A stretch of DNA of 64,000 nt from Mytilus trossulus (Eukaryota), in the NCBI RefSeq assembly GCF_036588685.1, contig NC_086386.1:9672001-9736000 (forward strand). The letters run 5' to 3'. The notes under the pieces were generated by a model, which worked only from the letters and a program-made list of their open reading frames with translations, was not told where the DNA came from and ran no database searches. The translations under genes and the position numbers were made by a program. This document shows positions 1 through 64,000 of this stretch, piece after piece. Positions within the stretch are counted from its first letter, which is position 1, and each line of letters begins with the position of its first letter.

Positions 1-16
1 GTAACAGATGACTTAC

Positions 17-3000
17 CTATAAACTTGATCTTGTCCTTGTTATTTGCCAGACTATGTACAATGGCTATAGTTCCACAGGCGTTAGATATGGTCTGTTTTA
101 CAAAGAACAGGTCTGATGATGGTTTTACCTCACCCAGAGGACTTGCTGTTGCCTGAAATGATTTTCAAATATCAAATAAGCTTAAATTTTATATAAAGCG
201 CCTTATAACACAAAAGTTACTAGCACTATTCACACTTACATCTTCACTGTGACTCTCATATAGCAGTTTTGTAAAATTTCTTACCCTATCATTAAATTTT
301 AAAGATTAACAGCAATGAAGTTGTATTTACAGTAAAATCCTATAATAATGATGAAGCACTGTGTCAAGTCAAGTATATTTTTTCAGTAACAGTTGTGTTT
401 GATGGTGGAGTGGATAGGTTCATTGCAAAAAAATCCATTAAGGTTTATATAAACATAGCTTAGTTATTCATAGGAATACAAAAAATATAGTTTGGTTCAA
501 TACAGATCTGTCCACATGTTCATCAAATCATTTTTAAAGTGGATACAATAAGTGATGCACGCCAAATTGAAGCTTAATTGGATCAGCATTTCAAACTAAA
601 AGCTGAAAAACAAGACTGTCAAGGCTTGATAGACAATGAAGGGCTAGTCATAACAACAGTTTAAATTTATTTTTTTAGTCAGGAATTCTTAAAATGAGGT
701 CGTGGACAACTGATGTTTGAGAGCTTGGAAATATATCAACCCAAAGTCAAGAATGCATACAAAGGTTCCCCTTGGAACCAGAGAAAACTAACCTTGCAAC
801 AATATTGACAGTTGAGACATGGTTCAAAATCTATATTATTAACTACGGTTGAACAGAAAGGGCGACCTGACAGAACAGATGTTCACTAAATAAACCTTGA
901 AGAACTGTATTTGCATTCACAACAGTTTAATGACAATGCACTGTTTGATATTTAATAATACAAATGTTGTTGTCAGGAATTACTGTTGATGGTAAAACAA
1001 CATAGAGGCTATCGAAAAATTGTCAACAATTGACTATGAAGGGCAATAACTCCTTTAATGGGATCATTTGACCATTTTGGTCATTTAGACTTATTCTTAT
1101 ATCAATTTGGCCAAGTATTTTCAGAGAAGATTTTGTAAAAACTTTAAGAAAAATTATGAAAAGTTGACTTTGAAGTTAAATTACTCTTGATGGGGTCAAT
1201 TGACCAATTCGGTAATGTTGACTTATTTTAAGATCTAACTTTGCTGAACAATTTTGATGTTTAAAGATAATCTCTATCATAATATTCAAGATAATAACCA
1301 AAAATTGCTAAACCAAACTAAACACAAACTAATTATTACATGAAAACTTAGCAAAAGTTTTTAAGTCAATAGACCATGACTGAGGGTGCGGGACCAAATA
1401 ATCTTCATGGAAATGAGATATATATTCCAATGCTTATACAACTGCATACCAATTATAACCAACTAATCATTTGTGGTTCTCTATAAACTGACCTAATCAC
1501 AACCTAACACATGAAAATATAGCTAAAATTTTAAACTCAAAAGTCCGTCACTGAGGGGGCAGGGCAAAATAATCTCTATGGAAATGAGATGTTCCAATGC
1601 TTAAACAACTGCATTCTAATTATCATTAATTTACCACGGTTCCCCATGAATTGACTTAATCAAAAACTAAGCAAAAGTTTCAACTCAAAAGACCATAACT
1701 GAGGGGGCCGAGCCAAATAATCTCCATGTTTTTTTCCATTAAAAAGCGGAATAACTCTAGAAATGTACAAGTGTTAGATGGTAACAAAATTCAAACTAGA
1801 TCTTTGTTATGTGGTAATAAACAGTGTGTAAAAGATTCATAATATTAGGTTGAGGAAAACTAAAGTTAGAGAACGGAAACCAATTTGGGGATGTACAGAA
1901 GTAAAACTTAATGGCCCCTCCACTACAGGAAAATTTAAAATCTGAATTCTAAATCAAATTTATTAGCTGTTTAAAATGGAACAGTGGTGAGCACTGACTA
2001 CTCTTGGTAAACCTTCATAAACAATGTATGAAGAAAAGAAAGAATCATGTTTTCTTTCTAAAACCCCCCAATTAAACAATCTTCAACAAACAACAAAATG
2101 GATAAGTATACCAACAGGTCTACCATACATTATAATAGATGTTTCCCACATTAACTGACAAACCTTATCTGTGATTGGATACAACAATACTACAGCTGCT
2201 ACTGGTCGTGGCACCATTCCTAACAGATCTGCATCCAGTCCATAAATATCTACAAACTGCCATTCTTTAGGGACGCCAAGGTTAAAGATGTACTGCAAAA
2301 AAGTCAGATGTTACCACAATAAATAACATATATATACATACATTGTATCACAATATCATACGATAGATTGTTTTGTTTGCCTTCTATTAATATAGAGGAT
2401 TTTATAGATATACTTCCTACTACTATGCCGTCCTGAACATGCATGAAATAATTGCCACTGGACATTAAGCAACCAACAATCAATCAATCATATTACTATG
2501 TTCTTCATACCTTGATCTCCAAATAATTGTTTCTTTTTGGCATAATATTTGTGTTATAACTTTTCATCCGTCAAAATAGAAAATTTTGTCTGTATATTGT
2601 TCAAAATGCAGAAACAATTTAGGTTCATTATTTCAATCTGCAGTTTGTCACAGATTTCCATTGAAGAAACTGGACTAATTACCTTAGTTCTTACATTTGT
2701 TTATAAAATTGAGAATGGAAATGGGGAATGTCTCAAAGAGACAACAACCCTACCAAATAAAAAACAACAGCAGAAGGTCACCAACAGGTCTTCAATGAAG
2801 CGAGAAATTCCCGCACCCGGAGGCGTCCTCTATCTGGCCCCTAAACAAATATATACTAGTTCAGTGATAATGAACGCCATACTAATTTCTAAATTGTACA
2901 CAAGAAACTAAAATTAAAATAATAAAGACTAACAAAGGCCAGAGGCTCCTGACTTGGGACAGGCGCAAAAATGCCGCGGGGTTAAACATGTTTGTGAGAT

Positions 3001-6000
3001 CTCAACCCTCCCCCTAAACCTCTAACCAATGTAGAAAGGTAAACGCATAACAATACGCACATTAAAATGGAGTCTTTGTCAGAAGATGTAACCAAAGAAA
3101 ATATACAAAATGACAATAATACATAAATAATAACAGACTACTAGCAGTTAACTGACATGCCAGCTCCAGACTTCAATTAAACTGACTGAAAGATTATGAT
3201 TTCATCATATGAACATCAGGCACAATCCTTCCTGTTAGGGGTTTAGTATCATACCATCATTACATATATGAGAAGAACATAACCCGTGTCATGCCAACAA
3301 CTGTTTTTAGAATAAATGTGTTTAGTTCCGATGCAAATAAAATTGAGAATGGAAATGGGGAATGTGTCAAAGAGACAACAACCCGACCAAAATAAAAAAA
3401 CACAACAGCAGAAGGTCACCAACAGGTCTTCAATGTAGCGAGAAATTCCCGCACCCGGAGGCGTCCTTCAGCTGGCCCCTAAACAAATATATACTAGTTC
3501 AGTGATAATGAACGCCATACTAATTTCCAAATTGTACACAAGAAACTAAAATTTAAATAATACAAGACTAACAAAGGCCAGAGGCTCCTGACTTGGGACA
3601 GGCGCAAAAATGCGGCGGGGTTAAACATGTTTGTGAGATCTCAACCCTCCCCCTATACCTCTAACCAGTGTAGAAAAGTAAAAGCATAACAATACCTTAT
3701 CAGGGACTCAATATTAACACCAAAATATGCAATCTTTAATGACTTGACACCGTTATCGTAATTATATCCCTTCTTAATAAGTCTTTTCAAAGGTTTTGTT
3801 AGTTTCTGAGGTGAATACTGACACCTTTGTGCTTTATAAAGAATATTTCCATAAAAAATTGGATGTGAAATACCTGAACGTATAAGAAGTCTGCATGTTG
3901 AGCTATATTTACGAATGATGTCCTTATACTGATGATAAAATTTGGTAAATGTTTTGACTAGTTGGTCCGAGAACACAATTAATTTGTAGTGCATTTCTTT
4001 TAGAACATAAATGAAAATTTAAAAAATCCCACCTGCGCTTTCTCAATGAAATTTTTACAGTGTGTTGTACTACTTTTGGGACAAATTATATCAAAATTAT
4101 AGAAAACTTCATCGCCTCTAACTCAAAATATTTACAATTTTGTGTTTAGGGTGTCTTGAAATCTTTTGACAGCTTCCGAAGTGCTAATTTTTAACCTTTT
4201 TCAGCTGGACCAAATCACTACTTTCTTGTAAAATTCTTGACCTAAATTTTTTTACAGTGTAATTTCACCCCCCTTCTAACAATTTGAGGCATTAAACATG
4301 GAGAAATAAATTTGGAAGGGGTATAAACATTATTGGCAAGTAACCCACTGTTAACACTAGGGACTATATTCGTGAACAACGAAAATCAAGGGACGACAAT
4401 TGTGGTCTCGGACCAGTTTGTGATATTGAAAACCCTGGTGTAATAATTTTTCAGTCATACATAAATTTCTCTCGTTAAAATCTTAAACATTGTTACATAC
4501 ACAAGCGAATCGTACAAGTTATAATATATAAACACCGTAATATGGTGATAAGGGAACGTCACCATCTAAAAATGGATAATTATCGATAGGAAATGAAAAA
4601 TCATCCCTTTTATCATAAATTTTAGTATTCAGCTTTCCGTTAGTGATATAGATATCAAGATCGAGGAAAGGGCAGTGGTCATTGTTAGTATTAGCTTTAT
4701 TTAAAGTAAGTTCAACAGGATAAATTTTATTAATATACATACTGAAGTCGTCATTATTAAGAGCCAAAATATCATCCAAATATCTAAAAGTATTATTAAA
4801 TTTGTTTATTATGAAAGTATGTTCCCATTAAATTAAATTAAGAAACAAAAATTCTGTGAGTATTGCATAGCAATACATAGTCTCCTACCGATTAAAAATT
4901 CATTGTAATGGAAAGAAATTCTAAATTGATCAATATGTAACTTGTCATGGCGTACAAAAAATAGTGTTTACTACAAACAAGAGTGCACACACTGAAATGT
5001 CTCGCCTTCTATACTAATCCTTGATACTATCTTTGATAAACCTAAAGCTTTATTACAACTGTCACATAAACTCAACATTAACCAAGAAAATGAAACATTG
5101 ATCAATGAACCATGAAAATCAGGTCAAGGTCAGATAAACCATGCCAGGCAGACATGTACAGCTAACAATTCTTTAATACAACAAATATTATTGCTTATAA
5201 ATAAAGAAAAACAGACCAAAACACAAACACTTAAAACTTAGCAATAGACCGTGAAAATGAGGTCAAGGTCAAATAAAACCTGCGTAACCGACATAAAGAT
5301 CATAAAATATTTCCATACACCACATATAGTTGACCTAATGCATAAAGTATTAGAAAAATAGACCAAAACTAAAAAACTTAACTTTGACCACTGAACCATG
5401 AAAATGAGGTCAAGGTCAGATGACACCTGTCAGCTAGACATGTACACCTTACAATCATTCCATACACCAATTATAGAAGACCTATTGCATATAGTATAAG
5501 AAAAACAGACCAAAACACAAAAACTTAACTATAACCACTGAACCATGAAAATGAGGTCAATGTCAGATGACACCTGCCAGTTGGACATGTACACCTTACA
5601 GTCCTTCCATACACCAAATATACTAGACCTATTGCTTATAGTATCTGAGATATGGACTTGACCACGAAAACTTAACCTTGTTCACTGATCCCTGAAATGA
5701 GGTCGAGGTCAAGTGAAAACTGTCTGACAGGCTTGAGGACCTTGCAAGGTACGCACATACCAAATATAGTTATCCAATTACTTATAATAAGAGAGAATTT
5801 AACATTACAAAAAATCTTAACTTTTTTTTCAAGTAGTCACTGAACCATGAAAATGAGGTCAAGGACATTGGACATGTGACTGATGGAAAGTTCGTAACAT
5901 GAGGCATCTATATACAAAGTATGAAGCATCCAGGTCTTCTACCTTCTAAAATATAAAGCTTTTTAACGAAACACTAATGCGTTTGTTGGGTGACTTTATT

Positions 6001-9000
6001 TGCGAGTCGCGCCATTTTGATTAATGAAATATTATTTTTTTATTTTTAAATATTTTTTTCCCTTAATTAATAAATGTATATATTTTTAAATTTTGTCAAA
6101 TGATGTTAAGCGCAGTTGCCACCTAAAATTATATATTTTAAAGTACAAGTGAGTGGTTAACCAGAGTGATATATATATACACGCGAGATTTCAAAAATTA
6201 CAAGGGAGACAATCCAGTGTCAACAGCGACACCTACAGAATACAGAATACAAGCTTTTAAGAAGTGAGCTAACACCACCGCCGCCGGATCACTATCCCTA
6301 TGTCAAGCTTTCTGCAACAAAAGTTGCAGGCTCGACAAAAATAACAAACAAACCTACCACTCATCATGCTAATTCTACTTGTACAATTTACTAAAAAAAG
6401 AAAAAAAGTCAAAAATGTCATTTATCTATTCTTAATATAATGTCTTCTTCAAATCCTTTAAAAAATTAATTATTTTCCTTTGAACAGAAATCTAACAATT
6501 AAAATAATAAGTATATATTACAACAAAAATTTAATTCTAAGGGAAAGTTCAAAAATAAGTTATTTCCATCTGAACAGAAATACACAGTGTGTTTAGTCAA
6601 AGCAAGTGCAACACACAAAGTGATGTCACATTTGAATTTCTAAATTGAGTTCCCAAAATTAAAAAAGAATTTGGATGGAATTCAAGATTAGATGTGTATG
6701 ACTTATCTAACATATATTAAAACAGTAAAAATGACAAGACTAATTGAATATCAAATTGTAGAAGTAATTAGATAATTGTATAATCTAGCTTTGTCAGTTT
6801 TTTCTTCTGAATAAAACTGTAAACCTGGAAAACTGATTTGCCAGACTGACCGAACAATGGACAAACAGACGGTCAAAGTGCAAACCTTAAGTCTCCTTCG
6901 ACTTCATCGGTAGACAGGTATGGTTGTGCATATTTTATATTTCCAAGGGGCATAACTCTTTAATAAAAAAGTCTCTTGTCCACCAAGTGTGAAAGAACAT
7001 TTCAAGAGATATTGCTGATATTAACATATACATTAAGTTTAATAAAATCTGGCAAGAATTGTACCTGTGAGAGTGCAAATACCATTTACCAAAAATTTAA
7101 TATTTCCAAAGGGGCATATAAAATTCTTTCAAAAAGTTAATCTGCCACCATTATAGAAATTGTCCAAGATATTGATATTATTAATTTTATGTCACTGAAA
7201 AAACTATGTGAAGTAAGTTTTTTATCCTACATTGTAAAATCACGAATTTGAAAAATTGAAATCTCGCCATCCCGAAATTAAAAAAAAATATTCCAGGATC
7301 CTGAGAGCATGGAGAGGGTCAATCCCAAATTCCCAAGCTTAAAAACACCTGATCCCAATAAAGGCCCTTCCCCCCTCTTTGATGTCTTCCCTAAGAGGGT
7401 AGTAATGCCCTTTAATGTCAGGCGTCAAACTGTCTTTTTCAGCTACCATTTAGTGATTAGCAACAAATTGGTTACAATTTTACAGTGATTTGTCAAAATA
7501 TCCTTATTTTTGTGATTCGTCAGAGCTCTCAAATAATTATCGTTACAATCATTTTTGGATAAAAATTAACGTGATTCGTCAAAATCAGTCGATGTTTTAT
7601 TGTCGAAAAGAAAGTGTACATCTCATTGTCATACTCCAAAAATTACTGATAACATCATTAATCAAGAATTTTAACCGTTATTCATCATGAAAGTACCCCC
7701 ATTACGACCCTAATACACCTCATCACTATTTGTCCACCATTACCGGTCATCATACCAGGCTCCCATAAAATTTTGACGTCATTATACAAAATATCTGACT
7801 CCTCAATGAAAAAGTGATTGTTGTTTGACGTCAATAGTTCAAGCTTGACAATTCTCAGGTCAGTCTGGAATAGTGACAATGAGTATAAAAATGAAGTCAA
7901 AGGCAATAAATCTTAAAATAAGACCCATGACAGGGGCGGATTTAGGCGGGGGCGTGGCGGGCGTGCGCCCCCCCTAAAATTTGCAAAGCATGGGTTGACT
8001 TCAACATATTTAAGTATCAGAAGAGACCATTCAATCTTTTTTAACATTCAAAGTATATAAAACAGTCAGTTTCACAGAATCAACGTGAATACTAATCAAC
8101 TGACATACGCTTTATTAAAGTTCTTTAGATAAATAATTTCAAAGGAATGTGTCAAACGCTGAGCTGCGTTTGATGACAAATATAATAGGTTTTTATCAGT
8201 TAAAGTAAAAACAACTATAACATTGTGTTTGCGGTTTTTAAAAAACATCCCTAACTCACTTTCACAATTTCATCATGAGACGGTCCAGAAAACAGTCGGC
8301 AGGTGAGATTCTTTTATAATATCCGTAATGAAAGATAGAAATACTGTTTTAAGCGAAAGGTTAGTTTATTAATTTGTATCTCTGTGTCTATATTTATTTC
8401 TCACTTGCAACCTAAATATTTAGCCGAATTCTGTACCGTATTACAGTACTGTATGCTTGGGATCCCAAGTAAATAAAAATAACTGCGTAAATGCATCTCA
8501 TTCTGATTTTAGTTGTTTCTGGCACGACCTCCGAAAATAAAAAAATAAAAAAACAGATAGTATGAAAGGACAATTAAAAATCGCTGGTAAAAGTACAACT
8601 TATCGTTTGAAAAATATATTGGTTAGGTGAGCAATTGTGATCTGCCTCGTCTCACTTTGCGTCCGTCTGTCCACCCGTCTATCTGTAGATTGTTGTCAGG
8701 TGTGGATTAAGGCGGTTTCAGCTTGAAACTTGAATTCCTCGCTAATTTTAACACACAACAGTTCGAGCTATCTACATTTCACCCCTTTAGAAGAATATTT
8801 CTACCTAAAAAAAAACTCAAAAATTTTTTAGCCTCGCTCCGCTCGTCGAAAATAAAAATTTGCGCCCCCCCTAACTGAAAATCCAGGATCCGCCCCTGCA
8901 TGATTATACTGTTTGTCTAGCTCCATCAGTCTTAACAGTTTTAAAAAGTAATAAGTGTCTTTTTGAATGATGTAATACATCTGGTGATCATATCAGTTGA

Positions 9001-9249
9001 ACTAGACAAAATACTTAATTAAATGTGGTGAGGATTCATGTTTCTGTAAGAGTTATTCCCCTTTGACCATCTTCTTCTTATCATACCTTGTTTAATACCT
9101 GTAAATAGAAATAAAGGCGAATTAAAAATAGGGAATAGCCTTAAAGATACATTTTATAATTGCTAACTACTTTCTCAAAATATGATAGCTTTTAGTACGG
9201 TACTTACATCAGGATTTGATTCCAGAGGTACCCAACGTTGCTCAGTCAT
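17..9249 (-). CDS. UCHL3: Ubiquitin carboxyl-terminal hydrolase, UCH-L1/UCH-L3 family (peptidase C12); 5' four coding exons, gene continues off the left edge
   Basis: Exons (minus): 9249-9208 MTEQRWVPLESNPD; 9098-9087 VLNK; 2292-2164 YIFNLGVPKEWQFVDIYGLDADLLGMVPRPVAAVVLLYPITDK; 152-17 ATASPLGEVKPSSDLFFVKQTISNACGTIAIVHSLANNKDKIKFI. All junctions are GT-AG and in frame. WxPLExNP and the catalytic QTIxNACGT motif are diagnostic. Probably the single invertebrate pro-orthologue of UCHL1 and UCHL3. Confidence 0.95.
2702..4812 (-). mobile_element. Penelope-like retroelement fragment: C-terminal RT region plus tandem 3' terminal repeats; 5'-truncated and interrupted
   Basis: The minus-strand peptide FRYLDDILALN...PFLDLDI...IYDKRDDFSFPIDNYPFLDGDVP..YGVYI (4800-4519) continues through a frameshift into HQGFQYHKLV and, across a MITE, into KTFTKFYHQY... 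(3963-3700). It is followed by two tandem copies of a terminal repeat (about 3695-3337 and 3337-2702). The YDKRDDF motif is typical of Penelope-like RT thumb regions. Confidence 0.8.
3964..4414. mobile_element. MITE inserted in the Penelope-like ORF
   Basis: TIRs GGTCCGAGAACACAATT / AATTGTGGTCTCGGACC, with AGTT on both sides. Removing the element and one AGTT restores QYHKLVKTF on the minus strand. Confidence 0.85.
4975..6341 (-). mobile_element. Helentron-type non-autonomous element (HINE) with internal satellite of about 147 bp
   Basis: Ends AACAAGAGTGCACAC...CTCGCC and AAGTTGCAGGCTCGACAAAAA. About six repeats contain CCATGAAAATGAGGTCAAGGTCA (5110, 5249, 5396, 5543, 5691, 5845). A GCC microsatellite lies near the terminus, and the terminus is shared with the elements at 17157 and 51550. 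Confidence 0.7.
7931..8898. mobile_element. hAT-like MITE
   Basis: TIRs CAGGGGCGGAT / ATCCGCCCCTG with 5-bp direct repeat CATGA on both sides. Confidence 0.75.
9087..9098 (-). CDS. UCHL3: 12-nt micro-exon 2 of the UCH-L gene (VLNK)
   Basis: Minus strand reads ttctatttacag|GTATTAAACAAG|gtatga, phase 0 on both sides. It supplies the four residues expected between PLESNPD and YIFNLGV. Confidence 0.9.
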
Positions 9250-9793
9250 TCTGCCGGTATTTTTTTCTCCCAAGATGCACTTTATTGGATATTTGCTTCC
9301 GGTACCTGATTATCATTATGCACGTGTGAAAACAATACAGATGTGACATTGTAAGGCATTGGAAAAGGACAGCAAATATTCAGACTTTTAATTTATATCG
9401 CACATTCAAATGATCATCATAGGAAAAAACAAAATATTGCATTTTTATGTTTGTTGCAGAACGTCACAAGATGGCGGTCATTGAACTCAATCAGCTGTTG
9501 TCAGAAATGCACACAGGTCATAACAAACAACGGGAAGTATCTAAACTTTAATACAATAAACAACAAGTTTAAAGCAGGTGCTCGTGGTCTTAATGCGGTA
9601 AAGATAAGAATGATTACGTTTATACAAGTTGTCAGGACATTACAACAGCTAAATCACAACTTTGTCATTGTAACTGTGCAAAAACTGGGTCATCCAACCA
9701 CAACATAAAAACCATTAGTGACTAGGATCTAATTATATATTTCTGCACATATTATTTTTGAATCATTGCAACATCAAAATTATAGAAACAGAC
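9250..9793. promoter_or_regulatory. Putative bidirectional promoter between the UCH-L and TBC1D1/4 genes
   Basis: The two start codons diverge 544 bp apart. The interval has an ETS-like GCTTCCGG (9295-9302), an E-box CACGTG (9321-9326), ACGTCA (9461-9466) and a YY1 consensus CAAGATGGCGG (9467-9477). Transcription starts cannot be seen directly. Confidence 0.7.
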
Positions 9794-12700
9794 ATGGAAA
9801 ACACAAGTGAAAATCAAGATACAAACAGATTTTTTGTTGTTATGTACCTGGGGTCCTCAATTCTGGACAGAAGATACCCACCACAGTATGTGATGCCCTG
9901 GGTGATGGCAGAAGTCAAGAGAAGAAAGGAATCCTTTAAAGAAGTGAATCTGAGAGTTCTTCCGCATATTTTACAGGCTACATTACTTAATGATGAAAGC
10001 AAGGAACCAAAAGTACTGTTCTCTCATAAACTGATTTGTTTGTCTAAATTTGCCAAAACACATCAGGACCCAAGATGCTTTGCTTACTTATCAAGGCCTA
10101 ACCTGTACTGTGACTATGAGTGTCATGTATTTTTGGCACATACAGAAGAAATGGTAAGAATATACAGATGAGTTTCTTTGAGTTGGTTTACAGTCATGAC
10201 TCATGATAGTATGAGAACAAGACATGTATTAGACATGTTTGACAAATATATAAATGTACAAAAAGTACAATGTATATCAAATGCTTCAAATATTCAAATA
10301 AAAAAAATGTCCAGTTAGAGCCAAAATTGGTACAGTAACATGTACCTTTGAAGTACCTTACCATGTTGGCAAATAAAAAATTATTGCTTGAAATACAAAT
10401 GAAATATGCCCTTTAATTTGCGGTCGTATATTTGGTAATAATAATAAAAACATTTAGGAATTGGGGAAAACAAGGGTGTTCTGATTAATTACTAAAGCAC
10501 AAAACATAATATAAATGCAGTGTAAGGCAGGTAGTTCAAATACAACATTGTCAATTACCTCCCTTACACTGCTATTAAATTATGTTTAAAGAAATGTAAT
10601 ATTGTCAATGTCTTGAGGTGTGTAGCTGTCAATTTATATTAAAAGTTACATGTACTATTTTAAAAATACTGTGATTATTTACGTCATTATCTATTTTAAG
10701 ACTTTTATGATGTAAAGTTCATTATATTTAAATGCAGATGGGTTAAAATATACATTGGAAATTTGAATTGAGATTATAACAATATCCTGAGGGAAAAGGG
10801 GGGAGGGGGGTTTGTTCTATAGATTTCAGAAATAGAAAACATTTTTTTTTTAAATATTTTTTATTGAAAAAATATTGGGGGGAAAAGGGGGGGGGTGTTA
10901 CATTTGCGTACGTGCAACAGCACAGTTGGACCTCTGTGGTCGAATCCTGCTGAGCTTGGCATAGCAATTTATTCCAAATAGGCTTTTAGAAATAGCAGTA
11001 GTTATTTTGCCAGTACATTGTATGTACAAATCTAATTTTTTTTTTTAAGGTTTAAAACTGCATGTTTGAAAAAATAAATGTTAAAAATGTCCAAATTGCG
11101 TAAAATAATAACGTTACACAATCTAACATAATAAATAGCAAATCCACATATAAATTAAAAATCTAAATCTGTCATCAAATTTGCTTATGAAACAATAATC
11201 AGTCTTTTTAATTGAATACATGTAAAATCTGTAAATAAAATCGCTCTTTTTCTGTAAAAATTGGCTTCCCCTTAATATACACATGTATGCACATGTAGAT
11301 CCTAGCATATTTTCTGCATTTGTATTTACAGGCAAAATGCTTCCCCTCCATATACACATGTACATAGATCCTAGCATATTTTCTGCATTTGTATTTGGAG
11401 GCAAAATGCTTCCCTTCCATATACACATGTACATAGATCCTAGCATATTTTCTGCATTTGTATTTACAGGCAAAATGCTTCCCCTCCATATACACATGTA
11501 CATACTAGATCCTAGCATATTTTCTGTACGTATAATTTGTATTTAATGGCAAAATTACTTAGATTTTATTCTTTTCATTGCTCAAATTCGAAGAGGACTT
11601 AAGGTTTGGACTCTGTCTGTCTGCCTATCCTCCAAATCAGTTTTCCAGACTTTTTTCTTCATGAATGATGCTTGAACATGTTGAAGATATTGATTTGATA
11701 TTTGGTGTATTGTTTTTATCATGTCAGGCAAGTTGAATACAGGTCAAATTTGATTTTCAAGAGTTTAGCTTTTCTCCTTGTCCATGCCCAGTTTCATTGA
11801 ATTGTATACCCCTATCCATTGAATAAATTTTTGATGAAATATGTATTAAGGTCAAGTTAATTACAGTAAATGGGCTATGTCACAGATTTCAGTAAAATTT
11901 GGCATACAACTCTGGCTTGATGAACTTCAACTGAAAATCGAAAAAATATTGCATTTATCTCAATTATCATTTGAAATATTACTGATTAAATTTTTACAAA
12001 ATGGGTGAACATGTACATTTGTAAAGAAAGCACTGCTCCAAATGATATGACACAATACTTATTACCACAACACTTGGATCAAGTACATATTTGGGTAACA
12101 TCACTTCTAGTCTTCATTTTTGTCCCTACTTTATAACGTTATATGTTAAGCAAGGGGTGGCATCATCTGCATTTACAAATGTATACATGTGTATGTGCCC
12201 CATGGACACATTCCCCATTTACTTTTTAAATATTCTATAAAAAAAAAACAGTTACAAAATGTACATGTATTTTGACTTGAATGTACTCAATCATCATATT
12301 TGGTACTAAAAGTCATAAAGGGAGGGATGTGTTAAGATTTTTATAATAGTATAAAATTTAATCATAACTGAGAAGTTGAACTTGATGACTGCTTGAAACA
12401 GAGAGCTGATTTTGGTGACTACTAATAAAATTGAGAATGGAAATGGGGAACAATGTCAAGGACATAAAACTAGGAAGTTGGCTGGGAATTTTGTCCAACA
12501 TTAACATTGCCCTGGTATGGGTGTTTATCAAAACAATGTGTATAGTCTGGTAGTTTTTCAAAGAAAATGTTTAAATAGTCAATTCACTTTTTAGTGAAAA
12601 ATCAGTAAAAGTTTACTTAAATTGTAAGTAGATAGTCTTAATAACCCCATTGAGAGAACAAAAATTTATAAAAACTACTTATTTCAAATGTCAATGTTGA

Positions 12701-15700
12701 TCCAACACAATGTAGACCTCCACAGATGTTTTGAACTATTTCAGTTTTATTTAATTACATCTGGGTAAATTGTATAATAATCATACTGTGCTTTAATAAC
12801 TGAATTTATATCTGATTTTCGACTGTTGTGTTTGACTTTCCGTTTCTTCCTTAGAGCTTTCTATTTCTAGCCCCAAGTTTCATCATCAACATACAGCATG
12901 TATGCTCCTCAGTATAGTCTGCTTCATTCCTCCATTGAATGAGAAAGTGTCACTAGAAACATATCAATACACTGTTTTAATCAGCTATTCTTCAGTATCG
13001 ATTTCTAACTAAATAGGCTAATATATTACAATTTGTAAATGTCAAAATAAAGTACCTTTTAAAGATACTATACAAATCTCTTCTATCATATAGCTTTTTA
13101 AGGCACAGATTCCTTATACATGTACTCCATCATATGATTTAATGATGTATATTAGATAATCAAAACTTAATTGGATTATAATGGCTCTTTAAACAAAGCT
13201 AATGTTTTGCTGCTCATGATTAAGATTAATGCATTGCATTAGAGAGAGAGAGATAGCAGTGAATTATGTAATAATACATTAGGTCCTTTTGGCCATTTAT
13301 AAGGGATCCTGGACAACCTGATTGCCTTTTGAATTGATATTGTTTGATGTCATAATATTGTGTATAAAAGAATTAAAAATTTTTAATTAGTTATAATGGG
13401 TTTACCTTAGCCTGCAAGTCTTGGGGAGCTTATGATACAGTACTATATATCAGATCTATATTCTAGATGAAAGCAGTATGTTATATGTAACAGATTTCTT
13501 TGGTGGTTTTCTGCTAAAGTATACCTCGATTCTAAAACCTACGCTACTGAATTACGAAAAAAAGTGTGTAAAAAAGGATTAATTGTGAATTTGCAAAGTT
13601 CAAGGACCATATTTAATTCTGCCCCAAAATGCATTTGCTCTGATTAAAACCTATGAACATTTCTCTTAGACTAAGATATTTATAACTTGTGTTAAATAAA
13701 AAAATGTATTATTTTAGTTACTGCCCTTGTGTACCTACAAATGTAGGAAAGATCAAACGCTGAAGGTATTGGAGCTCGATTCTCTTATTACATTAACTTT
13801 ATTTTGACCCTGGTAGAAAGTTTTCTCAATCATTGTTTCATTAGTAATCAAACCATATTTATGCTGTGTTTCTCTTTTTGTGACAAGTTTCTGATAAAAA
13901 AAATCTTTCAAAGTTTTTATATGACTGTAAAAATTTTAAAAAATTTGGTCATATATTGGTATCACGTTGGCATCGTCAGTGTTGTCTGAAGACGGATAGT
14001 TTCCAGATTACAACTTAAGTATATGTAAATAGAAAATGATAGAATTTTGATAAAAGGGTTAATTTATAACCACTTAAGGAATGTTGGGATTGATTTTGGG
14101 GGTTTTGGTCCCAACAATTTAGGAACAAGGGGTCCAAAAGGGGTCAAAATAAGTATTTGTCTAGTTTCGAGACAATAACTTGTATGAAGGTGTATGGATC
14201 TTTCTGAAAGTGTACCACAAGATTCCCATTTCTAAAAAGGAAGGTTGGGATATATATTGATTTTGGGGGTTACAGCCCAAACTGTTGAGGAATTAGGGTC
14301 CAAAAAGGTCCAAAAACAATACTTTTCTAATACTTTGTATAAATTGCTTATTTATTGACCAATTTCAAATGGGGTTTTATTCTTGACTTCTTGGGGTTCT
14401 TAAATATGCTGAAACTAACCATGTCTTAAGTTTTTGGAATTTGGTCCACATGAGGCCCAAAGGGTCCAATATTTATCTTCTTTTTTTTTGTTTGATTTCA
14501 TCTAAAATTGAGTTATTGAGTTTCTTTGATATGCGCATGCCTAAATACAAAAAATGTAACCGTGTATATAGATTTTTAATATTGGGTCCCTTTTTCAACT
14601 TGGTCTACATTCATGACATTATGGTCCAAAGGGTCCAAAATAAAACTTAGTTTGATTTTAACAAAAAATGAATTTTTGGGGTTGATATGCTGAATCTTAA
14701 CATGTATTTAGATTTTTTGATTGTGGGCCAAGTTTTCAAGTTGGTCCAAATTGGGGTCCGAAATTTAGCGAAGCTTGATTTCAACAAAAAATGAATGTGC
14801 TGATCAACAAAAAATGAATGTATGCTATAACTACGCATGTATTTATATTTTTGATTTTTGGACTCTGTTAATTAATTGGTCCACACTGAGGTCAAAAGGG
14901 GCCAAAATTAAGCTTTGTTTGATCTCATCAAAAATTTAATTCTTGTGATTCTTTGATATGCTGAATCAATCCATGGCCAGTTATTTCGATTTTGGATATT
15001 TAAACCATAATAGGTAAAAAATAATAATTGTTTAAGTTAATTAGATCACATTCATTCTGTGTCAGAAATCTATACTGTGTCAACTATTTAATCACAATTC
15101 AAATTCAGAGCTGTATCTGACAGCTTGAATATTGTGTCCATACTTGCCCCAACTGTTCAGGGTTCGACCTTTGCTGTCGTATAAAGCTGCGCCCTGTGGA
15201 GAATCTGGTTTGGCCTATTATGGAAGGAGAAATTAAAATCTTCTTTTCATATCTGTCTATCAATCTGACTTATTTTGCATACATCACCTAGGCAAAATCT
15301 ACAGAACTCTTTTAATTTTGTTCAAGGTATATGTAGTTTTACTCATTTCCTAGAGTATTATTACTCTAAGGCACAAATTGAAGAGGTTTCAAGTAGGCAT
15401 TATTCTCCAGAAAGAGCACTGGGGTACCTGATAATGGTGCTACATGTATATTTTCTACCACAGAGTTATCCTGGATAAATTTATAATAGAATTTATAATA
15501 GAATTTATAAGGGTCATGGAGCTATAATTTCTGGAAAACTGTGTATGTTAATAATATCCATGGTGCTATTTCAATTTTCTGAGGAGAACACTAAGTTAAA
15601 CCTATTCTATTTCCTGATATAAGAACATGAGGCTCATACAAACATTTCCTTAACATATGTTGTGGAAATCCTCCCACAACTTTGATTTTTTTTTCTTAAA

Positions 15701-18700
15701 GTACATGTAGACACATACATGTACTCTAAATCACTATTAAGTCTGATAAAAATCACTAATCAGGATTTCCAATTTCCTGTGAAAGTTATTACATCATTGT
15801 AAATAAATATAGTGATAAACTAGACTGTCTAGGCAGGATTGATAAAGAATTCCATGTTTGAAATGGGAAATTGTGTAGAATTTGTTTTAAATAAAGAAAT
15901 ACTTGGCAGGAGTGAATTTAGTTTATTTTGTCCAGTGCAAAATTTCACATAACATTTCATTGCATAAATATCACTGGAAGTTAAACAATCAAATTTTCAC
16001 CTTTGTTAACCTATGAACAATGCAAGCTTAAGTAGCCATCCAAAACATTGTATAGAATTAAACATCAAATAAAAAATAATGGTGCTTTGAAACACCAAAG
16101 ATTTGACCCAGATGTTTTTGACTGTAATGACATACATGTATGATGTAGAATTAACAACTGTGATAAATTCATGGCCCTAATGAAGGGAATATTTTTTTTC
16201 AACCCATTTTCGTATGCAACTGGATGTGACATATATACTAAGTAAGATACAAAATGTTTTACACCTATATGATGTTCAGTCATATATTTTTTTTTAAGTA
16301 AAGGTATCAAAAACAAAAATGCAGTTATGCTATAAATATGGGTTCTCCGTTTCTTAGTGAGTTTAAACTAGTTCCAACCATTTGGATAATTTCTCCAACA
16401 ATACACAATTAGTTAACCCTGATAATCTAGTCCTGTATACATCTATATATTCTTAACTGCATAAACCTTTACACTTTTTTGTCAGTTAACTAAGATTTGT
16501 TTGGTGAGACAACTTCAAACAATCATGAGCTAATTGTTACATAACCTTGACTTCATTTTCATATGCCAGTATTCCAGTTACATTTAGGACATTTTTTTGT
16601 GTAATTGGTCTGTTATACCATATAATAATAATGTATGTCAGGAAAGCTTTAATTAGATTGTTATCAATATAGAATATATGTCCTTCTGATAGATATATGT
16701 CATATACATTTGTACCAGCTATATGTCATTGACTTATTTCCATGCTCTGTTGTTCAGGTTTATAGCTAAAACAAAATATAAAATGGAAACAGGGAATGCG
16801 TCCTATAGACAACAACTGGACTAATAGGAGAAAACAGCCAACCAATGCAGGGGCGGATCCAGCCATTTAAAAAAAGGGGGGTTCCAACTATATGTACCCT
16901 TCAAATGCATTGATCGTCCAAAAAAGGGGTCCAACCCCCCAGCTGCTCCCCCTGGATCTGCCAATGCAGTGAGTCGTCAACAAAGAGAGAAATCCTTTTG
17001 TCCTTACATTTGACAATAGATATGATTGTTCTTTGTAGTCAAGCCAGCAGTTTTGGAAGCCTTTCCATCTAAACATATATACATGTATATAATATGTAAT
17101 GTGAACTTGTCAATCATTTTCAGACTCTTTTACATGTAGTATGTAATGTCAGTACCTTTTTGTCGAGCCTTCAACTTTAGTCGAAAAAAGCGAGACTAAG
17201 CGATCCTACATTCCGTCGGTGTCGGCGGCGTCAACAAATATTCACTCTGTGGTTAAAGTTTTTGAAATTTTAATAACTTTCTTAAACTATACTGGATTTC
17301 TACCAAACTTTGACAGAAGCTTGTTTATGATCATAAGATAGTATCCAGAAGTAAATTTTGTAAAAATAAAATTCAATTTTTCGTATTTTACTATAAATGG
17401 ACTTAGTTTTTTTTGCGGGGAAACAAAACAATCACTCTGTGGTTAAAGTTTTTAAAATTGTAATAACTTTCTCCAACTATCCTGGGTTTGTACCAAACTT
17501 AGACAGAAGCTTGTTTATGATCATAAGATAGTATCCAGAAGTAAATTTTGTAAAAATAAAATTCCATTTTTCCGTATTATACTATAAATGGTCTTAGTTT
17601 TTTCTGCGGGGAAACAAAACATTCACTCTGTGGTTAAAGTTTTTAGAACTTTCTTAAACTATCCTGGGTTTGTACCAAAATTGGACAGAAGCTTGTTTAT
17701 GATCATAAGATAGTTTCCGGAAGTAAATTTTGTAAATAAATAAATCCATTTTTTCTATATTTTACTTTTAAATGGACTTAGTTTTTCTGCGGGGAACCAT
17801 TACATTCACTCTGTGGTTAAAGTTTTTAAAATTTTAATAACTTTCTTAAACTATCCTGGGTTTGTACCAAACATGGACAGAAGCTAATTTATGATCATTA
17901 GATTGTATCCAGAAGTAAAGTTTGTAAAAAAATTACTCAGTTTTTTCTGTAATTTACTTTTAAATGGACTTAGATTTTCTTACAATCATAAAATAGTAAC
18001 AAGAGGAATATTTTTATTGATTTTTTTCCTCATTGTTGTTGAGCCTGCGATTTACAGCAAAAATAGTCGAGGCACTGGGTTCCGCGGAACCCTTACAAAT
18101 TTTTTTCCTAACTTTTGTTGAGCCTGCGATTTACAGCAAAAGTAGGCGAGACACCGGGTTCCGTGGAACCCTTACAAATTTTATAGCCAGTTATAGAGTA
18201 ATATGATGGTTTTGCTCATTGTTGAAGACTGTATGATGACACCATTATTTTTCTTAAGTTCTCACCATTTGGACTGAAGCAATTTCAAGTGGATATTTAT
18301 CTCATTGGTAATCATACAACATCTCCTTATTGTTATAATATAAGTTAAACTCTGTGTTCTAGCTTATGACTGTAACTAAGACTTTAACTCAAATGGGTAA
18401 CAGTGTATAACAAACTACTATTGTCTTTAGTAAAATACGTATTTCCTAAATGATGTATGATTAGTTCTTCCTGTTTAGATCACCCATGATTAAAATATTT
18501 TGTAAACAATTTAATCTTTATCAAACATGCACAAGTTGCACTTGTTATCATAGTACATGTAGTATATAAAAACTGAAGGATCACTGGAAAGTTGTTTTAA
18601 GGAAATTATAGCATATAACACAAACAAAAGTTTATTCAATGTGTAAATGGATGACTCAGGAACTAAATTGTGATAAAGTTCCTTTTATTTATCGTTAATG

Positions 18701-19302
18701 GGAATAGAAACAACTTATTAGATTGGATTGTTCACTTATTCTGAATGAGTTTTGAACAAGAACACCATGGTGTTGAATATGAATGATGATCCACTTTCAC
18801 CAGTGAAATATGGTTGTGAAGTGACCGTAGACATAATAACAAATAATGTTAAGGATTCTATACAAAGTCAGCAATTTGAGGATAAAGTTGAATTCTGTGA
18901 ACTCAGTACAGGGGTATGTTTAAGAAATATAAAATAAAAACTTTTGAGAGATTTAGAGAAATGGAGGTTCTAGTTCTATTTTTATATGCCCGTGTTTAAA
19001 TTACATATTATGTTGGACAATAACTATGAAACGCTTGAACCAATATGCATGAAATTTCAGTGGATTGTTTGACTATTGATGTCATTCATTAAAAAAAAGA
19101 GGAACTTTCCAATTTTCTAACCATAAGGCCATGGAAAATTAATTGTTGGTTTCCCCTAACATGGGAAAATTTTAAAACCCGGCAGGCAGGCTTTTTTTTT
19201 TTTTTTTTTTTTAACCATGCATTATCTTATATCTATATGTATTGTTTCTACAGTGGAACTTTAAACTTGCATACTCCCAACACACTTTTAGTTGTCTCTG
19301 CA

Positions 19303-19337
<35 letters not shown>

Positions 19338-22300
19338 CACAAAAAAATTGAATGACCCGGCGGTAAAACAGTGACCCGGTCGGGTTAGGGGAAACCATGA
19401 ATTATTTTCCCATGGCCTAAGTCAAAAAAGCTTTCAACATTTTCATGTAGCTTTTGTGAATTTCTGAGTCTATTGACTTAGGCTCCATTTCGATTTCTAC
19501 TAAAATATTTAGATTTTGCATTTCAGAATTATTTAACTTTATTCTTTAAGGGTGGCTCGCGGGTCTTAATCAAATTTTTTATTTAATATAGGATTTCTCT
19601 ATATTGTTCTATAAATAAACTTTATCTGATACTTATTAGAAAAATGAAATAAAAAAATGGGGTCACGGTTCATTTATGGTCACAATCTGCCTTCCAAAGA
19701 AGCATACATTTTTGTTGATGTCCTTTTTTTCTGTTGAACTATTAGGAGAAAAAGTCGTAATATCGAAATAAAAAAATATCTTAGTTACAGAAATCGCTTA
19801 AATTGTACAATTATTCAGTTTATGTGCAGCTTATTCGAAAACAACAGTAAAAAATAAAGGTCACAGATGAGTTAAAAAAAAAAATAGATTTTAATGCCAA
19901 AAATGTCATTTTTGCATCAAAGGAAGATAATTTGGAGCTTTTTCAATGATATCTACATTTTAAAAATCACCTGGGGCCAACACAAATTGATTTTTTTGAA
20001 TGATTTTTGTACCATACGATAAAGCAAAAACTACTAAAGGTAATAGATAAAAAAAAAGATAAAAAATCTGAAAATCTTATACCCGCGAGCCTCTTTAAAA
20101 AGCGATGGGCATATCATTCAGTTTAACCATGCATGTCACTTGTTGATGTGCCTTTCCCAAGCAAAATTTGTAAGAGAAATTGAAACATAGGACAATTTTG
20201 TAAAAGTATCTAATGAATACATTGTATGTTAATATGCCTATACAGTAAGACAAAATTAGCATGGAACATTAGAAGATGATATCATTCATGTGAAAGTAAA
20301 GGTTATCTTACATTTATCATTTCATAAACCAAGATAAAGTTTTCATAATATTTGTCTTCAAAAATCAAAAGACCACTTTTGCCCTTCACCTGAAAAAACA
20401 CCTTTATGACCAGATAGAGGGGATCGCCTGTATATGAATGGTGTTCACTAAAACCAAAGTTTTTAATGGAAATTCATCAAACTGTAAAGTTGTCTATTCT
20501 TTGGTGTATATGCTTTATAATTATCTGAGTGCAACAGCAACAATTTATTAGTTGTGAATAGGTCATTTTATTGAGAACCACTAGTGGTAGGTCAATGATA
20601 TTGGATATGCAATTGTATTAATAATGACACATCTCATTTTATGGAGGTTTGGTGACAAGCCCCTCATTCATGATCTATGGACTGAATTGTTTGTCATAGA
20701 GTAATAAGTTTGTGATTATATATTTGCACAAGAGGTGCTAGCATTTCCCGGATTTCTCCTCTAATAGTTTACCATAGACCAACACCCTCCCATGAAAATG
20801 GGACATTAAAACACCAACCTACATGTATCTACATCTATTAATTACGATGTGAATAAAACATGTGAAACTAGCATCCTTTTCACAAATAAACATTTTACTC
20901 AGTAGAACTTTTCATTTTGAAATTGTATTTTCTTGTTTCTTTGCAGGTTCCAGAATTGTTCAGTTGTATTCAGGAAGAAACCAGAAGAGATTTGTTTGAA
21001 GATCTGGGAGAACAGAAAGTCTCAGAACCTGCTAAAGCTTTCTACGAAATCATGTACATTGGGCGAGCTAAACTTAAGTGCAAAAAGATCACTTGTGCTC
21101 ACATTGATGATCTTTACGGTAAACTGTTAAAGAAGGAAATAGATCGTAAAAAGATGCTGGAAGATAAATTTGAACAACGAAGAAGGCACGGAAGTGGAAT
21201 GAGTACTAAAAGTTTACCAGCGACATTAGAAGAAAATGTTTCCGTTACAGAAAATGAGCTACAGAAACAGTGTGAGACGATGAAACCTCATAACATTTTC
21301 TCTGAGAGCCCTGCAAGTAGTGCCGACGAACTTTCTAGTCTGAGTGATCAGCAAAGTTCTACAGAGAATGTCCTGGACAATTCTGGTCACTTCTCACTTG
21401 GACTTCCATCTAGCATTAGTGAACTGTCTGATTCAGGAGAATTAATGAAGGAGGATCCAATCTTAAATAAAACTCTGACAAAGACAGACAATGAAAATTC
21501 CTCTAAAGATCTTCATGTACATTTCAATGAGAACTGTGTCACAGCAGAGCAGGAAAACCCGAACCGAACAATGCTGTTCAGATTAGGGGCCAACGAGGTG
21601 TCTTTAATTAGCTTGGACAAAAGGTCCATCATATTAGACAAAAGGTTCAAAGATATTTCTTCTGTTTCACAGGTAATTACTATAGGTTACAATACACCAT
21701 TAGATTTTATGGGTGCAGCCATTTTATGAGCATAACATGGTATTCAGAATTAAGAGTATGGCGAATCCTGATTGGTCGATATGTTCGCCCGTTATTTTTT
21801 ATTCTTAGAGACTTCCTGCACTCTGCTTTATACAAAAGCAAAATAAATAATTAATCCGTAGCCCTAAAGGCACTGAGATGACTTTTCAACGCTACGACAA
21901 GACACATATTTTTAAGGGCAATATTGATAGGCATGGGAGATAAGTACAAAATACGCTAAGAAAAGCAACGCAAACCTATATTTTTTGGACCAAAAAATAC
22001 TGTCCTAATAACTTTTCTTTCATTCTAGCAAGGTTTCGTTAAAATCAACTTTCTAAAGTCTGTATCTCGAAAAAGGCTACCATTGTCGCCTATGGCGAAA
22101 TTAATTGTTTATTTTAATCTATAAGTACATATCAATGATATGTCTGACTTTAACTTTCTGAGAATTTACCATCTGATTAAAAGACAAATCCTGAGTCAAT
22201 GCTTTGCATACTATCTGACTACTGCTCGCTTCTTAATTTCTGTTTTACAGATCTTTTGGGATCATAGGGGTTTTGTCGTGGAATGAAACACACCTTTCAA

Positions 22301-25300
22301 AATTTTGAAAATTGTAATTTCACGATCGATTTCAATCAAAAGTTTTTTTTGTGAAAAGAGCACCAAAACAGAATGTAGAACGGACTGTTGTCATACACAT
22401 GTGAGCAAACTTGTACACAAAATATATGGATTACTCTAAATTTCTTGGTAATGTGGGTAAATCTATTGCACAACTGGATAACCAATAAACACTTTTCTAG
22501 TTATTTGAATATGTCAAATGAAAACTAACAATACTGTCAAATTAAAAATTGAATCATAAAATTTGATAAAGCAGGAATAATTGGACAAAAAATCTTCATA
22601 ATAATATAGTTATGCAGGTCAAAAGAACCAGTACTTGTTTTGTGTTAATCTATTTTAAAACATTTGCTTATTTTTCTTGTCATAAAACTATTTAGTTTAA
22701 AATAATGTTAAGCATAGTTTAAAATAATGTTAAGCATATAGTTAAAAATATTGTTAAGCATATAGTTTAAAATATTGTTAAGCATACATAAAGGAATAAT
22801 TTTTGTAAGTATTTAATGGCTTTTCAAACTGCTCTCAATCTATATGATCTAGGTTAATAAAAAATGTTTTCCTGAGTTTGTGTTAAAACATTTAATAGAG
22901 TACAGCTGCTGTTCACTATTTGTTCATAATATATAAGTAAAAGTCCTTGGTCTGCTTCATTGATTATTACAAAACATTTATTCATATCCATGTAAAAGTG
23001 TGAATACATGTGTTTTATTATGGTTCATCAATTTCACTATTTTCTCTTTAGAAAACAGAATTTTATGTACATGATAAAATCAAATTTATATAAATATATT
23101 CTTTGAGGATTTTGGTTCAGAAAAATTTATTTTTTAACCATATTAAACATTTTAGAAGACCACATTTATTGACTGATTGTTGCTTTATACATACATTGTT
23201 GTACATCATGTACTTACAACCTATACTTTTTGTATGTGTACAAATTGATAATCTTGATCAGTTATTATATAATTAAGGAAATTGATACAGATTTTCCACA
23301 TATCTTATAAAATTGAGAATGGAAAAGGGGAATATGTCAAAGAGACAACAACCCAACCAAAAAGCAGATATTAGATGAAGACCACCAATGGGTCTTCAAC
23401 CCAGCATGAAAGTCCTGTATCCAGAGGTTGGCGTCAGCCCTAAATAAAAATTTGTACAAGTTCTGTGAAAATGGAAGCCATTTTAAACCCTGAAACTATT
23501 TTTTGGGGATCAGGAGGCATCACAATCTAGGAAACAGGCATATGTTTTTAAGGTTTTAGACAGTATACATGTATATATAATATTTAATGTAAAATATGTT
23601 GTAAACCAAAAAATTATGTTACACATTATTTTATTCATTTGTTAAAAGTAATATTTCCGTATTAATTTCCCTGCAAAGTAACTATCAATGGACTTGATAA
23701 AGGTTGAAAATCATTATTTTGTGGAGGTGACAGTCATGACAGTGAAGAGTCTGTATTTGCATGTTTTTATCATGTTTATAAACCCTATGAGATTTGTGTT
23801 TTGGAATACAACAATAAATCAATCCCAAAGACTATGAATCAGTGAATAGTTATTTATAAAGATCAATATTGAGTGGGAAATGGTCAGTTAATTACAGCTT
23901 ATTGTCTTATTATGTGTATTGTATTATAGGATGAACAACCATGACTTACTTTTATGTCAATCAAGGTTGTTAATTATGCAAACAACACTTGTTTTGATTC
24001 TATACCTTCATTTAAGATTCTGAAATTCAATCATCACGTTGGAAGAAGTGAAAAATCTTTTATTTTCTTAAAATTCAAAATTGAACGATCGTTTCATGCC
24101 CCACCTATGATAGAAAAGGGGCATTATGTTTTCTGGTCTGTGTGTCTGTTTGTCCCAGCTCAGGTTAAAGTTTTTGGTCAAGTTAGTTTTTGATGAAGTT
24201 GAAGTCCAATCAACTTGAAACTTAGTACACAAGTTCCCAATGGTATGGTCTTTCTAATTTAAAGCCAAATGAGTGGGGCTTGTACCATTTTGATAAAGAT
24301 AACTAAAAAAAACCATTGCAAAGTCAATGGATGTATTTTGCAAAATAGTTAAACATTTTGTAAAATGTTAAATGGAATTAAAGAAATCAGCATAGCTGAT
24401 GATGATATTGTAACAATATATTCAATCTTTTGTATCATTTTGTAGGGAAAAGACAATGCAGAGGTGTTTGGTTTTATTGCTAGAGAAAATGGAAATGTTT
24501 TTGTGTGCCATGTGATGAAATGTCATTCCTTCTCTGTAGTAAGTAGACACACAAATACACACTATCACACACACTCTTAGGCTAGATTGGAAAATGGAAT
24601 TTTTTTTGGATATCATGATATTTCTCCCCTGTAAATTTTACAGAAAAACATTTTGTATTCTTCAGATAGAGGCAAAAAAACTAGAATTCAATTTCAAATG
24701 CATCGTATTGTATTCCTCATTCTTAAAATATTTGCTAATAGTCCCAAAGTTTTCTTATATTATCTCTTTCCTGTATATATGACATGTACTTAAACGTGAA
24801 ACTTGTTGGCCCAAACTCTCTGCTGGGAATGAATATGTCATGTATGTGATTTGGATCAGACAGGTGCTTGGATTTATTTTCAAAAAGTTTATGTCACACA
24901 TGATTCATGTTTACAAAAGGTTTCACTGCACACAGCATTGATGAAATAAGTCGTTCAATTTATGCTCTTTGCTCATTTGAAAATAAGTAGGCATTGTAAT
25001 TGTCAATAGCTTTAGTTAATGTGGATTAATTATTATTTGTTGGATAACAATTTTCGTGGAATTTATAGTTATAGGTGAACCACAAGATTAAATGTTCAAC
25101 AAATAGCAAATTTTCTTTATGCTTGTATGCAGTCTGAGGCCTTTTATAGCTGACTATGGGGAATGGGCTTTGCTCATTGATGAAGACTGTACGGTGACCT
25201 ATAGTTGTTAATTTCTGTGTCATTTTGGTCTCTTGTGGACAGTTGTCTCATTGGTGTGAATCATACCACATCTTCTTTTTATATTAGGCAAAACCACGAA

Positions 25301-28300
25301 ATGAAATATCCACCATCCACGAAAATTGGTACCCAATAATAAATGAATCCTCCATAGGTTTAAATTGTCAACATTATGTTGCCTGTCCATGTTGAAATGA
25401 TCAAAGAGCTGAAATTGATAGAACTTTTTCTATTATGAAAAAAATGACTTCTTTATATTGATCTTTTGAATCAATAAGACAGGTTCATATGACAGCCTCT
25501 TTTACATAAGAATTCTACAGAAAAATCAATTAAGTGCAAGTACCTTAAAATTAACTTCTTAATTTAAACGATATTGTGGAATTTCCTATCGTGCAACACA
25601 TTCTAAAATATAATTTTTTATCAACACCTTCATTGGATGTTTAATTATAATGTAAAACATGTTGACCCCATGTTTTGTTGGAAACAGAACACAAATTTGT
25701 TTACAAAGGGAAAGAAGAGTGTCATTTTAGAAATTCATATAAAAATAAAGTATTTACATATATGCAAAAGACGTTCAAAAATGCATCACATGGACATTTT
25801 AGTTTCTGGTTAATATTTTTGATTTCATGTCAGTATAAAATGTTGTAAGGATTGAAAACATGGGAAAGATATATTGTTTTTTTATATTTGTATTTAGCTG
25901 AGAGAATGGCATTTCACACAGATTCTAATGTTGATTTCCTTATTGTGCTAAAATAACAGGAAGTCATAAGACATATTCCTCAATATATTGGGAAAACATA
26001 TCAAACTTTATACGTTTATACACAATGTAGATCAATGAATGAATTATTTATGTCACTGTTTAACGAATCCCCTTTATGATGTTGCTGTATTATTCAAGGA
26101 TACATTGAAGATTTTTATTTGATTTTCTATACATTTTGGTAATTGTAAGGCATTAACATTGCTCTTGGTTTTACATGTACATGTTCAAGGTTAGTATCAC
26201 TTTCCAGGACAAAAGGGGTTTTTTTTTTTTTAGGGGGGGGGGGGGGTATTTTTTCTGCTCTGTTACATTTAAAAGAAATAATGATCAGGATTTTGATACT
26301 TTGTAATGTTTGGTTAGGGTAAATTTATAGTCATCAGATTTTCATTTTGTCAGTTTGAACTAAGTAAAGGAGTTACTTGTTGACAAGTAGACAGCAAATC
26401 AACAGCTCTTTCATTTGCTCTATCAGCAATGTGTTAATTGTATATTATCATATAGCCTTAGTTGAACATAAATCTTCATGGCTTTATTTTTCTGCCTCTG
26501 ACTTTACTCAGTATCTCCATATTTGAGTAACTTGTAACAAATTGTTCACATATATCTACATGTATATGTAAGGTCCTCTGAACTTTACAAAGGAAATAAT
26601 TAAGACAAAAAAGTACTGTCTGGTATTGAGTTATTTGTCAAAAATATTTTTGGGGAGATGGTCATTTTGTTTTCTTCTAAATTAAAGAAGAAATCAGTAT
26701 ATGTACATTTGGTATTTAATGTCCTACTTTTTATACTGATTTTAAAGCCTTACATGTTCTGTTATTTTGTAATTAAATTTAAAATACATAAGGACAATGT
26801 TTTACATGATTTTATATTTCTTGCTTGTACATGGCAGATTTTTGGGAATGTAGTTTTTTGTAAACAAACTTTCATATTGAAAAAAAAAAGACGTCTATAT
26901 AAACTACAAGTATAATATGCTTATTAAGTTACTGTTATTATTTTACAATGTTAAATTTTGATAAATTTACTCTGACCAAGGATTTGTATAGTAAGTCTTA
27001 CTATACAAATCCTTGCTCTGACAAATGATTTGTTTACTTTAAGACAGACGAGATCATGTCTGTTCTGAGATCAGCATTCCAGTGTGCGTATGAACAGACT
27101 CATAAACAGATCTGTATAATGTGTCCATTACACCAGCTACATAAGTTGTGTCAGGAACTGAACGGTAAGTTACAATACAAAGCAAATAAATAGACTCGCA
27201 GTCTGTGTTTGGATCTAAATGGTTATTGTGAATACAAAACTAGCAGCTAACTTCAGTCTGTGTCAGGAAAGTATATGTGTCAACATGGTCAAAATAAGAA
27301 CAAATACAAAACAGGCAACACAAAACAAAGGCTCTGTAAAAAGACTCCAAAAAACATAGGCTATGTTTTAAAAAACTTCAATCAGACAACACAAAAAAAG
27401 GCTATGTCAAAGCTCTTAGCAGGAAACACACAAATCAGACTATGTCAAAAATTCCAAGCATTCACTGTAAACAAGATGCATTTTTAATTCTTAATGACAT
27501 CTTGTTCATTTGATTACCATTTTTTATTATTCTCTGTGTTAGAAAGCTCAGGAAAAAGAAGTGCCTTCAAATTAGAAATTTATAAATACGCAGGCTACAA
27601 GGCTGTACAAAGCAAAGTCTTAAAGATTTATGTCCTATGTTTGTAGGATTATCTAGTCACAATGCATATGACCTCTTAGAGAAAAGACTTCACAATCTAC
27701 AGGAGAAAGATGTCGCTGATGTCCATAACCTTGTACAGGTACGGCTTAATTATAAATATTTAAAGTTATTTGGGATCTTCACGGGGGATGTAGGCTCATA
27801 TTCCCCTTCATTGTTTATATCTGTAGTTTCAGAATTCTAAACTTTTGCTGCACATGTAATTGTAGTTTGAGAATTTTAAACATTACTACACATGTCATTA
27901 TAGATTGAGAATTTAAAGAATTTACTGCACATGCAATTGTAGTTCCAGAATTTTAAACTTACTTTTTCACATGCAATTGTTTCAGAATTAAATGTTTTAA
28001 TGCACATGTAACTGTTGTTTGCATATTTTTAAATTTAACTACACATTTAATTCAAGATTTTACTACATGTGTAGTTTTATTTTGAAAATTTTAAGATTTT
28101 ACAAGTGGTTTTAGTTTTAGAATTTTAAACTTTTACTCAACATTTAATTTTAGTATGAAAAATTCTAAACATGTAATTGTGTGTTGAGAATTTAAACATT
28201 TACTACACATGTTATTGTAGATTGAGATAACTAAGTTTTACTACACCATGTACACATGTATTTGTAGTTTGAGAATTATAACTTTTACTGCACATGTAAT

Positions 28301-31300
28301 TATAGTTTGGGAATTTACACTTTTACTTATACACATGTAATTATAGTTTGGGAATTTACACTTTTACTTAATATACACATTTAATTATAGTTTGGGAATT
28401 ATAACTTTAACTGCACATGTTATTGTAGTTTGAGAACCCCCAGAGTTATGATGAGATGGTAGAGATACTAATGATTGGTCTGAGAAAGTTATGTGAAGTT
28501 AAACAGAAGGAACATACACATTTATCTGATGCTAATAAGTCATCTGTTAAAGCTGAGGTAACTGATCCGTACAAGCCATCTATAAGGACATCGGTAATTT
28601 AAAAAGAACAATAAAATCTGAAGCTAACACGTTTTTGTGAGAAAAGGGTAATTTTTAACAGAGAGAACTTACACATGAATCTGAAGACTGAAGCTAACAA
28701 GTGTTTTATGATTTGAAGCTAACATGTTGTCTTGGAGAAAAACTGATAACAGAATGAACTTACACAAAAATTTGAAGTTTACTACATGTTTTTTGTGAGA
28801 ACACTCATTATTTTTACGTTAACAACTTTGCTACACAACAATTTGACGCCAAAACAATTTTTTGTGAAAACACTCACGATTTTAACCGAAAATATTTTGA
28901 AGAAAGTGATTTATTTTTAACTGAAAATATTTTGAAGAAAGTATTATAATTTTGACAGAAAATATTTTTGAAGAAAGTAATAAAATTTTAACAGAAAATG
29001 CTTTAAAGCAAGTTATATGATTTTAACAGAAAATATAAATGATTAAAGGAAAGATCATACTAACTCTATATCTTGAACGACCTTTTTAGATAACCTTAGA
29101 AATTGGAGGACCTTCCCAACCAAAGAATCATTGAAATGTTCAGAAAAATAAGGCATTACTTATGATTATGAATGAATTCCAATGTTAATGCAGTTTACTT
29201 GATATTTTACAGTTTAACATTATTGAGAGTAAAGGGAAAGCAGCATTGTCATTTGACTCAATCAAGAACAAATGTAAGAAGAGTTTAACCACATCCTTTG
29301 AATCACTGATATTAAGGGTAAGATTCATTATAAATTCACATTAATGTTGTCTAACATTTTGACATTACCTGTTCTCCGACTTATCTTCAGTTGTCGACTG
29401 GTATTAAAGTTGGTGTTCAAAGACAATGTCGGCAATATTTTACAAATGCCCGGTTACATGATACATTATTGTTTTTCAAGACAACTTTCCGAGACCATTC
29501 TATGTTCTTCGTGTCCACATGTTTTTGGTACAATGTATTACTGTATACCTATGATGATTCATTTTATAGTTCAGTATTGTTTATTTATGATTTTAATAAA
29601 CATTTATATCAAATTTATAAAACTGGTTAACTGTTGAAACTACAACATTGAGATTGAATACTTCATTTGATTTACTAGTTAGATTTTAGATGTGTGCTCA
29701 TATATAATAAAAATTAAAAAAAACCTGACATGAAAATGGGAATGAAAAGTGCAACTTTACATAATGAATGCCACTCTGGAATATTTAAAGATTTGCCACT
29801 ATTTTGCCCATCGACCTGCTTAAAAATGAATATTGTTTGATTATATATTTATATACTAAAGAATGAAAACTTGAAAAAAAGGTTTCTATTAATAGGGTAA
29901 GAAGAAGGAAGAAGGGGAGAGAACTAGACACAGAAGTGGTACAGCAGTCAGTGAATATAGCTGGGCAAGATCGTTTGTAAGTATCAGAAAAATGGTATAC
30001 ACAAAAACTTAAATCAGAAACAGTACAATCAAGGCTCAAGCTTAAAGAAAATTTAGATCACAGGAAGCAAAATTCCTTATTTTTGTAATGTGTATGTGAA
30101 CCAACTTAAAATAGAATTTGCTATTGTTATCCATTCTATTTAAAAAGAGTCCTTGTTGGTTTTTGTTCTAAAGAAGATAAGGTAGTCCTAATGCAAATGT
30201 ATGTTAAAACATTCTACCATACTAAAAAAGGTACATATTACAAGTTTCATACTGCTGTAAGATATTGCTTTATTATTCACTTTTTTTATGCCCCACCTAC
30301 TATAAGTTATATGGTTCGCTACTGACCCCATACGGATCCATCGAGGGTAAGTAAAATCCATAGGGGGTGAGGCCAGAGGCCGAGTCCCCTATGAATTTTA
30401 TTCACCCTCTATGGATCCGTAGGGGGTCAGTAGTTAACCGTATAACGAATTTATTGGACGCTGGACTTTTTCTGCAGCGTTTTGTTGAAAAATAAACAAT
30501 GAAAAACAACAACATTAATAGATTACGTCGCCATTAACACGTCATGAACCCCATATGAAACTTACTAACCCCATACGGTCTCATAGGGGGTCACCACGTG
30601 ACGGAGTTTAACCAATCACAAAGTGATAATTTATCTGTGGTCCGATAAGATGGTAGAGGGGCATTATGTTTTCTGGTGCATACATCTGTTCGTTCGTCTG
30701 TGCATCCATGGCATCTGTCACGCTTCATGTTAAAGTTTTTGGTCAAGGTAGTTTTTGATGAAACATATTACACTTGTTGCTTATGATATGATCTTTCTAA
30801 TTTTAAAGCCAAATTAGAGTTTTGACCAAATTTCAGGGTTCATTGAACATGGAAAATGATAATGCCAGTGGTGCATGGGTGTACTTTGGACACATTCTTG
30901 TTTATACCATGAAATAAAACAGCTACATTAGACCTGTAAAAATAAGGTTATACCCTTTCCTTATAAAAGCTATCTTCCATATAGATAAATAATGTATTTG
31001 TCACATATAAAGCTTGAATCTATTGTCAGCCCCGATCAGCAGTTTTCCAAAATATCACATTATCAGCTTGAATTATAGTGAATCAACCACTGATTTCTGT
31101 CGAACAAAAACCTGTTTGAACTTGGTTGATTTCAAGCAAAAATTAAATCAATTTTTTTTAATTCCCTAAGCATTTACTATAAATATGCTCTTTTAGTTAT
31201 GTAAAGCATCATACATGGTTTTTATGCCCCACCTAGGAGCATTATGTCTGGTCTGTGCTTCCATTTGTCCCTTAACCCAACCCTTGGTTTGTTTGTCTGT

Positions 31301-34300
31301 CCATCTGTCCTGCTTCAGGTTTAAGTTTTGGAGCAAGATATTTTTGAAGAAGTTTGAAGTCCAATCAGATTGAATCTTAATACATATGTTCCCTATTATA
31401 TGATCAAATTAGAGTTTTTACTTCAATTTGAGGTTCCACTGAACATAGAAAATGATAGTGTGAGTGGGACATCCATGTACTATGGACACATTCTTGTTTA
31501 TTTATATGTATTAATTGTTTTATACAGGATTCTTCAGCTGCCTCCACTCCAGACTGTTCACCAATGCCCTCCCCTGCAACGATGAGCTCCCAACAGTTCC
31601 ACTACCCTAGTCCACCAGGCTCTCCTACAGAGGGGCGACCTCGTAGCCAGACAGTAGGAACATTGGCAGATACAGGTTTATTGTCTAAGAAATTCCAGGA
31701 CATAACCAACCTAGGAAAACCAAAAGAGAAAGAATTGGAACTACAGGACCCACCAAAGAGAAGAAATAGTGTGAACAGTCCTATGAAACAAATGTAACTA
31801 TGTTATTGTAAAGGAGTTAAATGAAAAATTGATATCCTTGTTATTTAAAAAAAAAAAAAAAAATTTTAACAATTCTAAGATGATTTTCAAGCTGAACTGA
31901 ATCCTGATTTAACTTATGATAAATTCAGGCTATAGACAACATTTGAAGTGGACTCGTTTAATTTCGTGGGTACCAATTTTTGTGGATGAAAGAAAAATTT
32001 CATGTACTTGGACATTAATTTCGTGGTTTTGACGAAGTCTTCATACAAGCCTTTAGAACATTTGTCATTTGTTAAACATTAATTTCCTTGTTCACCCATA
32101 TCCATGAAATCTACGAAAATTGGTATCCAACGAATAATATTGAATCCACAGTATGATAAATGCAGGCTATAGACAACATTTCAAGTTGTGCAATTTCCAA
32201 TCAATTTTAAATATCACAATCAATGACATTATTCTTGCTGATTGACTTAGGATCAATAGGCATAACCCATACAAAAAATTGAATTTCGAAAGTTGTCTAT
32301 AAAATCTCTTGTGTACAGGAGTAATATATTGTTTAATAAAAAATCAACATTCATCTGTTTTAAATGACATATTAAAAAACAACTTTGACACAAATGCATA
32401 CCCGTAACCAGGGAGGGTTCTGGGGTTCGGACAAACCCCCTGGAAAACAAATAAGCACTGTTAAAGTCAATGTTCTGTTCTAATTGTGACTGTTAAAGTC
32501 AAGTTTGTGAGTCCAACAAACACCCCCTTGGAAATTCCGGCCTACGGGCCTGCAAATGTAATTAAATGTTAACTAATTATGTTTTTGTAGGTTTCTGCTT
32601 GTTGGTAATAATTTCAGTAAAAAGCCTACCCCCATACCAGATGATATCTTAGATGAGTCAGATGTTAACTACTCACCCAACAGACGAGGATCCTTTAGAA
32701 AGACTATATTTAACAGTGTTGTCACCCCTTCAAGAACTCCACGTTCTGTCAAAGGTAGCAAAGAATAAGTTTTTCTCCTTCTTGATATACATACAAGTAT
32801 TTCCATGGCTCAAGACATTTTCCATCTCATTAATTTATTAAAGATATTTTTATAAAATCAACAATCTACTGTAGGTATTGCAGATATGAAGGAGAAGGTT
32901 CACAAAGGGTTAAAATAGTTGTAATTGTTTTTGGTAAAAATTAACCTTGGCCTCCATCCATGATCCAAAAAGTTTTTATATTAGTGAATTTCTTATAGCT
33001 GTTAGGTCTGAAAATTCCACAAAATCATCATTTTTATACAAAATTTTCAAAATGGTCTGACTTTGGAGAATAATATGAACTGTTATGAAAAGAACTGATT
33101 TAATTTTTAACTTTAAGGCTTTTGAAATAGACTCGTTTAGGAGCCAAATTGTGACTTTTTGGTGTTTTATGATATTTTAGGCCATTTTGTTCCATAAGTG
33201 AACTTTGTCCATTCTTTATCTTATAGTGGTAGATGTTTCCATTAAAAGATTAATATATATTCATTGTGTAACACTTCATTTTAGATAAACTACTGTATAT
33301 GAGCTGAAACAAATGGTTTCTGTGACAAAAGAAAAATTCAAGATTTTGTTCTTTTTATTTTTTGACAAGTTTCAATTTATTTATTACTCTGTGCTAAAAG
33401 ACTACCTGTGTTCTTTGTAGAAAGTCCAAAGGAAGAAGAACCCAATGTAAAGAAAACACCAGAAGAAATACGAGCTTTATGGAAGAAAACAATTCTTCAA
33501 ACTATGCTCCTTATTAGGATGGAGAAAGAAAAACAAGATCTTAAAGGTAAACAAAACTCTTCATTTAGAGGGCAGCTGAAAGTCCTGGTAATGTATATAA
33601 GTAGACCAATTTCTGATTAAGGAGGTTTCATCGTTACATTGTGTCCAAGTCTGATTCATATTACACAAGGTTAAAGCCTCTGTTTCTGATGGATTACTTG
33701 TGTTTCTTCTATATACAGTCCCTTAGTGAAACTTTAATGGGTACCTTGTCATTAGAAAATTAAATAGACTTTCTCGTGAATAATCATGTCAACCTTTTTA
33801 CACCAAGACAAAAGGTGGTAATGACATAATTTATCCTCTATCTGTCCTTCAATTAGCCCATCAATCTTGCTTTCAGATAAAATGTTCCCACATTTTTGTA
33901 ATGATTGCTGATACTATCTGAATAATATAAATTTTAACACAATACAATTTGAAATAGGTTCCTTTTATACTTTTGATTAGAAGTACAGTCTTGATTTGTG
34001 AGATTGTAAAAACAGTACATTTCTAGGATATATAGCCCACAAATATTACTCCATCTTTTATTTGTATTTTCTCATGATGATTGACACATTTTCATTTTAT
34101 TCTTGTTTTGATTTAATTATGGCTCTTGGTTATGATTAACCAGCTTCAGACTGCAACAATGTTGATATATTAGAACAAACTTTTTCCCAGAAATTGATGT
34201 CAATTTGTCAATGGCCTATCTTCTGAGTTTTTATTCACTTTATTTTCTCTCTAGATAATCCGGCTGGTATGACATTATGAGATATTTACTCAGTTTGCCA

Positions 34301-37300
34301 ATTTTATTTTGTTTGATTTAAATGGGTGGTATTATTTTTGGTTTCTTGAATGATTATACCGCCGCTTTCAAAAAAGGGGGGTATACTGGTTTACCTCTGT
34401 CTGTCAGTCCGTCCGTCCGTCAGTCAGTCCGTCCGTCCCATGAAATTTTCGTCACATTTTTCTCAGGAACTACACATCCACCCTTTCTGTAATTTGGTAT
34501 CAACATTTATATATGTCAGCCATACTGTGTGATGCGTTTTCAGATTCATCATTCATCGACTTCCTGTTTACCGAACACTTGTATGATTTTACACATGCTA
34601 GCCAAGTTCAAAATTTTCGTCACATTTTTCTCAGGAACTACATTACAAGGATTTCTGAAATTTGGTTTCAGGATTTATACAAGTCAGCTATACCGTGTAA
34701 TGCGTTTTCAGATTCATCACTCGACAACTTCCTGTTTACTGAACACTTGCATATTTTTACACTATTAATATTATCCACTTGCGGCGTGGGGTATCATCAG
34801 TGAGCAGTAGCTTGCAGTTTCACTTGTTTCATTTGTTTTGCATTTGCAGCTTTTAGAAATCCTTACAATTGAACATATATAAATATACACACCTAATGCA
34901 ATATAAACAATAATTTGACAGATTATTTTAACTGTATTATATGAACCAGTTTATGGCCTACAGTTTGCTGATATTTAGTTGCCTGTGTTTTTCTGAATTA
35001 TTATTTCGGGTGGTTTTGTTCTTTGTTTTTTGTCATGATCCCACACCTTCCAAATTATACCATTGATGAGGAACCTTTGTTTATATAATGTGAATAAATA
35101 TGTCTTGGGTTTTGAGAATTTTTTTTATTATTATAATAAAATAAAATGTTTAATGTTTTTACTTCTTAAAGAATTTGTTGACGATTGAAATTTAAAAATT
35201 GAAACCTTTGAGTTCAGGATTAAAAGTAATTTTACATAATCTTTTATGAAAAGACAGTTTGAAATGTTCAGGTTAAGACATTATTTTGATTTTCTATTAA
35301 TAGTTAAGGGCAGAGTAATTCAAGTCATTTCTGTATCATTACACATTTGTTGGGTTACTTTCTTGAAATTTTTGACATGGTAAATGAATGATGCAATATT
35401 TACTGTTTATTCCAATGTATCCCAGGATTCTTTATTCTCCATGGCATCAGATCAATGGTAGTTTTCCCAGGTAGGTACAACATAGTGTGAACTTCTCCAG
35501 TAGCTTACAACATTTATTCTTTTAACTACACATAGAAATATTTTCTAAGTGTATGATTTATGCACACTTGCACATAATTTTTTGGCCAAAAAAAAGTTAA
35601 TTTCAATATTATTTATTTCAGTTGAACTATATTTAGATGACGTTTTTCATGGTTTGTTTAAAAAAAATCACACCTTGGTTTAGCATTCCTTGCAAATATG
35701 AGACAAAGATAAATTACACTTCATCACACGATTCCCTTTCACATTGTCCATTTCACTGTGTTGAAAAAATAACTAAAAAAGCTTTTTTTCCTGTCTCAAG
35801 TATAACAACCATGCAGCTATATCATGTATATGTGTAAACTAGAATTAAAAACAAATGTGTTTTGTGTTTTAAAATAGATATAACCCCTCACATTCAAACC
35901 AATAGCACTTTTTATTGCTTACTTTAATTTCACAAACAAAAAATTAGGTTTAAAATTTGTTATATGTTTTATATCATAGGTTTATGTGTAAAAATATCAA
36001 GACTAAACATTTTGAATAATATTATCATTATAGAGAAGACAAAAAAACTGTATTTACATAAATTTGATTTGAGGACATTAGAAAGGGACTTAGACTTTAA
36101 AGGAATCATAGTATTTTCTGTCATTATACGACCTGTAAAAGGCTGGAAAGTGATATAAGATTAATACATTTATCATTATGCAGTGTGCAAGTTGTAATTA
36201 GGGTCTGTAAAGGGATAAACAATATGGTCACTGAGAACTAAACCGTTTATAATGGAATTATTACTTTTGTAGTGAATTGAAAAAGTTTTATTTTTATGCT
36301 TTCAAAAGCTCGACAGCACGAGGAATTCCAACAGAAACCTGACTTAGATTATGAGGAGATAACTCCGTGTCTTAAGGAAGTTACCTTACAATGGGAAGAA
36401 ATGTTAACAGAAGAAGATCGGGATACAAGATTTAGTCCTCAGGTTGTCCTAGACTGTGTTAAAAAAGGTAAGACTGCATTGCTATCTACTATCAATAGAA
36501 AATTGTAAATCAAGACTGAATGCACTGCAATCTACTAGATATAAATTGTGATATTCATTAGTTGCCGACTATAACTCTTACATTTTAATTTATTGTAACG
36601 TAGTGCTCCATGCCTCCTCACAAAATCACATTCAAGGGGCAGTTAACTGCAAAAATGGGGAGAAAAATCTTTTAAGTTAATGTAACCACAACTTTTAGTA
36701 AGCTACCTTAAACTAAAACTTGAACCTTATACAGGACACACAAACACAAACTAATAGACACACCCAAAAAAATTTCAATATCCCTCTGCTTGCTGTATTT
36801 TAGATTTTGCTTTAAAAAAGCCGAAGTGGAACTATTGATCTAATACGCTCGAAAAATTTAGAAAAAATATGGCAGATCATAAAATTTCTATGGAAAGCAA
36901 ACTACGAAGAAAAAAGAATTCTTGTTGCTTTTAATGAAATGTTGAAATATTAAATTTGCTGCTATCACATGCCAATAGGTAGTTTTTTTGACATTTATGC
37001 ATGTGACCAAAGCAAGTCTTTAACCCTTTATATATTTTGTACATGTAAATATTGCTCAGCACTTATTGATCAGTACTATGCAATTTTTTTAATCAAAAGT
37101 AGAAGCCAATTTCATTAGGATTTCTATTGTAGGTGTACCTAAACTATTACGTGGAGAGATATGGTATCTAATGGTTGATCAACACAAGTTACATTATCCT
37201 TCCAAGAATGACATGTCTCCGTCCAGAGAATATCAAGATCTGTTAAAAGATCTGACTGAATACCAACATAATATACTCATAGATTTAGGTATGTAATTTA

Positions 37301-40300
37301 TATAACTTACTGGATGAAGATTGCAAAAGAAGCATAGATTTATTCACATTATCTGTTTCTAATATATTTTAAGATTAAACCAAACACCAAACGACTCAGT
37401 ATACTCATAATCGTTCATCTATAACATGCCTCATACAAAGGAATAAGAATACCAAAATATCACATTATTGATACTTATATGTTATAGTATCTCACAATGC
37501 AAGCAATGTCCAGATATGTTGAAAGTTTTAACACAATGTGAAAATGATACTTCATATTTGCATAGAAGGTTAACATACTTTGTAACTTATTTTAACAGTA
37601 AAATACACTATTTTAAAAGTTTAAAAGAACGACTAATGTAAAAGAATGTCATTATCCTCTTTCCAAAAATAAATATACTGATTAAAAATAAAGTCATGTG
37701 TCAGAGAATACTGAAAATTAATGACTATCAATTTTGTTTTAGGAAGAACATTTCCAGAACATAAGTATTTCTCCACACAATTAGGTCCTGGTCAGTTGGC
37801 CCTATACAACCTACTAAAGGCCTACAGTCTCCTAGATAGACAAGTGGGCTACTGTCAGGGACTTAGTTTTATAGCAGGGATACTCCTCATGCATGTAAGA
37901 TCTCAAGTGTTATACCCAACATACACATAGATCTGTTTACACACTTATAATGCTTAATGTTAGCTAGAAAATCAGGTTAGTTTCCCGGAACTCAGTTTTA
38001 TAGCGGAAATCTCATGCATGTGAGATCTCAAGTCTTATCATGCATATCAATTTATATCAATCCCAGATTTTACTTTCAATTGTTCATATTTTTAAACTGG
38101 TATTCTAGCTTAGCTACAGTAACATGTACTATATTTTATACACAGTAATATAAGTACAAGAATCGTGCAAGTAAAAAAAGAAAAACACTTATTAGCTCAT
38201 CATCAGAATACCATAAGAAAAGATAAAGATATGACATAATTTATGGAGTACAAAACAGTCAACACAAAAACACTGCTTTTAAAAATGATAACCATTGGGA
38301 AGTATGTCGTGCACTTAATCTAACATGGGAATTTTCAAAAGTATTGGATCTCAGTTTTGTAGCAGGATTGTAAGATAATTATTATAACTGGAAACAGACT
38401 GTGTGGATATGTATACATGAAACAAAAATCCATGGCCAATAACTAGAAAATAAAACAATGTATATTAACATATTTATAGTAAATAAAGGCAACAGTAGTA
38501 TACCGATGTTCAAAACTCATAATCCATGGACAAAAAACAAAATCCGGGTAAGAAACCAAAAATGAGGGAAACAAATTAATTATAAGAGGAGAACAACGAC
38601 ACAACATTAAAATGTAACACACACAGAAACGGACTAAGCATTAGACAAAATCCGATAAGAATAACAAATATAACAAATAGTAAAACTCATTGTAGGCTGA
38701 TTATTTTCCATAGGCATACAAGTGATATAGGTTTACATTAAATCTTTGTCATAATAGTGTTTTTTTCTCTCTCAGATGGAAGAGCCTGCAGCATTTGAAA
38801 CTTTACGTCACATGATGTTTAACTTGGGTCTGAGAAAACAATTCCATCCAAGTATGATGCCTCTACAAGTATGTATAACATGTTTACAAATCTTATTATT
38901 ATACTTTATCTATGCCTGATGATATAATTGTAATTATTACAAAAACATAGGACAGGTATGCTGATATTAAAGTATTATTTTATGTAATAAATTAAGCCTT
39001 TCAGATTGATGTAAAGTCACAAATTGCCAGTGTAAGATAACATTGCAATTTATAAGATCTACTTTGTTCAAATTGTTTTACAAAAAAAAAAAAAAGTTAT
39101 TTTCACCTGTTATGTTCTCTGCTCATATTCAATAATAAATATTTGTGTGCTACTACTTGAGGCTTTACATTTTCTGGTCTGATCTTCTGTTCTTTCTTCC
39201 ATCTCACTTGCTTCCGGTTAAAGCTTTGGTCAATGTTGTTTTTAGTCAGATCAACTTGAAACTTAGTAAACATATTCCCTATCATAAACATAAAAAATGA
39301 TGGTGCAAGTCGGGCATCCATGCACTATGGACACATTCTTGTTTTTTATGCCCCATTTCTGGGCATTATGTTTTCTGTTCTGTTCCTTTGTCCATCTCTC
39401 TCACTTTGGGTTAAAGTTTTTGGTCAAGGTAGTTTTTGATGAAGTTGAAGTTCAATCAACTTGAAACTTAGTATGCATGTTCCCTATGGTATGATCTTGT
39501 CTAGTTTTAATGCCAAATTAGTTTTGAACCCGTTTTTACAGTCCACTGAACATAGAAAATGATAGAAAGTAGGGCATCCATGTACTATGGATACATTCTT
39601 GTTTTAAGTTTATTTCAATCAGGTTAACCTGTCTAAAACTCCCACTTACCATCACCTTAAAAAATAAAAGCATTCTGGCTAATTAAAAAGGATGGAAGCC
39701 ATCTTTATGCTATAACAATAGACTTTGACCAATTTTCTCAAACCTTCCACTGAAAATAGTTTAATTATTCATGTACCATTACATTTTAGATACAACTGTA
39801 TCAGTTGACAAGACTTATCCATGACAACTACAGAGATTTACATGACCATTTTGAGGAGCATGAGATAGCGCCAAACTTATATGCCACTCCATGGTTTCTA
39901 ACGCTGTTCGCTTCACAGTATCCTCTGGGATTTGTTGCCAGAGTTTTTGGTAAGTTGATTCTTGTTTCTGTATTGATATGAGTAAAAGTGATCAGATTTC
40001 AATAATTTTGAATGAATTCTTGCTTTTTATGCCTCATTTATGGGCATCACAATTTCTGATCTGTGCATCTGTTCGTCTGTCCCGCTTCAGGTTAAAGTTT
40101 TTGATTGAGGTAGTTCTTGATGAAGTTGAAGTCAAATCAACTTGAAACTTGGTAAACATCTTCCCTATAGCTATGATATGATCTTTCTAATTTTAATGCC
40201 AAATTAGAGTTTTCACCCCATTTTCATGGTCCACTGAAGATAGTTTTTGATAATGTGGATGGGGCATACGTGTTGTACTAGGGACACATTCTTGTTTTTT

Positions 40301-42198
40301 AGTCTAAATTTAGAAATTTTTCTTAATTTTGTTCCGATATCATTAAATTATTCAATATATTGTAATATAAAAGAATTAAAAAAGTAATGCTTTTTATATG
40401 ACAAAATGAATAAGTTGTTAGAATATTTTCTTGGTGTTTCTTTTTTCAGATCTCATATTAATGCAGGGTGCTGAGGTCATTTTAAAGGTTGGCCTCTTGT
40501 TGCTGGGAAACCACAAAGAGTTAATTTTACAGTGTAATTCCTTCGAATCAATAGTAGAATTTATTAAGACAACATTGCCTGAACTAGGTATTATACAGAT
40601 GGAAAGGATTATTATACAGGTAAGATATGGCTTATTAAAGGCTACTGGTTATGAGTGGGTGACTTACTTAAGGGCATACGATACAGTTACAGTGAAGGTA
40701 ATGACGTTGCTAACGTAATTTGTTATTTTCGCGACGTCAAACTGTGAGATATCGGGAAAAGATGCATTTTCAACTGATTTAATTTGAAAACGAGTTCATG
40801 GACCCCTATTTTTCAAAACGGCATTTTGTTTCATTTTGCAGGGAGATTATGTGACCCAAATTTTATAAAACTGTAAATAGAGGATTTTTTTTTTTTAGAT
40901 AAACATGCAGTGAAAAATTACGTTTTTTCCTCAATTCATGAACATTTGATAAATATGAGTTATTTCTGAATATAAAATTGCATATTTTTTTTGGATATTT
41001 ATAAAATACAGAAATTACCGATTATTCAACAAAAACCGATTTGTGTTTATCTTTTTTAACAAAAAAGTTATGTCTTTCTTTCGAAAAAGAAATTACGGCC
41101 ACAAATCTGAATTTTGAGCAAATACATAAAATTTCGACCTCATTTTACTCAAAAAGTAGCACATGAAGGTATAATTTTTATTACATATTTGATTTAATCA
41201 GGTAAAAAATAGCCTTTATGCAAATTTTCATGAACTTGTAAATACAGGATCAAAACTGTATCGTATGCCCTTAAGAAAAAAGGGACAATTTTTATACTGC
41301 AACAAAAATTTTAATTTTAATACAAGTTTATGGATTTCTATAAAATTGTATCAAAGGTTTTGTACCACCAAAGGAAGGTTTTGTTTGATTTGGTAAATAA
41401 TTTTTTAAACTGTAGATCTCTTAGAAATTATACCACATGGTTCCATACCACCCATACCACAAAAACGGAAGATTGAGATTGACTTTGTGGTACTGGTCCA
41501 AACTTTTATGAATTAGGTGCCAAAAAAAAGGATTTTCTTGTTTTCAGAGAATAACTTGTATATAAGTTTATGGATCTCTATGAAGTTGTATATGGTTCCA
41601 CATTAGATAAGGAATGCTTTCTATGGAACTAAGCATGCATTTGAATTTTTACTATAGTATAATTTACCTTTTTGGTGGATTCTCTTGTACATCCTTAATT
41701 GTTATTTTTCAGGTGTTTGAGTTAGATATTTCTAAGCAGCTTCAAGCTTATGAAGTAGAATACCACGTCCTGAGAGAGGAGATGATCTATTCTCCTTCCT
41801 CGGGAGATACAGATAAAATAAAGAAACTCGAAGACATGAATCAACGACTAAAACAACAAAACAACGAGCTCCTGGAGAGACTACAAAACATGAACAGTCA
41901 CCAACATAGTCTGGATATCGTCATACATAACACACAGACCAGTGAAACTAAGTTAAAATCACATATAAAAACATTAGAAATAGAAAGGAAAGCATTGTTA
42001 AATGCTATTATGAAACTAAGACAATTAATTCCTGAGGAACAGTTTCAGAAACTGGATATCTTATTACCTCCCTTGTCACCTAGTATACAATCCTCCCCAA
42101 TTCATCAGGCAAAAAATTTACGAATCGGTGGAAATTCTAGAGCTCATCATCATGTATCTAGAAGTAAAAGTTCACCACTGGCACATACACCTGAATAG
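9794..42198 (+). CDS. TBC1D1: TBC1 domain family member 1/4 (AS160-like) Rab GTPase-activating protein: two PTB domains, TBC domain, C-terminal coiled coil; 18 exons, about 1212 aa
   Basis: Exons: 9794-10153, 20947-21672, 24446-24538, 27044-27164, 27647-27738, 28429-28557, 29213-29317, 29896-29976, 31528-31793, 32591-32754, 33421-33546, 36309-36467, 37133-37288, 37743-37894, 38776-38868, 39790-39949, 40450-40619, 41713-42198. The total is 3639 nt, open, all GT-AG. Motifs: PTB1 [10 protein letters not shown]; [10 protein letters not shown]; [18 protein letters not shown]; LDYEEITPC; arginine finger ILIDLGRTFP; glutamine finger GYCQG; [24 protein letters not shown]; [11 protein letters not shown]. 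Pro-orthologue of vertebrate TBC1D1 and TBC1D4. Confidence 0.95.
11265..11527. repeat. 69-bp tandem repeat, about 3.5 copies
   Basis: GATCCTAGCATATTTTCTG recurs at 11298, 11367, 11436 and 11508. Confidence 0.9.
13940..15210 (+). mobile_element. Degenerate HINE-like repeat with internal repeats; related copy at about 47990-49015
   Basis: The two copies share a head (TGGTATCACGTTG...GAAGAC..TTTCCAGAT), internal GGATTGATTTTGGGG repeats and a tail (GGTT.GA..T.TGC.GTCGTAT..AGCTGCGC). Boundaries are approximate. Confidence 0.5.
16848..16966. mobile_element. Short hAT-like MITE
   Basis: CAGGGGCGGATCCAG ... CTGGATCTGCCAATG, flanked by CAATG/CAGTG. Same terminus type as 7931-8898. Confidence 0.6.
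17157..18182 (+). mobile_element. Helentron-type non-autonomous element (HINE) with about four 190-bp tandem repeats and a duplicated 3' end
   Basis: Starts TTTTTGTCGAGCC..., followed by a GTCGGC microsatellite and repeats at 17241, 17431, 17622 and 17805. The subterminal palindrome GGGTTCCGCGGAACCC occurs twice (about 18077 and 18156). The element is inserted in a T-run. Confidence 0.8.
18767..18913 (+). CDS. Candidate alternative first coding exon of the TBC1D1/4 gene (49 aa)
   Basis: Strong Kozak context cACCATGG, an open 147 nt ([19 protein letters not shown]...ELSTG) and donor GGG|gtatgt in phase 0, matching the phase-0 acceptor at 20947. No transcript evidence available. Confidence 0.55.
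19127..19417. mobile_element. MITE with TAA target duplication (Zator or PIF/Harbinger type)
   Basis: TAA|GGCCATGGAAAATTAATT ... AATTATTTTCCCATGGCC|TAA, with internal poly-T runs. Confidence 0.75.
19550..20094. mobile_element. Kolobok-type MITE
   Basis: TTAA on both sides; TIR core GGCTCGCGGGT / ACCCGCGAGCC; purine termini rather than the CCC of piggyBac. Confidence 0.7.
22692..22786. repeat. Minisatellite of 22-24 bp, 4 copies
   Basis: TAGTTTAAAATAATGTTAAGCA repeated with small variation. Confidence 0.85.
25137..25280 (+). repeat. Dispersed repeat; inverted copy at about 52272-52415, degenerate copy at about 18180-18330
   Basis: GGCCTTTTATAGCTGACTATG...TCATACCACATCTTCTTTT is the reverse complement of the sequence at 52272-52415. 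Confidence 0.75.
26970..27022. mobile_element. 39-bp palindrome with 7-bp TSD; probable P-superfamily excision footprint
   Basis: CTCTGAC|CAAGGATTTGTATAGTAAG-T-CTTACTATACAAATCCTTG|CTCTGAC (insert 26977-27015). Confidence 0.7.
27815..28436 (+). repeat. Tandem repeat of about 40 bp that includes the splice acceptor of the 28429 exon
   Basis: The unit is approximately CTGCACATGTAATTGTAGTTTGAGAATTTTAAACTTTTA, in roughly 15 degenerate copies. The last copy supplies TGTAG|TTTGAGAA. Confidence 0.85.
28600..29040. repeat. Degenerate intronic tandem repeats
   Basis: Recurring GAAGCTAACA..TTTTTGTGAGA units followed by units of about 33 bp, TTTTAACAGAAAATATTTTGAAGAAAG. Confidence 0.6.
30281..30902 (+). 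mobile_element. Short HINE-like repeat split by a nested insertion of about 345 bp (30301-30648); family copies at about 24095, 31220, 39345, 40025
   Basis: The host reads TTTTATGCCCCACCTAC | insert | GATGGTAGAGGGGCATTATGTTTTCTGG...GGACACATTCTTGTT. Other copies lack the insert. Confidence 0.65.
32397..32552. mobile_element. hAT-like MITE with 6-bp TSD
   Basis: CAAATG|CATACCCGTA ... TACGGGCCTG|CAAATG. Confidence 0.65.
34353..34828 (+). mobile_element. HINE-like element with GTCC microsatellite and two internal repeats
   Basis: TTATACCGCCGC...GGGGGGTATACTG head, (GTCC/GTCA)n, a duplicated unit of about 175 bp (AAATTTTCGTCACATTTTTCTCAGGAACTAC at 34444 and 34611) and a GTGAGCAGTAGCTTGC...CTTGTT tail. 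Confidence 0.7.
40672..41270. mobile_element. Kolobok-type MITE
   Basis: TTAA|GGGCATACGATACAGTT ... AACTGTATCGTATGCCC|TTAA, a perfect 17-bp TIR. Confidence 0.85.
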
Positions 42199-43775
42199 AA
42201 ACGATAATATAACACTGGATTCATCTTATAAACAATTAAACAAAAGAGAAAACAACATTCCATTTCTTTAATATTAATAAATTTTAAATGTCGGGGCTGT
42301 TCCGTTAAAATGAATGTGGGAGGGTAGGATTGGAATTTTTATTTTTAACCATCAGTAGCTGGTCTTTCAGGAATGTTGAAAGTCCCTCACCCTCTAGATT
42401 ATCTTTTTGATTTTTAATATAAAGATATGATATTCATTTGCCAAAATATTAGTGCTTGAAGATGTCTTTGGTCAGACCACAATACTCACCCAAATCAACC
42501 TATTTGCTCTGTGCTTTGTAGTTAGGAATTATTTATAATTGATTCATGTAGTTGTGATAGAATGCCAAAATGAATTTTAATTGAGATTTTTATGATACAA
42601 TGCAATAGTCTATATGTAATGTTTCATCAAATGACATGTTTATTATAGACATGTGATTTTTTATGTGTGAAGTGAAGGTCAGTTTTAGTATAAACTGTAT
42701 TTTTGAATTAAGTTATTATAATACTTTACTATAATATTTAAGGTAGACCTTTAGTTTTTCCTTTTTCATTTAATTCTAGAATACTTTTATACAGTTCCCT
42801 TTAATACAAAACCAAGATTTCATGGTTTGATGAATATGTAAATTGAGTCGAGAATCCCTTTCGTTTAAAACAATGGAAATAGTATTGTGCCATACAAAAT
42901 AAAAATCTGCTGATAACCTAATAAAATCAAAACCTGCAATGGACTTTATACGGTTGTAATGAAGTAATACTTGTTATCTTATGTTAATTGTATTTTTATT
43001 CTTTTTAAAAAGTCTTTAAAATCCTGTCCAATGAGAAACCAATTATTATTTGAATATATATTCAAAAGAGGAATTATTGTAAAAATAATGTATTATAGAA
43101 TCATTGTGACGAATTGTAGGGTAGTTTATCAAATTGTTTTTTAATAAAAGGAAATAGGGTAATTAGAAAGGAAACCATTTAATTTTTGCATGCATGAAAC
43201 GATTCTCATTAATAATTGTATGTAAAAAATGTTATACTTGGTGGAGATGATTCCAGCTTGTTGACAAATTATACCACACATTTTGTGTATTTACTTTTTC
43301 GGTAGAAGAAAAAAATCATTGTGTATTTTTCTTACATCTTGAATGAAATTACAGGGCCAATAAGAATTGGAACTTGATCAGGATTATCATTGAATAGTCA
43401 CTTTTCATAGAAATATGTGAATCAACTCATTTCTGTTATTTTATTTTATCTATTTGTTTCCAGAACCTCTGAAATGGATTATGGCTACATTGAATGGAAA
43501 GAAATATTGAACAAATAAACTCTAGATGTCTTTCTTTCTAAATTATATGATAAGAAGATAAGTTGTGTTCTCCAATGAGACAACTCTCAACCAGAGTCTA
43601 AATGACACATAAAATATTTCCATATTAACAATCTGTCATTCATTGTGATATATATATGATAGTGAATGATCAGCTTCAGATTTGACTTCTACATGCACTT
43701 GCTAAGCCTTTAGCTTTGTTTGCTCACCTCATACTAATCATGGCCCAGTCATAATTTTATCGGTATAGGCTTATA

Positions 43776-43976
43776 CCGTATAGTGGTATATTTTCGCAGG
43801 TGCAAATTTTGGTGTATTTTGGCGGATAAAACAAAATCGCCAAAACAAATTCTGCCAAATTGAAACGGCACACACAAAGGTTTTGATAAAAGTTTTGAAT
43901 CCACCAAAATATTTCGTAAACCTTATTCAATGAAAATTGCGAAATTTTACACCCACGAAAATAACCTGCTATACAG
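43776..43976. mobile_element. TA-flanked MITE (Tc1/mariner type)
   Basis: TA|CCGTATAG..G.TATTTTCG...AAATTTT ... AAATTTTACACCCACGAAAATAACCTGCTATACAG|TA. Confidence 0.65.
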
Positions 43977-46900
43977 TATACTGTCATGTAAACCATTTAT
44001 GTTTTTATATCAGTATTCTATTTTAAATGTCACAAATACAAATAGTTATTGGTAAATAATTTAATTTTGGATGTAACACATCTTCTGATTGGCTGATGTT
44101 TTTTTGTTATCAGCCCATAGACATAATTTAGTCATGTGACCGTGAAGTCATCAATGTTTTTTCATGGTTTTCTTCGGTTTAAAATGTAATTTAGAATTAA
44201 GAAATGACTGTAATATTTTTTGCTGTCTATTCGAAATAACATAAAAATGTTAAATAACCTGCTACACGCATTATTCAGTGTGCATCACATTTTTTATGTT
44301 ATTTCTTCATAGACAGAAAAAATATATCAGTCATTATTGAAGGATAAAAATGTTTTAACAATGAGATTTTGATATGAGTTATTTATTGACTGTAAATAAT
44401 CTATTTTTATTGAACAAAGGGTCTATTACCTCAACTATATGTTTGTCTCAGAAAGATCTCTTTCAGTTGTGAGATTATATTTATATGTAGAACATATCAT
44501 TTTCAAAGATCTTAATAACGCATCAGAATCAGTATTTTATATAATGCATATAAAGTCGGGTAAGCCTTACAAAATATATTAGCTTCTCAGACTAATTGAA
44601 ACAATTTTTTATTAGGAAGTGAGTGTTTTTATCAATGGTTTAGCTGAAACTACATTGAATGACACCAAAGACTTTGCCAACTTTGTGACATGTTTTTCAA
44701 TATATTTGACATCTAATAACTTTTTACCAAAGTGTTGGTAAACAGTACTGAGATCTGGAATTAAGAGTTTATAGATTTGTAGATTTAAAAGAATCTCAGT
44801 GTAACCTCATTAGAATTGGTAGACACAACAGTGACTGGGAAGTTAATAATATTTTGTAGGCCTTAAAGATCTCCTCATAATCACAATTTCATTAATTGTC
44901 ATGGTTTAAATTTGTACCAACTACTTAATCATTCTTATCATAATTGATACTACAATACATCATTTCCATGAGATTTTTGTTAGGAATGAGACATATTACA
45001 GTGAATGTTACAAAATCATGATTGGTCAACCCCAAAACAATCTGATGAGTGCTGTGGATTAATTATTTTTCATGGATTTTATTGATACATGTACAAGTGA
45101 AGCATAAAATGAAATGTTCAATAAATGATATATTTTCTATGGGATTGTATTCGATTGTATGGAAATCAAATATCCACGAACATGCAAGTTTTTCTCAATC
45201 TACTAAAATTGGTATTCATAAAAATATAATTTTTATATGAATCTTCAGTATGTAAATCTCAGATCAAATCACACATATTATTGTAGGTTTAATTATTTGC
45301 TTTATCTCAGGAAGATCTCATTTTCACAATTAAATTATCAAGGGGCATTTTAAGGTTTCTTTATTGACTGCGAATACCAATGGTTGAAGTCATAAAACTT
45401 TGCTCAGTGCTTAATTGGAGCACAAAAATCATGCTCTAAACACCAAATCCTGTATTTTGATTGGTTGATTCTCGAGTCTGAGTACAAAAATCATGCTCTA
45501 AAATTTTATGACCGCAAGGCCAGGGGTGTCTTCTGAATGGAATAAAGTGTTTGCTTATCCTTACAATTTCAGTTATTAGGTGGAAGGGCTTGACAATTCA
45601 GTTAACTGTGCATAATAATTGAAACAAAATACATGATCAAACATTAGACAATATATATTATATATATGTAGTATCTTTTTTCATGATAAGTATTTTGAGG
45701 AATATTTCATCTTGGTTTCATGTATATAATATTTTAGTTGTCTGGTAGTAACCTTATAATGAAGAAGCCAACCATATAGTGTCAAGTGAAGGCTTTTGCT
45801 GCATTACAATTAGTTGCTTTTCACCAATTACATTCAGCGCAAGCCTGCACTTTTTTTTTTCTCTATGTTATTTTAGGGAAATTGAATTTTATTTAAGCTT
45901 TACAAAGCATATTTACATACATTTTCAAATATCATGCATTCAAAGTACTTTTATTCCTTGAAGGAGGTCTTTAAATGTACATTCATCATTCAGAACATGA
46001 TATATATTTCCTTACTTTCATGACAATCTTAATTATCTCCAGGGTAAGATTGTTAAAAGTATGTCAATAGAACTAGACATTAGATTACAAGTTGATTATT
46101 GCTAGTCAGTAATATGTTACAATCAGAAGTGAATATTAAAGGGTAATCATTGTTTTATACTACAATACTGCAGCCTAAACTTGGTATATATAATTATTAG
46201 TGGATAGAAACCTAAACTTAAACTGCATCACACACAAAATGTGTTTGTTGGTTCCGTGCACAAGACAGAAACTTGAACTGATACACTTAAATAATTTTCT
46301 TATGTATAAGTATTTTTATTACAAATCATTGCATTAGAGCTGGGCTCTGTGACTATAATTAACCGTTTTATTTAAAACATGATGACTATATAGTATTAGA
46401 TAGTGCACAATTTTGAAATTATTTGTTTATATTGTTTTTCTTTTGTTATTGCTTATTTTTTTCCTTATATTTGATTTTTAATTATGTATAGAAAAGTATG
46501 ATGGAAGTAATGAATTGGTTTATTTGTTGTCGATAGCAAAAATTGAAATAAATTATAAAATACAAATCTCTTTCATTTTTTTGGTGAACATTGCATGAAA
46601 TGCAGTCGAAACCCTATGTTACTGATTTAATATCTCAATCTTCCAAGCCTTTTCACTACCTTTTTGATACTCAACATAGTGCATTGATTATAACATTCTA
46701 TACATCCTATCCATGAACATTCACAGAGATTTATCAATGTAAATAAATGCTCAAATATTCAATCACAAAAACGATGTAACACTGTCAAGAAAACTACTTT
46801 TGCAAGGTGCAGGAATCTTGTATCTGTTCTAAAAATATAAATGATGTCATTGTTTTAGTCATCTTTAAGTCATCAAAAATTGGATTATGTTTACATTATC

Positions 46901-49900
46901 AGGTGTAAATAACTTGAAATAATGACCGAGGAGTTAAGAGCTACAGTACACTGTATGGCTTTAAATAATGAGCATCTTGGTTATTGTCAAGGATAAGGTA
47001 TTTTTCCCTGCAGTTGGGTGTAACTTTATATCTAGTCTAAGCACCATTGCAAAAGTAGAGGCCTATGGTGCCATTAGATGAAATATAAGAGTAGAACAGG
47101 ATACATTTCAATGAGAAAGTGCCTCAATAACTTCAGACATTAAAACACATCTATATGCAAGATAAAAATTAAGTATAATGGATAGCACATCATTTAAAAA
47201 TAGTCAATGTTACAGTTTGTTAGTGTATTACACAATAGTGATGATCCCATGCTCACTTGAATTTTATGGTTGTCATACAGGTGAGAGGGTCAGCTAGCTA
47301 TAGACCTGAGTTTTGGTCCACTGTTTATTTGTGACAGAGGATTCCTGTTTTTAGTCATATGATTAAGGACTTTCTGTTCGAATTTTCCTGTGAGTTCAGT
47401 ATTTTTATGATTATTTTTGGCTCAAAATGCCAAGGAACTATAACTATTACTTGACATTTGTAACTGGTCTTTATTGAATTTATGAAAATCTCCACAAAAG
47501 TGTGATGATGATTGGGAACTAATCTGTGTACAATCATACTAATAGTATCTAGTAAAACAAGTGTTACTGCCTGCCAACCAACATGGAGGTCATGTCTCAA
47601 AATAGAAAAAGAAGTGGTAAACTGCAAGTTTGTCTGTTAAATGTCAAGATATTTTAACTTGAATCTGCAGACAAATCTTTCCAGGAGCAGTTGCTCTTAA
47701 TTTACCAATTATTTTTATGTTTGCCTTTTATCTTGAGAACTTATAAGAAAGAGTGAAATAATGTAGCAGACAAGATCTAAAAATAATTAAACATGGCCAA
47801 AATCATCAGTAAACTTGTGCCATAACTATAGCAGCTTTAAGAAAATGAGAGCTACAAAATGATCAATAAGACTTGATTTACTGTACTGAAATAAAAATAA
47901 GAATGTTATTTTAATGAAATTTTAAGCCAATTAATAGATCTTCTTCATGCATAGCCCTGAATTAATGATTGTTAGGAAATTTTTCGATTTTATACCACCA
48001 CAAAAAAAAAACGTATACTGGTATCACGTTGTTGTCTGCGTCGTGCGAAGACAGATGGTTTCCAGATAATAACCTAATTATAGTTATCTACAAAATTTTA
48101 ACACTAGGTTCAAAATCACTAAAGGAAGTTTAGGATTGATTTTGGGGTTTAGGGTCCCAAGGGTTTAGGATGAGGGGCCCTAATAAGCATGTCTGAAGTT
48201 TCCAGACAATAACTTGTTTTTAAGTTTATGAAATTCTCTGAAATTATACTACAAGATTCCATCCTACAAAGAGATGGTTAGGATTGAATTTAGAGGGTTA
48301 TGCCTAAACCAAGTAGGAAATAGGACAAAAAAAGGGGGGAAACAAGTTTTTTTTTTTAGTTAAAAGATAATTGAGACAATTTAAAAGCAGTGTAAGGGAG
48401 GTAATCCAAATTTATTTAAAGAACAATGTTTGATTATCTCCCTTACACTGCTTGTAAATTATGTATGATTGTCTTGAGGTTATTAGCTGTCAATTTAATT
48501 TTGTAGTTACAATTAATTAATATTAATTTTAGCCATGATTATGTATGTCATTTTATATTTTAAGACTTTTATAATTTATCTAAATTGGGTAATTATGGTT
48601 GCAAACTCCATTAGAATTTTAAAACAATAAAATTAGTAATATTCAACAGCAAAGTGTATTGCACAAAAGCAAAAAAAAAGTAACTTTTTTTTTGGGGGGG
48701 GGGGGGGGGGGGTTGCTTCGCAACAGCATAGTGTATTGCACAAAAGCAAAAAAAAATGAATATAAATTCAAATCATATAACCAATTTTAAGTTCTTTGAC
48801 TACAGTTACTCTGTGTCATATATTACAATATCTTTATTCTCATAACCATTGCAGATACATAGGTACATGTCAGAAACTAATGGTGTGTCAAAAATTTAAT
48901 AGCAATTCAAAATCAGACATGTATGAAGACGGTGAATATTGTGTCCGTTTTGGCCCCAACTTTTCATGGTTGGATATCTGCGGTCGTATCCAGCTGCGCT
49001 TAGTGAAGCAATTTATTGGTTATTATCTTGAATACTATTATAGATAAAGATAAATTTTTAACAGCAAAAATGTTCAGCAAAGTAAGATCTACAAATAAGT
49101 TGATATAAGTAAATTGTCAACTTACCACTATATTATAAGGAGTTATTGACCTATAAAGACCTTTTTCACAATTTGTTCATCTAGTTTGCTAACTTTAAAA
49201 AAAAATTCTATCGATTTTAGGCTAGCCAAACTTGATCTGAATGAGTTTCAGAGTACTTCGTATGAAGTTTGTATTTAAAATTTCCTTGTACATCAAGAGA
49301 AGTAGTCACTATGACTGAAATGGAACATTTTTTTTCACAACAGCAATGTATTTGTCCCAGTGCTGGCCAACTTTAATACATGTACACAATATAATCAATT
49401 TCAGTTCCATAGGATTAAACACAAATGGGGCATCTCAGTTGTTACTAGCCTTTGATGGAACAATTGTATTTAACGATGATTTAGATAAAGTAGGTTGTCT
49501 CCAACGTGTCTTCAAAGATGCTGGAAGACCCTCCACAGAAGATTTGTCTTTGGTATCACTAGTGAATTAATTTTCAGAAGATATTGTAGTAATTCGAAGA
49601 TATAAGAAGATGAGGTATGAGTACCAATTAGACCGAATTTTGTTCACTAACTGCGGTGCTAGTTAATGTTGACCTTGCGGTTGAAAGACTGTCATGATTG
49701 ATTTAAGGGAATTAATTCGATTCACCCGAGAGAACTGCTGTCGTTTTCATATGACATGGTTGTGAAAGAATCAACGGTTAGAACTCTCTAGTTGTCAGAT
49801 GTGAAATTTCATAATCCTTTATTAAAAACAAGCGATCAACATGTATATAAATTTGGTGAGACTCAAAATGAATATTAATTTATTGACTAGCAGCTATATC

Positions 49901-50139
49901 ATAGATTTAAAAATACAACTATAAAAATCCTTGGTTATTCATGTATGTAAATACTTTTTTTATTTCACAGAAGAAGAAGAAAATGGTAGAGTTTGTTGAT
50001 TTTTTTAAAATAAAAGATAGTTCTTTTTCTGTTCATTTACTGGATAATATATAGTTCTCTAAACTATCAAGGACTTATTGAAATATTTCAATTTTGTGGG
50101 AAACAAAAAGCAAAAGTCCTAAAAGTAAAAACACATATG

Positions 50140-51550
50140 TGTAAGGGTTCCGCAGAACCCATGCCAGTGCCTCGCCTACTTTTGCTGTTAATGGCAGTCA
50201 GGCTCAACAAAAATGAGGGGGGGGGGTCAATTATTCCGATTCTATCTTTTGATTGTAAGAAGCTTTAGTTCAAGTTTTTTTAAAAATCAAGGATAGTTTA
50301 TGCATCTCATAAATGTTTTAAAAACTTTAACTGCATACTGTATGTAATATTAAATGGAAGAAAAACAAAGTGATCATAATCAATTTACATGTAAACTTCT
50401 GTCCAAGTTTGGTACAAATCGAGGATAGTTTTAGAAAATCATTTAAAGTTTTAAAAGTTTAACCACAGAGCGTATGTAATGTTTCCTGGAGGAAAAACAA
50501 AGTCCATTTATAAGTAAAATACGGAAAAATGGAACTCATAAATGTTTTAAAAACTTTAACTGCATACTGTATGTAATATTAAATGGAAGAAAAACAAAGT
50601 GATCATAATCAATTTACATGTAAGCTTCTGTCCAAGTTTGGTACAAATCGAGGATAGTTTAAGAAAATCATTTAAAGTTTTAAAAGTTTAACCACAGAGC
50701 GTATGTAATGTATGTAATGAGGAAAAACAAAGTCCATTTATAAGTAAAATACGGAAAAATGGAACTTTTGTTTTTAACAATTTACTTCTGGATACTATCT
50801 CATAATCATAAACAAAGGAGTAGGTCCGGTAAGACCCCTTTTTGGCCCCAAAATATAACAGTTTTACAAAATTGTTAAAATGTAAACTTTTAGTTATTTA
50901 TTGGACAGTTGAATGCTTCTGCTACATAAAAATGGGCTGTTTTTGACAATGAAATGCACATATATCGGGGTGTGGCACCATTAAGTCATGCTAAATTACT
51001 GAAATCATCAAAATTCTATCATTTTAGTTAAATTTTAGACGGTTTCCGTGTAAAACGAAAGTGGTCGCATTCGTGTTCATCCTTAATATTGAAATGTAAG
51101 TTGTATTTTATGATAATACAGAACATATATAAAGGTTGTGGATGAACACGGATGCGGCCACTTTCATTTTTGACAAAAACCATCTGAAAAGTGACGTTTT
51201 TTTGCATATTTGAGAGATTTTTCATATTTGAGCTTGAACCGGATCGTCTTTAATGACTAAATCAGTTAAATTCTTTCACAAAAACTAATTGAATCAAGTG
51301 AAATAAATACTTAAGTGTTTAAAAAGTGGTCAAAATCGTTCGTCAGATGAAACTGAAATTTGAGGCCAAAATGAGTCCTTACCGGACCTACTCCTTTTCA
51401 GAATCTGTCCAAGTTTAGTTAGCTCATTAACCACAGAGACGGTGAATATGTGTTGACGCCGCCGACGACGACGACGACGATGACACCGTCGACGGTATTT
51501 AGGATCGCTATGTCTCGCTTTTTCGACTAAAGTCGAAGACTCGACAAAAA
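50140..51550 (-). mobile_element. HINE related to 17157-18182, with a nested TIR element
   Basis: Reverse-complement termini (TGTAAGGGTTCCGCAGAACCC ... GACTCGACAAAAA), a (GAC)n microsatellite and internal tandem repeats. Confidence 0.75.
50814..51397. mobile_element. MITE (Kolobok-like) nested in the HINE
   Basis: Perfect 20-bp TIR AAAGGAGTAGGTCCGGTAAG / CTTACCGGACCTACTCCTTT. The TSD is not clear. Confidence 0.75.
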
Positions 51551-52779
51551 GCGTAAATGTCTTATTAAAAAACACAAACGTCCCGCACTGGTCCACAAGG
51601 TGCCAACACATTTATGATATTATATAACCGACACACACAAAAGAAAATTTAGAGAATTATATCACTATGAAATAATTAAACACCTAAGTTTTAGAATATA
51701 GACAAAGATTAAAAACGAATTAATGTCACTACAAGTGTACATCAAAAGAACTCAGCAATAAAAGGAACTGAAAATAATGTTTGTATATATATAACCGTAT
51801 GAGCACATCCGGATTAATTGCAATTATATATGTAAAAAAAATGATAATATTCCATTCTCAACTTTATTTAAACAACGCAACTTGAAATTTTCACACATAT
51901 ACAATAGTTATACTGGCACTAAACGAAATGACATTCAGTTTAAATCAACTCTGTAAAATTTTCTTTTAATTAATGTAATAAGCACAATCTTATTTAACAG
52001 ATCAGAGTAAATTTAGAGTCCAAATGTTCTAAATTAAAACACCGTGACACTGACTCGAAAAGTTTTGGTCAGTCTCCGTTATTCTTATCATAAAAGTTAT
52101 TATAAAGGAACATTTTTTGAAAAATATGAATGGACAATAAACTCAGTAAAAGAATTTGGCTGGTGGTTTATAGTTACCAAAATATAAATGACAAAAAAAA
52201 ACCTTTACAAATAAACCACTTCCCCTCTACACCCTTTTTTGTGTAGATTTTCAAAATAAGTGACTTAGTATAAAAAAAGAAGATGTGGTATGATTGCCAA
52301 TGAGACGACTATCCACAAAAGACCAAAATGACACAGACATTAACAACCATAGGTCACCATACGGCCTTCAACAATGAGCAAAGCCCATACCGCATAGTCA
52401 GCTATAAAAGGCCACGATAAGACCATGTAAAACAATTCAAACGAGAAAACTAACGGCCTTATTTATGTAGAAAGATTAAGTGTATCGCCGAAAGATTTTA
52501 TTATTATAAATATATTCAGATACATATAAATCCGGGAACAGTATGCATCTGTTCCTCGGGGTGGGGGTGGTGGTGGTGGGGGTGGAGGGGTTCTAATCCC
52601 GAAATCCCAAGCAAAAAAAAACTTGAAACCTGATGTCCCGAATTTTAAGAAAATCAAATCAAACATCCCAAAATTAAAAAAAAGAATTCCAGGATCCCAA
52701 AATGTTTAATCCCGAAATCCCAAGCTTATAACATCTGACCCTGACATCCCGAAAAAGGTCTGCATCTACATCTACATCT

Positions 52780-52898
52780 CAATCTAATTAAAATATTGAT
52801 CTCTGATTACGTTATACTGCAATCTAATTAAAATATTGATCTCTGATTACGTTATACTGCATATAACGTAATCAGAGATCAATATTTTAATTAGATTG
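52780..52898. repeat. Perfect 40-bp tandem duplication plus 37-bp inverted arm, flanked by CATCTA direct repeats
   Basis: CAATCTAATTAAAATATTGATCTCTGATTACGTTATA at 52780 and 52820, its reverse complement at 52862-52898, and ATCTACATCTACATCT on both sides. Confidence 0.9.
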
Positions 52899-53267
52899 AT
52901 CTACATCTACATCTTACGGCGATCCATCACTACATTGATGACTATACGTCGGCACATCACATCTTAATAAAAAGTAACAATCTAATGAGTGCATTAATCA
53001 AAAATTAAATTCGTGCAAAAAATAAACAATAAATAAAAATAACTCATTTTCATATATGTACAAAGCTTTTATGAATTTTATTAAAGAAAATGGAATGTAT
53101 ATCATAATACCAAAATCTTGTGGTTCTGATTTTACCTTTTATCATTACAAGGGAAGAGATGCTTCCCAGATTGATTACTTCGTGCAGAGCAGTGACCTGA
53201 TATCAACATACAGAACATTCGACAGGGAACCAACTATACTAACTCATCTACTCACAATCCCATTCTT

Positions 53268-56024
53268 GTGAAGACACCGTGTGAGATAAAACTATCAAAT
53301 CAAAGAGATGGAAAACTAAATCAGTTAAGGATCAACTGGAATAAGATAGACAAAAAAGGATATGAAGAAGAAGATGAATCTAGATTAGCACTCATAGATG
53401 ACAATGAACTCATACTGACATGTGACAATATATCAGATAATATCAATTCCATTTGTAAGATACTGTCAGAATCAGCAGTAAAGAATAGTAGTGTTCCTAT
53501 AAATAGAAGGAAAAGAACAGGAAAACCAAGCAAAAAACCATGGGCGCCAGAAATTGCTAGTGCGGCGGCTAAGTCAAGCAAGATACACCATGCAAAATGG
53601 AAAGCTGCGGGCAAACCAACAAATCCAGAAAACGAGATTTATAAAAACAATAAGAACTCTAAGAAAAAACTAAGATCACTCCAAAGGAGGCTTGAAGCGA
53701 CAAATAGAAACAACAAATACCAGGAACTAATGGAACTGAACGAAAGGAACGACAAAGGGTTTTACAAACTGGTGAGGAAACAACGTGACCCGTCGAACCC
53801 CTCAGGATCATCTTTGATATTTAAAGATAATCTTTTGAATGACCAAATTGAAATTACAGAGGCATTCGCTCAATACTTTGAAGAATTCTCAACACCATGT
53901 GAAAATGTGAACTTTGACAATGATCACTTTACAAATGTAAAGCGAGACATCACAAGTCTCAATGAACTATTTAAACATTCAAAAAACCATAACATACCAG
54001 TAACTACAACGGAAGAGGTAAAGAAAACTGTGCTATCGTTCAAAAATGGAAAATCCCCAGATGAAGAAAACATCACCGCTGAACATGTTAAGTTTGGAGG
54101 ACAAACACTCATTTATATCTTGACAAATATCATCAACTTCATCTTTCAAAATCTTGATATCCCATCTTTACTAAAGAGTGGAATAGCCTGTCCAATATTG
54201 AAAAAGAATAAAGGAAAAAAGAAAACGGATCCAAACTCCTACAGAAAAATTGTCATCACTATGTTCATTGGAAAAATTGTTGAGAAGCTACATCTTCAAA
54301 ACAACCAAGATTCAATAAACAAACAACAAAGTAGACTTCAGAAAGGATTTACCAAAGGACAAATGCCTGCAATTGCTGCCTTAATATTCACAGAGCTTAT
54401 AACAGAGGCAAACAAGTCAAACTCAAGCCTGTATATAGCACTTATGGATGCCAAGAAGGCGTTTGATATCCTTTGGCACTTGGGTCTACTTAGAGAAATG
54501 TATAACTTTGGACTACATGGGGACAACTGGCTATTCTTCAAAAACTGGTACGAGGAAGTTACATCAAAAATAAAATGGAATGGAAACATCTCAAGACCTA
54601 CCCAAGAACAACAAGGAGTGAGACAGGGAGTCGTATGGTCACCCACTGCTTACAAATTTTTTATCAATAAACTGTTAAAGACATTTGAGAAAATACAATT
54701 GGGGGCATATATTGGATGTACCTACTGCGGCATCCCAACTGTGGCCGACGATGTCACCTTCATATCGAAGAGCCCCACTGAGCTCCAAACAATGTTAGAC
54801 GTACAAGCATATTATGCGAACAAACAGAGATATTTACTAAGTGAACAAAAGTCGACGATTCTAGTACTCAACGACAAAGAAAATAGATCATGGTCACTAA
54901 ACAACAAAGACTTATCAACTTCTGAATCAGCTATGCATCTAGGAATTGAAAGGGACTCTACATCGAAATCAGGCTCAAAAGAGGTGATATGCAAGCGAGT
55001 GATTACAGCTAGAAAGACCACTTACTCTCTAATGGGTGCAGGGCTCCACGGGCTAAACGGTGTAAATCCACATGTTTCAGCACACCTTATTCAGATTTAT
55101 GTGATACCCAGATTGCTGTATGGCTTAGATGTAATAAACATTTCAAGAAATGACATGGAGAAACTAGAGGTGTACCATAGGAAACTCGTGAAACAAATTC
55201 AACACCTTCCAATAAGATCAGCCAACTCAGCATCTCTCTTTCTACTAGGACGAATTCCTATCATAGGTGAAATTCACAAGAAAATCCTTAAAACATTCGG
55301 GAATATCATCAGGAACGACGAATCAGTGGAAAAAGATATTGCGATCCGTCAGCTTGCCATGAAATCAATCTGGTTTCTAAAAGTAGCCGAAATTGCGGAT
55401 CAATATAACTTACCTTCTCCGCATGATCTCATTGACAACCCACCAATAAAAGAAACTTGGAACAAGCTGGTCAATCAAACAATTAGCAGTCATTTCATTT
55501 TAACTCTACAACAAGAAGCAGAGAATAAATCTACTTTAAAATATTTGAACTTAAGTGTTACAGTACCAGAAAAACCACACAACATCTGGACAAGCTGTGG
55601 TAATGAACCGTTTGCAATAATTATGGCACACTTAAAAGCCAAAATTGCAGTGGGAACAATCGTACTGCAAAGTTCAAAAGCAAAACATTCAAAGTCAGAA
55701 GTGTCACCAATTTGTCAGTTATGTCATATTGAGACGGAGGATATGATTCACTTTTTGATTAAATGCACAGTGCTGAAAACAACTAGATCACCATTTTTGC
55801 AGGAGTTAAAAACCTTTGTCAAAACATGCTTGAGAGGAGAGAATGATGAGACATTATTCCATGAATTGTTCAATAACAACGAGTATTTAGCTAGATTGAT
55901 CATTGACTGTTCGTTTTTCCACTTTCTCAAAAATACAGAGAAAACTCGGATAGAAACAATCTCAAGAGGCTTATGCTACAAACTATACCAAAAGCGAGCA
56001 ACTATATTGGCCGAAAATTCGTAA
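53268..56024 (+). CDS. LINE ORF2 reverse transcriptase (N-terminally truncated, likely non-functional copy)
   Basis: RT motifs KSPDEENITAEH, NSYRKI, QKGF, DAKKAFD, QGVRQG..WSP, VADD, HLGI; C-terminal CQLC-x7-H-x4-C. Confidence 0.9.
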   Translation: MKTPCEIKLSNQRDGKLNQLRINWNKIDKKGYEEEDESRLALIDDNELILTCDNISDNINSICKILSESAVKNSSVPINRRKRTGKPSKKPWAPEIASAAAKSSKIHHAKWKAAGKPTNPENEIYKNNKNSKKKLRSLQRRLEATNRNNKYQELMELNERNDKGFYKLVRKQRDPSNPSGSSLIFKDNLLNDQIEITEAFAQYFEEFSTPCENVNFDNDHFTNVKRDITSLNELFKHSKNHNIPVTTTEEVKKTVLSFKNGKSPDEENITAEHVKFGGQTLIYILTNIINFIFQNLDIPSLLKSGIACPILKKNKGKKKTDPNSYRKIVITMFIGKIVEKLHLQNNQDSINKQQSRLQKGFTKGQMPAIAALIFTELITEANKSNSSLYIALMDAKKAFDILWHLGLLREMYNFGLHGDNWLFFKNWYEEVTSKIKWNGNISRPTQEQQGVRQGVVWSPTAYKFFINKLLKTFEKIQLGAYIGCTYCGIPTVADDVTFISKSPTELQTMLDVQAYYANKQRYLLSEQKSTILVLNDKENRSWSLNNKDLSTSESAMHLGIERDSTSKSGSKEVICKRVITARKTTYSLMGAGLHGLNGVNPHVSAHLIQIYVIPRLLYGLDVINISRNDMEKLEVYHRKLVKQIQHLPIRSANSASLFLLGRIPIIGEIHKKILKTFGNIIRNDESVEKDIAIRQLAMKSIWFLKVAEIADQYNLPSPHDLIDNPPIKETWNKLVNQTISSHFILTLQQEAENKSTLKYLNLSVTVPEKPHNIWTSCGNEPFAIIMAHLKAKIAVGTIVLQSSKAKHSKSEVSPICQLCHIETEDMIHFLIKCTVLKTTRSPFLQELKTFVKTCLRGENDETLFHELFNNNEYLARLIIDCSFFHFLKNTEKTRIETISRGLCYKLYQKRATILAENS

Positions 56025-56250
56025 TTACCACAGATTATGGGCAGGAGCTATTGTGAATGACTTAAAAGATGTAACAGTAGTGACAGATATTCCTTGAATC
56101 AATGTAAATAACAAGCGATTATAGGGATCCTTCTTAACCTAATGACTTAATGTAAATACCGTGTGATAAGATTTACATGATTTGTGTGTATATATATAAC
56201 TATTCCGTAATATGTGAGTGTTTTATTATGATGTCTTTAGTCTTTAGTAA

Positions 56251-56599
56251 GTGTCCCCAAGGATTTGTATAGTTATAACTATACAAATCCTTGGGGACAC
56301 TTACTAAAGACTAAAGACGTCCAAGGATTTGTATAGTTATAACTATACAAATCCTTGGGGACACTTACTAAAGACTAAAGACGTTTTATTATGATGTCTT
56401 TAGTCTTTAGTAAGTGTCCCCAAGGATTTGTATAGTTATAACTATACAAATCCTTGGGGACACTTACTAAGGACTAAAGACATCATAATAAAACACTCAC
56501 ATATTACGGAATAGTTATATATATACACACAAATGTAAATCTTATCACACGGTATCATTAGGTTAAGAAGGATCTAACTATACAAATCCTTGGTGTCCC
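56251..56599. mobile_element. 335-bp templated fold-back insertion with P-like termini and 7-bp TSD in the LINE 3' region
   Basis: GTGTCCC|CAAGGATTTGTATAGT ... ACTATACAAATCCTTG|GTGTCCC. It contains three 36-bp palindromes (56258, 56322, 56421) plus inverted and direct copies of the left flank. Confidence 0.75.
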
Positions 56600-56899
56600 A
56601 AAATGACACTGTAAACACTTGTGTACGTTTCCTCTTTTGTAGTTTCTTCACATATGTAATGATCACTCATGTAGTAATTGAAATGGTGGCTGCTGCTTAA
56701 AAAAATTTGACTTAATTTTGATTTAGAATTATAGTGTTTTTACTGTATAGTGTTTTTGAATCTACCAGATTGGGATTTTAAAAGTCTACGCCGTTTCACA
56801 AGGACGGTGGTTCTCCTACAAAAGGAGGGAGATACAAAAGAAGAAGAACAAGTGGTAATGTTCACATATGAAGTGGTAATAATTGTTGATTGACATTCT

Positions 56900-57160
56900 C
56901 CGGGTCTCCAATTGAGCGAGTTACAGATGTAAATTATATTCGATTACAGAAATGATGAATGGGAAGTTTTACACTCCTTACCTAGGAGTCTAGTCCCGTA
57001 TTTGGAAGAAGAAGAATGACGGAAACTCATATCTAGTCCGTCTCCTGTTTTAGTATTACAATTTCATTGACCAATCAGAGCTTGTGCGCCATCTCTCAAA
57101 TCACCCAAAACAAGAAAACAAAAACAATGTTGCCTTGTTGAAAAAGACAACTGAAGAATA
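56900..57160 (+). promoter_or_regulatory. Putative CKAP2-like promoter with NF-Y CCAAT box
   Basis: TTGACCAATCAGAG at about 57067-57080 and an ETS-like CGGAAA near 57019, immediately upstream of the ATG at 57161. CCAAT boxes are typical of G2/M genes. Confidence 0.45.
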
Positions 57161-60100
57161 ATGTCTGCAGTATCGAGTAAAAAAGGTATAATAGAGTAAA
57201 ACTTGAAAAATTACTGGTTGCACTCTCTTTAGTTCATTTCCTTATTGATCTTTCAAAAGCACAGGAGCTCTATTGATAGTCGACTTTACAGAATTTTATT
57301 GATAGAACTTCCGATTCCTGTGTCCAAAGTGACTTCAGACTGTGCAGACTATAACTGTGTTTGGCCAAATAATTATAACATCTGGCAATACTATTTTAGT
57401 TTTATCCTGGGACGAAGGCATCCCAGAAAAACATGAAAATAACCCGGTCTTTTATGCCTTTGTCCCAGGAAAAAAAAGTATTAAGATAGCCTTACCAGAT
57501 GTCATAATTATTTGGACTTTTAACTGTATGACTTTGTGCATCCTAATGCATCACATGCACTTGCGTCTATCCATGGGAAGACCCACTATCAACGTGGGTA
57601 GGGGTGTGGGTAAACATACATTTTTTTAAGAGGTAGGTAAAGGGTTATTTTTGTGCAACGTGTTTTGCTATTTTTATTTCATGTGCAGCTGTGAAAAAAG
57701 TGCGTTACTCACCATGTTTCGTGAAATTGGTAAAAAGATCTACGTGCAAGATATTTTTAATCATTTGTTCATCCTGAAATGGGAATTTTATTTCGCTTTC
57801 CGTGCAGATACTCCCCAGTACACACTATACTTATGTATAACAATAAATATATCAAACACAATTTATAATTGTCGATCGCCCACAAGACTAGCCGATCGCC
57901 CACAAGACTAGAAGGACATCGGATTTTATTATAATCTATCATAACAAACATATTATTTATGCAAATAATATCTATATACATATACATGTAAATAAACAAT
58001 GCTTTTAATACCAAATGAAAACATTGACGCCGTCATAAACGAACCCGCCGGCCAGGAAAAACCAACAACCAAGTAACCGTAGTCGATATGGAAACCTGTG
58101 TCCAAACCCTAATGCTCGGGAGATCGTCTCGAGAGTTGTACTTGGACAATACTGAAAGTTAGCTTATGATTACATAAACAAAATACCATCAAAATGTGTA
58201 ACAGCAAACAAAAATACCAATATATAATACAAAAAACAAGAAAAATCAAACATTAATGAACCAACATTAAATCTGAACTTGACCAGTTCGAAGTTGGTGA
58301 GAGAATGGTCTGATAGGGAAATAAACCCGTCAAAATGACCATTCACGTAATACTACAATTAATATCACGTGTCCATACATATATTGAAAGAACCATTAGT
58401 ACAATAATTTTCCTCTAACTTCAAAACGCGGAAAATTATAATTACACACTCTTTTAAATGTGGCCTGAAAGATAAAAAATCAAATATATTTTGCTTTTTA
58501 TCAAGTTTGTCAGTGAAAAAACTACATGTATGTGAATTGAGTTTTTTATCCTACATTGAACTGTTGATGTCGTCCCTTAATCATAAACCTTTTCATTTAC
58601 TGCTTGCAGATGCATATTTACAGAAGTTTCAAAAGTATAAAGATGAGAAAGAAAAACAGAAGAAAGATCAAAGGTATTATCACATTCTCTCATCATTTTG
58701 TTCACATTTTTTTTATTTTAAGAACTTAGAAAAAGAAGACTAACATGACTAACATTTGTAACTGATGTAAAAAAAAAACAACTAAAACGTCAAAAACTTT
58801 TAATGAATTGTACAGGTACCAAGGGAAATATTTTTTTTAAAATACAAATATTGCCAGTATTTTAATAAGTTTTGCAGACTAAATCATGTTTTTATTTTAT
58901 GTATTATGTCTACATAGAAATTGTTGGACTCAATGTCAGTCTTTGATACTTAAATGACCTTGTCTTTCTTGGAGAACGTTAATGGTTAAAAACTCCCTTC
59001 CATTCAAACAAGTTTCCGTTTTGAGATTGAATTTCTTCAAATGTATTTACCCGCATATCAGTTGTTATTGGAATTGCTACCTTTAGAATCAAACTGAACA
59101 ATAAAATGACATTTAGTGTAGTTGGATAAATACATGTATATGCCAGTGTCTCAGGTAATATTTAGTGGTTTTTTTTTTTAGATTAAATTAAGCCTTGGAT
59201 TTTAAATGCATTTCTTTCATGAATATGTACATACATGAATACATGTCTTTCTTTTGTACTCTATTTGTAGGTATTTATATAATGAGGAATTAAATACATT
59301 GATATAGTCATCATGGTCATGTACAATGTACATTTGTGTGTACATATGAAATAAGTGACATATAATTTAAAAATGCCCTTTTAAGTCCAAATTTTAAATG
59401 TATGTTTTACAGTTCTATGAATGTTTTATCTTTTAGATCACAATTTTCAAGTAAAGTAGATACTTTTAAGCCACAAAACCCTAGTCAAAAGTCATGGAGT
59501 TCAAAGAAAAAAAGTTTCACAGGAGTAAAACCAACTGAGCATCAATATACAGTCAGTCATCATTGTAAAGAAAATAAAAAACCTTTTATAGAATTAGTGA
59601 CAAACACACAGACACACAAACCACATGGATCTAAGCCTGTTCAAGAAAAGCAGATTTCTAAGCCTGTCCAAGTAAAACAGATATCAAAATCTTCTCCAGT
59701 AATACAGGTATCTAAGACTGTTCCAGTAAACAGAAAGACTGCAGGCTCAGTGACAGAAGCTAGAAAGGTACAGACCTCAACATTTAATGTAAGGAAATCA
59801 TTGGGACATGTTAAAAAAGTGCCAAAGACTGCAGGAAAACCCAGGAAATCCCTTCCGGACACATGTTCAGGAAACCCCAGGAAATCTCTCCAAGGCACAT
59901 CAAATAATAAATTTCACGTTACTCTTACCAAATCAATAGAAGTTGATAATTCAAAACTAAATCAAAATGGAAACTCACGAAAAAGTTTATCAAGTAATGG
60001 CAATGTGCGAAGAAGTGTATCTAATAATGAGAACTCACGAAAAAGTGTATCAAATAAAGATGTGAATTCACGACAAAGTTTCTCTGTAAAATCAAGACGT

Positions 60101-63100
60101 AGCATTTCTTCAGTAAATGTGAATTCACATCGTAGAACTTCTGGTGTAAATAACAACAAAGTGAAATCAAGTGTTCCTAAAAGTAAATTGATTGTGGGTC
60201 AGAGGTCAAGAAGGCATTCAGATATTCATAAAGAACAGAAAAAAACCAAACCAGCAAGTATTCTGAAGAGAAAGTCATGTTTTGCTAGTATAGATATAGA
60301 AGGAGTCTACACGGTTAGTAAAACTCCTGATCATGGTAGAAGTGTGAGATTTATCAGTCCAGATACACAGGTGGACCACAATATAAGTACTTTTAGAAAG
60401 ACACCAAAGAGACCCGTAGATAATGTGATTAGTGACAGACAACCAACACCTAAACACTCACCCAAGAAACCTCGTCATAATGAAGAACAAGTTGTCATGA
60501 GGTATATTGTTATAGTTTAACATATTTATTTGCATCATTACAAATATATCAGCATACAATAATAATAGCATTCGGAAACAAGCTGGTCATAATTTAACCA
60601 GTCTTTAAATGCAGAAACTGATGTTAACCTAATGCTAATATATTTTCTTTCAAAATTAAAGTTCATGTAAGCAATTATTGGTGATATTAGCATGGTAGCA
60701 TGTTACCGTAAACTAATATAATTGTAAAGGTACATTGTAAATAAAATTGAGAATGGAAATGGGGAATGTGTCATAGAGACAACAACCCAACCAAATAAAA
60801 AAAAAACAACAGCACAAGGTCACCAACAGGTCTTCAATGCAGCGAGAAATTCCCGCACCCGGAGGCGTCCTTCAGCTGGCCTCCAAACAAATATACACTA
60901 GTTCAGTGATAATGAACGCCATACTAATTTCCAAATTGTACACAAGAAACTAAAATTAAAATAATACAAGACTAACAAAGGCCAGAGGCTCCTGACTTGG
61001 GACAGGCGCAAAAATGCGGCGGGGTTAAACATGTTTGTGATATCTCAACCCTCCCCCTATACCTCTAACCAATGTAGAAAAGTAAACGCATAACAATACG
61101 CACATTAAAATTCAGTTCAAGAGAAGTCCGAGTCTGATGTCAGAAGATGTAACCAAAGAAAATAAACAAAATGACAATAATACATAAATAACAACAGACT
61201 ACTAGCAGTTAACTGACATGCCAGCTCCAGACTTCAATTAAATTGACTGAAAGATTATGATTTCATCATATGAACATCAGACACAATCCTTCCCGTACCA
61301 TTATTATCATTTAAAAAAAAATTGTTTGTATTGCTTTTTATATATCTTTTTGCAGATCAGTATGTTTAAAAAATCTATACTACTTTTAAAATTGTATAAT
61401 GTGTGAGTGAGCCTTTCATACATGTCCTTGAGGTACAAAATGTACATGTTAGATTGAGGATGGAAATGGGGAATGGGTCAAAAAGCCAACAACCCGACCA
61501 AAGAGCAAATAACAGTCTGAGGCAACTAATGGGCCTTCCATGCAGTGAGAAACTCCTGCACCTGGAGGAGTCCTTCAGATGGCCCCTAAACAAATATTGT
61601 TACTAGTTCAGTAATAATGGACGTATTTATAAAAATCAAAATTATACACAAGAAACTTAAATTAAAAATCATACAAGACTAACAAAGGCCAGAGGCTCCT
61701 GACTTGGGACAGGCGCAAAAATACAGTGGGGTTAAACATGTTTTTGAGATCTTTTAATGTATCTGGTCTTTCATATAACCCCAGGATCTGTCTGAAAGTT
61801 AAAAAAAGGGCCTCATAATTCATTTCTTACTTCTTGGATTGGTATTAAGCTTGGCAGAATCATTTATAAATGTCACGTGTAGTTTTTATGCATTAGATTA
61901 CTGTGCTTTTTTTATTGTTTTATATCTGCTATGTTCAAAGGGTAAACCGATTTGATTGTTGATATATATATTTTAATTCATGCTTTAGTTAGTTTTAACT
62001 TTTTTCCCTTTTTAAAATTGCAATTCTGTTTTTCAGAAACAAACTTGATGAATGGTTGAAGTCTAAAGGAAAAACCCCTTCCAAGTTCCGACACCTGATG
62101 TGTTTCCATGACGACAACAATAAATCAGATTCTGTTACTGATTCCTGTATAAAAAGGAGTCTAACTGTTGAGGAGCTTACAGAACAGGTATACAGGCTCA
62201 TTCCAAGATTCATTTCTTTCAGTTATGTTTAAACAATTTGAAATTTAATGCTTATGAAAACACATATTTAATAAACATATATAACATTATGAAATATTTT
62301 AGTTACTAGGTCAAATCAAAATCAAATACAGTTTTTTTTTAAACACCCAAAAATCTAATATATAGTAAAAATATTATTGAAAATGTTGAATAATTCCCTC
62401 TATCTTTCTGCACGTATTTAATCCAACTATATCCATGATATCAAAAGTATGATATTTTAATATCAAACCATTTTGTTTTAGAAAGCGACAATTGATCGTG
62501 AAGATAATATAGCAGTTAACTTAGCGGACCAGTTTAGGGATGCTGCATTAGAAGAATTAGATTCCATGTTAGAGGAATGTACAACATTGTTTGAGGCTGT
62601 AAGTTTATTGGAGGGTATTTTCCCTATGTAATCATGGTCATATTGTTTTGAGGATTCCATATGTTTATGTTGGAGGCTTAATGCTTGTCTCAGTAGATGG
62701 GTTAATTTTCTAAAAAAAATAATTACGGAAGTTCCTTCATTTATTTCAAATTTTCAAAGACCTGTTTTGATTACTGGTAATATTCTCTTTCTTTAGATAC
62801 AACATAACATGACAGTCATTGTTTTAAATCTAAGTTATCCTTTTTTAAGATAAAAGAATTTTACACACCTTGTAAAACACATACTTTTTTTTTTATTATT
62901 ATAAGTTTCAAAATAGCAAGGTTAAAACTAAATTTTGGAAGAGTATAAAAAAAGTAGTATTTTCATTTTGATTTAGACATTAAAAATCTACAGTCTATTT
63001 ATAATACTATCAAACATGTCAGAATAGCTCCTTCATCTAAGGGTTAATTTGAATCCCACTTAAATGCTATCTTTTAATCTTTTACTAATTTTTCCAGTTA

Positions 63101-63308
63101 GTTTTTTTTACTTTATAATTATATGTATTTATTATAGGGTTGTCCAAGAGAAGACATCCTAAGTTGGCTGGACTCTATAAAACAGAACGTACAGTTATCA
63201 AAGACGTATGCCAAGTTTTATATCTGTAAAGCCAATGTCTTGAAAGGAAGAGAGAACTTGGAGGAAGTATTGAAAGTGTATGAAGAAGCTGTGGTCAATT
63301 CAGCTCAG
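57161..63308 (+). CDS. CKAP2: Cytoskeleton-associated protein 2 family (CKAP2/CKAP2L-like); 5' six exons, gene continues off the right edge
   Basis: Exons: 57161-57185 (MSAVSSKK), 58610-58673, 59437-60501, 62037-62187, 62482-62598, 63138-63308; phases are consistent and junctions GT-AG. A basic low-complexity middle is followed by RNKLDEWLKSKGKT and LEECTTLFEA|GCPREDIL...AKFYICKA...VYEEAVVNSAQ, matching the CKAP2 C-terminal domain. Exon 1 is the least certain. Confidence 0.85.
57365..57513. repeat. Imperfect fold-back of about 150 bp (MITE-like) in CKAP2 intron 1
   Basis: CCAAATAATTATAACATCTGG..TCCTGGGACGAAGGCAT pairs with ATGCCTTTGTCCCAGGA..CCAGATGTCATAATTATTTGG. Confidence 0.65.
60740..61297 (-). 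repeat. Solo copy of the Penelope-like terminal repeat; diverged copy at about 61452-61751, opposite-orientation copy at 63826-64000
   Basis: Near-identical to 2702-3235 and 3337-3695 (ATAAAATTGAGAATGGAAATGGGGAATG...GAGGCTCCTGACTTGGGACAGGCGCAAAAA...). Further fragments occur at about 12425 and 23307. Confidence 0.85.
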
Positions 63309-64000
63309 GTCAGTACATACTTTGTCTTATTCTATAGATTTTCACTGTACAATAATTACATTAGATGTATGTTTCATTATAATATGTTCTTTTGATTGGC
63401 TACACTGCAATCTTGCATTCTTCCTTAATCAATAGTCCATTTGCCAATTACTGATTTGATTCTATTATTACACACTTTTTAAACGAATAAATTTTCTTTG
63501 AGAATCGTAGACTGGTTCCATACTGGACAAAATTGGCTTTTGTCGATACAAAGCATAGCAAATTGAAAGTGGTGTATCGGCAGTTTAACTAATTTTTCAC
63601 GAAAAACATTTTATTATGACAAAAGTATTTAGCATAACAACAAATTAATGTAATTACAAGAAAAAAATTTAAAACTTTAAAGATTACTCACATTACACAC
63701 AGGTAAATTTGTTCTTTCTGCTAGCTCACCATTGTAAATAAAAATTAATGTCCCTCATAAGGAAGACAACTAAATAGGGATCTCTAATAACAGGGTCAAT
63801 TGATGGGAAATGGCAAATAGCCTATTTTTGCGCCTGTCCAATGTCAGGAGCCTCTGGTCTTTGTTAGTCTTGTATTATTTTAATTTTAGTTTCTTTTGTA
63901 CAATTTGGAAATTAGTATGGCGTTCATTATCACTGAACTAGTATATATTGTTTAGGGGCCAGCTGAAGGACACCTCCGGGTGCGGGAATTTCTCGTTACA

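Follow-up and report, generated by a model that had tools for sequence, protein, structure and literature searches.

A 39-bp palindrome in a Mytilus trossulus intron as a probable end-joining scar of an excised P-superfamily transposon

A perfect 39-bp palindrome lies at positions 26977-27015 of the analysed window, the 64,000-nt stretch C14:9672001-9736000 of the 1.3-Gb genome of Mytilus trossulus. With a probability of about 0.85, it is the end-joining scar of an excised P-superfamily transposon, for which a cut 20 bases inside each terminal inverted repeat (TIR) is predicted. It is probably a dead end, unable to move again, that affects the host gene little if at all.

Structure of the palindrome

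A script run on the window resolved the palindrome into 19-bp arms around a single central T, enclosed by the direct repeat CTCTGAC, which was detected at a length of 7 only when flank lengths of 4-11 were tried. The original prediction had given the sequence and coordinates of 26970-27022 correctly, and its 7-bp target-site duplication (TSD) is borne out by this sole repeat length; the 39-bp palindrome that it described also stands, with arms of 19 bp rather than the 16 bp assigned to them. The segments are as follows.

26970-26976 (+): left TSD copy CTCTGAC, from the sequence by script
26977-26995 (+): left arm, the first 19 nt of the parent TIR with A at position 17, matching the A-variant ends on C29 and C8
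26996-27015 (-): right arm, the first 20 nt of the A-variant TIR, a 20-nt match to three A-variant ends
27016-27022 (+): right TSD copy, from the sequence, with a putative use as branch point

Compared with the A-variant TIR, the arms matched over 19 and 20 nt, whereas only 16 nt matched the T and G variants; a 21-nt match of the right arm to one variant end was also found. The 7-nt centre equals TIR positions 17-19 of the left end followed by 17-20 of the right end, and the palindrome holds no foreign base, except where the central T is taken as inserted between arms of 19 nt each. The junction can be read as 19+20 or as 19+1+19, and many scar junctions are similarly ambiguous by 1-2 nt. In keeping with a P-type footprint, both TSD copies are kept at this locus, with TIR tips alone between them.

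As had been claimed, the ends at 56258 and 56592 have the same outer 16-mer. A search of the window allowing up to 3 mismatches returned 13 matches to this 16-mer, compared with a mean of 1.52 and a maximum of 6 in shuffles, and 9 of them were exact (2 at the palindrome and 7 at 56258-56592). Decayed single ends of the same TIR were also observed at 5008-5023 and 49918-49933 (-), with 2 and 1 mismatches, respectively, indicating that older scars exist outside the exact-match counts given below. In addition, the window contains an unrelated 79-bp perfect AT-rich hairpin at 52820-52898, with arms of at least 35 bp.

Genome-wide class of two-armed scars

Both 16-mers were found 0-20 nt apart at 587 sites genome-wide (exact matches), with 0 sites for the reversed control pattern, confirming the very abundant class of tiny hairpins that had been suggested from two loci. 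Exact single 16-nt ends numbered 3012. A sample consisting of the first 50 of the 587 sites and the sites from the first 100 rows of a listing, all on contig C1, comprised 87 paired units and 21 unpaired ends; the 50 sites became 49 after a duplicate (L148) was merged with L143.

Results revealed 32 distinct centres and unit lengths of 33-48 bp in these 49 sites, in place of a uniform MITE-like length or centre. The centres thus differ between sites, as the original prediction had stated, although they are not free sequence and instead consist of TIR bases 17-20. Its proposal of excision footprints is supported by this diversity together with a longer parent element (described below), and neither a few fixed centres lacking a longer parent nor a lack of general 7-bp TSDs was found. 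An exact 7-bp TSD was present at 38 of the 49 sites, and one with at most 1 mismatch at 45; exact flank repeats of 4-6 or 8-10 bp were detected at none of them, including the canonical P/THAP9 8-bp TSD (0/49). The consensus over 62 exact TSDs, with both strands counted, was RTWWWAY. Furthermore, asymmetric units (e.g., 20+7 and 17+14) were still found within intact TSDs.

Some scars recurred with identical flanks at several places (L004/L005, L008/L143/L148 and L200/L205/L209). These copies appear to have been carried inside other repeats or duplications, so that the scar counts do not all represent independent events. At C3:34754500-34755300, a scar arm has grown into a 26-bp tandem array with about 9 TIR tips, which is possibly the seed of a minisatellite.

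The window contains a second scar of the same family:

56251-56599 (no strand): TSD GTGTCCC; three 18+18 joins; 20-nt right arm at 56573-56592

This locus begins with an 18+18 join, continues with inverted and direct copies of the left flank (25-102 nt) interleaved with two further 18+18 joins, and ends in the 20-nt arm. It looks like the outcome of repeated rounds of templated end-joining, and the segment 56258-56592 resembles the templated insertions of fly P-element junctions. A reverse transcriptase domain (PF00078, E 7.9e-24) was found in a 942-codon frame at 53196-56021 (+), which stops about 230 bp before this scar.

Parent elements of the P superfamily

A search of the genome with the P-transposase profile PF21787 yielded 41 matches among 64 candidates scored. 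No TIRs were found within 1.5 kb of the first 30 matches, and 20-30 kb around 10 matches was examined for them. The 16-mer proved to be the start of a perfect 35-bp TIR on a 10.4-kb element (C3:78369771-78380206) and a 10.6-kb element (C12:49652222-49662776), both with exact 7-bp TSDs. Also found were a rearranged copy on C5, single ends on both C1 and C13 and, on C14, a 9.9-kb relative that has diverged; the C3, C5 and C12 copies are about 97% identical. Exact 7-bp TSDs enclose the elements on C3, C12, C14, C29, C2, C4 (two) and C8 (two), the C11 element has a TSD with one mismatch, and the inner left end of the rearranged C5 copy has none. The longer parent that had been anticipated thus exists as a family of 10.2-10.6-kb elements with 35-bp TIRs plus derivatives of about 4 kb.

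TIR position 17 is T, A or G depending on the subfamily. Parents with A at both ends were identified at C29:3422082-3432305 (10.2 kb, with no frame of 200 codons) and as two 4.2-kb copies on C8, and a parent with A at one end and T at the other on C11. Among 100 of the 101 places listed, 10 two-ended elements were exact to 23 nt at either end; with 5 more that have one imperfect end, about 15 two-ended elements were seen, compared with 587 two-armed scars, both figures being lower bounds that depend on exact matching. At C5:9022054-9042267, a full element is embedded in a larger inverted arrangement with two extra 21-nt TIR tips that share a common flank 7-mer, possibly an aberrant transposition product.

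P-type transposase frames occur in several of the long copies. The C14 copy harbors a single 913-codon frame (L081:3442-6180) in which PF21787, PF21788 and PF21789 all score over the cut-off, and in the C3 copy the P-transposase domains are split across two frames. The sole PDB match up to E 1 was the fly P transposase 6P5A (E 5.4e-14). The FDE, CDG and DPLE motifs of the parent align with fly FDE, SDL and DIVE, the first in a weak alignment segment, and we take the aligned acidic motifs to correspond to fly residues D230, D303 and E531. These three residues form the acidic catalytic triad of the fly enzyme (PMC7776569, partial text). P-superfamily transposases require GTP for cleavage and strand transfer, and a putative counterpart of this requirement in the parent is represented by the domain match to PF21788 only. 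The closest named homologue is a Mytilus protein (94% identity); other close homologues occur in mussels, scallops, oysters and other bivalves, and distant ones in a hemichordate, Hydra and sponges.

No THAP domain was detected in the long ORFs, in 4 homologues, in the precomputed domains of 70 homologues, or in the 52 short frames with Cys that were scanned out of 95 within the first 10 kb of two elements (overlaps with long ORFs left out); an exon that is short or split could have escaped this search. On the opposite strand, the elements carry another ORF, of 413-433 codons (L081:8258-9556 (-), also in the C3, C12 and C13 copies), and the C2H2 zinc-finger matches of its 433-codon version were all below threshold; such a C2H2-like protein could be a DNA-binding substitute for THAP. 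With no THAP found, a 7-bp TSD and a 20-nt limit, the parent is best classified, as far as its sequence indicates, as a member of the P superfamily that is not a canonical P element.

A second P-like group of 8.1-8.4 kb, with CACAGG ends, TIRs of 192-286 bp and 8-bp TSDs, was also identified (C5:43264861-43273009, L085, L114 and L115; C11:4354035-4362482, L091, L110 and L111), and its C5 copy has a convergent ORF with a Pif1 helicase domain match. Its short two-armed remnants number 17, with irregular centres and an exact 8-bp TSD in 1 of 5 read. This group was dropped as a control for cut length, as these 17 irregular copies give no readable cut length.

Retained arm lengths and the predicted cut

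Exact TIR-end matches genome-wide fell from 3012 at 16 nt to 1235 at 19, 987 at 20, 236 at 21 and 101 at 23. Continuation was 80% from 19 to 20 nt and 24% from 20 to 21 nt (78% and 15% without the 101 long ends); both steps require A, so the cliff between 20 and 21 is not explained by base composition. Direct equal-arm joins comprised 41 of 20+20, 4 of 19+19 and 14 of 18+18, and 3 of these 14 belong to the one locus in the window and 3 cluster on C13. The excess of 18+18 over 19+19 joins points either to a preference in repair or to a second, minor cut at 18. In the 98 arms of the 49 C1 sites, matches extended to 16 nt in 11, 17 in 15, 18 in 24, 19 in 10, 20 in 30, 21 in 6 and 22 in 2, with the counts at 17 and 18 inflated because three letters were allowed at position 17. 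In the C1 sample, the free base next to 19-nt arms was A 27 times and T 8 times among 37, and next to 20-nt arms it was A 4 times among 13. Retained arms therefore have their limit and main mode at 20 nt, instead of the peak at 16-17 bp originally expected, and reach beyond the canonical-P 17-nt staggered cleavage, as seen indirectly through repair products. The same products suggest that the inner nick likely falls between TIR bases 20 and 21.

The two arms derive from two ends. Six of the 41 20+20 joins carry different position-17 bases on the two arms, as in the A/T parent on C11, which argues against one end folding back; a snap-back origin from one end was ruled out by these joins together with direct TSDs on both sides. 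Of the 30 long ends (at least 23 nt) that were read, 15 lead into elements and 5 are diverged or other; the remaining 10, among them 3 copies of a single scar, belong to scars in which one arm is longer, so that some tails were extended by repair synthesis. One locus labelled as a scar by script (L196) was rejected, as its flanks mismatch and it reads as a diverged element end.

These long-armed scars bear on the strongest of the alternatives, namely that the units are extreme internal deletions from aborted sister-copy gap repair, in which 20 marks a stop of synthesis beyond a cut at 17-18 nt. Repair synthesis is indeed evident in the 10 of 30 long ends whose single arm extends to 23-49 nt, and 18 is a second mode both in the sampled arms (24/98) and in the direct joins (14). 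Gap repair, however, would be expected to spread the lengths, in conflict with a one-base cliff between 20 and 21 and with 20+20 joins ten times commoner than 19+19; moreover, long-armed scars are often closed by a 20-nt partner (e.g., L200 and L204), and, irrespective of the scars, an internal repeat of the TIR is consistent with a nick at 19-20. This alternative is thus considered improbable.

The internal repeat consists of TIR bases 2-8 recurring at 20-26 (7 nt, offset 18), which was the best-pairing offset in all 9 ends tested. Repeats of at least 7 nt occurred in 10 of 20000 shuffles at offset 18 and in 129 of 20000 at any offset. With a nick at 20, base 21 would face base 3 and six consecutive Watson-Crick pairs would form; the repeat alone permits a nick after 19 or 20. 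In the fly, according to a hand comparison, bases 4-8 can be paired with 19-23 in the same register if two G-T wobbles are allowed.

Taken together, excision and end-joining could have produced the palindrome as follows. An A-variant element would have inserted at CTCTGAC and duplicated this target. The transposase would then have cut one strand at the element tip and the other inside the TIR, by analogy with the fly enzyme, which cuts at the 3' end of the element and, on the other strand, 17 bp inside the TIR (PMC7776569, partial text). Each chromosome end would thereby have kept an identical 3' single-stranded tail corresponding to the first 20 TIR bases, like the 17-nt non-complementary 3' tails of fly donor ends (PMC2895639, partial text). 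Joining of these non-complementary tails after the loss of one base, followed by fill-in, would give 19+20 = 39 bp, and the scar would be palindromic because both tails have the same sequence. In fly junctions (PMC2895639, Table 1, partial text), arms reach and never pass 17, with blunt, microhomology and insertion joins; the fly arm limit equals the tail, so that an upper arm limit marks the cut, and the same logic leads to 20 in the mussel.

The position of the nick may in turn be set by the TIR sequence, since with bases 2-8 recurring at 20-26 the freed 5' end (base 21) could pair opposite base 3. Such pairing would resemble the fold-back helix of the fly transposase structure, in which the looped-out transferred strand returns to pair with the non-transferred strand in its 5' part; transposition requires this helix (PMC7776569, partial text). 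As a wider and tentative proposal, held at somewhat less than even odds, P transposases in general may set the nick through a TIR repeat, with the stagger equal to the offset plus 2 (18+2 = 20 in the mussel; 15+2 = 17 in the fly, by a hand fit with wobbles), a THAP-less bivalve clade with 7-bp TSDs may cut at 20, and the germ line may mostly end-join, leaving about 40 or more scars per surviving element as a record from which the cut can be read.

Host gene, splicing and population alleles

The palindrome lies near the end of an intron of a protein-coding gene.

24539-27043 (+): host intron holding the scar, 2505 nt, GT..AG; joint 24538-27044 in X9, X10 and X14
27044-27164 (+): coding exon, joint at 27044; donor at 27165 read from the sequence rather than from a listed joint

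Contigs of X9, X10 and X14 continue to exons at 28427, 29211, 31528, 32591 and 33419. These splice runs, from two studies, are contigs only and of guessed RNA type; in a fourth RNA-type run (X6), no joint at 27044 was found among the matches listed, which carries no weight either way. Frames downstream of the 27044 exon matched DUF3350 and RabGAP-TBC (6 of 65 frames, related weak matches included), and a PTB/PH-like region upstream of it is a lead only, with ESM Atlas scores below 0.9; single host exons gave no match in Pfam or PDB. This architecture (PTB/PH-like, DUF3350, RabGAP-TBC) is presumably that of a TBC1D1/TBC1D4-like gene.

The branch-point consensus is YNYTRAC, and the right TSD copy CTCTGAC fits it, with its A at 27021, 23 nt before the acceptor. 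This copy may therefore serve as the branch point. The duplication kept one 7-mer at the original distance from the acceptor, which would explain tolerance of the scar.

For population alleles, short contigs of four DNA runs (X1-X4) from two studies were searched. X1 has the same hairpin, covered through its centre, on haplotypes that differ at 8 positions of the flanks; in X2, X3 and X4, flank contigs extend into an arm. In X3, a single contig of depth 4 with a diverged flank lacks the hairpin and joins 26974 to 27019; it skips 44 nt as against 46 for a clean empty site and is weak evidence of an empty allele. A full-element allele at the 26977-27015 site was not seen in the X1-X4 contigs. 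In each run, dozens of contigs stop at 26977 or 27015 and have flanks unrelated to the site, indicating that the family is abundant there too. The acceptor itself is polymorphic, with AAG at window position 27041 and TAG in X1 and X3, and 27023 A>T travels along.

The original prediction had suggested that an RNA hairpin could affect splicing of this exon, an effect that finds no support in the 24538-27044 joint with GT..AG borders in three of four RNA-type runs, although a subtle one is conceivable. The related explanation that the hairpin has been retained for tuning the splicing of the 27044 exon, which concerns later use and not origin, is very improbable. The RNA hairpin is stable (z -5.2), as expected of any perfect palindrome, its stem end adjoins a branch-point-like 7-mer present on both sides, and it is unchanged in X1 despite the 8 flank differences, with arm-bearing contigs in X2, X3 and X4. 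Against this, the downstream 7-mer keeps its original distance from the acceptor, the exon is joined at 27044 in three of the four runs, a hairpin-less allele (X3) probably exists, and both X1, on a contig bearing the scar, and X3 have TAG in place of the weak AAG acceptor.

Comparison with known systems

The mussel family shares with the fly P element a homologous transposase core with a GTP-binding insertion and TIRs of the form CA...TG (PMC7776569, partial text), as well as scars built as TSD, TIR tip, TIR tip and TSD with blunt, microhomology or templated joins (PMC2895639, partial text). The bases past the limit are A-G-G in both TIRs, with the fly bases taken from a guide sequence (PMC11368186, partial text). 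In contrast, the limit is 20 instead of 17 nt, the TSD 7 instead of 8 bp, the TIR 35 instead of 31 bp and the element about 10 instead of 2.9 kb; no THAP domain was detected in the mussel elements, an extra opposite-strand zinc-finger-like ORF is present, and natural scars occur by hundreds to thousands, outnumbering elements. Galileo of Drosophila is similar in its preference for a 7-bp palindromic TSD (GTATTAC/GTANTAC, compared with RTWWWAY in the mussel; PMC4168063, partial text) and differs in its long, internally repetitive TIRs and THAP domain, as opposed to 35-bp TIRs in the mussel. Natural 15-bp footprints of Galileo or BuT5 were looked for in the literature and not found, the word 'footprint' occurring 0 times in PMC4168063 and PMC3698922. 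Zebrafish Pdre2/THAP9 is likewise a P-like transposon outside insects with internally deleted copies, but it has a 13-bp TIR, an 8-bp TSD and a THAP domain (PMC10983969, partial text).

Like MITEs, the mussel units are short, non-coding and present in many copies with TIR and TSD; in contrast to them, they vary in size and centre, do not contain the inner half of the TIR and are capped in length at about twice 20 nt. That they are minimal palindromic MITEs, copied or moved intact by P transposase, is the least probable of the explanations considered, for although the two commonest centres each recur at 5 of 49 sampled, unrelated sites, 27 identical T/T 40-mers exist genome-wide and short units greatly exceed full elements, this reading conflicts with the 32 centres and 33-48-bp lengths in 49 sites, the asymmetric units (20+7, 17+14) in intact TSDs, the templated insertions at 56258-56592, the absence from the units of the inner TIR half, which is bound by the HTH domain of the fly enzyme (PMC7776569, partial text), and the duplex of at most 6 bp that a unit of up to 40 bp would keep if cut with a 17-20-nt stagger at both ends.

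Biological significance

P-element scars of this form are already known from fly experiments. A search of the main text of open-access papers found no account of P scars occurring naturally across a genome, of a stagger of 20 nt or of this family of mussel elements. The single locus is ordinary, and nothing important is shown for the host gene. The scars are easily mis-annotated as MITEs, and they supply hundreds to thousands of small, partly polymorphic perfect palindromes, which are potential population markers. Furthermore, natural scars allow the cut geometry of a P clade not studied before to be read, with some probability, in place of a biochemical assay, and they tie the position of the cut to a feature of the TIR, predicting that a shift of the inner repeat would move the nick. 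Long open transposase frames survive in the genome (e.g., the 913-codon frame on C14), which makes this nick-shift prediction feasible to test.

What the first reader, a model, noticed from the sequence alone, without database searches (positions are those of the whole stretch)
56251..56599. Insertion built from iterative snap-back copies of its own flank, bounded by transposon-like ends and a 7-bp TSD
Seen: a 335-bp insert (56258-56592) lies between two copies of GTGTCCC. It consists almost entirely of three parts: (a) a perfect 36-bp palindrome CAAGGATTTGTATAGTTA-TAACTATACAAATCCTTG, three times plus a final right half; (b) inverted copies of the left flank (25 bp twice, then about 120 bp reaching back to 56126); (c) one direct 38-bp copy of the flank. 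The long inverted copy lacks an 11-nt and a 3-nt segment and has one substitution. Known: Drosophila P transposase cuts with a 17-nt stagger, leaving about 16-17 nt of each TIR on the donor ends. P-superfamily TSDs are 7-8 bp, and such breaks are often repaired with flank-templated filler by polymerase theta. Inference: the left 3' overhang folded back at its TA-rich tip, copied itself and the flank, unwound and re-primed three times, then joined the right overhang. This would be a readable record of repair after excision of a P-like element in a mollusc. It sits in a LINE with an almost intact ORF, so it should be recent.
Basis: partly seen in the sequence, partly recalled or inferred. Interest (0 to 1): 0.8.

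Follow-up and report, generated by a model that had tools for sequence, protein, structure and literature searches.

The report
Fold-back repair scar of P-like transposon
A 335-base scar left where a P-type jumping gene cut itself out, patched with repeated backwards and forwards copies of the neighbouring DNA; it is an unusually long natural example of a repair process already known from fruit-fly experiments.

Summary
332 of the insert's 335 nt are either 18-nt transposon-end remnants (126 nt) or copies of the left flank (206 nt); GTC is unassigned.

The ends belong to a real P-superfamily transposon. A 10,436-bp copy on contig C3 has perfect 35-bp inverted ends, a 7-bp target duplication and open frames with the three P-transposase core domains. 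No THAP domain was found.

The genome holds 842 short end-to-end scars, against 6 for the control pattern, and only 67 intact 35-bp ends. Retention stops sharply at 20 nt per side, which suggests a 20-nt staggered cut rather than Drosophila's 17.

Five of five paralogs of the host repeat carry the empty site.

- The host is a 200-bp fragment of another repeat inside a LINE 3' UTR, not the LINE itself.
- The "3-nt deletion" is a later insertion in the flank, so the scar has some age.

Public reads did not span the structure. First readers of this scan noted simple scars of this type elsewhere in this genome. The Pol-theta-type iterative fold-back mechanism is inferred, not shown.

The parts
56251..56257 (+). 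Left copy of the 7-bp target-site duplication GTGTCCC
   Evidence: Paralogs of the host repeat have a single GTGTCC(C) here.
56258..56293 (.). Palindrome 1: 18 nt of the left transposon end joined to 18 nt of the right end
   Evidence: One search shows a perfect palindrome. The same 36-mer occurs at 10 other single sites in the genome. All 18 nt match the 35-bp inverted end of the C3 element.
56294..56318 (-). Inverted copy of flank 56233-56257 (25 nt, perfect)
   Evidence: One search scores 12 of 12 inverted flank bases after the palindrome.
56319..56321 (.). GTC, the only 3 nt with no assigned template
56322..56357 (.). Palindrome 2, identical to palindrome 1
   Evidence: It lies within the second unit of the perfect 64-nt tandem duplication 56257-56320 / 56321-56384.
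56358..56382 (-). Second 25-nt inverted copy of flank 56233-56257
56383..56420 (+). Direct copy of flank 56220-56257 (38 of 38)
56421..56456 (.). Palindrome 3, identical to palindrome 1
56457..56574 (-). Long inverted copy of flank 56126-56257 (118 nt). It has one substitution, lacks 11 nt (derived in the copy), and lacks 3 nt that the flank gained later.
   Evidence: All 5 LINE paralogs lack the 3 nt and all 5 have the 11 nt. The copy shares locus-specific letters with the flank.
56575..56592 (-). 18-nt remnant of the right transposon end
56593..56599 (+). Right copy of the 7-bp target-site duplication GTGTCCC
56126..56250 (+). Left flank that served as template for the filler. It runs on through the left target duplication to 56257; 56235-56257 belongs to the host repeat and 56126-56234 is LINE 3' UTR.
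56600..56769 (+). Rest of the host repeat fragment. Together with 56235-56257 and one GTGTCCC it makes about 200 bp of the 5' part of a repeat with at least 40 copies. The whole block 56235-56769 is absent from the LINE paralogs.
53268..56024 (+). 918-aa reverse-transcriptase open frame of the LINE whose 3' UTR holds the host repeat fragment
   Evidence: Pfam RVT_1 at 7.4e-24.
26970..27022 (.). Independent simple scar of the same family: a 39-bp palindrome (26977-27015) between two copies of CTCTGAC

Best explanation
A member of a P-superfamily DNA transposon family inserted at GTGTCCC, making a 7-bp target duplication. The family has 35-bp inverted ends beginning CAAGGATTTGTATAGTTAGAAGG. The site lies in a repeat fragment within a LINE 3' UTR.

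The element later excised by the long staggered cut typical of P transposases, leaving single-stranded remnants of its ends on both donor ends. The break was not sealed as the usual 28-43-bp scar. Instead, the left end, carrying an 18+18-nt end junction, folded back on itself or on an identical end. It was extended along its own flank, released and re-primed several times, giving 25 nt, 25 nt, 38 nt and finally 132 nt of flank copy. It was then joined to the 18-nt remnant on the right end.

This is what synthesis-dependent, polymerase-theta-type end joining produces in Drosophila, but here the filler is about 300 nt long.

Shown: the anatomy, the transposon family and its P-type transposase, the 7-bp duplication, the empty site in paralogs, the local origin of the filler, and later mutation.

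Inferred: the staggered cut, its length, the order and number of synthesis rounds, the enzyme, and the claim that all of it happened during one repair event.
For: **Anatomy.** 332 of 335 nt are end remnants or left-flank copies, and none comes from the right flank.

**Family.**
- The 16-nt motif occurs 5,328 times against 59 for the control.
- There are 842 end-to-end scars against 6 for the control.
- Perfect 7-bp duplications flank 14 of the 18 scars surveyed outside this locus, one of the 14 being a duplicate locus. A further 2 match at 6 of 7, and 2 match poorly.

**Autonomous-looking element.**
- C3:78369771-78380206 is 10,436 bp, with perfect 35-bp inverted ends and the 7-bp duplication ACCACAT.
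- It carries TNP-like RNaseH_N at 9.9e-23, and GBD at 4.5e-8 and RNaseH_C at 3.1e-6.
- The only PDB hit is Drosophila P transposase 6p5a, E = 8.2e-4.
- The 1.36-kb right end lies beside the same transposase gene on C1, C3, C5, C12 and C13.

**Long stagger.**
- 52 sites retain at least 20+20 nt, and 33 of the 50 listed are exactly 20+20 with no filler.
- No site retains at least 23+23 nt.

**Insertion history.**
- Empty site: 5 of 5 host-repeat paralogs read ...AGTAAGTGTCC(C)AAATGACAC without an insert.
- Local template: the long inverted copy shares locus-specific letters with the flank and crosses the boundary between the host repeat and the LINE.

**Real and inherited.** The inverted copy keeps the ancestral state where the flank has since gained 3 nt (5 of 5 paralogs).

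**Known precedent (passages read).**
Against: - No independent read or contig spans the insert. The best run held 0.52 of the sampled words, and the contigs laid came from paralogs.
- The palindrome centres have no spacer. A fold-back of a bare overhang on itself cannot give that, so a pre-formed 18+18 junction or a template in trans is needed.
- Each flank copy that was checked stops with no letter shared with what follows it, whereas classic snap-back models expect priming microhomology.
- The perfect 64-nt tandem duplication could be a separate, later slippage event.
- None of the 18 other scars sampled shows an inverted flank, so this is a rare outcome and not a demonstrated class.
- No THAP domain was found.
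- The transposase gene model is unresolved and spans at least 2 exons.
Confidence: 0.75

Rival explanations
1. Two-step origin. Excision first left an ordinary 36-bp perfect palindrome scar. Later, that palindrome formed hairpins during replication and provoked strand-switching and slippage. These built the inverted flank copies and the 64-nt tandem duplication over one or more generations.
For: - The same 36-bp palindrome exists as a plain scar at 10 other sites.
- A pre-existing 18-bp stem explains the spacer-less palindrome centres.
- The perfect 64-nt tandem duplication looks like slippage.
- The region folds extremely strongly as a single strand, z = -36.7.
Against: - Of the 18 other scars sampled, many of them perfect or near-perfect palindromes, none has expanded in this way.
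- The 33 sites listed as exact 40-bp palindromes were matched by a pattern that allows no expansion, so they do not bear on this.
- The final junction joins flank copy directly to a second right-end remnant (56574|56575). That is easier to explain at an open break.
Confidence: 0.15
2. Assembly or read artefact: a chimeric fold-back read was built into the contig.
For: No independent spanning sequence was obtained. Palindromes are hard to sequence and assemble.
Against: - The break points fall exactly at nt 18 of a genuine transposon end, the same junction as at 10 other loci, between a true 7-bp duplication.
- The copies differ from their template in ways that track evolutionary history. The inverted copy holds the ancestral 3-nt state that 5 of 5 paralogs share.
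- Read-level fold-backs are single turns at kilobase scale, not nested pieces of 25-132 nt (my own knowledge, not tested here).
Confidence: 0.05
3. Aberrant transposition rather than repair synthesis. Ends from sister chromatids were used together (hybrid-end or sister-chromatid transposition), inverting and duplicating the flank. Later excisions then left the three scars.
For: Each of palindromes 1 and 3 sits between the flank and its mirror image, as if an element lay at the centre of an inverted duplication. P elements are known to do this in Drosophila (recalled, not read here).
Against: - It would need three separate excisions, all leaving the identical 18+18 junction.
- The duplicated pieces are tiny and nested (25, 25, 38 and 132 nt).
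- No new target duplications are present at the internal junctions.
Confidence: 0.03
4. The 335-bp block is itself a small non-autonomous transposon that inserted here.
For: It has inverted 18-nt ends and a 7-bp duplication.
Against: - Its interior is a copy of this locus's own left flank, including the target duplication and locus-specific letters.
- A genome search with the flank found the flank-derived pieces only at this locus; the other matches were LINE copies.
Confidence: 0.02

Closest known systems
Drosophila P-element excision footprints (17-nt 3' overhangs; end remnants joined between the target duplication)
   Same: End remnants of about 16-20 nt from both inverted repeats are joined head to head between intact target duplications. 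The transposase has the P-specific RNaseH_N, GTP-binding insertion and RNaseH_C domains. Passages were read in PMC2895639 and PMC7776569.
   Different: - The target duplication is 7 bp, not 8.
- The inverted ends are 35 bp, not 31 (the 31 is recalled).
- The retention ceiling is 20 nt rather than 17.
- No THAP domain was detected.
- The element is 10.4 kb.
- These are scars fixed in a wild genome, 842 of them, not products recovered in a laboratory.
Synthesis-dependent microhomology-mediated end joining (SD-MMEJ, snap-back type) and pol theta 'T-nucleotide' insertions
   Same: The filler is copied from sequence next to the break, in both reverse-complement and direct orientation, in several rounds and with occasional errors (PMC2943611 and PMC2895639).
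   Different: - The filler is about 300 nt. The fly paper reports average insert lengths of 3.8-13.3 nt for its genotypes (passage).
- The fold-back centres have no loop.
- Each flank copy checked stops with no shared letter at its far junction.
- The enzyme is not known here.
Zebrafish Pdre / THAP9 P-like elements
   Same: P-superfamily elements outside insects with an active transposase homolog (PMC10983969, passages read).
   Different: No sequence comparison was made here. The passages read there describe no natural excision scars.

Membership tests
P superfamily of DNA transposons | Transposase with a P-type split RNase H fold (TNP-like RNaseH_N and RNaseH_C) | tested here: met
   The element with the same ends has PF21787 at 9.9e-23 (81.4 bits, cut-off 24.6) and PF21789 at 3.1e-6 (27.5 bits, cut-off 24). 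The only PDB hit is 6p5a, P transposase.
P superfamily of DNA transposons | GTP-binding insertion domain within the catalytic domain | tested here: met
   PF21788 TNP-like_GBD at 4.5e-8 (34 bits, cut-off 24.8) in the downstream open frame. GTP dependence itself cannot be tested here.
P superfamily of DNA transposons | N-terminal THAP zinc-finger DNA-binding domain | tested here: inconclusive
   There was no THAP hit in the 741-aa frame (E up to 0.01), nor in four 5' frames and one further downstream frame (E up to 0.1). The exon structure is unknown and PF05485 was not searched on its own.
P superfamily of DNA transposons | Terminal inverted repeats and a 7-8-bp target-site duplication | tested here: met
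   Perfect 35-bp ends and the 7-bp duplication ACCACAT on the C3 element. Perfect 7-bp duplications flank 14 of the 18 scars surveyed outside this locus, one a duplicate locus, and GTGTCCC flanks this one. The range of 7-8 bp for the superfamily is recalled; 8 bp for Drosophila comes from PMC7776569.
P superfamily of DNA transposons | Unusually long staggered cleavage that leaves end remnants on the donor DNA | tested here: met
   This is indirect, from scars: 842 sites keep at least 16+16 nt, 52 keep at least 20+20 with 33 of the 50 listed exactly 20+20, and none keeps at least 23+23. Cleavage itself was not assayed.
SD-MMEJ / polymerase-theta templated repair | Inserted sequence has a template close to the break, in direct or inverted orientation | tested here: met
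   206 nt of filler copy the 132 nt immediately left of the break, in three inverted pieces and one direct piece.
SD-MMEJ / polymerase-theta templated repair | Short primer or microhomology repeats at each template switch | tested here: inconclusive
   None of the three inverted flank copies checked runs on past its right junction, and the direct copy does not run on to its left. GT is shared at two junctions. The palindrome centres have no spacer.
SD-MMEJ / polymerase-theta templated repair | Dependence on DNA polymerase theta | not testable with these tools
   This needs genetics or biochemistry in the host. No search for a POLQ gene was made.

The most novel reading that the evidence does not exclude
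This genome is a natural archive of germline double-strand-break repair. More than 800 fixed scars of one P-like family show that its transposase cuts with a 20-nt stagger, where Drosophila P cuts with 17. This locus shows that the repair machinery can run at least four rounds of fold-back synthesis, totalling about 300 nt, at a single break. That is far beyond what laboratory assays have recorded. A bolder version holds that perfect-palindrome scars are themselves unstable seeds that grow into larger palindromes.
Probability: 0.4. Interest if true: 0.6.

Novelty: new member of a known kind. Interest (0 to 1): 0.5.

Why it matters
P-type excision scars and templated, fold-back filler are textbook results from engineered Drosophila assays.

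The scar census gives a biochemical prediction that can be tested: a 20-nt stagger. It also gives a ready-made spectrum of natural end-joining outcomes.

The 335-bp locus is an extreme, fully readable case of iterative templated repair. It is also a caution for annotation, because it mimics a small inverted-repeat transposon.

Tried and rejected
**Searches that led nowhere or gave little**
- Pfam PF12017 (Tnp_P_element, 73 positions) found nothing in the genome and nothing in the controls either, so it says nothing.
- The top 15 PF21787 loci (about 3.4 kb each) held no end motif at up to 3 mismatches, because the element is 10.4 kb long. The ends were found only after walking out from the C1 and C3 copies.
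- The C1 copy is interrupted by two other repeats and lacks a left end within 7 kb.
- LINE paralogs could not give an empty site, because the site is not LINE sequence. Host-repeat paralogs did.
- Reads: all runs offered were Logan contigs, and the best held 0.52 of the words. In the four runs laid, no listed piece spans the insert. The joints seen are the LINE paralog join (56221/56224 to 56770), host-repeat empty sites (56257 to 56601) and another scar elsewhere (56337 to 56571). 157 pieces were not shown. This result is inconclusive, not negative.
- I tried to derive a unique order of synthesis steps from junction microhomology. None of the readings (top strand from the left end, bottom strand from the right end, or one long second-level fold-back) fits all the junctions. 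I therefore give the parse but not a unique path.
- I could not search the genome for other multi-palindrome scars. In the two lists I read (100 motif places, 50 scars) I saw only two other close pairs. One was a duplicated locus (L018/L020). The other was two unrelated scars 300 bp apart (L065).

**Literature**
- Four searches listed no paper on P-type scars in molluscs or on genome-wide natural P scars. That is no proof of absence.
- Supplementary Figure S4 of PMC2943611, on complex insertions, could not be seen.

**Not done**
- No protein database search, structure prediction or Atlas search was run, because Pfam and PDB had already answered the question.

Full report
**Observation**

GTGTCCC stands at 56251-56257 and at 56593-56599. 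The 335 nt between them consist of:
- three identical perfect 36-bp palindromes (56258-56293, 56322-56357, 56421-56456) and a final right half (56575-56592);
- two perfect 25-nt reverse-complement copies of flank 56233-56257 (56294-56318 and 56358-56382);
- one perfect 38-nt direct copy of flank 56220-56257 (56383-56420);
- one 118-nt reverse-complement copy of flank 56126-56257 (56457-56574), with one substitution and gaps of 3 nt and 11 nt.

Only GTC (56319-56321) has no template. No piece comes from the right flank.

Two further points:
- 56257-56320 and 56321-56384 form a perfect 64-nt tandem duplication.
- As a single strand, 56120-56600 folds into one long hairpin at -211.5 kcal/mol, z = -36.7, with none of 100 shuffles folding as well.

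The 16-nt end motif occurs 11 times in the window at up to 2 mismatches, against a mean of 0.20 in the shuffles.

**The ends are those of a real transposon family**

In the 1.30-Gb assembly the motif, at up to 1 mismatch, occurs 2,662 + 2,666 times. The reversed control occurs 28 + 31 times. Many occurrences are facing pairs 17-27 nt apart.

A script over all loci fetched by then and the window found 18 such short scars outside this locus:
- 14 are flanked by perfect 7-bp direct repeats, including L020, which duplicates the L018 locus;
- 2 have 6 of 7 matching;
- 2 (L009, L022) have poor matches.

None of the 18 is followed by the mirror image of its left flank. Palindromes 1 and 3 of the studied locus score 12 of 12 for that.

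A second scar lies in the window at 26977-27015 between two copies of CTCTGAC.

**The family is P-type**

Pfam PF21787 (TNP-like RNaseH_N) has 41 matches in the genome.

One group of copies has a 772-aa open frame and is 99.5% identical between copies. Next to them lies a 1.36-kb segment that ends in the motif. This holds on C1, C3, C5, C12 and C13, and further copies lie on C2 and C7.

The clean C3 copy runs from C3:78369771 to 78380206. It is 10,436 bp long, has perfect 35-bp inverted ends, and is flanked by the 7-bp duplication ACCACAT.

Its domain evidence:
- The long frame carries RNaseH_N at 9.9e-23.
- A downstream frame carries the GTP-binding insertion domain at 4.5e-8 and RNaseH_C at 3.1e-6. 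Both are above Pfam's cut-offs.
- The only solved structure matched is Drosophila P transposase 6p5a, E = 8.2e-4.
- No THAP domain was found in the long frame, nor in four 5' frames and one further downstream frame. The exon structure is unresolved, so this is inconclusive.

The 18 nt kept at the studied locus match the C3 element's end at all 18 positions, including the T at position 17 that separates this subfamily from the A and G variants.

**Census of scars**

| Class | Sites |
|---|---|
| At least 16 nt kept on both sides, 0-12 nt between | 842 (control 6) |
| Intact 35-bp ends at up to 2 mismatches | 67, of which 32 perfect |
| At least 20 nt kept on both sides (T subfamily) | 52 |
| At least 23 nt kept on both sides | 0 |
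| The exact 18+18 palindrome of this locus | 13 places: 10 single sites elsewhere and 3 here |

- The intact ends pair up into elements of 3.6 to about 14 kb. Three of them are 10.4-10.6 kb.
- In the first 50 scars listed on C1, the number of nt between the 16-nt cores is distributed as 1:3, 2:2, 3:13, 4:6, 5:5, 6:1, 7:7, 8:6, 9:3, 10:1, 11:3. I counted this by hand.
- Of the 50 listed sites with at least 20+20, 33 are exactly 20+20 with nothing between, which is a 40-bp perfect palindrome.
- The other 17 mostly carry 1-10 nt of filler. Some of it repeats nearby end sequence.

The ceiling at 20 nt is what a fixed, long staggered cut would give. I infer a stagger of about 20 nt for this family. 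For Drosophila P the figure is 17 nt (passages in PMC2895639, PMC7776569 and PMC10983969).

**Where the site lies**

The 918-aa frame at 53268-56024 is a reverse transcriptase (RVT_1 at 7.4e-24).

Four LINE paralogs and one more distant copy join ...GATGT directly to TGGGATTTT, which corresponds to window 56234 joined to 56770. So 56235-56769 is extra.

Without the 335-bp insert, that extra block is a 200-bp 5' fragment of another repeat. The repeat has at least 40 copies at 88-97% identity.

All 5 paralogs of that repeat that I examined read CTTTAGTCTTTAG(T/C)AAGTGTCC(C)AAATGACAC without interruption. This is the family-level empty site.

**The filler was made from this locus, and the scar has aged**

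An alignment of the flank, its copies and 5 LINE paralogs shows:
- The long inverted copy crosses the boundary between the host repeat and the LINE.
- It shares locus-specific letters with the flank, for example the A at 56141 and the run TTTTATTATGATG.
- All 5 paralogs contain the 11 nt that the copy lacks, so that deletion is derived in the copy.
- All 5 paralogs lack the 3 nt at 56177-56179. The copy therefore keeps the ancestral state, and the flank gained 3 nt after the copy was made, or the template was an allele without them.
- The single substitution is derived in the copy.

This pattern is hard to reconcile with an assembly artefact. It also shows the scar is not brand new.

A genome search with the flank found flank-derived pieces only at this locus. 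The other matches were LINE copies, so the block is not a mobile repeat.

**Independent reads**

The run search offered only Logan contigs, and the best run held 0.52 of the sampled words. I laid four runs on 55700-57200. No listed piece spans the insert, and the joints reflect paralogs. The structure therefore rests on the assembly alone.

**Mechanism**

Shown:
- insertion with a 7-bp duplication;
- loss of the element, leaving 18-nt remnants of both ends;
- filler copied from the adjacent left flank in both orientations.

Inferred: excision by a long staggered cut, and repair by repeated synthesis, release and re-priming. This is the process described for pol theta-dependent end joining after P excision and as snap-back SD-MMEJ.

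Three features need comment:
- The palindrome centres have no loop. A bare overhang cannot have folded on itself. More likely the nascent strand first acquired the right-end 18 nt, which is the same 18+18 junction seen at 10 other sites. It then snapped back on an 18-bp stem, or it used an identical end in trans.
- Each flank copy that was checked stops with no letter shared with what follows it.
- The 64-nt tandem duplication may be a later slippage.

A two-step origin, in which a plain palindromic scar later expanded by replication strand-switching, cannot be excluded. I give it 0.15.

**Comparison and verdict**

This is a P-superfamily excision scar with flank-templated fold-back filler. 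Both phenomena are known.

New here:
- the family itself, with a 7-bp duplication, 35-bp ends, a 20-nt retention ceiling and a 10.4-kb element;
- the number of fixed scars, 842;
- the length and nesting of this one filler, about 300 nt.

First readers of this scan had already noted simple scars of this kind on other pieces of the same genome. None of those notes described a filler like this one.

Noticed in passing
window 26970-27022: A second, simple scar of the same family: a 39-bp palindrome between two copies of CTCTGAC. It belongs to the A-variant subfamily (AGTAAG).
   Followed up: yes
window 49918-49933 and 5008-5023 (minus strand): Lone end-like motifs with 1 and 2 mismatches and no partner end nearby. 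They may be one-sided or decayed scars.
   Followed up: partly
window 56235-56257 plus 56593-56769; L060-L064: A repeat family with at least 40 copies begins (T)CTTTAGTCTTTAGTAAGTGTCCC. Full copies run on past the point where the window's copy stops. Here only its first 200 bp sit inside a LINE 3' UTR, with no clear target duplication. Its type is unknown.
   Followed up: partly
L048 750-787 (C3:78368249-78368286): A 38-bp scar with the duplication GTGTGGC lies 1.5 kb left of the full-length C3 element. It could reflect local hopping.
   Followed up: no
G000:C14:4527603-4533063 (L038 and a hit): A different P-like gene has a 913-aa open frame, and a G-variant 35-bp end lies about 5 kb downstream of it. 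It is on the same contig as the window, about 5 Mb away. It is probably a sister autonomous family.
   Followed up: no
whole genome: There are 41 matches to the P-type RNaseH_N domain in several groups, with open frames of 772, 798, 780 and 1193 aa, some with identical scores. Several P-like families therefore seem recently active.
   Followed up: no
L046 1-2908 and 4612-6408 (C1:17428000-17434407): The C1 copy of the element is interrupted by two other abundant repeats. One has internal tandem repeats of about 500 bp and dozens of copies at 89-98% identity.
   Followed up: no
L049 2129-3367 (minus strand), inside the C3 element: A 413-aa open frame lies on the opposite strand of the element. 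Its only hit is a weak C2H2 zinc-finger match (E = 0.0034, below the cut-off). Its role is unknown.
   Followed up: partly
window 59402-60520: A 372-aa ATG open frame lies downstream of the locus. I did not examine it.
   Followed up: no
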